Shown: one piece after another, positions 1 through 39,863 of the stretch
How the letters are laid out: every line of letters begins with the position of its first letter
Numbering within the stretch: position 1 is the stretch's first letter
From: a virus
Taxonomy: Duplodnaviria; Heunggongvirae; Uroviricota; Caudoviricetes
Virus record (IMG/VR): IMGVR_UViG_2563366928_000005
Span: 1-39,863 of that record
DNA: 39,863 nucleotides
Reading direction: 5' to 3' (one strand)
Position numbers and translations under genes: made by a program
The notes under the pieces: model-generated
The model's database searches: none
What the model saw: only the letters and a program-made list of their open reading frames with translations
Told to the model about the DNA's origin: nothing

Positions 1-1131
1 TCAAATGACCAGTTTTTTCCATTCCTTACCGCGTGCGTCGTTGTAAATATCGGTCATTTTTTGATTCGAATGGCCTAGCAAAATTTTGGTATCAACCCCC
101 TGCTCTCTGAACAATCGCTCTGATAAAGATCTCTGCTCATGGAAAGAGGGAGGGGTGCCATTAGCACGCCAGTTGTAATCCACAGAATCCCGGGCTTTTT
201 TAAATGCAACGGTTAATGTTGCTGGCTTAACCATCCCGCCGCGCTTAGCTGTCCCTTTCGCGTGATGGTGGTGCAATAGCCACGGACTAAGAACGCAATC
301 GCGGCAGGATGACACCACATCATCCAGGGTGAGATTTAATTTATCGCAACGCAGAGCCAGAGGGATGGCAATCCGGGTTCCTGTTTTTTGCTGTTCGACA
401 TGAAGATAACCATCCCGGATATCCGAAAATTGCATTTTGCAAATATCTGAAAGGCGCTGGCCTGTCATCAGTGCCAGCAGCATACCGCGCTGTAAAAAGT
501 AACCATCCTTTTCCGCTGCGTTATAAATCATCATCCACTCATCAAAAGTCAGTCGCTGTCTTGATATCCGCACCTGCGGTTTTTTTGCCGATTCTGCAGG
601 GTTAAAGCCTGGCGGGACATCGCCCGTTTGCTGAGCTTCCCGGAAAACATCGATCAGTACTTTCCTGAAAATTTGTCCCATTCTGTTATGTCCTCTGGCC
701 TTGTACTCTTCCAGTACTGATACCACATCTTTTACGGTTATGGCATCTAACGGTCTGGTGCCAAAACGTTCATCAAATACCCTGAGAGGAGCTGCTTTCT
801 GTTTCAGCGTGTTGAGTTTGATCTCGCCGTTTTCATATCTTTCCTGTTGAATTTTTCTGTAATTATTCAGAAAAATGGTAACGGTTGATGAACCGCCGGT
901 ATCACTAATAATTTTCTCCTGCAGACTGAGCATTTGTTCCATTTGCTGCCGGGCAAGACGGCTGTTCGCTTCTGCTGCAATAGTTTCTGCCAGTTTCTGG
1001 TCAATACTGCCGAGACCGTGATTTTTGCCTGTTATGGGATGCCTGTAACGCCAGTAAACTTTGTTATTTCTTTTGTCAAAATACGGAGATAATCCCGGAA
1101 CATCGGTTTTATATTTTCGCGGGCGCGCCAT
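1..1131 (-). CDS. int: Phage integrase, tyrosine recombinase
   Basis: 376 aa; C-terminal catalytic region with TGQRLSDI, LLGHSN and MTDIYND motifs typical of lambda-family integrases; overlaps xis by 23 nt. Confidence 0.9.
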   Translation of the reverse strand: MARPRKYKTDVPGLSPYFDKRNNKVYWRYRHPITGKNHGLGSIDQKLAETIAAEANSRLARQQMEQMLSLQEKIISDTGGSSTVTIFLNNYRKIQQERYENGEIKLNTLKQKAAPLRVFDERFGTRPLDAITVKDVVSVLEEYKARGHNRMGQIFRKVLIDVFREAQQTGDVPPGFNPAESAKKPQVRISRQRLTFDEWMMIYNAAEKDGYFLQRGMLLALMTGQRLSDICKMQFSDIRDGYLHVEQQKTGTRIAIPLALRCDKLNLTLDDVVSSCRDCVLSPWLLHHHHAKGTAKRGGMVKPATLTVAFKKARDSVDYNWRANGTPPSFHEQRSLSERLFREQGVDTKILLGHSNQKMTDIYNDARGKEWKKLVI

Positions 1132-1357
1132 CTTCCAGTATCCTCTTCAAAGCAGGGTGATCTGTGGCGATCACCTCCGGCTTGTTTACCATTCCGACAA
1201 AGCGAGCTTGCGGATCCACTCGCCAGCGTCTTCCAACTTTTTTGGGGAGAGGAAATATCATTCCGGCTTTAGCGTATTTACTTAACGTACTCGGAGTAGG
1301 GACCGGTTCACTGAATTCCTCTTTTGCCCACTCAGTGAGCAGAATAAGTCTTGCCAT
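1109..1357 (-). CDS. xis: Excisionase
   Basis: 82 aa, directly upstream of and overlapping int; N-terminal LTEWAK...FPLPKKVGRRW resembles lambda Xis winged-helix region. Confidence 0.7.
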   Translation of the reverse strand: MARLILLTEWAKEEFSEPVPTPSTLSKYAKAGMIFPLPKKVGRRWRVDPQARFVGMVNKPEVIATDHPALKRILEDGAPAKI

Positions 1358-1421
1358 GGGCGTCGTTCGCTAATCATGGTCGCCGCCACTATAGCTGGTG
1401 GGCAACGACCGGGGTTGAACA

Positions 1422-2114
1422 TTAAAAATCAGCCTGACTCGGGATCAGTTTTTGCCAGATAACTGAAACGTATTTTGCCTGGTAACGGGCGTCATCAAGT
1501 GCATTATGGCGCTCACCTTCGAATGGAATAGCCGTTCTGGCATCGAAGTCTATGGCTTTCCCCAGCTCAACGATTGTGCGTACATCGCGATCGTTGTAGT
1601 AACGCCACGGGCAGGGGATCCCCTGCCGTTCGTATGAACGGCGCAAAATCGTGTTGTCGAAGTTGGCTCCATTTCCCCAAACCTGAACAAAAAATTCACC
1701 GGAGTTTTCGTCGATAAATTCCCGCAATTGTAACAGTGCATCATCTAACGGGATTTCATCGGTCATAATGGCAGATTGCGCTTCGCGTGATTGCTTAAGC
1801 CACCATTTAATGGTGTCCCGATCAATGACTCCGCCAGCAGTTTCCAGATCGATAGTCTTACTAAATTCCGGTCCCATATCTCCGGTTTGCGGATCGAAAA
1901 ATATTGCACCTATTGAGATGATCGGGGCATCAGGATTTTTTCCCATGGTTTCAAGGTCGATCATTAGATGGTCACACGTCCTGCTGGTGGATGTGATTTC
2001 GTGATGACCGTTCACCTTAATTGAGCGATCTGCCGTCTCGCCAGTTTCATTATCGCTATCGTGATGCTGATTGCCGCCAGTGTTCTCCTTGTGTGGATGT
2101 TCAGCGCCTTCCAT
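1422..2114 (-). CDS. DEDDh-type 3'-5' exonuclease (DnaQ-like fold)
   Basis: Exo I motif MIDLETMG and C-terminal H-x4-D motif [10 protein letters not shown] in the translation. Start uncertain: ATG at 2114 has a GGAGG RBS but overlaps the upstream gene by about 100 nt; alternative ATG at 1964. Confidence 0.7.
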
Positions 2115-3808
2115 TTCCTCCGGATCATCTTCCTGAACTTCAACCTGATACTCTTCATCGAATGTTTCCTGGTATGTTGCGCCACTGGTTCAGGCTGTTT
2201 CGTTCCTGGCTCGTTTTGTAACGCATTTGGGCTGTTTTGTTCCGCTTTTTGGTAGTTCCGTTCCGATTCATGCTGGTTCTGGTTCACAGAATCGCGGGTC
2301 TGGATCCCCTTAACCCATTTCGGATCATTCGGGTCACTAATCCCTTCAACAAATTCACCACGTGATGCAGCAAGCAACTTATCGGCGTCAGGCTGGCTGA
2401 TATTGGCTGCCTGCATAATTTTGTTTACTTCGTCAGCGGTAACTTTTATCGGCTCTGGTTGTTCTGAATCTTCAGCGGTATCTACATTTTGCGGTAAGCC
2501 CGTGTATGTGCCATTTTTTCGGGCAAAATATTCTTCTTTTGTGATTTCAGTGGCGCCAGCAGCCAGTGCCTTATCCAGACCAGAAAGTTTGTTTGCGCGA
2601 CCGCATTTTTCTCCGTCCTTATCTGCGAAGAGGAAATAGAACGGCCCCTCACGCTCTACAGATGGTTCAGCTTCCGGCGCGGTTTCATTTTTTGGGATAT
2701 CAGATACCTCAGTTTCCACTGCATCAGTTTGTGTTTCTGATGACTGGAGAACATCAACAGTGCCCAGGTCTGTTTCTTCATTCTCAAACACGCCCTTTGT
2801 CGTCAGGTATTCGCAGATATATTTGTTCAGTGCTATGGGATCTTTGTGAATGTCGATCGGACGCTCACGGACAAGGCCAAAAATAGTTTGGCGGTCGTAG
2901 CGAAGGGCATCAGGCTGTTTGCGCATTGATGCCGAGATACGCTTCCAGTCTTCGCGGTCGTTGTCGATAACTTCATTTTTTGCCCAGCGATGGATGCTGC
3001 CGTCAATGTTTCCGGCATCCACATCACCAGGCCAGAGAGCGTAGGCCAGTTCGTCATCCAGTGTTTTCCATGTCTGCTTGTATTCGCGATGAATGGCAGC
3101 AATGACCGGGCTGATTTTTCCTGTTGAATTTTCAGTGTACTGTTGATTGGCTCTGGCGCGGGCGAGATCAACAACAGACGTGTATTTTCCGGTTTCCTTG
3201 CGTTCACCTTCGCGACGTTTTTTCCAGATGCGCATCTCTGCCTGAATTTCGGGCCATTTAGCACCAGGAATACATTTATGCTTAACCCACCCAATGGCGT
3301 GCAACTTAAGCTCCGGATACATGGCGTTAACTTCTGGCATTTTCATCAACGCTTCAACGATATGTCCGTCGAATGTTGCCATGTCTTCCTGCAACAATTC
3401 CTGTGCGCTAATAACCATATCAACGGTGATGTTTTCACATGTGTCGAACTTAACCATGACAGCGTTCTGTACTTCAGGGGCCAGCTTGTCAAAAGTGACG
3501 TTCATCGGATCGGATTCAGTCTCAACCGGGACAAAGGAAGCAGACTCCTCATCCCAGCGGTTTTCCTGCATATATTCAGCATCCCAGGAATCGAGGGCAG
3601 GGCGGGGTATGCCGGGTTTATCCTCACAGACAATAAATTTATAAGCGCAGTCCTGAGCTGCAGGGAATTGCTCCAGAAATTGCCAATGAAATTTTGCGCG
3701 TGCGCGACGCTCATCACCAGCTTCAATGGCAGTGGCCACCGCAACAGCGCTATCTTCTTTTATGGCCTGTTCATCAGGAATAGCAGCGCAAATAAAGACC
3801 TTACTCAT
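2012..3808 (-). CDS. Large acidic early-region protein, unknown function
   Basis: 598-aa uninterrupted ORF in the early-left operon; no motif I recognise; low-complexity C-terminal tail overlaps the exonuclease ORF. Confidence 0.5.
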
Positions 3809-3903
3809 TTTGTTTTAACCTCATTACAGATTTCAGGGTGAACGAATCCCTGCCATTGCTGGCATTTTTAATCCGTTGGTATGGTGTTAATATGGCTGGA
3901 GGG

Positions 3904-4092
3904 TTATCCAGCCGGTGTTTCGTTATTCAGGTACAGCGATACTTTTTTTAGCGGGAGGCATTCACCAGAAATTTTTTGCTCGTCTCTTGCCTGGAGGCAG
4001 GATTCTTTACTTGCATAAATTCCGGTAATCACATTCTGTGATTCACCCGTTATAAGAAAAACCGTCATCATCAGTGCAAATGCTGAAGTCAT
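3904..4092 (-). CDS. Small protein with hydrophobic N-terminus (kil-position gene)
   Basis: 62 aa; N-terminal hydrophobic stretch FALMMTVFLIT then polar tail with two Cys; position corresponds to kil genes of lambda/Rac. Confidence 0.3.
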   Translation of the reverse strand: MTSAFALMMTVFLITGESQNVITGIYASKESCLQARDEQKISGECLPLKKVSLYLNNETPAG

Positions 4093-4277
4093 TAACGTTC
4101 TCCGAAAATACCAAGTTCAAGAAGAGCAATTCGGGAAAGTATGGAATTATCATTGAGCAGATAAGGCTCATATTTCCTCATATTAATGGCATCTTCAGTA
4201 AACTCCCGGTTACTGAGCAGAACACCAATATCAAAACAACCTTCAGACGTATTAACGTTTGGTAATAACGTTTCCAT
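4092..4277 (-). CDS. Small hypothetical protein
   Basis: 61-aa ORF whose stop abuts the start of the next small ORF (coupling at 4092). Confidence 0.3.
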   Translation of the reverse strand: METLLPNVNTSEGCFDIGVLLSNREFTEDAINMRKYEPYLLNDNSILSRIALLELGIFGER

Positions 4278-4848
4278 TATCGCGTCCTCAACAATGAATT
4301 TTGTGATGCAGTGCCTGGTGCCTCCAGGTGACGTTAACCAGTTAACAATTAACGCCGGGTTAGTTGATGCTCGTTACGCCCGTAAAATACCGCCTTACTG
4401 CTTTAACTGTTCCGCGTGCGCATAGCCGCATTCACCGCATCACAAAATTCACTTTAAAAAGGGCGGCAGAGCAGTCACGGAGTAAAACTGATACCGCCAA
4501 ATGTCACCAGAAAATTGATAACAGAGGGCGTTGTAGCGGGGTTGTCACTTAAGCGTATGGTCAACCTGACAACCCGGTGCATTTTCTGGAGCAATGGAGG
4601 AAACCCCAGCCATACTTACCGCCGCGCCATTTCGCGGAGTGCCACAACCGGAAGCGCACGGTCGAACTAAATTTAACGACACCGTACAGAGAGACCAATT
4701 TCGCCGTGCGCTTTCGCGTTATGCCCTGACTTTTCAGGGACATATCCTTTCAGTAAGCTGTCAGTGCCGGATGCTCACCCGTGTCCGGCGCACGCACTCC
4801 ACCTGACCCGTGGAGAACTCCTTAATTACCAACCCTCAGGAGGGTGAA

Positions 4849-5127
4849 ATGGATAAAAAGCAAATTGAGGCCCTGCAATCTATTATTGAAGAACAAGATG
4901 AAGCTATCAGGATTCTTTCATATCGCACTGATATGATACTAAATATGCTTTCTGCATTAACGGCTGCGCTTGGTGGTACAAAAACAAACGTATACCGCGA
5001 AGTTGTTATTCAACAGATAGATAAATTTGAAAAAACCATACCAGGTATTAATGCTCATCTTGCAGAACAAGAGAAAGACCATGCTCTTATGGCAATTTCT
5101 TCAGTAGCTCTCCCGAAAGTTGAGTAG
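4849..5127 (+). CDS. Hypothetical protein (AT-rich island, convergent with minus-strand operon)
   Basis: ATG at 4849 preceded by AGGAGGG RBS; 92 aa predicted helical; AT-rich codon usage; 3' end overlaps the convergent minus-strand ORF by 41 bp. Confidence 0.45.
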   Translation: MDKKQIEALQSIIEEQDEAIRILSYRTDMILNMLSALTAALGGTKTNVYREVVIQQIDKFEKTIPGINAHLAEQEKDHALMAISSVALPKVE

Positions 5128-5500
5128 TTTTAATTGTTGTTTTGAAATAATCACTGCTTTCACATTTGAGTGATTTCATGGCAATCCAAATGCGGGCCTC
5201 TGTGCCTGCATTTGGTTCCAGTTGCTGTAGACGTTTTGCGTCTTCCAAAAGTAAGGCGATAATGTGTTTCAGCTTCTCATCATTTGCTTGATTCTTGTTT
5301 TCAGGCGAATTCTGTCCGCCGAATAGGCGCTTCTCTTCATACAGACCTATAAAGGCACGACGCACGTTACCGGATATAGTATCGATGGTTTCCTTTTCTA
5401 CGGTACTCAGGTCAAGAGTCGCCAGTTGAGAGCGAACCACATTCGATGCCATTTCCTGGAATGGTACTGGTAAATCTTTAAATTCCATCGTCAACCTCAT
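5087..5500 (-). CDS. Hypothetical protein (second gene of repressor-linked operon)
   Basis: ATG at 5500 overlaps the upstream stop (ATGA); a second ATG at 5488 has a GAGG RBS; about 133-137 aa, no recognised motif. Confidence 0.45.
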   Translation of the reverse strand: MRLTMEFKDLPVPFQEMASNVVRSQLATLDLSTVEKETIDTISGNVRRAFIGLYEEKRLFGGQNSPENKNQANDEKLKHIIALLLEDAKRLQQLEPNAGTEARIWIAMKSLKCESSDYFKTTIKTTQLSGELLKKLP

Positions 5501-5733
5501 CAGTCAGTGTTTCTGGTTAACCAGCGACGCGCGCCAGCTTCAGTTTTAAACGTTTTGCTTCTGGTATACGTCATCGCGGTGAACGTACCGTCCTGGTTGG
5601 GGAACACGCCACATACCAGAGATTCGCTGTTGCCAAGATCGATAGTATCCATGCTGACCTCATTTCCCCTTAACGCCGGGGTAGCGGAACAAAAACCTGC
5701 TGCATAGTTATTAAAGTTGAACCCTGCCGTCAT
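5500..5733 (-). CDS. Hypothetical protein (first gene downstream of repressor)
   Basis: 77-aa ORF following operator-like palindromes at 5838..5875; no Arg-rich motif. Confidence 0.4.
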   Translation of the reverse strand: MTAGFNFNNYAAGFCSATPALRGNEVSMDTIDLGNSESLVCGVFPNQDGTFTAMTYTRSKTFKTEAGARRWLTRNTD

Positions 5734-5837
5734 GTTCTTACGCCTCGGGCTGGCTACTTAACCCCTGACCACTGCCTGGTAACTCGAAGTATTGCCCTGC
5801 ATTCTGTGGGGCGGGGTGGGTTGGTATGAAAAGAAGG

Positions 5838-5875
5838 ATACCCATAGGTATTTAAAAAGTAAATACCCATGGGTA
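5838..5875. promoter_or_regulatory. Operator-like palindromes (candidate leftward early promoter/operator)
   Basis: ATACCCATAGGTAT (5838..5851) and perfect palindrome TACCCATGGGTA (5864..5875); share the ACC..TGGGTA core with sites in the repressor/cro intergenic region. Confidence 0.5.
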
Positions 5876-5917
5876 AATGTTTGCGGTGTCTTAACTGGTG
5901 ACTAGTTGTTTGGTGAG

Positions 5918-6337
5918 CTATGATGCGTTTTGTGCTTTCTTTTTACGGATTTCTTCGTAGATCATATTGTAATACTGTTTTTTCTCTTCAAGAGTTTTTA
6001 ATAATTTATCCGCTTCACTTTCTGGCAGTTCGTCTAAGAGATCTAAAAAAATACGTTGTCGTGGCGTTAGAACCCTTGTTTCATAACTGGAGGCTGTGTT
6101 CGTTGATGATGAAACGATACCATCCATCCATCCCCGGGGTAACCCAAAGGACTCTTCGATAATCTCCACCATATCATCAGCGATCCGTTTTTTTCCCTTT
6201 TTCCCCTCTGGGTACAACATTCTTGATACATAAGAAGGCTCGCGCCCGATCTTTCTGGCCACGTTAACCGCTTTACCATCGCATTTCTCATCACGAATTT
6301 TGATGAGTTGCTGTCGTCTAAATTCATATTTGTCCAT
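5918..6337 (-). CDS. Prophage repressor, XRE/CI-type helix-turn-helix
   Basis: 139 aa; HTH segment KAVNVARKIGREPSYVSRML; divergent from a Cro-like gene across an operator-bearing intergenic region. Confidence 0.7.
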   Translation of the reverse strand: MDKYEFRRQQLIKIRDEKCDGKAVNVARKIGREPSYVSRMLYPEGKKGKKRIADDMVEIIEESFGLPRGWMDGIVSSSTNTASSYETRVLTPRQRIFLDLLDELPESEADKLLKTLEEKKQYYNMIYEEIRKKKAQNAS

Positions 6338-6374
6338 AGGTAAATAATAGATGCGATTACCGCAAGGTAAACAA

Positions 6375-6410
6375 CCTGTGGGTATTGACTTTTGTTTACC
6401 TGTGGGTATT
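6375..6410. promoter_or_regulatory. Operator repeats in the repressor/cro divergent promoter region
   Basis: Two direct copies of ACCTGTGGGTATT (6375..6387, 6398..6410); candidate -35 TTGACT at 6384..6389 reading toward the cro-like gene. Confidence 0.55.
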
Positions 6411-6437
6411 CTTTGCTGTGTTTACTAAGGAGTAGCT

Positions 6438-6719
6438 ATGGAAGAATTAAGAATATTTCTCAATTCTCTTTCGTCAGATGAACAGCGTATGTTTGCATGC
6501 GAGTGTGGTACCAGCATCGGTTATCTAAGAAAGGCATTGAGTAAAGGTCAAGTGTTAGGGGCATCGTTATGTGTCCTTATTGAGCGAGCCAGTAATGGTG
6601 AAGTTACACGTCAGCAACTAAGGCCTTTTGATTGGATGAATATTTGGCCCGAGCTGGAAGATACCAAAACGTTAACACAACCACTTTCTAGGAGCTTGAT
6701 TCATGAAAATCAAGCATGA
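6438..6719 (+). CDS. Cro-like / YdaS-like HTH regulator
   Basis: 93 aa, first gene of the rightward operon divergent from the repressor; HTH-like CGTSIGYLRKALS. Confidence 0.6.
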   Translation: MEELRIFLNSLSSDEQRMFACECGTSIGYLRKALSKGQVLGASLCVLIERASNGEVTRQQLRPFDWMNIWPELEDTKTLTQPLSRSLIHENQA

Positions 6720-7128
6720 ACACATCCGCATGGCGATGAATGCCTGGGCGCGTCCTGATGGCGAAAAAGTTCCAGCAGCTGGAATAACCCAGGCTTATTT
6801 TGAGTTGGGTATGACGTTCCCGGAACTGTATGACGACAGCCATCCGGAAGCCCTGGCTCGCAATACCCAGAAAATTTTCCGCTGGGTAGAGAAAGACACC
6901 CCTGATGCTGTTAAAAAAATGCAGGCTCTGTTACCGGCGATCGAAAAGGCGATGCCGCCTTTGCTGGTGGCCCGTATGCGCAGCCACAGTTCTGAATATT
7001 ACCGTGAGATCGTCGAACGGAGGGATCGGCTGGTGAAGGATGTCGATGATTTTGTTGCGTCAGCGGTTGTTTTGTATGACCAGATGAATCGCGGCGGCCC
7101 GGCAGGGAATGCTGTGGTGATGCACTAA
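6703..7128 (+). CDS. CII-like / YdaT-like regulator
   Basis: 141 aa immediately after the Cro-like gene; size and order match the ydaS-ydaT pair of Rac-type prophages; assignment by position. Confidence 0.45.
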   Translation: MKIKHEHIRMAMNAWARPDGEKVPAAGITQAYFELGMTFPELYDDSHPEALARNTQKIFRWVEKDTPDAVKKMQALLPAIEKAMPPLLVARMRSHSSEYYREIVERRDRLVKDVDDFVASAVVLYDQMNRGGPAGNAVVMH

Positions 7129-7135
7129 AAGCACG

Positions 7136-8113
7136 GTGTTCGGGGGTTTTATGAGCAGCAAGCTTCATGGTCTTGTCTGGGAAGGGTGCGCCTTCACCGG
7201 CATGATCTTATCCAGGGTGGCGGTTATGGCCCGTCTTGCAGACTACAGCAATGACGAGGGCGTGTCATGGCCTGCCATTGAAACTATCCGGCGTCAGATC
7301 GGTGCAAGAAGTGAATCCACAGTGAAATCGGCTATTGCAGAACTGGCGAAAGAGGGCTGGCTGACGAAGGAAGAGCGTAAGATCGGTGGGCGTAATGTAA
7401 GCAATATCTATCGGCTTAATGTGGAAAAACTCGAAGCAGCTGCGGCGGCGGCGCGTGAGTCATATAAACCGAAAAGAAAAATTAGCCCGGCAAAAAATGA
7501 CCCGTTAACAGTTGACCCGTCAAATATTGACCCCTCAACGGTTGACCCGTCAAATTTTGATGGATCAACTGTTGATAAAAAACTGCCGATTAGGGGGGCG
7601 ATGATTGACCCCGATCCGTCAGTATTAAAACCTGATCCGTCAGATAAAAGATCTTCTTGTCCGGACGCTTCGCAACCGGACCCGCAGACGGCTGAACAGG
7701 ATTTTTTAACCCGACACCCTGACGCGGTTGTGTTCAGTGCGAAAAAACGCCAGTGGGGAAGTCAGGAAGATTTGGTGTGCGCACAGTGGATCTGGGGACG
7801 AATCGTGAGTCTTTACGAGCAGGCGGCCAGCTATGATGGCGAGATCACTAGACCGAAAGAACCCAACTGGACAGCATGGGCCAATGACGTTCGCACAATG
7901 CGGATGCTGGATGGCAGAACTCACAGACAAATTTGTGAAATGTTTGGGCGTCTCCAGCGGGATTCGTTCTGGGTAAAAAACATCATGAGTCCGGCAAAAC
8001 TCCGGGAAAAATGGGATGAACTGGTTATCCGCCTGGGGCGTTCGCCTGCGCAGCGTTGCGTGAATCACATTTCTGAACCGGACACTGAAATACCGCCGGG
8101 ATTCAGGGGGTGA
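7136..8113 (+). CDS. Replication initiator, lambda O-like (winged-helix N-terminus, iteron-containing)
   Basis: 325 aa; gene contains 15-bp periodic direct repeats (7498..7572) encoding a repeated DPxxVDPSN peptide, as lambda O contains ori. Confidence 0.7.
   Translation: MFGGFMSSKLHGLVWEGCAFTGMILSRVAVMARLADYSNDEGVSWPAIETIRRQIGARSESTVKSAIAELAKEGWLTKEERKIGGRNVSNIYRLNVEKLEAAAAAARESYKPKRKISPAKNDPLTVDPSNIDPSTVDPSNFDGSTVDKKLPIRGAMIDPDPSVLKPDPSDKRSSCPDASQPDPQTAEQDFLTRHPDAVVFSAKKRQWGSQEDLVCAQWIWGRIVSLYEQAASYDGEITRPKEPNWTAWANDVRTMRMLDGRTHRQICEMFGRLQRDSFWVKNIMSPAKLREKWDELVIRLGRSPAQRCVNHISEPDTEIPPGFRG
7498..7572. repeat. Iterons of a putative phage replication origin inside the O-like gene
   Basis: Four to five tandem 15-bp units, consensus TGACCCGTCAAnnnT, followed by GATCCGTCAG repeats and an AT-rich stretch (to about 7650). 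Confidence 0.65.
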
Positions 8114-8119
8114 CGTGTC

Positions 8120-8866
8120 ATGAAAAACATTGCGGCAGTTGGGGTTCTTGAACGTATTCGCAGACTTGCACCACAGGGGTCGGTTCCACCGTACCGGACG
8201 GTGGAGGAGTGGCGGGAATGGCAACTTGCTGAAGGACGAAAACGCAGCGAGGAGATTAACCGCCAGAATCGCCAGTTGCGGGTGGAAAAAATCCTGAATC
8301 GTTCGGGCATCCAGCCTCTGCACAGCAAATGCTCGTTTGCAAATTATCAGGTGCAGAACGACGGGCAAAAATACGCGCTGAGCCAGGCCAAATCCATAGC
8401 TGACGAACTGATGACCGGGTGCACGAATTTTGTGTTCAGCGGTAAAACCGGCACCGGGAAAAATCACCTTGCAGCGGCGATGGGCAACCGGCTGATGGTG
8501 AAGGGGCGCAGCGTGATTATCGTCACCGTGTCTGACGTCATGAGCGTGTTGCATGACAGCTACGACAACGGCAAATCCGGGGAAAAATTTTTACAGGAGC
8601 TTTGCGGGGTTGATTTGCTGGTCCTGGATGAAATAGGCGTTCAGCGGGAGACGAAAAACGAGCAGGTGGTATTGCACCAGATAATTGATCGCCGGACAGC
8701 ATCACTGTGCAGTGTCGGGATGTTAACAAACCTGAATCATGCCGCAATGAGTACGCTTCTTGGTGAGAGGATTATGGACCGCATGACCATGAACGGTGGT
8801 CGATGGGTGACGTTTAACTGGGATAGCTGGCGTCCAAATGTCAGCAATATGAGGGTTGTGAAGTAA
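8120..8866 (+). CDS. DnaC-like helicase loader (AAA+ ATPase)
   Basis: Walker A GKTGTGKNHLA and Walker B LLVLDEIG in the translation; directly follows the initiator. Confidence 0.85.
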   Translation: MKNIAAVGVLERIRRLAPQGSVPPYRTVEEWREWQLAEGRKRSEEINRQNRQLRVEKILNRSGIQPLHSKCSFANYQVQNDGQKYALSQAKSIADELMTGCTNFVFSGKTGTGKNHLAAAMGNRLMVKGRSVIIVTVSDVMSVLHDSYDNGKSGEKFLQELCGVDLLVLDEIGVQRETKNEQVVLHQIIDRRTASLCSVGMLTNLNHAAMSTLLGERIMDRMTMNGGRWVTFNWDSWRPNVSNMRVVK

Positions 8867-8887
8867 TTTTGTCCGGAGGAAATTTTA

Positions 8888-9658
8888 ATGGAAACCGTAT
8901 CTGACGCACTGAAAGCACTGAAAAAAGCCTCTTCACATGTGGTGGCAGCTCGCCTTGGAATCAGTCGTGAAGAGGCTGTCAACGAGCTGTGGGAACTCAA
9001 AAGAAAAGGCGTCGTTGATAAAACTGGTCACACCTGGTTTCTGGCTGGCGAAGGTGAATCCCGGGTAACCGAAGAGCGGCCAGTAAAATCTGAAGCACAG
9101 GATATGCTGACCGGGGAGGTCGAACAAAAAGTTACCGCAGACATGATGATTGAGTTTATCGGTCAGGATGGGGCTAAAACGTGTGAGGAACTGGCGGGTA
9201 AGTTCGGTGTCAGTACTCGCAAGGTTGCTTCCACGCTGGCGGTGGTAACCGCAACGGGGCGGCTGGCACGCGTTAATCAGAACGGTAAATTTCGTTACTG
9301 CATGCCGGGCGATAATTTACCAGCAGAGCCGAAAGCCGCGCTGGTAACGGAAAGTGATGGTAAGGCCTTTCCTCAGCCAGCAGGTGCTGCGTTACCAGTC
9401 CGGGAAGCCGCAACACAGGAAGAAATTAAAACAGAAACTGTGGCGGACATTGTGCAGCCGTTGCCATCGTTTACCGAAACGCAAGCAGATGAGCTGATTT
9501 TTCCGTCCCTTCGCAGGGCAAACCTGGCGCTGCGCAGGGCGAAAAGTGATGTTCAGAAGTGGGAGCGAGTCTGCGCCGCGCTGCGGGAGCTGAACAAGCA
9601 CCGGGATATTGTTCGACAGATTACTGATTCTTCCCGCCGTGTTGTATCGGAAAAGTGA
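8888..9658 (+). CDS. Hypothetical protein
   Basis: 256-aa ORF with RBS; no recognised motif. Confidence 0.5.
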   Translation: METVSDALKALKKASSHVVAARLGISREEAVNELWELKRKGVVDKTGHTWFLAGEGESRVTEERPVKSEAQDMLTGEVEQKVTADMMIEFIGQDGAKTCEELAGKFGVSTRKVASTLAVVTATGRLARVNQNGKFRYCMPGDNLPAEPKAALVTESDGKAFPQPAGAALPVREAATQEEIKTETVADIVQPLPSFTETQADELIFPSLRRANLALRRAKSDVQKWERVCAALRELNKHRDIVRQITDSSRRVVSEK

Positions 9659-9673
9659 TTGCCGGAGGCGCTT

Positions 9674-10099
9674 ATGGCAAAAGTATTTACACAAGAAGAG
9701 CGGGAAAAAATTAAAGGGCAGGTTGTTGAACTTGTACGTCTGAGCGGTCGCGAGACGTTGCGGCAACTGGAAGCCAGGACAGGTGCGACAAGATATCTGA
9801 TGAGTGTTCTCGCCAGAGAGCTGGTTGCCAGTGGCGATGTATACAACTCTGGTTACGGGTTATTCCCGTCTGAACAGGCGCGTAAGGACTGGCAAAATGC
9901 TCGCAAAAAACTCTCAAGGGCAAAGGTGAAGAAACCTGCAGTGGTTGATCCGGACCTTATCTGGTCGTTACCAGACGGCGAAATACGCCGCTACGACAGG
10001 CGCCTGAATATAATCTGTCGCGAGTGCCGGAAGAGCGAAGCTATGCAGCGTGTACTGGCATTTTATCAAGGAAATGTTAGGTATTTTAGACGTTACTAG
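9674..10099 (+). CDS. Hypothetical protein
   Basis: ATG at 9674 with GGAGG RBS (track ORF starts at TTG 9659); about 141 aa, basic, no recognised motif. Confidence 0.45.
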   Translation: MAKVFTQEEREKIKGQVVELVRLSGRETLRQLEARTGATRYLMSVLARELVASGDVYNSGYGLFPSEQARKDWQNARKKLSRAKVKKPAVVDPDLIWSLPDGEIRRYDRRLNIICRECRKSEAMQRVLAFYQGNVRYFRRY

Positions 10100-10252
10100 A
10101 TTAAAGAGCATTAGTTCAGATGTGAATTGACATTTTCATGGCGCAGGGTAGAGCCAGCGTGGTTGTCCGCTTTGCGTCAAAACCAGATATTACCAGATTT
10201 AGACATATATTCCCGATAGACCTGCTCTGATGCTACACTCTGTGCTATTTTC

Positions 10253-10939
10253 ATGACCCCAATAAAAATATTTATGACTATTGCTGATTTCAAACGGCCT
10301 AAATTGGAGCTCCCAAACGGGGCAAACAAACTACTACTGCACTCTTGCTGTGCTCCATGTTCCGGTGAAGTGATGGAGGCGCTTCAGGCCTCGGGAATCG
10401 ACTACACCATCTTTTTCTACAACCCGAACATTCATCCTCAGAAAGAGTATTTAATTCGTAAGGATGAAAATATTCGCTTTGCTGAACAACACGGCGTGCC
10501 GTTTATCGATGCTGATTACGACACCGACAACTGGTTTGAACGTGCCAAAGGAATGGAATGGGAGCCTGAGAGGGGGATCCGTTGTACCATGTGTTTTGAC
10601 ATGCGTTTTGAGCGGACAGCGTTGTACGCTGCTGAAAATGGTTTCAGTGTGATCAGCAGTTCACTGGGCATTTCACGCTGGAAAAATATGCAGCAGGTTA
10701 ACGAGTGTGGGCGGCGAGCTGTTGCGCATTATCCGGGTATGGTGTACTGGGATTATAACTGGCGCAAGCAGGGCGGCTCGTCCCGTATGATTGAAATCAG
10801 CAAGCGCGAAAAATTCTATCAGCAGGAATATTGTGGCTGTGTGTATTCTCTGCGCGATACCAATCTACACCGCAAATCTCAGGGACGCCCTCTTATCAAA
10901 ATTGGCCAACTCCACTACGGAAAAGAAGAGAAGGAGTGA
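10253..10939 (+). CDS. queH: Epoxyqueuosine reductase QueH-like (DUF208)
   Basis: Translation carries [28 protein letters not shown] and YCGCVYS, matching the conserved Cys-rich signature of QueH as I recall it. Confidence 0.75.
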
Positions 10940-11176
10940 TTTTATGGATCACCTTTCTGATTGATTTCATATTGGCGAGGTGACGTGAGTTAAGTAGAAT
11001 GGCTGCGGGTGCTTGAGGCTATCTGTCTCAGGCATGAACACTGAAAGGCAGATAGAGAAAAGCCCCAGTTAACATTTCGCGTCCTGCAAGACGCTTAACA
11101 TTAATCTGAGGCCCAATCTATGTCTCACAAATGTAGGTTAGCCTCTTACGTGCCGAAAGGCAAGGGGAAGCAGGCT

Positions 11177-11332
11177 ATGAAGCAGCAAAAGGCGATGTTA
11201 ATCGCCCTGATCGTCATCTGTTTAACCGTCATAGTGACGGCACTGGTAACGAGGAAAGACCTCTGCGAGGTACGACTCCGAACCGGCCAGACGGAGGTCG
11301 CTGTCTTCACAGCTTACGAACCTGAGGAGTAA
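11177..11332 (+). CDS. hok: Hok/Gef-family type I toxin
   Basis: MKQQKAMLIALIVICLTVIVTALVTRKDLCEVRLRTGQTEVAVFTAYEPEE is nearly identical to HokD/RelF as I recall it; followed by a strong terminator. Confidence 0.85.
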   Translation: MKQQKAMLIALIVICLTVIVTALVTRKDLCEVRLRTGQTEVAVFTAYEPEE

Positions 11333-11400
11333 GAGACCTGGCGGGGGAGAAATCCCTCGCCACCTCTGATGTGTCAGGCATCCTCAACGCACCCGCACTT

Positions 11401-11430
11401 AACCCGCTTCGGCGGGTTTTGTTTTTTTCT
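11401..11430 (+). terminator. Rho-independent terminator after hok
   Basis: AACCCGC-TTCG-GCGGGTT perfect 7-bp stem followed by a T-rich run. Confidence 0.7.
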
Positions 11431-11499
11431 GGCATTCTGGTTTACAATTCGCACGTCAGCCTGAACACCTGACACCTGCTGCGCCAGCAGAGAAAACAG

Positions 11500-11772
11500 A
11501 TGGCGCACAAAACCAAATTTCACAATTCTGATACCGACCTTGCCATCCGGCATGGGCGGCGTTCACACGCATTTAAAACCGACTGGTACCAACACCCACC
11601 ATGTACTGAAGAACAGGCCGAATGGCTAATTCATAACTACCGCAGACGCGGATACGAGATTAAGAAAGCCCTCAGCCTCGATTATCGTCACTGGATAATC
11701 TCCGTCAGGCTTCCTTACTCTGAACGCCCACCGCGTCCGTCCCGCACATTCCAGCAACGCATCTGGAGGTAA
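11500..11772 (+). CDS. Hypothetical protein
   Basis: 90-aa ORF directly upstream of and abutting the DUF968 gene. Confidence 0.35.
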   Translation: MAHKTKFHNSDTDLAIRHGRRSHAFKTDWYQHPPCTEEQAEWLIHNYRRRGYEIKKALSLDYRHWIISVRLPYSERPPRPSRTFQQRIWR

Positions 11773-11773
11773 C

Positions 11774-12829
11774 GTGCGGGTATTACTTCGACCTGTTCTG
11801 GTACCGGAACTCGGGCTGGTGATCGTTAAGCCGGGCCGTGAATCCATGCCGGTATTCCACAATACCCGGGTACTGGTGGAGCCGGAACCGAAAAGCATGC
11901 GTAATCTGCCGTCCGGGGTCGTTCCTGCCGTTCGCCAGCCGCTGGCGGAGGATAAATCATTACTGCCATTTTTCAGCGACGAACGAGTGATTCGTGCTGC
12001 TGGTGGCGCTGGCGCATTGTCTGACTGGTTACTGCGCCATGTTAAATCCTGCCAGTGGCCACACGGCGATTATCACCACAGTGAAACCGTCATTCACCGT
12101 TATGGTACCGGCGCAATGGTGTTGTGCTGGCACTGCGACAACCAGCTGCGCGACCAGACCTCCGAATCACTCGGGCAACTTGCTCACCAAAACCTGTCTG
12201 CATGGATGATTGACGTCATACGCCATGCAATGAATGGCTCGCAGGAACGGGAATTATCGCTGGCTGAATTATCCTGGTGGGCGGTCCGCAATCAGGTGGC
12301 GGACGCGCTACCGGAAGCGGTATTACGTCGTTCGCTGGGGTTGCGTGCGGAAAAAATCCGCTCAATGTACCGTGAAAGCGACATCGTACCGGGAGAGCAG
12401 ACCGCCACCAGCATACTGAAGCAGCGCACAAAAAATCTTGCGCCGCTGCCTCACGCCCACCAGCAAAACCCGCCACAGGAAAAGACGGTGGTCAGCATTG
12501 CCGTTGATCCGGAGTCACCGGCTCAGTATCTCCAGCGCCAGAAATCACAACGGGAAGAGATGCCTGTATACACGCGTTGGGTAAAAACGCAGAAATGCAT
12601 GACGTGTGGCAATCAGGCAGATGATCCGCATCACATCATTGGTCATGGACTGGGAGGGATGGGAACAAAGGCTGATGATTTGTTTGTTATTCCGCTGTGC
12701 CGTAAATGCCATAGCGAACTACACGCCGGGGTAAAAGATTTTGAAGAAAAACACGGCAGCCAGCTGTTGTTGCTGATTCGTTTTTTAATGCACGCGAGAA
12801 ATTCGGGTGTTCTGAAGTGGAAAGCATAA
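11774..12829 (+). CDS. DUF968-like protein with C-terminal HNH-type motif
   Basis: 351 aa; C-terminal CGNQADDPHHIIGHG...CRKCHSELH resembles an HNH nuclease motif; size and position recall YdfU-like prophage proteins. Confidence 0.55.
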   Translation: MRVLLRPVLVPELGLVIVKPGRESMPVFHNTRVLVEPEPKSMRNLPSGVVPAVRQPLAEDKSLLPFFSDERVIRAAGGAGALSDWLLRHVKSCQWPHGDYHHSETVIHRYGTGAMVLCWHCDNQLRDQTSESLGQLAHQNLSAWMIDVIRHAMNGSQERELSLAELSWWAVRNQVADALPEAVLRRSLGLRAEKIRSMYRESDIVPGEQTATSILKQRTKNLAPLPHAHQQNPPQEKTVVSIAVDPESPAQYLQRQKSQREEMPVYTRWVKTQKCMTCGNQADDPHHIIGHGLGGMGTKADDLFVIPLCRKCHSELHAGVKDFEEKHGSQLLLLIRFLMHARNSGVLKWKA

Positions 12830-13195
12830 ATGACTGAACGCATAGAATTTGTTTTGCCTTACCCGCCAACGGTGAACACTTACTGGCGACGTCGTGGCAG
12901 CACATATTTTGTATCAAAAGTCGGTGAGCGTTATCGCCGTGATGTGGCGCTTATTGTTCGCCAGCAGCAACTGAAATTAAACCTGTCCGGAAGGCCGGCA
13001 ATAGAAATTATTGCAGAGCCACCGGATAAGCGCCGTCGTGACCTGGACAATATCCTGAAGGCACCACTGGATGTACTGACGCATGCGGGGCTGCTCATAG
13101 ACGACGAGCAGTTTGATGAAATTAATATTGTGCGCGGTCAGCTTGTTCCTGGTGGGCGGTTGGGGATAAAAATCACAGAACTGGAGTACGCATGA
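12830..13195 (+). CDS. rusA: Holliday junction resolvase RusA
   Basis: 121 aa; DKRRRDLDNILKAPLDVLTHAGLLIDDEQ and GGRLGIKITELE closely parallel RusA. Confidence 0.85.
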   Translation: MTERIEFVLPYPPTVNTYWRRRGSTYFVSKVGERYRRDVALIVRQQQLKLNLSGRPAIEIIAEPPDKRRRDLDNILKAPLDVLTHAGLLIDDEQFDEINIVRGQLVPGGRLGIKITELEYA

Positions 13196-13881
13196 ATAAC
13201 CAGTATTTACAGTTTGTTCGTGAGCAACTCATGATTGCCACCGCCGATTTGAGTGGATCAACAAAAGGGCAGCTTGAGGCCTGGCAGGAGAATGCCATGT
13301 TTGATACAGGGCGTTACAGGCGTAAAAAAATCCGGTACCGCGATGAAGTGACTGGAAAAATGATAACGCGGGATAATCCACCAATCCCGGGAAAGCAATC
13401 GCTGGCGAAGGGGGTGTCAATTCCTCTCGTCAGTCCGGTTGAGTTTTCGACATCATCGTGGCGGCGGGCTGTTCTGTCTCTTGAAGAACATCATAAAGCC
13501 TGGTTGTTGTGGTGTTACAGCGGGAGTATTTGTTGGGAATATCAGATCGCGATAACGCAGTGGGTGTGGAATGAATTTAAAACCCGGTACGGCACCAGAA
13601 AAATTGCAGGGAAAACGCAGGAGCGCGTGAAGAAGTTGATCTGGCTGGCGGCACAGGATGTCAGAGGATGGATTACCGGGTGTGAGGTCTACCAGAGACA
13701 GGAGCTTGCCAGACTGTGTGGAGTTAAGCCTGATAACTGGAGCCATAATTATGCGAACTACTGGCGTGAGATGTGCGATATTTTTAAGAGTCTCGATAGA
13801 GAATCTGTGATTTGCACCGTGAAAATAAGAGCGCAACAAAAAGCGACTTTTTCACGACGAGATATTGCAAAAGTCAATTAA
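13192..13881 (+). CDS. Putative late antiterminator, Q-like (by position)
   Basis: 229 aa, overlaps the rusA stop (ATGA), last gene before a terminator; no lambda-Q zinc-finger motif seen. Confidence 0.4.
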   Translation: MNNQYLQFVREQLMIATADLSGSTKGQLEAWQENAMFDTGRYRRKKIRYRDEVTGKMITRDNPPIPGKQSLAKGVSIPLVSPVEFSTSSWRRAVLSLEEHHKAWLLWCYSGSICWEYQIAITQWVWNEFKTRYGTRKIAGKTQERVKKLIWLAAQDVRGWITGCEVYQRQELARLCGVKPDNWSHNYANYWREMCDIFKSLDRESVICTVKIRAQQKATFSRRDIAKVN

Positions 13882-13942
13882 ATAGCGTACGTTTCGTATA
13901 AATCTGATATTTTGCCGATTTTGTACGCGATGGCAAAGTAAG

Positions 13943-13973
13943 AAAAAAAACTGCCGTCAGGCGGTTTTTTTTT
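13943..13973. terminator. Rho-independent terminator, bidirectional in appearance
   Basis: A8 run, CTGCC-GTCA-GGCGG hairpin, T9 run. Confidence 0.6.
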
Positions 13974-14095
13974 ATGCCCAAAATCGCGTCAGTACAGTAA
14001 ACACGCTGGTGGTTGCGAATACGGGTCTTTCAGCTTGCTGGCTTTTTCGACAAGAGTTATTGGTATGTCACGTTAACCGGAAAAAGGAAAAAGAC

Positions 14096-14293
14096 ATGCT
14101 AAAACAGCAGGATATGACAGAAACCGCCAGAGTGGTGTTTAATGAATTAAGCGTTACCGAACCGGCGACAGTCGGGGAGATAGCGCAGAATACTTACCTT
14201 TCACGCGAACGCTGCCAGTTAATACTGACCCAGCTGGTTATGGCGGGTCTGGCAGACTATCAGTTCGGTTGTTACAGACGCCTTCAGTCCTGA
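14096..14293 (+). CDS. Small hypothetical protein, possible DNA-binding
   Basis: ATG at 14096 after AAGGAAAAAG; 65 aa; stop lies inside the terminator hairpin. Confidence 0.35.
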   Translation: MLKQQDMTETARVVFNELSVTEPATVGEIAQNTYLSRERCQLILTQLVMAGLADYQFGCYRRLQS

Positions 14294-14308
14294 AGGCTTT
14301 TTTATTTG
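14278..14308 (+). terminator. Rho-independent terminator
   Basis: GCCTTC-AGTCCT-GAAGGC hairpin followed by TTTTTTATTT. Confidence 0.55.
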
Positions 14309-14443
14309 TGGTAAATGGGCGGCTGGTGGGTGTTAGGGGCACCCACCAGCCATCTGCTCATGCGTTGGGTTCACAAGCAAACCTCAGGCCCACTGCTTTG
14401 CGCAAAAGCAGAATGAGCCTATCAGAGACAGGCTTAATGATCC

Positions 14444-15493
14444 ATGCTTAATACTGTAAAAATATCCAGTTGTGAGTTAATCAACGCCGACTGCCTGGAA
14501 TTTATCCGGTCGTTACCCGAAAATTCTGTTGACCTGATAGTCACGGACCCGCCGTACTTTAAAGTGAAGCCTGAGGGCTGGGATAACCAGTGGAAGGGCG
14601 ACGATGATTACCTGAAGTGGCTGGACCAGTGTCTGGCGCAGTTCTGGCGGGTGCTGAAACCTGTCGGAAGTCTTTACCTGTTCTGTGGTCATCGCCTGGC
14701 ATCTGATATCGAAATCATGATGCGTGAACGCTTCAGTGTGCTGAACCATATTATCTGGGCGAAGCCGTCCGGACGCTGGAACGGATGCAACAAGGAAAGC
14801 CTGCGGGCGTATTTCCCCGCCACAGAGCGCATTCTGTTCGCGGAACATTATCAGGGGCCGTATCGTCCGAAAGATGCCGGGTATGCGGCGAAGGGCAGTG
14901 CACTGAAACAGCATGTGATGGCCCCGCTGATTTCTTACTTTCGTGATGCGCGCGCTGCCCTGGGGATAACGGCAAAACAGATTGCAGATGCCACAGGAAA
15001 GAAAAACATGGTGTCGCACTGGTTCAGTGCCAGTCAGTGGCAGCTACCGAACGAAAGCGATTATCTGAAATTACAGTCGCTGTTTGCCCGGGTGGCAGAA
15101 GAGAAACATCAGCGCGGTGAACTGGAAAAGCCCCACCACCAGCTGGTGGATACGTATACGTCACTGAACCGGCAGTATGTGGAGCTGCAGAGTGAATATA
15201 AGCATCTGCGGCGGTATTTTGGTGTGACGGCGCAGGTGCCGTACACGGATGTGTGGACACATAAACCGGTGCAGTTCTATCCCGGGAAACATCCGTGCGA
15301 AAAACCGGCAGAAATGCTGCAGCAGATAATCAGCGCAAGCAGTCGTCCGGGTGACCTGGTTGCAGATTTTTTTATGGGCTCAGGTTCAACGGTAAAAGCG
15401 GCACTGGCGCTTGGGCGTCGTGCGATTGGCGTTGAACTGGAGACCGGACGTTTTGAGCAGACAGTCAGGGAAGTTCAGGATTTAATCGTTTGA
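14444..15493 (+). CDS. DNA methyltransferase, beta-class amino-MTase (N6-adenine or N4-cytosine)
   Basis: DPPY motif (LIVTDPPYF) near the N-terminus and FxGxG SAM-binding motif (DFFMGSGST) near the C-terminus; no adjacent endonuclease. Confidence 0.85.
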   Translation: MLNTVKISSCELINADCLEFIRSLPENSVDLIVTDPPYFKVKPEGWDNQWKGDDDYLKWLDQCLAQFWRVLKPVGSLYLFCGHRLASDIEIMMRERFSVLNHIIWAKPSGRWNGCNKESLRAYFPATERILFAEHYQGPYRPKDAGYAAKGSALKQHVMAPLISYFRDARAALGITAKQIADATGKKNMVSHWFSASQWQLPNESDYLKLQSLFARVAEEKHQRGELEKPHHQLVDTYTSLNRQYVELQSEYKHLRRYFGVTAQVPYTDVWTHKPVQFYPGKHPCEKPAEMLQQIISASSRPGDLVADFFMGSGSTVKAALALGRRAIGVELETGRFEQTVREVQDLIV

Positions 15494-15543
15494 AACGGAT
15501 GAGATTGCAGAATTAATTACGCACCATTATTATTCTGCTCCCG

Positions 15544-15618
15544 GCCCTTTAGCTCAGTGGTGAGAGCGAGCGACTCATAATCGCCAGGTCGCTGGTTCAA
15601 ATCCAGCAAGGGCCACCA
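15544..15618 (+). tRNA. tRNA with CAT anticodon, most similar to tRNA-Ile2 (lysidine type); Met not excluded
   Basis: Cloverleaf folded by hand: acceptor GGCCCTT/AAGGGCC, D-arm, anticodon loop CTCATAA, T-arm GCTGG-TTCAAAT-CCAGC, encoded CCA. Confidence 0.85.
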
Positions 15619-15625
15619 TCACATA

Positions 15626-15702
15626 CCGCCATTAGCTCATCAGGAAAGAGCGCCAGCTTTCGAAGCTGGTTGCGCGGAGTTCGGGTCCCCGAAGGCGGTC
15701 CA
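15626..15702 (+). tRNA. tRNA-Arg-like (anticodon TCG), imperfect stems; possibly degenerate
   Basis: Acceptor CCGCCAT/AAGGCGG has one A-A mismatch; anticodon stem CCAGC/GCTGG, loop TTTCGAA; T-stem has one mismatch and atypical loop TTCGGGT; CCA encoded. Confidence 0.5.
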
Positions 15703-15715
15703 TTATCTGTATCCT

Positions 15716-15792
15716 GCGTTGTTAGCTCAGCCGGACAGAGCAATTGCCTTCTAAGCAATCGGTCACTGGTTCGAATCCAGTACAACGCGCCA
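15716..15792 (+). tRNA. tRNA-Arg (anticodon TCT)
   Basis: Acceptor GCGTTGT/ACAACGC, anticodon stem-loop ATTGC-CTTCTAA-GCAAT, T-arm ACTGG-TTCGAAT-CCAGT, encoded CCA. Confidence 0.9.
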
Positions 15793-15835
15793 CACTTATT
15801 TTCCCTGGCTCGCTTTTGCGGGCTTTTTTTAAATG

Positions 15836-16052
15836 TCTCACAATTCAGGCGGTTGACTGTTGTCTGGTTTGCGGGGAGTTTGTTAAAAGAAACTGGCATG
15901 GTGAATCCCCCTGTGCGGAGGGGCAATCAGCGAGTAGGTATATGGGATAATCGCGGATTCAGGTGCTGGTACTGAATTCACCGGGAGGCACCCGGCACCA
16001 TGCAATGGCACATAGCGCCACTCTCCAGCCCCTCTCCGGAGGGGCTTTTCTG
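15836..16052 (+). repeat. Promoter/terminator-like module, copy 1
   Basis: Blocks shared with copy 2: CTCACAATTCAG + TTGACT (15853..15858), TTTGTTAAAA, GCATGGTGAATCCCCCTG-GCGGAGGGGC hairpin, CACCGGGAGGCACCCGGCACCATG, terminator-like CCCCTCTCCGGAGGGGCTTTT (16029..16049). Confidence 0.6.
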
Positions 16053-16240
16053 TGCCGGATACATCACAGTTTCTGGAACCTTAGGTACTACAGTATCAGT
16101 CAGGGTGCTATATTTTCAGATGTGATGAAAGCCTGTCAGCAGGCAGGGCGTATCGGAAATGACCCAGTAGAGAAAACGTTGACTCAGATACCGGTGCTGA
16201 GTTACCGGGAAACCGGCATCACATGACCGCTATCCTTCCA

Positions 16241-16267
16241 GGCCCATCCGCTCCGGTGGGCCTTTTT
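16241..16267 (+). terminator. Rho-independent terminator after two short ORFs
   Basis: GGCCCA-10 nt loop-TGGGCC followed by TTTTT. Confidence 0.55.
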
Positions 16268-16304
16268 ACTGCAGAAAACAGGTTCCCCGTTAAATGCTAT
16301 GTTG

Positions 16305-16540
16305 CTCACAATTCAGTAAGTTGACAGTTGCCTGTCAGACTGGGCATTTGTTAAAAAAATTTCGCATGGTGAATCCCCCTGAGCGGAGGGGCGACTGGTG
16401 ACGGTATAATCTCTGATTATCAAAACGAGAATGACGCGGGTTTAGTGGCACCGGGCTGAACTCACCGGGAGGCACCCGGCACCATGTGCATGATGATACA
16501 GATACGCGGCTTTAGCCCCTCTCCGGAGGGGCTTTCTTAT
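16305..16540 (+). repeat. Promoter/terminator-like module, copy 2
   Basis: Same five blocks as copy 1; consensus TTGACA at 16321..16326 and TATAAT at 16405..16410 (too far apart to pair); terminator-like hairpin at 16516..16538. Confidence 0.6.
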
Positions 16541-16766
16541 GGACAAAAAAAGCCCGCGCTGGGAGACGCGGGCGGCAAGGAATAAACAATAAAACGTGAA
16601 GTAATATTTCAGCTGGCGAATAATACCCCATAGTAATCACTCTGCGCAACTGCGCGGTCTTTTTCGAATTGCGGGCTGTAGTCTCCCTTCTGCCATTGTC
16701 CTGTAACTTCCGGACTTCAGCCTGCTCCTTATCTGACTCACAACATTATCCCGCCCGGGAGGATTC

Positions 16767-18620
16767 ATGGCATTTAAACACTATGACGTGGTCAGGGCGG
16801 CATCGCCGTCAGACCTTGCGAAACGACTGACACAAAAACTGAAGGAGGGCTGGCAGCCGTTTGGTAGTCCGGTGGCCATAACCCCTTATACCCTGATGCA
16901 GGCGATTGCAGCAGAAGGTGATGTGGTCGTCAGTGGTGCAACTGAGCCGGAGTGGTACTACGTCATCGTACTGGCCGGGCAGTCCAATGCCATGGCTTAC
17001 GGTGAAGGGCTTCCGCTTCCGGATTCATACGATGCGCCCCATCCGCGCATTAAGCAACTGGCCCGTCGTAACACAGTGACTCCCGGTGGTGAAGTATGCG
17101 TATTTAACGACATCATTCCTGCTGACCATTGTCTGCATGATGTTCAGGATATGAGTACGATTAACCATCCCCGGGCTGACCTGAGCAAAGGGCAGTACGG
17201 CTGTGTCGGACAGGGCTTACATATTGCCAAAAAACTGCTTCCGTATATCCCTAATAATGCGGGGATCCTGCTGGTACCATGCTGTCGTGGTGGTTCGGCA
17301 TTCACCCAGGGCACGGAGGGGACATTCAGCGAGTCCACGGGAGCCAGTCAGGATTCGGCTCGCTGGGGAGTGGGTAAGCCGTTATATCAGGATCTGCTTT
17401 TCCGCACGAAGGCAGCATTGCAGAAAAACCCGAAAAACGTTTTGCTGGCGATATGCTGGATGCAGGGGGAATTCGATATGACGAATGCCAGTTACGCCCA
17501 GCAGCCAGCAGCATTTCTTGCAATGGTACAGCAGTTCCGTGCTGACCTTGCCGGGCTGGCGGCGCAGTGTCACGGTGGAAGTCCGGCATCAGTCCCCTGG
17601 ATTTGTGGCGACACGACATACGCGTGGAAACAAGAACACGGTACGCAATATGAAGTGGTATATGGTGCATATAAAGGTAAAGAATCCCAGCAGATTTATT
17701 TTGTTCCCTTTATGACCGATGGTAGCGGAGTTAATACACCGACAAACAACCCGTCAGAAGATCCTGATATTGCCGGGTCTGGTTATTACGGTTCGGCATC
17801 CCGAACGAACAAAAACTGGGTATCATCAAATCGCCCGACGCATTTCAGCTCATGGGCGCGTCGTGGCATTATTCCCGATCGTATGGCAACTGCTATTCTG
17901 AACGTAGCCGGTCGCACCTTAGCCTTCATTAGTGGTAAGGCACCGGAAATCAAACCCTCGCCCGGCGGCGACACGCCATCGGGGCCGTCTGAAGATGCAT
18001 CCATACGCACAATCTCCCTGTTGCCGACAGCCGGAGACGCTGCTGCGCAGGGCTGGAGCATTAAGAATGGCGGAATTCAGTTGTCAGATGGTGTATTTAA
18101 GATCACCAAGCAGAGCAATAAAGCCTGGTCCCTGACGCGCCCGGTGGATGACGCAGTCTCCCTGCTGACACGGGGTGGCAGACTGAGCTGTAAGTTTCGA
18201 CTGTCAGGCGCACTGACCAACAACCAGTTCGGTCTGGGAATTTATCTGTATACCGATGTAGCGTTACCTGACGTCGTGGCGATGACCGGGACTGGTAACC
18301 CGTTCCTGATGTCGTTCTTCACCCAGACCACAGACGGCAAACTGAATCTGATGCATCACAAGAAAGCAGGAAACACAAAGTTGGGCGAGTTCGGGAATTA
18401 CAGTAACGACTGGCAGACGCTGGAGCTGGTGTTCACCGCCGGCAGTGCCACGGTTACTCCGAAACTGAATGGAGTGGCTGGCCCGGCATTCCAGGTCATA
18501 AAAGACAGTCTGACACTGGGGCTGAATGCGCTGACGCTGACGGATATTACCAAAAATGCAGCGTATGGCGTTGAGATAGAAAGTCTGGTGCTGGAGATAA
18601 ATGCACCGGCATCATCATAA
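16767..18620 (+). CDS. NanS-p-like sialate O-acetylesterase (N-terminal DUF1737-like region plus SASA/DUF303 domain)
   Basis: 617 aa; GQSN block (IVLAGQSNAMAYGEG) typical of SASA esterases; GGGAGGA RBS; sits where Stx phages carry nanS-p. Confidence 0.75.
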   Translation: MAFKHYDVVRAASPSDLAKRLTQKLKEGWQPFGSPVAITPYTLMQAIAAEGDVVVSGATEPEWYYVIVLAGQSNAMAYGEGLPLPDSYDAPHPRIKQLARRNTVTPGGEVCVFNDIIPADHCLHDVQDMSTINHPRADLSKGQYGCVGQGLHIAKKLLPYIPNNAGILLVPCCRGGSAFTQGTEGTFSESTGASQDSARWGVGKPLYQDLLFRTKAALQKNPKNVLLAICWMQGEFDMTNASYAQQPAAFLAMVQQFRADLAGLAAQCHGGSPASVPWICGDTTYAWKQEHGTQYEVVYGAYKGKESQQIYFVPFMTDGSGVNTPTNNPSEDPDIAGSGYYGSASRTNKNWVSSNRPTHFSSWARRGIIPDRMATAILNVAGRTLAFISGKAPEIKPSPGGDTPSGPSEDASIRTISLLPTAGDAAAQGWSIKNGGIQLSDGVFKITKQSNKAWSLTRPVDDAVSLLTRGGRLSCKFRLSGALTNNQFGLGIYLYTDVALPDVVAMTGTGNPFLMSFFTQTTDGKLNLMHHKKAGNTKLGEFGNYSNDWQTLELVFTAGSATVTPKLNGVAGPAFQVIKDSLTLGLNALTLTDITKNAAYGVEIESLVLEINAPASS

Positions 18621-18705
18621 AAAGTGAGCCAGCCAAATGGAAGGTATCGTTAAACTCACCGGTAGTGTCAGTGGGTCGTCTGAGATGCCTGCATGAGTTA
18701 TCAGA

Positions 18706-18736
18706 GCCATCAGTACTTAACTGGTGGCTTTTTTTA
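18706..18736 (+). terminator. Putative rho-independent terminator between esterase and holin
   Basis: GCCATCAG-TACTTAA-CTGGTGGC (one mismatch) followed by TTTTTTT. Confidence 0.45.
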
Positions 18737-18770
18737 TTGTTGTCAGCTTCCGGATAACGGGAGACGGGGT

Positions 18771-18986
18771 ATGTACCAGATGGAAAAAATCACAACAGGT
18801 GTGTCATACACCACGTCAGCGGTGGGAACGGGCTACTGGTTCCTGCAGTTGCTGGACAGGGTTTCCCCGTCTCAGTGGGCGGCAATAGGCGTGCTGGGGA
18901 GTCTGCTGTTTGGGCTGCTGACATATCTGACTAACCTGTATTTCAAAATCAGAGAGGACCGTCGTAAGGCGGCGCGGGGAGAGTAA
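18771..18986 (+). CDS. S: Pinholin, phage 21 S-type, with dual-start motif
   Basis: MYQMEKI dual start then [51 protein letters not shown], matching S21 as I recall it; GGGAGACGGGG RBS. Confidence 0.85.
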
Positions 18987-18990
18987 AGCG

Positions 18991-19881
18991 ATGAAGAAAA
19001 AATACGAACTGGTTGTTAAAGGGATAAATAATTACCCGGATAAGATTACTGTTACTGTGGCACTGGAAGTTGGTGGGTATCCGTCACTGTTGTTGCCAGA
19101 TGTGGCGATTAGTCTTGACCGTACTGAAGGTGCCACGCTGGAGTTTTACGAAGCTGAGGCGAAAAAGCAGGCGAAGCAGTTTTTCATGGATGTTGCTGCC
19201 GGGTTATGTGAAGGGGATGAGCAGTCGCCGGAAAAGCGCCCCGTAATTTTAGAGGCGCAGGATGTGTTGATAACCTACAAAGGAAAGCTACCGGGAAGAA
19301 TTACTTGTTCTCTGAAGATGCCGCCGTCAACACTGCGGTCAGAAAAAGATGATGTTGAATCACGTATTGAAAAACTGGAGAGCTACGTCGTTGAGCTGAA
19401 TAAGAAATGGTCGATATTGGTGCCTTCTGACGATGAAAAGCAGTTTGCTGCGTTTGACGATTATTGTCGGAAAGTGATGAGCAGAAATCTCGCAGAGTGT
19501 TTCAGTATTCATAATGATAATTTCAGTGAGCTGGAATGGGAGTGTAACCGGCCATCCTTTGTTGTATCCGGTGATGCTGGGAAAATAACCATCTCAGAAA
19601 ATGGGAAAGTAACACCTCCATCGCACCAGCACAGTGAGGAGCTCATTGAATTTGCCATTGATTACCTGAAGAACAATAAAAAGCAGGGGCTGATGAAGCG
19701 CGTTGGCCGTTGCATGGGATATCTTCAGGTAGCCGCTGAGATTGAAGCGCTGGCCAGTGGTGCTGATAAGGATGCAATTGTGCGGGAGGCTCTTCTTCGT
19801 GATTTTAATACTCCACCCTTTAAAAAAGTGCCGGCTTACTGGCTTCATCCGGGGCTGACTTATCTTAAAGTGCGTATTTAG
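18991..19881 (+). CDS. Hypothetical protein inserted between holin and endolysin
   Basis: 296 aa, no transmembrane segment or recognised motif; GGGGAGAG RBS; 4-nt gap from the holin stop. Confidence 0.6.
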   Translation: MKKKYELVVKGINNYPDKITVTVALEVGGYPSLLLPDVAISLDRTEGATLEFYEAEAKKQAKQFFMDVAAGLCEGDEQSPEKRPVILEAQDVLITYKGKLPGRITCSLKMPPSTLRSEKDDVESRIEKLESYVVELNKKWSILVPSDDEKQFAAFDDYCRKVMSRNLAECFSIHNDNFSELEWECNRPSFVVSGDAGKITISENGKVTPPSHQHSEELIEFAIDYLKNNKKQGLMKRVGRCMGYLQVAAEIEALASGADKDAIVREALLRDFNTPPFKKVPAYWLHPGLTYLKVRI

Positions 19882-19917
19882 TGGGCCAGGGACAGCGGCT
19901 GAATATTTAATATATCC

Positions 19918-20451
19918 ATGAACACCAAAATCAAATACGGCCTGTCGGCTGCCGTTCTGGCGCTGATTGCCGCTGGTGCGCCTGCGCCTGACATTCTCGA
20001 CCAGTTTCTGGATGAAAAGGAAGGTAACCACACCACGGCATACCGTGATGGTGCGGGTATCTGGACCATCTGCCGCGGTGCCATCCTGGTGGATGGCAAA
20101 CCTGTCGTTCCGGGCATGAAGTTGTCGAAGGAAAAATGCGACCGGGTTAACGCCATTGAGCGTGATAAGGCGCTGGCATGGGTGGAGAAAAACATCAGAG
20201 TGCCATTGAGTGAACCCCAGAAAGCGGGGATCGCGTCATTCTGTCCGTACAACATTGGTCCCGGTAAGTGTTTCCCGTCGACGTTTTATAAACGAATTAA
20301 TGCAGGTGATCGCAGGGGAGCGTGTGAGGCGATTCGCTGGTGGATTAAGGACGGTGGCAGAGACTGCCGTATTCGTTCAAACAACTGCTACGGTCAGGTA
20401 TCCCGTCGTGACCAGGAGAGCGCGCTGGCGTGCTGGGGTATCGACAGATAA
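19918..20451 (+). CDS. R: SAR endolysin (GH24 lysozyme with N-terminal signal-anchor-release domain)
   Basis: N-terminal Gly/Ala-rich weak TM segment YGLSAAVLALIAAGAPAP followed by E...D...T catalytic pattern (EGNHTTAYRDGAGIWTICRG). Confidence 0.9.
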   Translation: MNTKIKYGLSAAVLALIAAGAPAPDILDQFLDEKEGNHTTAYRDGAGIWTICRGAILVDGKPVVPGMKLSKEKCDRVNAIERDKALAWVEKNIRVPLSEPQKAGIASFCPYNIGPGKCFPSTFYKRINAGDRRGACEAIRWWIKDGGRDCRIRSNNCYGQVSRRDQESALACWGIDR

Positions 20452-20545
20452 GCAGAATATTTTGCTGAAAAATAAGGTATGGCCACGCGGGCGGATAACA
20501 CGAAATCCTGCGAACTGGCGAAACGTAAGTGAATAAAAGTAAAAA

Positions 20546-20580
20546 CCCCGTTTGTTGGCACCAAGCGGGGTTTTGTGTTT
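20546..20580 (+). terminator. Putative terminator between endolysin and spanin genes
   Basis: CCCCGTTTG-TTGGCAC-CAAGCGGGG hairpin followed by TTTTGTGTTT. Confidence 0.5.
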
Positions 20581-20610
20581 CCTGACTCCGGAAAAGTCAA
20601 AGGAGAAAGT

Positions 20611-20748
20611 GTGTTTGATTTTAGCAAACTGATTCGGGAGATTCGAGTGATGGCTGAAAAATTATCCACCTGGAAGTTCATTCTTATCTGGCTGGTGTTT
20701 GTGATTATGGCCTCCGGTTATTTCATCGGTCAGATACGCTGGTGGTGA
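20611..20748 (+). CDS. Small single-pass membrane peptide coupled to Rz
   Basis: GTG start 5 nt after AAAGGAGAAAG; 45 aa with hydrophobic core [18 protein letters not shown]; stop 1 nt before the Rz ATG; not in the ORF track. Confidence 0.35.
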
Positions 20749-20749
20749 A

Positions 20750-21217
20750 ATGAACCGCGTACTGTGCGTGGTCATCATTGCCCTGCTGGTGGCCTGTGGT
20801 GCGCTTAGTCTGGGGCTGAATCATTACCGTGATAACGCCATTACCTACAAAGCCCAGCGCGACAAAAATGTCAGAGAACTGAAGCTGGCGAACGCGGCAA
20901 TTACTGACATGCAGATGCGTCAGCGTGATGTTGCTGCGCTCGATGCAAAATACACGAAGGAGTTAGCTGATGCGAAAGCTGAAAATGAAACTCTTCGCGC
21001 TGACGTTGCCGCTGGTCGTAAGCGCCTGCGTATCAACGCCACCTGTCCAGGTCCCGTGCGTGAAGCCACCGGCACCGCCCGCGTGGATAATGCAACCGGC
21101 CCCCAACTGGCAGACACCGTTACACGGGATTATTTCACCCTCAGAGAGCGGCTGATGACGATGCAGAAGCAACTGGAAGGGGCGCAGGAATATATCCGTA
21201 CTCAGTGCCTGAAATAA
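20750..21217 (+). CDS. Rz: i-spanin Rz
   Basis: 155 aa; DNA and protein closely match lambda Rz as I recall it ([17 protein letters not shown]...). Confidence 0.9.
20970..21155 (+). CDS. Rz1: o-spanin Rz1 (embedded in Rz, +1 frame)
   Basis: 61 aa, lipoprotein signal with lipobox LVVSAC and Pro-rich mature region, fully nested in Rz. Confidence 0.8.
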
Positions 21218-21567
21218 GTTTTGTTGATGCGCCGTATCGTCGCTGTATTCCCTCATTAACAGAGACCGCAGCCCGACAGGGAGACTCCTCTGCGCGAGTG
21301 TGCGGGGATAATCAAAAACGATACACACCGGGGTTTACCGCGTTAACGGAGCGCGGCGTTGTCCCCTCATAGTCGCCTGTCCGGTGCGATGGTGGAAGAA
21401 ACCGGATGTTTATCACTATTAATTGATGACACAGAAATGGATTCATTGAATTTCAGCACGTTTTTGTATTCGTGTTATTGAACATCTGTTTATTTTACTT
21501 TTAACATATTGATAATAAAAAGAGCTGTAAATCTTTAGATGAGTCGATTTTGTCCGGGGAAGTTCAA

Positions 21568-21708
21568 ATGGATTTTATGCTGACGGTTTCTGGTGTGGTT
21601 ATCCTGTCCATTGCTTATACTGCAGATAAATATGGCTGCCATTTGTTATCACGTATTGGCGCTTATTGTTCGTTGATGCTGATTTTCTCGTCGCTTTTTT
21701 TTGAGTAA
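21568..21708 (+). CDS. Possible small hydrophobic peptide
   Basis: 46-aa ORF found by hand (MDFMLTVSGVVILSIAYTADKYGCHLLSRIGAYCSLMLIFSSLFFE) in an AT-rich region; weak RBS. Confidence 0.2.
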   Translation: MDFMLTVSGVVILSIAYTADKYGCHLLSRIGAYCSLMLIFSSLFFE

Positions 21709-21840
21709 GTTATATTAATTATAACAAATAATTTTCTGTGTTATTTTTTCAGGCTATCCCGTCAGAGGGGAAGCCTGTACTGCCGGGGAGCGAATGGAAA
21801 ACTGATGTGTCCGGTAACTGCGTGTTCTGTGAACACCATG

Positions 21841-22026
21841 TTACTTAATTATGTAATTCATACCCGAACTCTCTGTTGACAGCCTTCTTCTGCAGGCTTC
21901 AATAACCCACGCTGAAAAATTTCCTGAACCTTTCAGATCAAGAGCGATGTTAATTTGTTCAATCATCTGGTTTGGAAATCGGATGTTGCGGGTTGTTGTT
22001 CTGCGGGTTCTGTTCTTTGATGACAT
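21841..22026 (-). CDS. Possible ribbon-helix-helix DNA-binding protein
   Basis: 61 aa; basic N-terminus then strand-helix-helix pattern (IRFP, MIEQINIALD, FSAWVIEACRRRL). Confidence 0.4.
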   Translation of the reverse strand: MSSKNRTRRTTTRNIRFPNQMIEQINIALDLKGSGNFSAWVIEACRRRLSTESSGMNYIIK

Positions 22027-22233
22027 AATGTTTCCCCATATTCAGTGTTGCTGATTTGTATTATCTGAAGTTGCTTTTACGTTAATTTGATGCAGATCAA
22101 TTAATACGATACCTGCGTCATAATTGATTATTTCTCGTGGTTTGATGGCGTACACACATGTTGTGATAAACCTTATATAGATGATAATCATTATCATTTT
22201 CGTGGGTCCTTTCCGGCGATCCGACCGGTTACG

Positions 22234-22245
22234 GGGCGGCGACCT
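22234..22245. other. cos site (cosN cohesive-end sequence), lambda type
   Basis: GGGCGGCGACCT followed by CGCGGATTTTCACTATTTATGAAAATTTTCCGG, nearly identical to the lambda left end as I recall it; about 190 bp upstream of the Nu1-like gene. Confidence 0.85.
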
Positions 22246-22429
22246 CGCGGATTTTCACTATTTATGAAAATTTTCCGGGAACCATGTCCGGTTTCTCTTC
22301 AAGTTAACTATATGAAAAATAAAAAAAGAGGTCTTCTGTGAACCGGACATGCACAAAAAATAGACACTAAAACCGGACATGACCGGTTTTGTTGTGATTG
22401 TGAGGTGAGAGTTTTTTGCGAGGTGAGGA

Positions 22430-22939
22430 GTGGCTACGCAGACTGAAGTTGCCAGGCATTTAAGTCTGACCGATCGCCAGCTTCGCAGATTGCAGAAATT
22501 GCCGGGTGCCCCGATATCGAATAAGCGAGGGCAACTGGATCTGGATGCCTGGCGCGATTTTTACATATCGTATCTGAGAAGAAGTAAAAACGATGTGCCT
22601 GATGGCGATAGCGAAGACGACTATGAGGAGAAATTGCTTATTGCCAGATGGGAACTGACAGCAGAACAGGCTGTTACACAGCAGTTAAAAAATGAGGTGT
22701 CAAAAGGAAAACTTATTGACACCGGGTTCTGTATTTTTGCCCTCAGCAAGCTGGCAATGGCGTTATCCAGTACGCTTGATTCCATCCCTTTATCCATGCA
22801 GCGACAGTTTCCTGATTTAACACCGCGCCATCTTGACCATCTGAAAACCCTTATTGCAAAGGGCGCAAATCAGTGTGCGCGGGCGGGGGATAAATTACCG
22901 GATTTACTCGATGAATATATCAGAGCAACAACTGAATAA
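22430..22939 (+). CDS. nu1: Terminase small subunit, Nu1-like
   Basis: GTG start after AGGTGAGGAG; C-terminal half parallels lambda Nu1; overlaps the large subunit start as in lambda. Confidence 0.8.
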   Translation: MATQTEVARHLSLTDRQLRRLQKLPGAPISNKRGQLDLDAWRDFYISYLRRSKNDVPDGDSEDDYEEKLLIARWELTAEQAVTQQLKNEVSKGKLIDTGFCIFALSKLAMALSSTLDSIPLSMQRQFPDLTPRHLDHLKTLIAKGANQCARAGDKLPDLLDEYIRATTE

Positions 22940-24839
22940 TATGATGAGTGCTGTCACAACAGCATTACAGCCCCTGATAAGGGCATTGCCGGTGACGCCA
23001 GTTGAATGGGCTGATCAAAATTATTATCTGCCTAAAGAATCTTCATATGGTGAGGGAGAATGGAAAACGCTGCCGTTCCAGATCGCCATCATGAACAGCA
23101 TGGGGAATGATCAGATCCGGACTGTTAATCTGATTAAATCTGCCCGTGTTGGCTATACAAAGATGTTGCTGGGAGTCGCCGGGTATTTTATTGAGCATAA
23201 ATCCCGAAACAGTCTGCTTTTTCAGCCCACGGATTCTGCCGCTGAAGATTTTATGAAGTCTCACGTGGAGGCGACGATTCGCGATGTTCCCTGCCTGAAA
23301 AAACTTTCTCCCTGGCTGGGACGTAAACATCGTGATAATACCATCACGCTGAAACGCTTTTCATCGGGTGTGGGCTTCTGGTGCCTGGGCGGCGCTGCCG
23401 CCAAAAACTACCGTGAAAAATCCGTGGACGTGGTCTGCTATGACGAACTTTCCTCGTTCGAGCCGGATGTCGAAAAAGAGGGCTCGCCAACCCTGCTGGG
23501 GGATAAGCGTATTGAGGGCTCGGTATGGCCAAAATCCATTCGCGGCTCGACGCCTAAAATAAAAGGCTCCTGCCAGATCGAAAAAGCGGCCAACGAGTCG
23601 GCGCATTTCATGCGTTTTTATGTGCCCTGCCCGCACTGTGGGGAGGCGCAGTATCTGAAATTTGGCGATGAGTCCACGCCTTTTGGCCTTAAATGGGAGA
23701 AGGACAGCCCCGAAAGCGTTTTCTACCTCTGTGAACATCATGGCTGCGTGATCCATCAGTCTGAGCTTGACCAGAGCAACGGGCGGTGGATCTGTGAAAA
23801 CACGGGGATGTGGACCCGCGACGGTCTGACGTTTTTCAGCGCCGCGGATAATGAAATTCCGCCGCCGCGCTCCATCACATTCCATATCTGGACGGCGTAC
23901 AGTCCGTTCACCACCTGGGTACAGATTGTCTATGACTGGCTGGATGCACTGAAAGATCCCAACGGCCTGAAAACCTTTGTGAACACCACGCTGGGCGAGA
24001 CCTGGGAAGAGGCCGTGGGCGAAAAACTCGATCACCAGGTACTGATGGATAAGGTCGTGCATTACACGGCGGCGGTGCCTGCCCGGGTGGTTTATCTGAC
24101 GGCGGGCATTGACTCGCAGCGAAACCGTTTTGAGATGTATGTCTGGGGATGGGCACCGGGAGAGGAAGCTTTTCTGGTGGATAAAATCATCATTATGGGG
24201 CGTCCTGATGAGGAAGAGACGCTGTTACGTGTGGATGCGGCGATCAACAAAAAATACCGCCATGCGGATGGCACCGAAATGACCATTTCCCGTGTCTGCT
24301 GGGACACCGGGGGGATCGATGGCGAAATTGTCTATCAGAGGTCAAAAAAACACGGTGTTTTCCGGGTGCTGCCGGTAAAAGGTGCATCTGTTTATGGCAA
24401 GCCGGTGATCACCATGCCAAAAACCCGCAATCAGCGGGGCGTGTATCTGTGCGAAGTGGGGACGGACACCGCAAAAGAAATTCTCTATGCCCGTATGAAA
24501 GCCGATCCCACGCCTGCGGATGAAGCCACGTCGTATGCCATCCGTTTTCCTGATGATCCGGAGATTTTTTCGCAGACAGAGGCGCAGCAACTGGTGGCGG
24601 AAGAGCTTGTGGAGAAGTGGGAAAAAGGAAAGATGCGTCTGCTGTGGGATAACAAAAAGCGGCGTAACGAAGCGCTGGACTGCCTGGTGTATGCCTACGC
24701 GGCATTACGTGTGTCCGTGCAACGCTGGCAGCTTGATCTGGCTGTACTGGCAAAATCCCGGGAAGAAGAGACGACCCGGCCAACCCTTAAAGAACTGGCA
24801 GCGAAGCTGTCCGGAGGAGTGAATGGTTACAGTCGCTGA
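22911..24839 (+). CDS. A: Terminase large subunit, gpA-like
   Basis: From MNISEQQLNN; long stretches match lambda gpA as I recall it (VEWADQNYYLPKES, KSIRGSTPK, FHIWTAYSPFTTWVQIV). Confidence 0.95.
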   Translation: MNISEQQLNNMMSAVTTALQPLIRALPVTPVEWADQNYYLPKESSYGEGEWKTLPFQIAIMNSMGNDQIRTVNLIKSARVGYTKMLLGVAGYFIEHKSRNSLLFQPTDSAAEDFMKSHVEATIRDVPCLKKLSPWLGRKHRDNTITLKRFSSGVGFWCLGGAAAKNYREKSVDVVCYDELSSFEPDVEKEGSPTLLGDKRIEGSVWPKSIRGSTPKIKGSCQIEKAANESAHFMRFYVPCPHCGEAQYLKFGDESTPFGLKWEKDSPESVFYLCEHHGCVIHQSELDQSNGRWICENTGMWTRDGLTFFSAADNEIPPPRSITFHIWTAYSPFTTWVQIVYDWLDALKDPNGLKTFVNTTLGETWEEAVGEKLDHQVLMDKVVHYTAAVPARVVYLTAGIDSQRNRFEMYVWGWAPGEEAFLVDKIIIMGRPDEEETLLRVDAAINKKYRHADGTEMTISRVCWDTGGIDGEIVYQRSKKHGVFRVLPVKGASVYGKPVITMPKTRNQRGVYLCEVGTDTAKEILYARMKADPTPADEATSYAIRFPDDPEIFSQTEAQQLVAEELVEKWEKGKMRLLWDNKKRRNEALDCLVYAYAALRVSVQRWQLDLAVLAKSREEETTRPTLKELAAKLSGGVNGYSR

Positions 24840-25029
24840 ACTGCAGGCGCTGCGTCAGGCGCGCCTTGATTTATTAACCGGTAAACGGGTGGTGTCTGTC
24901 CAGAAAGATGGTCGCAGAATTGAATATACGGCAGCTTCTCTGGATGAGCTTAACCGGGCGATCAATGATGCGGAGTCGGTACTGGGGACAACCCGCCGTC
25001 GCCGTCGTCCGCTGGGAGTGAGGTTATGA
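24823..25029 (+). CDS. W: Head-tail joining protein, gpW-like
   Basis: 68 aa; LTGKRVVSVQKDGRRIEYTAASL resembles lambda gpW. Confidence 0.85.
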   Translation: MVTVAELQALRQARLDLLTGKRVVSVQKDGRRIEYTAASLDELNRAINDAESVLGTTRRRRRPLGVRL

Positions 25030-26618
25030 AACGAACGCCTGTCCTGATTGATGTGAACGGCGTTCCGCTTCGGGAGAGCCTCAGCTACAACGGTGGCGGT
25101 GCAGGATTTGGCGGGCAAATGGCAGAGTGGTTGCCACCCTCGCAGAGTGCCGATGCGGCCCTGCTGCCCGCGTTGCGTCTGGGGAATGCCCGTGCAGATG
25201 ATCTGGTGCGCAATAACGGAATAGCGGCCAATGCGGTGGCCCTGCATAAGGATCACATTGTCGGGCATATGTTTCTGATCAGCTACCGTCCGAACTGGCG
25301 CTGGCTGGGGATGCGGGAGACCGCGGCAAAAAGTTTTGTCGATGAGGTGGAGGCGGCCTGGTCAGAATACGCAGAAGGGATGTTTGGTGAGATCGACGTG
25401 GAAGGGAAACGCACGTTTACGGAATTTATCCGTGAAGGTGTGGGCGTTCATGCGTTTAACGGCGAAATCTTTGTGCAGCCGGTCTGGGATACGGAGAGCA
25501 CGCAACTGTTTCGTACGCGTTTTAAAGCCGTGAGTCCGAAACGGGTGGACACGCCAGGACACGGTATCGGGAACCGTTTTCTGCGGGCCGGTGTGGAGGT
25601 TGATCGATATGGCCGTGCCGTTGCGTACCATATCTGTGAGGATGATTTTCCTCGCTCCGGGAGTGGACGATGGGAACGGATCCCGCGTGAACTTCCCACC
25701 GGGCGTCCGGCCATGCTGCATATTTTCGAGCCGGTGGAGGACGGGCAGACCCGTGGAGCCAATCAGTTTTACAGCGTTATGGAACGGCTGAAGATGCTGG
25801 ATTCCCTGCAGGCAACACAGCTTCAGTCGGCCATAGTGAAGGCGATGTATGCAGCGACGATTGAAAGTGACCTTGATACCGAAAAGGCCTTTGAATATAT
25901 CGCCGGTGCGCCGCAGGGGCAGAAGGATAATCCGCTTATTAATATTCTGGATAAGTTCTCCACCTGGTATGACACGAATAGCGTGGCGCTGGGCGGTGTC
26001 AAAATTCCGCACCTTTTCCCCGGTGATGATCTGAAACTTCAGACCGCGCAGGATTCAGACAATGGATTTTCGGCGCTTGAACAGGCGCTGCTGCGGTATA
26101 TCGCCGCCGGTCTTGGCGTTTCCTACGAACAGTTGTCCCGTGATTACTCGAAGGTCAGTTATTCAAGTGCCCGCGCATCCGCCAATGAGTCGTGGCGCTA
26201 TTTTATGGGGCGGCGAAAATTTATTGCGTCCCGACTGGCCACGCAGATGTTTTCCTGCTGGCTGGAAGAGGCACTTCTTCGGGGGATTATTCGTCCGCCA
26301 CGGGCACGTTTTGATTTTTATCAGGCGCGATCAGCCTGGTCACGGGCTGAGTGGATTGGAGCCGGAAGAATGGCCATTGACGGGCTCAAGGAGGTTCAGG
26401 AATCAGTGATGCGCATTGAGGCCGGACTGAGCACGTATGAGAAAGAGCTGGCGCTGATGGGCGAGGATTATCAGGACATTTTCCGCCAGCAGGTCAGGGA
26501 ATCTGCAGAGCGGGAAAAAGCCGGACTCTCACGTCCGGTGTGGATAGCGCAGGCGTATCAGCAGCAGATAGCGGAGAGTCGCAGGCCGGAAGAGGAGACA
26601 ACACCACGTGAGACGTAA
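25026..26618 (+). CDS. B: Portal protein, gpB-like
   Basis: 530 aa in the lambda B position between W and C. Confidence 0.9.
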   Translation: MKRTPVLIDVNGVPLRESLSYNGGGAGFGGQMAEWLPPSQSADAALLPALRLGNARADDLVRNNGIAANAVALHKDHIVGHMFLISYRPNWRWLGMRETAAKSFVDEVEAAWSEYAEGMFGEIDVEGKRTFTEFIREGVGVHAFNGEIFVQPVWDTESTQLFRTRFKAVSPKRVDTPGHGIGNRFLRAGVEVDRYGRAVAYHICEDDFPRSGSGRWERIPRELPTGRPAMLHIFEPVEDGQTRGANQFYSVMERLKMLDSLQATQLQSAIVKAMYAATIESDLDTEKAFEYIAGAPQGQKDNPLINILDKFSTWYDTNSVALGGVKIPHLFPGDDLKLQTAQDSDNGFSALEQALLRYIAAGLGVSYEQLSRDYSKVSYSSARASANESWRYFMGRRKFIASRLATQMFSCWLEEALLRGIIRPPRARFDFYQARSAWSRAEWIGAGRMAIDGLKEVQESVMRIEAGLSTYEKELALMGEDYQDIFRQQVRESAEREKAGLSRPVWIAQAYQQQIAESRRPEEETTPRET

Positions 26619-28113
26619 TCTTTCACACATTATTGCAGCAGCATTCAATGAACCGCTGCTTCTGGAGCCCGCCTATGCGCGGGTTTTCTTTTGCGCGCTC
26701 GGGCGCGAGATGGGGGCAGCAAGTCTTTCGGTACCGCAACAGCAGGTACAGCTTGATGCTCCCGGGATGCTGGCTGAAACGGACGAGTACATGGCCGGAG
26801 GTAAACGACCGGCCCGTGTTTACCGGGTGGTGAACGGTATTGCGGTACTGCCGGTGACCGGCACGCTGGTGCACCGGCTGGGGGGGATGCGGCCATTTTC
26901 CGGAATGACTGGCTATGACGGCATTGTCGCCTGTCTTCAGCAGGCAATGGCAGATAGCCAGGTGCGGGGCATACTGCTGGACATTGACAGTCCGGGCGGG
27001 CAGGCCGCCGGCGCGTTTGACTGCGCTGACATGATTTACCGCCTCCGGCAGCAGAAGCCGGTCTGGGCACTGTGTAATGACACGGCCTGTTCTGCAGCCA
27101 TGCTGCTGGCGTCGGCCTGCTCCCGACGGCTGGTTACCCAGACATCCCGTATCGGCTCCATTGGCGTGATGATGAGCCATGTCAGCTATGCCGGTCATCT
27201 GGCGCAGGCCGGTGTGGATATCACGCTGATTTACTCAGGGGCGCACAAGGTGGATGGCAATCAGTTTGAAGCGTTGCCGGAAGAGATTCGCCAGGACATG
27301 CAGCAGCGGATTGATGCGGCGCGCCGGATGTTTGCCGAAAAAGTGGCGATGTATACCGGTCTGTCTGTTGATGCCGTCACGGGAACAGAGGCCGCCGTTT
27401 TTGAAGGTCAGTCCGGCATTGAGGCCGGGCTGGCGGATGAATTAATCAATGCGTCGGATGCCATCAGCGTGATGGCTGCGGCGCTGAACACACATGATAC
27501 AGGAGGCACTATGCCGCAATTAACTGCAACGGAAGCCGCCGTGCAGGAGAACCAGCGAGTGATGGGGATCCTGACGTGTCAGGAAGCGAAAGGACGTGAA
27601 CACCTTGCCACGATGCTGGCAGGACAACAGGGCATGAGCGTTGAACAGGCCCGGGCGATTCTGACCGCGGCAGCACCACAGCAGCCGGTGGCATCCACGC
27701 AGAGTGAAGCCGATCGCATTATGGCGTGTGAAGAGGCTAAAGGTCGTGAACAACTGGCGGCAACGCTGGCGGCGATGCCGGAGATGACGGTGGAAAAAGC
27801 CCGCCCGATCCTTGCGGCTGCACCACTGGCGGATGCCGGACCCTCACTCCGTGATCAGATTATGGCTCTGGATGAGGCAAAAGGGGCTGAGGCGCAGGCT
27901 GAAAAACTGGCGGCGTTTCCCGGAATGACGGTGGAGGCTGCCCGCGACATTCTGTCCTCATCGCCGGATAAAGCAGAACCGGTCTCTGCATCCACAACCG
28001 CCCTGTTTGAACATTTCATGGCGAATCATTCACCGGCAGCGGTGCGGGGTGGCGTGTCACAGACGTCAGCAGACGGTGATGCGGACGTGAAAATGCTCAT
28101 GGCCATGCCATGA
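26608..28113 (+). CDS. C: Prohead protease / minor capsid protein, gpC-like, with C-terminal scaffold-like repeats
   Basis: 501 aa; N-terminal ClpP/S49-like protease region; C-terminal three tandem roughly 50-aa repeats (EAKGRE...MTVE.AR.IL). Confidence 0.85.
   Translation: MRRNLSHIIAAAFNEPLLLEPAYARVFFCALGREMGAASLSVPQQQVQLDAPGMLAETDEYMAGGKRPARVYRVVNGIAVLPVTGTLVHRLGGMRPFSGMTGYDGIVACLQQAMADSQVRGILLDIDSPGGQAAGAFDCADMIYRLRQQKPVWALCNDTACSAAMLLASACSRRLVTQTSRIGSIGVMMSHVSYAGHLAQAGVDITLIYSGAHKVDGNQFEALPEEIRQDMQQRIDAARRMFAEKVAMYTGLSVDAVTGTEAAVFEGQSGIEAGLADELINASDAISVMAAALNTHDTGGTMPQLTATEAAVQENQRVMGILTCQEAKGREHLATMLAGQQGMSVEQARAILTAAAPQQPVASTQSEADRIMACEEAKGREQLAATLAAMPEMTVEKARPILAAAPLADAGPSLRDQIMALDEAKGAEAQAEKLAAFPGMTVEAARDILSSSPDKAEPVSASTTALFEHFMANHSPAAVRGGVSQTSADGDADVKMLMAMP
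27511..28113 (+). CDS. nu3: Nested in-frame scaffold protein, Nu3-like (internal start within C)
   Basis: In-frame ATG at 27511 preceded by ACAGGAGG RBS, located where lambda Nu3 initiates inside C. Confidence 0.45.
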   Translation: MPQLTATEAAVQENQRVMGILTCQEAKGREHLATMLAGQQGMSVEQARAILTAAAPQQPVASTQSEADRIMACEEAKGREQLAATLAAMPEMTVEKARPILAAAPLADAGPSLRDQIMALDEAKGAEAQAEKLAAFPGMTVEAARDILSSSPDKAEPVSASTTALFEHFMANHSPAAVRGGVSQTSADGDADVKMLMAMP

Positions 28114-28149
28114 AGTCAGTGCTGACCATCAATATGAGGTTTTTACAAT

Positions 28150-28497
28150 ATGGTAACGAAAACCATCACTGAACAGCGTGCGGAAGTACGTATTTTTGCC
28201 GGTAATGATCCGGCTCACACCGCCACAGGCAGCAGCGGGATTTCCTCGGCAACACCGGCACTGACACCCCTGATGCTGGATGGGGCCACCGGGAAACTGG
28301 TGGTCTGGGACGGACAGAAAGCCGGTAGTGCGGTTGGCATACTGGTACTGCCGCTTGAAGGCACAGAGGCGGTGCTGACGTATTACAAGTCGGGGACCTT
28401 TGCGACGGAGGCAATCCGCTGGCCTGAAAGTGTGGATGAACACAAAAAGGCCAACGCCTTTACCGGCAGTGCCCTGAGTCACGCGGCGCTGCCGTAA
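28150..28497 (+). CDS. D: Head decoration protein, gpD-like
   Basis: 115 aa; NDPAHTATG, TPLMLD, VVWDGQ and YYKSGTF parallel lambda gpD. Confidence 0.9.
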   Translation: MVTKTITEQRAEVRIFAGNDPAHTATGSSGISSATPALTPLMLDGATGKLVVWDGQKAGSAVGILVLPLEGTEAVLTYYKSGTFATEAIRWPESVDEHKKANAFTGSALSHAALP

Positions 28498-28554
28498 CAC
28501 GTTATCAGGCCACCGCGTTGGCCTGACTGATTTCTTAATAAAAGGAACTGATTT

Positions 28555-29583
28555 ATGGGATTGTTTACGACCCGCCAGTTACTCGGTTATACCGAACAAA
28601 AAGTGAAATTCCGTGCGCTGTTTCTGGAGCTGTTTTTCCGCCGCACGGTGAATTTCCACACCGAAGAGGTGATGCTGGACAAAATTACCGGAAAAACGCC
28701 GGTGGCGGCCTATGTCTCCCCGATCGTTGAAGGAAAAGTGCTTCGCCATCGCGGTGGTGAAACCCGCGTGTTACGTCCGGGCTACGTCAAGCCCAAACAC
28801 GAATTTAATTACCAGCAGGCGGTTGAGCGCCTTCCTGGTGAAGATCCGGCTCAGCTGAACGACCCGGCCTACCGTCGTCTGCGTATCATTACCGATAACC
28901 TCAAACAGGAAGAGCACGCCATTGTCCAGGTGGAAGAAATGCAGGCGGTGAATGCCGTGCTGTATGGCAAATACACCATGGAAGGGGATCAGTTTGATAC
29001 TGTCGAGGTGGATTTCGGGCGCTCTGAAGGAAATAACATTGAGCAGGCTGACGGTAAAAAATGGTCTGAGCAGGACCGTGATACGTTTGATCCGACGCAT
29101 GATATTGACCTCTACTGCGATCAGGCCAGCGGCCTTGTGAATATCGCCATTATGGACGGTACGGTCTGGCGTCTGCTGAATGGCTTTAAGCTGTTCCGCG
29201 AAAAACTGGATACCCGTCGCGGCTCAAATTCACAACTCGAAACGGCAGTGAAAGACCTGGGGGCGGTGGTGTCCTTCAAGGGGTATTACGGCGATCTGGC
29301 CATTGTGGTGGCGAAAACGTCTTATGTGGCAGAGGACGGTACCGAAAAACGTTATCTGCCGGAGGGCACACTGGTCCTGGGGAATACGGCAGCAGAGGGC
29401 ATTCGTTGCTATGGTGCCATTCAGGATGCGCAGGCGTTGTCCGAAGGTGTGGTGGCCTCTTCCCGTTATCCGAAACACTGGCTGACTGTGGGCGATCCGG
29501 CCCGTGAATTCACCATGACGCAGTCCGCACCGCTGATGGTGCTGCCGGATCCGGATGAGTTTGTGGTGGTACAGGTGAAATAA
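28555..29583 (+). CDS. E: Major capsid protein, gpE-like
   Basis: 342 aa; matches lambda gpE along its length as I recall it (YVSPIV, PGYVKPKHE, TGDPAREFTM QSAPLM). Confidence 0.95.
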   Translation: MGLFTTRQLLGYTEQKVKFRALFLELFFRRTVNFHTEEVMLDKITGKTPVAAYVSPIVEGKVLRHRGGETRVLRPGYVKPKHEFNYQQAVERLPGEDPAQLNDPAYRRLRIITDNLKQEEHAIVQVEEMQAVNAVLYGKYTMEGDQFDTVEVDFGRSEGNNIEQADGKKWSEQDRDTFDPTHDIDLYCDQASGLVNIAIMDGTVWRLLNGFKLFREKLDTRRGSNSQLETAVKDLGAVVSFKGYYGDLAIVVAKTSYVAEDGTEKRYLPEGTLVLGNTAAEGIRCYGAIQDAQALSEGVVASSRYPKHWLTVGDPAREFTMTQSAPLMVLPDPDEFVVVQVK

Positions 29584-29591
29584 TCCGTGAG

Positions 29592-29620
29592 CGGGGGCGA
29601 AATGCCCCCGTGTCTTTTTT
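29592..29620 (+). terminator. Intrinsic terminator-like hairpin immediately after the major capsid gene
   Basis: CGGGGGC-GAAAT-GCCCCCG 7-bp stem followed by TGTCTTTTTT. Confidence 0.5.
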
Positions 29621-29634
29621 CACAGGAGGCTGAG

Positions 29635-30018
29635 ATGGCAACAAAAGAAGAAAATCTGAATCGTCTTCGTCAACTGGCTGGCCTGCTGGGGCGCGAGGCG
29701 GATATGTCGGGGAGTGCTGCGGATATTGCTCAACGTGTGTCTGAGTGGGAAGAGGAGCTTGCTGTTTCCCCGGAGGGCATTATGCACTCTGATGAGAGCG
29801 GGGCTGATCAAAATCACACAGACGATGGTGAGCAGTTGCACAACACTGATGCTACGGATGATGTTAAAGCGGTCCGTGTGCGGAAATGCCTGCATGTGAT
29901 GGGGTATTGCCCGGAGACAGGCCGTCCCGTTGAACTGACGTACCGGGGCATGCGTGTTATGGTGCCATCACCACTGGCGACAGCCATGATACAGCACGGA
30001 ACGGCTGAGCATGCGTGA
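29635..30018 (+). CDS. FI: DNA packaging protein FI-like
   Basis: ATG at 29635 after AGGAGG RBS; 127 aa acidic protein in the lambda FI position. Confidence 0.7.
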   Translation: MATKEENLNRLRQLAGLLGREADMSGSAADIAQRVSEWEEELAVSPEGIMHSDESGADQNHTDDGEQLHNTDATDDVKAVRVRKCLHVMGYCPETGRPVELTYRGMRVMVPSPLATAMIQHGTAEHA

Positions 30019-30364
30019 TTTTCAGAATGCCTTTGATGCTGCCCTTGCCGGGGTGGACAGCACGATTGTTGAAGTGATGGGGCTCTGTGCGCAGTTCACC
30101 TCGGGAGCACAGCGTGGAAGCGAAGTTCAGGGGGTTTTTGACGATCCGGAGTCGCTGGGTTTTGCCGGTGGCGGGGGCCGTATTGAAGGAAGCAGCCCGT
30201 CATTATTTGTGCGGACGGATACGGTGCGTGCCGTGCGGCGTGGTGACACGCTGACCATTAACGGCGAGATGTTCTGGGTGGATCGTGTTTCTCCGGATGA
30301 CGGGGGCAGCTGTTATCTCTGGCTCAACCGTGGGCAACCACCCGCTGTTAACCGGCGACGATAA
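30011..30364 (+). CDS. FII: Head-tail connector protein, gpFII-like
   Basis: 117 aa; EGSSPSLFVRTD and WVDRVSPDDGGSC match lambda FII. Confidence 0.9.
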   Translation: MRDFQNAFDAALAGVDSTIVEVMGLCAQFTSGAQRGSEVQGVFDDPESLGFAGGGGRIEGSSPSLFVRTDTVRAVRRGDTLTINGEMFWVDRVSPDDGGSCYLWLNRGQPPAVNRRR

Positions 30365-30379
30365 ACGCAGGGTGAAATT

Positions 30380-30913
30380 ATGGCGATAAAAGGGCTTGAT
30401 CAGGCGATTGATAATCTGAGCCGGGTTCGTAAAAACGCCATTCCGGCGGCTTCAGCAATGACGATTAACCGCGTGGCCACAACGGCGATTAATCAGTCTT
30501 CATCACAGGTTGCCCGGGAGACAAAGGTACGCCGGAAACTGGTAAAGGAACGGTCCAGACTGAAACGGGCGACGGTCAGAAATCCGAATGCCAGAATTAT
30601 CGTTAACCGCGGTGATCTTCCAGTGATTAAGCTGGGGATCAGGATGCTGGGCCGTCGTCCGGACAGCATACTTAAAGCCGGTCAGCATCGGTATCAGCGG
30701 GCATTCATTCAGCGATTAAAAAACGGTCGCTGGCATGTCATGCAGCGTGTGGCCGGGAAAAACCGTTACCCTATTGATGTGGTGAAAATCCCGATGGCGG
30801 CCCCACTGAAACAGGCGTTTGATGAGAATGTTGACCGTATCCGGTGTGAACGCCTGCCCGGAGAACTGGCATCCGCGCTGAAACAACAACTGAGGATTGC
30901 GATAAAACGATGA
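30380..30913 (+). CDS. Z: Tail completion protein, gpZ-like
   Basis: 177 aa in the lambda Z position between FII and U. Confidence 0.75.
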   Translation: MAIKGLDQAIDNLSRVRKNAIPAASAMTINRVATTAINQSSSQVARETKVRRKLVKERSRLKRATVRNPNARIIVNRGDLPVIKLGIRMLGRRPDSILKAGQHRYQRAFIQRLKNGRWHVMQRVAGKNRYPIDVVKIPMAAPLKQAFDENVDRIRCERLPGELASALKQQLRIAIKR

Positions 30914-31305
30914 AACACACTGACATTCGTGCCGCAGTGCTGGATGCACTCGAGCAGCATGAACACGGGGCGACGCTGTTTGATGGTCGCCCCGTTGTTT
31001 TTGACGAAGAGGATTTTCCTGCGATCGCGGTTTATCTGACGGATGCAGAGTATACCGGTGAAGAGCTGGATGCAGATACCTGGCGGGCCACGCTGCATAT
31101 TGAGGTGTTTTTACCGGCACAGGTACCGGATTCAGAGCTTGATCAGTGGATGGAAAGCCGGATTTACCCGGCGATGACTGCGATCCCGGCACTGGCAGGA
31201 CTGATTACCACGATGGTTACGCAGGGCTATGAGTATCGTCGTGATGACGATATGGCGTTATGGAGCTCTGCGGATCTGACTTATTCCATTACATACGAGA
31301 TGTGA
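30910..31305 (+). CDS. U: Tail terminator protein, gpU-like
   Basis: 131 aa; near-colinear with lambda gpU ([43 protein letters not shown]). Confidence 0.9.
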
Positions 31306-31312
31306 GGACGAT

Positions 31313-32059
31313 ATGGCAACACCAAATCCCCTGGAGCCGGTAAAAGGTGCCGGTACCACTCTGTGGGTTTACAACGGCAAGGCTGATGCTTATGCAAACC
31401 CGTTGTCAGACGATGACTGGCAGCGACTGGCTAAGGTGAAGGATCTGACGCCGGGCGAGATGACGGCTGAACCCTACGATGATAACTACCTGGATGATGA
31501 AGACGCGGACTGGACCGCGACCGGGCAGGGACAGAAATCTGCAGGTGATACCAGTTTTACGCTGGCCTGGAAACCGGGAGAGGAAGGTCAGAAAGGGCTT
31601 ATAGGCTGGTTTGAAAGCGGCGATGTCCGGGCCTATAAAATCCGTTTTCCGAATGGCACGGTGGATGTGTTTCGTGGCTGGGTCAGCAGTATCGGTAAGG
31701 CCGTGACGGCGAAAGAAGTGATCACCCGCACGGTGAAAGTCACTAACGTGGGTAAACCTTCTGTAGCGGAAGAACGCAGCAAAATTACGCCGGTCACTGC
31801 GATTAAGGTAACGCCGACAGGTACGGTTGAAAAAGGGAAAACAACCACCCTGACCGTTACTGTGGAACCGGAAAATGCAACGGATAAGACATTCAGGGCG
31901 ATTTCCGCCGATCCATCAAAAGCCACCATTAGCGTGAAAGATATGACGATTACTGTGACGGGGGTTAAGGATGGAAAAGTCAGCATCCCTGTGATTTCCG
32001 GTAATGGTCAGTTTGCTGCGGTGGCTGAAATTACCGTTAATAATGTGCCGGGTGGCTAA
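31313..32059 (+). CDS. V: Major tail tube protein, gpV-like
   Basis: 248 aa in the lambda V position; C-terminal region repetitive, T/V-rich. Confidence 0.85.
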
Positions 32060-32077
32060 AGAGCTGAGAGATAAGCG

Positions 32078-32509
32078 ATGTTCCTGAAAACAGAACAATT
32101 TGAATATAACGGTGTATCCGTCACGCTTTCTGAGCTGTCTGCGCTGCAGCGTATTGAGCATCTTGCCCTCCTGAAACGGCGGGCAGAAGAGGCTGAAGCC
32201 AGCGGCAACCTGCAGGTGAGTGTGGAAGATCTTGTCAGAACCGGCGCGTTTCTGGTGGCGATGTCCCTGTGGCATAACCATCCACAGAAAACGCAGTCAC
32301 CGTCAATGAATGAGGCCGTGATGAAGATAGAGCAGGAAGTGCTCACCACCTGGCCTGCCGATGCCATTGCCCGGGCGGAAGACGTGGTGTTGTGCCTGTC
32401 CGGGATGATCGAAGCTGTTCGTCCGGATACTGATATTACTGAAGTGGCGAAAAATAACACGCTGACTGATGATGATTTTTCTGCGGGAAAGTCTTCGACG
32501 GCGAGCTGA
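32078..32509 (+). CDS. G: Tail assembly chaperone, gpG-like
   Basis: 143 aa, ends shortly after the slippery heptamer. Confidence 0.8.
   Translation: MFLKTEQFEYNGVSVTLSELSALQRIEHLALLKRRAEEAEASGNLQVSVEDLVRTGAFLVAMSLWHNHPQKTQSPSMNEAVMKIEQEVLTTWPADAIARAEDVVLCLSGMIEAVRPDTDITEVAKNNTLTDDDFSAGKSSTAS
32485..32491 (+). promoter_or_regulatory. Programmed -1 ribosomal frameshift site (G-T)
   Basis: Slippery heptamer G GGA AAG in the G reading frame; the -1 frame continues into the T ORF (…GKVFDGELNFALRLAREMGRPDW…). Confidence 0.8.
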
Positions 32510-32949
32510 ACTTTGCCCTCAGACTGGCGCGTGAGATGGGGAGACCCGACTGGCGCGCCATGCTTGCCGGGATGACATCCACCGAATATGCCGACTGGCA
32601 CCGTTTTTACCGCACGCATTATTTTCAGGATACCCAGCTGGATATGCATTTTTCCGGGCTGACGTACGCTGTACTCAGCCTGTTTTTTTGCGATCCGGAT
32701 ATGCATCCCTCTGATTTCAGTCTGCTTGTCCCCCGGCATGAGGAAGAGCAGGTGGAGAGGCCGGATGAGGACAAAATGCTGATGCAGAAAGCGGCAGGAC
32801 TTGCCGGAGGCGTCCGGTTCGGTGGGGACGGAGGGCGCGATATTTTATCGTCTGCGGATGTGGCGGATGTCATGGTGGATGATGCCGCATTAATGATGGC
32901 TTCAGCGGGGATTCCGGGAGGTGTGAGATATGTCCCAGCCGGTTGGTGA
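32491..32949 (+). CDS. T: Tail assembly protein T-like, expressed as G-T fusion by -1 frameshift
   Basis: Open -1 frame from the slippery site to 32949, overlapping the H start; no independent RBS. Confidence 0.75.
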   Translation, partial: VFDGELNFALRLAREMGRPDWRAMLAGMTSTEYADWHRFYRTHYFQDTQLDMHFSGLTYAVLSLFFCDPDMHPSDFSLLVPRHEEEQVERPDEDKMLMQKAAGLAGGVRFGGDGGRDILSSADVADVMVDDAALMMASAGIPGGVRYVPAGW

Positions 32950-35485
32950 TCTTGTTATTGACCTTAGTCTGGATGCTGTCCGTTTCGATGAGCAGATGAG
33001 CCGGGTAAGGCGTCATTTTTCAGGTCTGGATACCGACGCCAGAAAAACCGCCAGTGCTGTTGAACAGGGCCTGAGCCGCCAGGCGCTGGCTGCACAAAAA
33101 GCAGGGATTTCCGTCGGGCAGTATAAAGCGGCCATGCGAACCCTGCCCGCACAGTTTACGGATATCGCCACGCAGCTTGCCGGTGGTCAGAATCCCTGGC
33201 TGATCCTGCTGCAACAGGGCGGTCAGGTGAAGGACTCCTTCGGCGGGATGATCCCCATGTTCAGGGGGCTTGCCGGTGCGATCACCCTGCCGATGGTCGG
33301 GGTCACCTCGCTGGCGGTGGCGACAGGTGCGCTGGTGTACGCCTGGTACCAGGGAGATTCCACGCTTTCAGCGTTTAATAAAACCCTGGTTCTTTCCGGT
33401 AATCAGTCCGGACTGACTGCCGATCGCATGCTGACGCTCTCCAGAGCCGGACAGGCCGCAGGGCTGACGTTTAACCAGGCGAGTGAGTCACTGGCAGCCA
33501 TGGTGAATGCCGGTGTGCGTGGTGGTGAACAGTTTGATGCCATCAACCAGAGTGTCGCGCGTTTTGCTTCTGCATCCGGTGTGGAGGTGGACAAGGTTGC
33601 AGAGGCTTTCGGAAAACTGACCACTGACCCGACGTCGGGGCTGATTGCGATGGCGAAGCAGTTCCATAACGTGACGGCGGAGCAGATTGCGTATGTTGCT
33701 CAGTTGCAGCGTTCCGGCGATGAAACCGGGGCATTGCAGGCGGCGAACGAGGCCGCAACGAAAGGGTTTGATGACCAGACCCGCCGCCTGAAAGAGAACA
33801 TGGGCACGCTGGAGACCTGGGCAGACAGGACAGCGCGGGCATTCAAATCCATGTGGGATGCGGTGCTGGATATTGGTCGTCCTGATACCGCTCAGGAGAT
33901 GCTGATTAAGGCAGAGGCTGCGTTTAAGAAAGCAGACGACATCTGGAATCTGCGCAAGGATGATTATTTTGTTAACGATGAAGCGCGGGCGCGTTACTGG
34001 GATGATCGTGAAAAGGCCCGTCTTGCGCTTGAAGCCGCCCGAAAGAAGGCTGAGCAGCAGACTCAACAGGACAAAAATGCGCAGCAGCAGAGCGATACCG
34101 AAGCGTCACGGCTGAAATATACCGAAGAGGCGCAGAAGGCTTACGAACGGCTGCAGACGCCGCTGGAGAAATATACCGCCCGTCAGGAAGAACTGAACAA
34201 GGCACTGAAAGACGGGAAAATCCTGCAGGCGGATTACAACACGCTGATGGCGGCGGCGAAAAAGGATTATGAGTCGACGCAGAAAAAGCCGTCCGGCGTG
34301 AAGGTGTCTGCGGGCGATCGTCAGGAAGACAGTGCTCATGCTGCCCTGCTGACGCTTCAGGCAGAACTCCGGACGCTGGAGAAGCATGCCGGAGCGAATG
34401 AGAAAATCAGCCAGCAGCGCCGGGATTTGTGGAAGGCGGAGAGTCAGTTCGCGGTACTGGAGGAGGCGGCGCAACGTCGCCAGCTGTCTGCACAGGAGAA
34501 ATCCCTGCTGGCGCATAAAGATGAGACGCTGGAGTACAAACGCCAGCTGGCTGCACTTGGCGACAAGGTTACGTATCAGGAGCGCCTGAATGCGCTGGCG
34601 CAGCAGGCGGATAAATTCGCACAGCAGCAACGGGCAAAACGGGCCGCCATTGATGCGAAAAGCCGGGGGCTGACTGACCGGCAGGCAGAACGGGAAGCCA
34701 CGGAACAGCGCCTGAAGGAACAGTATGGCGATAATCCGCTGGCGCTGAATAACGTCATGTCAGAGCAGAAAAAGACCTGGGCGGCTGAAGACCTGCTTCG
34801 CGGGAACTGGATGGCAGGCCTCAGGTCCGGCTGGAGTGAGTGGGAAGAGAGTGCCACGGACAGTATGTCGCAGGTAAAAAGTGCTGCCACGCAGACCTTT
34901 GATGGTATTGCACAGAATATGGCGGCGATGCTGACCGGCAGTGAGCAGAACTGGCGCAGCTTCACCCGCTCCGTGCTGTCCATGATGACAGAAATTCTGC
35001 TTAAGCAGGCAATGGTGGGGATTGTCGGGAGTATCGGCAGCGCTATTGGCGGGGCTGTTGGTGGTGGCGCATCCGCGTCAGGCGGTACAGCCATTCAGGC
35101 AGCTGCGGCGAAATTCCATTTTGCGACCGGAGGATTTACGGGAACCGGCGGCAAATATGAGCCAGCGGGGATTGTCCACCGCGGGGAGTTTGTCTTCACG
35201 AAGGAGGCAACCAGCCGGATTGGTGTCGGGAACCTGTACCGCCTGATGCGGGGCTATGCGGAAGGGGGGTATGTGGGTGCTGCCGGAAGTCCGGCGCAGA
35301 TGCGGCGGGCCGAAGGCATTAATTTTAATCAGAACAATCACGTGGTGATTCAGAACGACGGTATCAACGGACAGGCCGGGCCGCAGCTGATGAAAGCGGT
35401 GTATGAGATGGCCCGTAAAGGTGCGCAGGATGAGCTCCGGCTGCAGTTGCGTGATGGCGGTCTGTTATCGGGGAGCGGGCGATGA
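32930..35485 (+). CDS. H: Tail tape measure protein, gpH-like
   Basis: 851 aa, long Ala/Gln-rich helical protein in the lambda H position. Confidence 0.9.
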   Translation: MSQPVGDLVIDLSLDAVRFDEQMSRVRRHFSGLDTDARKTASAVEQGLSRQALAAQKAGISVGQYKAAMRTLPAQFTDIATQLAGGQNPWLILLQQGGQVKDSFGGMIPMFRGLAGAITLPMVGVTSLAVATGALVYAWYQGDSTLSAFNKTLVLSGNQSGLTADRMLTLSRAGQAAGLTFNQASESLAAMVNAGVRGGEQFDAINQSVARFASASGVEVDKVAEAFGKLTTDPTSGLIAMAKQFHNVTAEQIAYVAQLQRSGDETGALQAANEAATKGFDDQTRRLKENMGTLETWADRTARAFKSMWDAVLDIGRPDTAQEMLIKAEAAFKKADDIWNLRKDDYFVNDEARARYWDDREKARLALEAARKKAEQQTQQDKNAQQQSDTEASRLKYTEEAQKAYERLQTPLEKYTARQEELNKALKDGKILQADYNTLMAAAKKDYESTQKKPSGVKVSAGDRQEDSAHAALLTLQAELRTLEKHAGANEKISQQRRDLWKAESQFAVLEEAAQRRQLSAQEKSLLAHKDETLEYKRQLAALGDKVTYQERLNALAQQADKFAQQQRAKRAAIDAKSRGLTDRQAEREATEQRLKEQYGDNPLALNNVMSEQKKTWAAEDLLRGNWMAGLRSGWSEWEESATDSMSQVKSAATQTFDGIAQNMAAMLTGSEQNWRSFTRSVLSMMTEILLKQAMVGIVGSIGSAIGGAVGGGASASGGTAIQAAAAKFHFATGGFTGTGGKYEPAGIVHRGEFVFTKEATSRIGVGNLYRLMRGYAEGGYVGAAGSPAQMRRAEGINFNQNNHVVIQNDGINGQAGPQLMKAVYEMARKGAQDELRLQLRDGGLLSGSGR

Positions 35486-35811
35486 AAACATTTCGCTGGA
35501 AAGTGAAGCCGGATATGGAGGTGAACTCGCAGCCATCGGTGCGTGAAGTGCGTTTTGGTGACGGGTACTCACAGCGTATGGCGGCAGGGCTGAATGCTGA
35601 CCTGAAAACATACAGGGTGACGCTTTCCGTGACCCGGGAGGAGGCCCGGCATCTGGAAGCGTTCCTGGCAGAGCACGGTGGCTGGAAGGCATTTTTGTGG
35701 AAGCCACCCTATGCATACCGGCAGATAAAGGTGACCTGTACCGGGTGGTCTGCGCGGGTCGGGATGTTGCGCGTTGAGTTCAGCGCGGAGTTTAAGCAGG
35801 TGGTGAACTGA
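35482..35811 (+). CDS. M: Minor tail protein, gpM-like
   Basis: 109 aa, same length and position as lambda gpM. Confidence 0.85.
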   Translation: MKTFRWKVKPDMEVNSQPSVREVRFGDGYSQRMAAGLNADLKTYRVTLSVTREEARHLEAFLAEHGGWKAFLWKPPYAYRQIKVTCTGWSARVGMLRVEFSAEFKQVVN

Positions 35812-36509
35812 TGCAGGATATTCACGAAGAAAGTCTGAACGAGTCGGTTAAGTCAGAGCAGTCACCGCGGGTGGTACTCTGGGAAATCGACCTGACGGTG
35901 CAGGGCGGTGAGCGGTATTTTTTCTGCAATGAGCTGAATGAAAAAGGGGAGCCGGTGACCTGGCAGGGGCGTGAATATCAGGCGTACCCGATTGAGGGGA
36001 GTGGCTTTGAGATGAACGGGAAGGGCAGCAGTGCCAGACCATCGCTGACGGTGTCCAATCTGTTTGGCCTTGTCACCGGGATGGCGGAGGACCTGCAGAG
36101 TCTGGTGGGAGCCACGGTGGTCCGCCGCCGGGTGTATGCCCGTTTTCTGGATGCGGTGAATTTCGTTGCGGGCAATCCGGAGGCGGACCCGGAGCAGGAG
36201 CTGAGTGACCGCTGGGTGGTGGAGCAGATGTCGCAGCTGACAGCCATGACGGCCTCGTTTGTGCTGGCCACACCGACCGAGACGGACGGGGCGCTGTTTC
36301 CCGGTCGTATCATGCTGGCGAACACCTGTATGTGGACCTACCGCTCTGATGAGTGTGGTTACACGGGCGGGGCTGTGGCGGATGAGTTCGATAAACCCAC
36401 CACGGATATCCGTAAGGACAGATGCAGCAAGTGCATGCGCGGGTGTGAACTGCGCAGGAATGTCGGCAATTTTGGCGGTTTCCTTTCCATTAATAAACTT
36501 TCGCAGTAA
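35811..36509 (+). CDS. L: Minor tail protein, gpL-like
   Basis: 232 aa, same length and position as lambda gpL; Cys cluster near the C-terminus. Confidence 0.85.
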   Translation: MQDIHEESLNESVKSEQSPRVVLWEIDLTVQGGERYFFCNELNEKGEPVTWQGREYQAYPIEGSGFEMNGKGSSARPSLTVSNLFGLVTGMAEDLQSLVGATVVRRRVYARFLDAVNFVAGNPEADPEQELSDRWVVEQMSQLTAMTASFVLATPTETDGALFPGRIMLANTCMWTYRSDECGYTGGAVADEFDKPTTDIRKDRCSKCMRGCELRRNVGNFGGFLSINKLSQ

Positions 36510-36519
36510 ATCCCGGTTT

Positions 36520-37263
36520 ATGACACAGACTGAATCAGCGATTCTGGCGCATGCCCGGCGGTGTGCGCCTGCGGAGTCGTGCGGCTTCGTGATAAGCACG
36601 CCGGAGGGGGAGCGGTATATCCCTTGTGTGAATATTTCCGCGGAGCCGGAGGCGTATTTTCGTATCGCACCGGAAGACTGGCTGCGGGCAGAGATGCAGG
36701 GGGAGATTGTGGCACTGGTCCACAGTCATCCCGGTGGGCTGCCCTGGCTGAGCGAGGCTGACCGGCGGCTGCAGATAAAAAGCGCACTGCCCTGGTGGCT
36801 GGTCTGCCGGGGTGACATTCACAAATTCCGCTGCGTGCCGCACCTGACGGGACGGCGCTTTGAGCACGGGGTGACGGACTGTTACACCCTGTTCCGGGAT
36901 GCATACCATCTGGCGGGGACTGAAATGCCGGATTTTCATCGCGAGGATGACTGGTGGCGCAACGGTCAGAACCTTTACCTGGACAATATGGCGGTCACCG
37001 GCTTTTACCGGGTGCCCCTGTCCTCTGCACAGGCGGGCGATATTCTGCTGTGCTGCTTTGGTGCTTCGGTACCGAACCATGCCGCCATTTACTGCGGCAA
37101 CGGTGAGCTGCTTCACCATATTCCTGAACAACTGAGTAAACGGGAGAGGTATTCCGAAAAATGGCAACGACGAACGCATTCTGTCTGGCGTCACCGCCAC
37201 TGGCACACATCTGCCTTCACGGGGATTTACAACGATTTGGCCGCCGCCTCAGCCTGTATGTGA
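36520..37263 (+). CDS. K: Tail assembly protein, gpK-like
   Basis: ATG at 36520 (track ORF begins upstream inside L); HSHP motif of MPN/JAB type and a Cys/His region typical of NlpC/P60. Confidence 0.8.
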   Translation: MTQTESAILAHARRCAPAESCGFVISTPEGERYIPCVNISAEPEAYFRIAPEDWLRAEMQGEIVALVHSHPGGLPWLSEADRRLQIKSALPWWLVCRGDIHKFRCVPHLTGRRFEHGVTDCYTLFRDAYHLAGTEMPDFHREDDWWRNGQNLYLDNMAVTGFYRVPLSSAQAGDILLCCFGASVPNHAAIYCGNGELLHHIPEQLSKRERYSEKWQRRTHSVWRHRHWHTSAFTGIYNDLAAASACM

Positions 37264-37841
37264 ACACGGCAGCGGAAGCCATTCGCGCCCTGTCGATGCA
37301 GATGCCGGGCTTTCGCCTTCAGATGAACGAAGGCTGGTACCAGATACGTATTGCCGGTGAAGACACGGCACCGGAGGCGGTGTACGCCCGTCTTCACGAA
37401 CAGCTGGGTGAGGGAACGGTCATCCATATTGTGCCGCGACTGGCCGGGGCCGGAAAGGGTGGACTGCAGATTGTGCTGGGGGCGGCAGCCATCGTGGGCT
37501 CTTTCTTCACTGCCGGGGCATCAATGGCGTTATGGGGTTCAGCCCTGGCAGCCGGTGGTTTTTCTGCCACCACGATGCTGTTTTCACTGGGTGCCAGCAT
37601 GATACTGGGCGGAGTGGCCCAGATGCTGGCCCCGAAGGCAAAAACACCGGATTACCGCGCAACGGATAACGGCAGACAGAACACGTACTTTTCCTCGCTG
37701 GATAACATGATTGCCCAGGGGAACCCGATGCCGGTGCCTTACGGGGAAATGCTGGTTGGCTCCCGCCGTATATCCCAGGACATCAGCACCCGTGATGAAG
37801 GCGGGGGCGGAAAGGTCGTGGTTATCGGGCGGCAGGGGTAA
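37161..37841 (+). CDS. I: Tail assembly protein, gpI-like
   Basis: 226 aa; N-terminus resembles lambda gpI; overlaps K as in lambda. Confidence 0.8.
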   Translation: MATTNAFCLASPPLAHICLHGDLQRFGRRLSLYVNTAAEAIRALSMQMPGFRLQMNEGWYQIRIAGEDTAPEAVYARLHEQLGEGTVIHIVPRLAGAGKGGLQIVLGAAAIVGSFFTAGASMALWGSALAAGGFSATTMLFSLGASMILGGVAQMLAPKAKTPDYRATDNGRQNTYFSSLDNMIAQGNPMPVPYGEMLVGSRRISQDISTRDEGGGGKVVVIGRQG

Positions 37842-38087
37842 AAAGAATAAAAAAATCCCGCAGTGATCGCGGAGCTGCGGGGACAGACAAAGATTAGAGT
37901 TAAGGAGTTGTTTTTGTTACTCGGGCAAAAAACACTAACGCAGCGAAATTATACGCGCCACAGTCAGTTTGTGAAAATGTGAAGATATTCAGAATTTTTA
38001 TTCAGTCATGATACAGGCATCCTCCGGGGTGCCTGTTGTTTTTTGGGCATAAACAGATTCAGACATCAGACAGGAGAGGGGGATCGA

Positions 38088-39863
38088 GTGGGTAAAGGTG
38101 GCGGTAAGGCGCACACACCGCGCGAGGCGAAGGATAATCTCAAATCCACGCAGATGATGAGTGTGATTGATGCGATTGGTGAGGGACCGATAGAAGGCCC
38201 GGTGAAGGGACTGCAGAGTATCCTGGTGAACAAAACCCCGCTGACGGACACGGACGGTAATCCCGTGATACACGGTGTGACCGCGGTCTGGCGTGCCGGG
38301 GAGCAGGAGCAGACACCACCGGAAGGCTTTGAGTCCTCCGGAGCTGAAACCGGACTGGGCGTGGAAGTGACGAAGGCAAAACCGGTGACGCGCACCATTA
38401 CGTCCGCGAACATTGACCGCCTGCGGGTTACCTTCGGAGTGCAGTCACTGGTGCAGACCACGTCAAAGGGCGACCGTAATCCTTCCTCTGTCCGGATTCT
38501 GATTCAGTTACAGCGTAATGGCCGCTGGGTGACGGAAAAGGATGTCACCATTAACGGCAAGACCACCTCGCAGTTCCTGGCCTCGGTGATTCTGGATAAT
38601 CTGCCTCCCCGGCCCTTTAACATCCGGATGGTCAGGGAGACGGCGGACAGCACCACGGACCAGCTGCAGAATAAGACGCTGTGGTCGTCATACACCGAAA
38701 TCATCGATGTGAAACAGTGCTACCCGAACACGGCCATTGTGGGGCTGCAGGTGGATGCGGAGCAGTTCGGCGGCCAGCAGATGACGGTGAACTACCATAT
38801 CCGCGGTCGCATCATCCAGGTGCCGTCAAACTATGACCCGGAAAAACGCACGTACAGTGGTATCTGGGACGGCAGTCTGAAACCGGCATACAGCAACAAC
38901 CCGGCCTGGTGTCTGTGGGACATGCTGACTCACCCGCGCTACGGCATGGGAAAACGTCTGGGGGCGGCGGATGTGGACAAGTGGGCGCTGTATGCCATCG
39001 GGCAGTACTGCGACCAGACGGTCCCGGATGGTTTCGGGGGGACCGAGCCGCGGATGACCTTTAATGCGTACCTGGCACAACAGCGTAAGGCGTGGGACGT
39101 TCTCAGTGATTTCTGCTCTGCGATGCGCTGTATGCCGGTATGGAACGGTCAGACGCTGACGTTCGTTCAGGACCGCCCGTCGGATGTGGTGTGGCCGTAC
39201 ACCAACAGCGATGTGGTGGTGGATGATAACGGCGTGGGATTCCGCTACAGCTTCAGTGCCCTGAAGGACCGGCACACGGCAGTGGAGGTGAATTACACCG
39301 ACCCGCAGAACGGCTGGCAGACCTCCACGGAACTGGTGGAAGACCCGGAAGCCATACTGCGCTACGGACGCAACCTGCTGAAGATGGACGCGTTCGGCTG
39401 TACCAGCCGCGGTCAGGCCCACCGTGCCGGGCTGTGGGTGATAAAGACCGAACTGCTGGAAACGCAGACGGTGGATTTCACGCTCGGGTCTCAGGGGCTG
39501 CGGCACACACCCGGTGACATCATTGAAATCTGTGATAACGACTATGCCGGGACCATGACCGGCGGACGTGTCCTGTCCATCGATGCCGCCAGCCGTACCC
39601 TGACGCTGGACCGGGAGGTGACACTGCCGGAGACCGGCACGGCCACTGTTAATCTGATTAACGGCAGCGGTAAGCCGGCGAGCGTGGCCATCACCGCACA
39701 CCCCGCGCCTGACCGGATACAGGTCAGCACCCTGCCGGATGGTGTGGAGACATACGGGGTGTGGGGACTCTCCCTGCCGTCACTGCGTCGTCGCCTGTTC
39801 CGCTGTGTCTCCATCCGGGAAAACACGGACGGCACGTTCGCCATCACGGCGGTGCAGCACGTA
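38088..39863 (+). CDS. J: Central tail fibre / host specificity protein, gpJ-like (3' truncated by window end)
   Basis: GTG start; hand translation VGKGGGKAHTPREAKDNLKSTQ… matches lambda J over the whole 592 codons; absent from the ORF track only because it has no stop in the window. Confidence 0.95.
   Translation, partial: MGKGGGKAHTPREAKDNLKSTQMMSVIDAIGEGPIEGPVKGLQSILVNKTPLTDTDGNPVIHGVTAVWRAGEQEQTPPEGFESSGAETGLGVEVTKAKPVTRTITSANIDRLRVTFGVQSLVQTTSKGDRNPSSVRILIQLQRNGRWVTEKDVTINGKTTSQFLASVILDNLPPRPFNIRMVRETADSTTDQLQNKTLWSSYTEIIDVKQCYPNTAIVGLQVDAEQFGGQQMTVNYHIRGRIIQVPSNYDPEKRTYSGIWDGSLKPAYSNNPAWCLWDMLTHPRYGMGKRLGAADVDKWALYAIGQYCDQTVPDGFGGTEPRMTFNAYLAQQRKAWDVLSDFCSAMRCMPVWNGQTLTFVQDRPSDVVWPYTNSDVVVDDNGVGFRYSFSALKDRHTAVEVNYTDPQNGWQTSTELVEDPEAILRYGRNLLKMDAFGCTSRGQAHRAGLWVIKTELLETQTVDFTLGSQGLRHTPGDIIEICDNDYAGTMTGGRVLSIDAASRTLTLDREVTLPETGTATVNLINGSGKPASVAITAHPAPDRIQVSTLPDGVETYGVWGLSLPSLRRRLFRCVSIRENTDGTFAITAVQHV

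Follow-up and report, generated by a model that had tools for sequence, protein, structure and literature searches.

Between the endolysin and spanin genes of a tailed phage (Caudoviricetes, IMG/VR record IMGVR_UViG_2563366928_000005; the window, by which we mean the whole stretch of DNA analysed, is 39,863 nucleotides long) lies a compact mobile cassette of two parts, a terminator-like hairpin and a genuine, conserved gene for a small peptide predicted to span the membrane once, and these two parts recur together in more than 170 loci that we fetched, the carriers being temperate phages of many unrelated kinds that have them in their late operons. The same cassette probably carries a small antisense RNA as well, and our reading of the whole, to which we give about an even chance, is that in this phage-21-like lysis operon a set of sense-strand brakes and an antisense RNA together gate a membrane peptide made late in infection. 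The coordinates of the features are collected in the table below.

Table. Features of the cassette and its neighbours, numbered along the window
Feature	Position	Strand	Remarks
Holin of the window	18693-18986		Separate from the peptide
Endolysin (phage lysozyme, PF00959, phrog_7)	19918-20451	+	Upstream neighbour
Whole cassette, ~210 bp	20537-20748	+	A-run, hairpin 1, T-run, hairpin 2 with Shine-Dalgarno, ORF to its stop
Hairpin 1	20537-20585	both	Stem 20542-20554 with 20562-20574, GC-rich, 13 pairs
Predicted cis-antisense RNA, ~72-76 nt	20537-20612	-	Inferred from sequence
Hairpin 2	20578-20606	+	Predicted fold of the sense strand, Shine-Dalgarno inside
Shine-Dalgarno AGGAG	20601-20605	+	5 nt, then GTG at 20611
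Peptide ORF	20611-20748	+	45 codons and TGA stop (20746-20748)
Candidate extended -10, TGCTAAAAT	20618-20626	-	In codons 3-6 (GAT TTT AGC AAA)
Possible internal start	20636-20652	+	SD-like GGGAG (20636-20640), 9 nt, ATG of Met14 (20650-20652)
Weak -35 candidate TCGAAT (3/6)	20641-20646	-	In codons 11-12; 17 nt upstream of the -10
Junction with Rz	20740-20752	+	Two Trp codons and stop (TGGTGGTGA) form SD-like GGTGGTGA
Rz i-spanin (PF03245, phrog_13)	20750-21217	+	ATG at 20750
Rz1 o-spanin (phrog_3198)	20970-21155	+	Embedded in Rz

A preliminary description of this DNA, made from the letters alone, had pointed to a 45-codon GTG-initiated ORF with an AGGAG ribosome-binding site, encoding one hydrophobic helix and ending 1 nt before the Rz ATG, and reading the sequence together with the ORF list bears out each of these points, with exactly 1 nt between the two genes and the hydrophobic stretch at W21-I42. 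The predicted product has a charged N-terminal segment of about 20 residues followed by a single C-terminal transmembrane helix of 22 residues (nt 20671-20736), its membrane location and N-in topology both being predictions. It matches the profile of phrog_6632, a family of 45-aa phage proteins with no assigned function, over its entire length (E 1.2e-29, residues 1-45 on positions 1-45 of 45), and some RefSeq genomes annotate it as WP_000459345.1. Searches of Pfam, NCBIfam and PADLOC with the peptide gave no match, its profile searches gave none to a holin, spanin, releasin or DUF2730 family, and of spanin features it has no lipobox and no coiled-coil domain, only RWW following the transmembrane helix. 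A full-text literature search with the peptide or DNA sequence returned no paper, and a search on a gene between R and Rz, or on antisense RNAs in lysis cassettes, returned nothing specific.

The preliminary description had proposed looking at conservation of the reading frame in related phages, and frame, length and transmembrane segment are indeed conserved across phages of Gamma- and Betaproteobacteria, with homologues down to ~35-50% identity in Pseudomonas, Azoarcus and metagenomes. In codons 15-43 synonymous change is saturated (pS 0.77) and pN is 0.33, giving a pN/pS of ~0.4, and the Leu, Ile and Arg residues of codons 7-9 are kept through switches among their synonymous codons; the ORF is under protein-level selection. 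That it is a chance ORF beside an ordinary terminator, a reading that could appeal to the many annotation pipelines that skip it and to the small size of the family (41 clusters at 50% identity among 1.84 billion proteins), is effectively refuted by this conservation, by the saturated pS with its low pN/pS and by the full-length PHROG family, and we give it next to no weight. Most members start with GTG or TTG, ATG being the start codon in seven of nine distant relatives. An internal ATG with an SD-like motif upstream is found in all 76 unique cassettes, with Met14 invariant, and some annotation pipelines call the 32-aa form that begins there; it is possible that such a start gives an isoform of 32 residues that is almost nothing other than the transmembrane helix. 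At the other end of the gene, TGGTGG and a stop codon close 66 of the 76, and the sequence of this junction suggests that the stop of the peptide may be translationally coupled to the start of Rz.

The hairpin and the ORF form one unit. Their internal spacing is identical in lysis, baseplate, tail and podovirus contexts, with a fixed distance from hairpin to ORF, and 316 phage records share the 94 nt (20452-20545) by which this endolysin gene is followed on its 3' side, only 49 of these records containing at least 80% of the ORF and 53 any match to it at all. Sakai Sp15 has this flank too, but there it leads to another insert (ant with a small membrane ORF of a different kind) near the point where the hairpin starts here; this comparison sets the 5' boundary of the cassette, and the stop codon, where homology between contexts ends, sets the 3' boundary, the region upstream of the hairpin lying outside the conserved unit. 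The shared flank, the Sp15 comparison and the fixed spacing elsewhere make the hairpin part of the insert, so that of the earlier suggestion of a terminator after the endolysin the terminator-like character stands and its assignment to the endolysin does not; the hairpin that had been placed at 20546-20580 is the same element, its 5' coordinate a few bases off from the stem at 20542-20574. A covariance model of the 5' module (R1) finds a single copy in the window (20538-20649, 100 bits) and none in P22 immI, Sakai Sp15 or the K-12 prophages DLP12 and Qin, and in these two K-12 prophages R and Rz overlap, in agreement with the earlier remark that lambda has nothing between them. Two further ORFs nearby were rejected, namely a 17-codon ORF in the flank (ATG 20480), which is not conserved in the Sakai version of that flank, and a 95-aa minus-strand ORF annotated in CP-1639 that overlaps the cassette and shows no conservation.

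The range of places in which the cassette is found is wide. At endolysin-spanin junctions it is joined to three unrelated endolysin families (phrog_7, phrog_181, phrog_315) and three spanin families (phrog_13, phrog_1026, phrog_312), as in SPN3UB, and elsewhere it sits among baseplate spike and wedge genes (SEN34, Rac-SA53, pPE4), in the tail operon at I/J, after K or among the major tail and tape-measure genes (Pseudomonas YMC11/02/R656 being one with a tail location), in head operons, and among T7-like internal virion protein genes (the Azoarcus podovirus). Its carriers are sipho-, myo- and podoviruses of Enterobacterales, Pseudomonas and one Azoarcus MAG. The longest flanking ORF is co-directional with it upstream in 29 of 32 cases and downstream in 27 of 31, the gap from the cassette ORF to the next gene is mostly 1-15 nt, and ant, KilA, Arc-like genes and further morons often lie beside it. 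Among related phages one and the same junction is occupied in H-19B, CP-1639 and many Stx phages and empty of the cassette in DLP12, Qin and Sakai Sp15.

Hairpin 1 was found by a terminator scan and by folding alike. Its flanks are an A-run (20541-20545) on the 5' side and GGGGTTTTGTGTTT on the 3' side, and since an A-rich 5' flank and a T-rich 3' flank accompany the same stem it has the shape of a terminator on both strands, the minus-strand continuation reading TTTTTACTTTTA. A simple scan of the window gives two terminator-like sites against 2.2 expected, which is no excess, and it is therefore conservation, rather than this within-window scan, that places the hairpin beyond chance: in a set of 30 non-redundant cassettes its pairing holds at 98.3%, both partners having changed in 8 of 10 pairs, eight of nine further distant relatives have the hairpin, and its A-run is kept across unrelated contexts. 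Immediately downstream, TTTCCTGACT (20578-20587) pairs with AGTC (20595-20598) and AGGAGA (20601-20606) to form hairpin 2, a predicted sense-strand fold (z = -2.8) in which the T-run of hairpin 1 pairs with the Shine-Dalgarno region, so that the latter would be sequestered. The equivalent helix is 85% paired across cassettes with double-sided changes at 6 of 10 pairs, and its stem occurs as CCTTG/CAAGG, CGTTA/TAACG, TGACT/AGTCA, CATG/CATG, CCTG/CAGG and TCTG/CAGA. Over the two helices together 91.9% of cells are paired, where slid controls give 44-60%, and their 14 pairs with double-sided change were matched by none of 500 shuffles; both upstream hairpins covary. A count of G-U against A-C mismatches, which might in principle tell on which strand the helices are selected, finds U-G pairs on the plus strand in helix 2, a helix in which several sequences are misaligned. 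Rfam, searched over 19800-21800 and then at E <= 10 over 20500-20680, returned only sub-threshold matches due to the terminator stem (rimP leader, 24.7 bits against 47; ohsC, the best among antitoxin RNAs, 15 against a gathering score of 50); neither sar nor a known antitoxin RNA family reached threshold, and sar gave no match even at E <= 10.

Evidence that bears on an antisense RNA lies in the first codons of the peptide gene: pS, which is 0.77 in the gene body, is no more than 0.085 across codons 3-6, and the third-position entropy of codons 3-5 is zero. Ser5 is always AGC, and Asp3 and Phe4 always end in T, beside Lys6, Leu7 and Ile8, whose third positions vary. Read on the minus strand these codons spell TGnTAnnAT, kept in every one of the 76 unique cassettes, with variation in the motif confined to -16, -13, -9 and -6, which by their place in the motif are the positions not critical for a promoter. 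The invariant AGC supplies the G of the TGn, and a preference for A/U-rich early codons does not account for it. Among the nine distant relatives the motif is in register in five (L186, L189, L191, L193, L194), where it keeps its register through differing amino acids (H-I-S-R, D-Y-I-K, H-L-S-R) and in L189 becomes a perfect TATAAT (TGATATAAT); in three others a -10-like motif stands 2-3 nt out of register or is hard to make out, and L190, which is not in a co-oriented operon, lacks both the motif and hairpin 1. The motif occurs seven times on the two strands of the window against 3.75 expected by chance. Of the 76 unique cassettes 65 have TCGCAA or TCGAAT as the -35 candidate, the rare Arg codon CGA falls within it in 29 of 31 sequences, and it is too weak, at three of six matches, for a consensus scan to have picked up the site. 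A nucleotide-level constraint on codons 3-6, and a weaker one on codons 9-12, is thus present; the latter could be an internal Shine-Dalgarno for Met14 and the former could in principle be some other overlapping signal, and for codons 3-6 a minus-strand promoter is most likely.

From such a promoter the predicted RNA would have its 5' end roughly opposite the GTG, take in start codon, Shine-Dalgarno and hairpin 2, and stop with hairpin 1 and UUUUUACUUUUA; it folds in silico into two stem-loops (-23.2 kcal/mol, z = -3.1). The main text of Tree et al. 2014, on Hfq CRAC in Sakai, describes sRNAs downstream of PR' and of stx and names none in the lysis genes. A second promoter-like site on the minus strand (20733-20704, CTGACC-18-CATAAT) was rejected as a chance match, as it lies in the synonymously saturated region and is not conserved.

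How might such a cassette work? A consensus scan found no plus-strand promoter-like site in 19800-21800, and a cassette that brings no sense-strand promoter and is co-oriented within a late operon could have its peptide made only by read-through of that operon. Four brakes could act on it, namely an intrinsic terminator just upstream, which a Q-modified late transcription complex would be expected to pass; hairpin 2, in which the U-run of that terminator would pair with the Shine-Dalgarno; the GTG or TTG start of most members; and, most likely, an extended -10 promoter that codons 3-6 form on the minus strand, constitutively active and yielding an antisense RNA of ~72 nt that would pair with both start codon and Shine-Dalgarno and terminate at hairpin 1, used here in the other direction. 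In the lysogen, a stray transcript would meet either the terminator, which stops it, or the antisense RNA, which keeps it silent, and upon induction massive antiterminated late transcription would exceed the antisense RNA and the peptide would be made late, its translation ending 1 nt before Rz and perhaps coupling to it. We infer both this read-through by antiterminated polymerase and the toxicity and late membrane role of the peptide: so many brakes imply a harmful product, and our best guess, which we think most likely, is a membrane-active toxin used late in infection, one that might collapse the membrane potential and sharpen or assist lysis, as does HokW of prophage Sp5. In P2/Mu-like baseplate operons, for which to our knowledge no antitermination is known, a strong sense terminator makes the read-through step awkward.

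The closest precedent is sar/ant of phage P22, in which sar represses translation of ant by pairing with its mRNA (PMC12197685). In the P22 record sar occupies 15021-15090 on the minus strand, with its terminator (15021-15058) between arc and ant, and its promoter (15097-15125) lies inside ant (nt +7 to +35), which starts at 15091. In both systems an intrinsic terminator lies in the small interval ahead of the target's ribosome-binding site and an antisense promoter with an extended -10, here a candidate, in the first ~35 nt of the target ORF (TGCTAAAAT at +8 to +16 here; in P22, as its sequence reads, TGCTATACT at +7 to +15, in ant codons 3-5), and in both the RNA, here predicted, is ~70 nt long and reaches over the Shine-Dalgarno as far as the start codon. 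The target in P22, however, is a 300-aa antirepressor rather than a 45-aa membrane peptide, and sar sits in the immI region whereas the cassette is portable and found in late operons. Nor is there RNA-family homology, given the missing Rfam sar match and the negative R1 search in P22; only the terminator stems are similar, that of sar resembling hairpin 1 of the Rac-SA53 type with a local score of 31 against 14.6 +/- 2.1 in shuffles.

Type I toxin-antitoxin systems such as hok/sok and hokW-sokW share with the cassette a small (<60 aa) hydrophobic peptide with a predicted membrane target, a start region covered by a short, terminator-ended antisense RNA (predicted here), a structured mRNA leader that sequesters the Shine-Dalgarno and a prophage location, and in the Stx2 prophage Sp5 hokW-sokW helps induced cells to lyse and release phage (PMC8621323). 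The cassette differs in having no toxin promoter of its own, relying instead on its host operon, in placing the transmembrane helix C-terminally after a charged N-terminal segment, and in lacking homology to any known toxin or antitoxin family in Pfam, NCBIfam or Rfam. The Gifsy-1 locus IsrK-orf45-anrP offers another parallel, as read-through of a terminator there gives an mRNA with a sequestered ribosome-binding site for a 45-codon ORF whose translation is coupled to the next gene, anrP (PMC4825925). The cassette ORF is likewise of 45 codons, behind a terminator that would be read through and with a ribosome-binding site predicted to be sequestered, but the regulator in Gifsy-1 is a sense-strand sRNA with its promoter upstream of the terminator, a region that is not conserved here, and we rejected orf45 as a relative because its sequence is unrelated, it precedes anrP and its peptide is not conserved at the amino-acid level. 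Morons in the sense of HK97 and HK022 are extra genes between late genes, with a promoter upstream and a terminator downstream. The cassette resembles them in being compact, present or absent at one junction among related phages and leaving the late genes undisturbed, and differs in that its terminator is upstream of the gene and there is no sense promoter, the only fitting promoter-terminator pair lying on the opposite strand, where it would make a small RNA.

The two in-frame starts with SD-like motifs (GTG 20611, ATG 20650) further recall lambda S107/S105 and P22 sieB/esc, in the latter of which the sas RNA shifts translation between two sieB products (PMC12197685), and the RNA predicted here would overlap the upstream start only. 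One may then picture a switch with two outputs: an antisense RNA that reaches no further than the region around the GTG would shift translation to Met14 rather than silence the gene, and the 45-aa and 32-aa forms would be an inhibitor-effector pair, the ratio of antisense RNA to late mRNA setting the time at which the membrane is permeabilised. This would make the cassette a plug-in membrane timer, slotted separately by sipho-, myo- and podoviruses infecting several proteobacterial orders into whichever late operon was available. We regard this extension as improbable. The isoforms would differ by 13 residues, the internal start being putative, in contrast to two in lambda S, and the peptide has no homology with S, SieB or Esc.

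Against the gated, antisense-locked peptide stands a plainer account in which everything happens on the sense strand, no antisense RNA exists and the peptide is an ordinary late accessory membrane protein. Hairpin 1 would then be a terminator, an insulator or a stabiliser of the mRNA 3' end of the upstream gene, hairpin 2 would damp translation, and the conservation of the first 13 codons would reflect translation initiation together with the internal Shine-Dalgarno and ATG of a second isoform. Such an account is at ease with the conserved sense-strand T-run after hairpin 1, which doubles as the anti-Shine-Dalgarno arm of hairpin 2, with the plus-strand U-G pairs of helix 2, with the internal SD-like motif and ATG in all 76 cassettes, with the weak -35 and negative promoter scan and with the absence of an Rfam match. 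It leaves unexplained why AGC at Ser5 and the T-ending Asp3 and Phe4 are invariant right beside varying Lys6, Leu7 and Ile8, why the motif holds its register through amino-acid change and reaches a perfect TATAAT in L189, and why the A-run 5' of the hairpin moves with the cassette into unrelated contexts, and the geometry of the whole is that of the experimentally defined P22 sar. We consider it unlikely, if worth serious thought.

The earlier proposal, an antiholin-like or spanin-associated peptide, belongs to a wider idea in which the peptide is a dedicated lysis component working with the SAR endolysin or with Rz/Rz1, releasin-like functions included. Roughly a third to a half of distinct cassette lineages do lie exactly at the endolysin-spanin junction, there joined to three unrelated families on either side and with the stop 1-2 nt before Rz, an unrelated transmembrane peptide occupies this very position in Sakai Sp15, and membrane-tethered helpers of SAR endolysin release are known, for instance Mu gp25 (PMC9239132), which like our peptide as predicted is small, membrane-tethered, mostly cytoplasmic and encoded near a SAR endolysin and spanins. 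That releasin, a DUF2730 protein, is N-out/C-in with a cytoplasmic domain of ~70 aa (PMC9239132), whereas the peptide has the opposite predicted topology, less than half the size and no DUF2730, holin or spanin match; contact with the periplasmic domains of Rz/Rz1 is unlikely since only ~3 residues would be periplasmic. The N-terminal hydrophobic segment of the endolysin in the window is Ala/Gly-rich, yet some partner endolysins lack such a segment as far as their sequences can be read, and the window already has a holin. The same cassette also sits in baseplate, tail, head and internal-virion operons far from any endolysin or other lysis gene, which tells against a lysis-specific role, and such a role seems to us improbable.

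An advantage to the lysogen is a still fainter prospect, whether through an antisense RNA that is itself the payload and that the prophage expresses to cleave or silence the polycistronic late mRNA of incoming phages with the same cassette, or through a peptide that excludes superinfection at the inner membrane, a role that HK97 gp15 and the Sie proteins play. The predicted promoter, short RNA and terminator of the minus strand are arranged as in a classical moron, the cassette is always placed within essential late operons, and other morons (ant, KilA, Arc-like genes) often adjoin. There is also a precedent in STnc6030, an antisense RNA expressed during lysogeny in the late genes that excludes the cognate phage (PMC7067206). 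Protein-level selection on the peptide implies, however, that the RNA is not the sole payload, the peptide has no sense promoter in the lysogen, and several features lower its output where exclusion would call for constitutive production. Its own RNA would moreover strike the resident prophage on induction, the same self-targeting problem that the authors of the STnc6030 study left unresolved (PMC7067206).

If the antisense RNA is real, the cassette would be a widespread addition to the few cis-antisense regulators known from phages, and the P22 sar layout would be a reusable design rather than a one-off. It would also represent a new kind of accessory element, a promoterless gene for a toxic peptide equipped with its own terminator and antisense lock, which borrows the transcription of whichever late operon receives the insert. 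If only the conservative reading holds, what is left is a well-delimited, conserved small membrane protein with no assigned function. The case also illustrates how a shortage of synonymous change at the very start of a small ORF can point to a promoter on the opposite strand.

Many Stx1a-, Stx2a- and Stx2c-converting phages, and H-19B, have the cassette in their lysis operon, whose timing governs the release of Shiga toxin, and at least 80% of a 321-nt region is found in 871 of 5,426 complete E. coli genomes, most genome annotations omitting the cassette gene and any RNA. The small transmembrane peptide found at the same position in Sakai Sp15 (ECs_5741) belongs to an unrelated family, phrog_4906, and in phiSTEC1589-Stx1c a phrog_4906 peptide stands in tandem with the cassette.

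The 298-nt gap between the endolysin and Rz genes of the window, a junction at which the K-12 prophages DLP12 and Qin have overlapping genes and zero intervening DNA, holds the hairpin and the 45-aa ORF with GTG start and AGGAG Shine-Dalgarno that were reported in the preliminary description, and their place after the endolysin, with the ORF ending 1 nt before Rz, was confirmed on the sequence. The peptide consists of a charged N-terminal segment of ~20 residues and a single hydrophobic helix, and two Trp codons plus the stop of the ORF (TGGTGGTGA) form a Shine-Dalgarno-like sequence 5' of Rz. The observation thus stands, and there is more structure in it than first described; it is the interpretation that requires revision, towards a widespread, unannotated and portable cassette.

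Features of the lysis region in the window
Feature	Position	Strand	Remarks
Holin of lysis operon	18693-18986		phrog_20, phrog_9876
Endolysin	19918-20451	+	PF00959, phrog_7
Hairpin 1, 13 bp, GC-rich	20542-20554 paired with 20562-20574		A-run 5', GGGGTTTTGTGTTT 3'; terminator scan and folding
Shine-Dalgarno AGGAG	20601-20605	+	sequence
Start codon GTG	20611	+	sequence
Stop of 45-codon ORF	20746-20748	+	1 nt 5' of Rz ATG
Rz	20750-21217	+	PF03245, phrog_13
Rz1	20970-21155	+	phrog_3198, embedded in Rz

The ORF is a full-length member of phrog_6632, a PHROG family without assigned function; it carries the RefSeq label WP_000459345.1 in some E. coli genomes and is annotated in the CP-1639 record, and most records omit it. 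Among the 5,426 complete genomes of E. coli, 871 carry 80% or more of the 321-nt region, as do 39 phage records, among them H-19B and numerous Stx1a-, Stx2a- and Stx2c-converting phages. The peptide is found in 53 phage records (tblastn) and relatives are encoded in 415 IMG/VR stretches; the peptide family, with 41 clusters at 50% identity among 1.84 billion proteins, is small. Cassette-bearing prophages occur in Citrobacter, Edwardsiella, Yersinia, Sodalis, Brenneria, Pantoea, Providencia, Pseudomonas and an Azoarcus MAG. 'Actinobacillus phage vB_Apl-pPE4' (PP818812.1; locus L009) and Escherichia phage Rac-SA53 (L003) have the same gene order in the cassette region and peptides of equal identity to the query (88.9%); the former, listed with an Actinobacillus host, closely resembles a Rac-type phage of E. 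coli, so its host assignment may deserve a check.

Neighbouring genes were identified by PHROG scans, with Pfam labels for further metagenomic loci. In Salmonella phage SPN3UB the cassette separates the endolysin gene from Rz; SEN34, Rac-SA53 and pPE4 carry it between the spike and wedge genes of the baseplate, and Pseudomonas phage YMC11/02/R656 has it within its tail region. The junctions it occupies are endolysin-spanin, with endolysins of three unrelated families (phrog_7, phrog_181, phrog_315) and spanins of phrog_13, phrog_1026 and phrog_312; tail I to J, with a further site behind tail K; the step from major tail or gpT to the tape measure gene; V to W of the baseplate; 3' of a tail fibre gene; genes for T7-like tail or internal virion proteins; and a Mu-like head module. 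Across these contexts the layout is constant (hairpin, ~35 nt, ORF), the longest flanking ORF is co-directional with the cassette in 29 of 32 cases upstream and 27 of 31 downstream, and the gap from the cassette stop to the next gene is usually 1-15 nt. The 94 nt 3' of the endolysin stop (20452-20545) are a common 3' flank of this endolysin, found in 316 phage records, a number far above that of cassette carriers. In Sakai Sp15 this flank is followed by another insert, made up of ant and a membrane ORF of 48 aa, that starts approximately where the A-run and hairpin start in the window, and downstream homology between contexts stops at the ORF stop codon, which together delimit the cassette to ~20537-20748. 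Judged from this sequence comparison, the hairpin belongs to the cassette and not to the endolysin gene, and hairpin and ORF very probably travel as one portable unit. Since different inserts, the cassette or ant, begin directly after it, the flank marks an insertion hot spot; a 17-codon ORF within it was rejected, its conservation being absent.

Were the ORF a chance one, the small size of its family and its usual omission from annotation would be unsurprising, but its frame and length are kept across 31 non-redundant sequences while codons 15-43 are synonymously saturated (pS 0.77, pN 0.33), and it is almost certainly a real gene. Leu7 switches among five codons, Ile8 between two and Arg9 between CGN and AGG, and therefore the N-terminal part is also translated. 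Among 76 unique cassettes the start is GTG in 66, TTG in eight and ATG in none, whereas seven of nine more distant metagenomic relatives start with ATG; weak start codons are thus frequent without being universal. The invariant Met14 has a Shine-Dalgarno-like motif ~9 nt upstream in all 76 (GGGAG in the window), which makes a second, internal start possible; it would yield a 32-aa isoform. The RNA is likewise constrained: pair counts over 30 aligned, non-redundant cassettes give 98% pairing for hairpin 1, with both-side changes at 8 of 10 pairs, and 85% for the second helix, with such changes at 6 of 10; paired cells overall amount to 91.9% versus 44-60% when partners are slid by 1-3 columns, and none of 500 shuffles matched the observed covariation. 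In the sense RNA the U-run 3' of hairpin 1 pairs with the Shine-Dalgarno (20578-20583 with 20601-20606), so a read-through mRNA would have a masked ribosome-binding site.

These features could stand on a sense-only reading of the cassette; the start of the gene suggests a further layer. Third-position entropy is 0 at codons 3-5 (GAT; TTT/ATT/CTT; AGC), low at codons 9-12 and 1.2-2.0 at codons 7-8, 13 and most of 15-43, and pS in codons 3-6 is 0.085 against the value given for the gene body. The minus-strand sequence of codons 3-6 is TTTGCTAAAATC, which contains an extended -10 (TGnTAAAAT), and TGnTAnnAT is kept in 76 of 76 unique cassettes with variation only at -16, -13, -9 and -6, positions that are not critical in an extended -10 promoter. 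The three invariant synonymous sites account for -8, for -11 and for the G in TGn; the third base of Lys6 (-17) is variable, and the Ser codon is always AGC, which a simple A/U-rich early-codon preference does not explain. Nine more distant relatives were fetched with DNA for a motif check: in five the motif is in exact register, 27 nt before the internal ATG, with differing amino acids (TGCTAATGT, H-I-S-R; TGATATAAT, D-Y-I-K, perfect consensus; TGCTAAGAT, H-L-S-R; TGCTAAAAT, twice), three have shifted or unclear -10 candidates, and the only one without it (L190) also lacks hairpin 1 and lies in an operon that is not co-oriented. The candidate antisense promoter also has its weak sides: the -35 candidate, TCGAAT or TCGCAA, which codons 11-12 form on the opposite strand and which takes in a rare but conserved CGA, matches at 3 of 6 positions, a consensus promoter scan did not call the promoter, and TGNTAWWAT occurs seven times on both strands of the window versus 3.75 expected by chance. 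The predicted antisense RNA (~72-76 nt) would start at about the complement of the GTG, span start codon, Shine-Dalgarno and helix 2, and end with hairpin 1 followed by UUUUUACUUUUA on the minus strand, folding into two stem-loops (z = -3.1); I lean slightly towards its existence. A second minus-strand promoter-like site within the ORF (20704-20733; CTGACC-18-CATAAT), from which a longer antisense RNA of ~155 nt would arise, was rejected, as it lies in a synonymously saturated region and is unconserved in other cassettes.

Two loci, numbered in their own coordinates, vary the arrangement. L121 (2385-2536) carries a ~40-nt insertion between hairpin 1 and Shine-Dalgarno (152 nt versus the 113-position model) with ORF and -10 motif intact, so its predicted antisense RNA would be correspondingly longer. 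In Dryocola clanedunensis (L102, ~2975-3135) the peptide's transmembrane half follows a different N-terminus with an ATG start, with neither adjacent hairpin 1 nor minus-strand -10 motif, which looks like a coding module separated from its regulatory module.

The closest layout match is P22 sar/ant, where sar RNA pairs with ant mRNA and represses ant translation (PMC12197685). The P22 record annotates sar RNA at 15021-15090 (minus strand), a terminator for it at 15021-15058, in the gap from arc to ant, and its promoter (15097-15125) within ant, which starts at 15091, exactly the arrangement predicted for the cassette; Psar, read from the sequence, is also an extended -10 (TGCTATACT), drawn from ant codons 3-5 and 1 base off the cassette's position. 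An Rfam search of the cassette region gave no sar match, the cassette covariance model did not match P22, and likeness in sequence is confined to the terminator stems, so the cassette is sar/ant-like in its predicted design and not a demonstrable family member. The sar terminator (L184, the P22 locus, 3022-3059; AAGCCCCAACTG...CAGTCAGGGCTT) resembles the Rac-SA53-type hairpin 1 (L003, 1486-1524) in sequence and shape, with a local score of 31 versus 14.6 +/- 2.1 for shuffles, which may reflect shared ancestry or terminator convergence.

I propose that the cassette encodes a harmful membrane peptide in a gene that has no promoter of its own and is carried along in late operons behind several locks (the upstream terminator, the masked Shine-Dalgarno, an often weak start codon and a probably constitutive antisense RNA), so that the peptide would be made only under the flood of strong late transcription, which in lambdoid phages is antiterminated by Q; translation of the ORF ends beside the next gene, and coupling between the two is possible. 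My best guess is that the peptide depolarises the membrane or assists lysis at a late stage, and its identity as a membrane toxin or lysis helper is put forward tentatively, at somewhat less than even odds. hokW-sokW of Sp5 is a precedent for a membrane toxin under antisense control that can help in phage-mediated lysis (PMC8621323). Against a dedicated lysis factor stand the tail, baseplate and head junctions, and the peptide as holin, spanin or releasin was negative in every test available (family profiles, and the window's own holin). An element of benefit to the lysogen through exclusion has a parallel in STnc6030, an antisense RNA within late genes that can exclude superinfecting phage (PMC7067206), and like morons the cassette is present or absent at a given junction, although it misfits the moron layout because it has a terminator upstream and no sense promoter. 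With type I toxin-antitoxin modules it shares a small hydrophobic peptide and a structured leader, and the predicted antisense RNA would be a further likeness, but it is without a toxin promoter, a defining feature, and Pfam, NCBIfam and Rfam gave no homology to known toxin-antitoxin families. The cassette is most fittingly grouped, as a novel form, with small membrane-toxin modules under antisense control or with morons; its late, locked expression and its function are inferred.

The R-Rz junction seems to accumulate small membrane ORFs. Phrog_4906, a second, unrelated family of single-helix membrane peptides (43-48 aa), lies directly 5' of Rz: in Sakai Sp15 (L183, 3749-3895, minus strand; ECs_5741) it comes after the ant gene, and in phiSTEC1589-Stx1c (L185, 1038-1169) it stands in tandem 3' of a phrog_6632-type cassette, with an extra 23-aa hydrophobic ORF before Rz. 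In SPN3UB (L006, ~2236-2346) an unannotated ORF of ~36 codons for a putative hydrophobic peptide (MSKRDVSALCFLMAAAVAISGNDGWGWLIFAGIIIL), read by eye, lies between the lysozyme gene and the cassette. The holin-endolysin gap is a further variable slot in the same lysis operon, holding in the window a 296-aa gene without assigned function (phrog_1085; 18991-19881); L001, a related locus of E. coli, has a gene of the YdfR family and an ORF on the minus strand in its place. Finally, a 46-aa hydrophobic ORF 3' of Rz in the window (21568-21708; MDFMLTVSGVVILSIAYTADKYGCHLLSRIGAYCSLMLIFSSLFFE), without PHROG match, has as its counterpart in L001 the annotated hypothetical protein WP_000347013.1.
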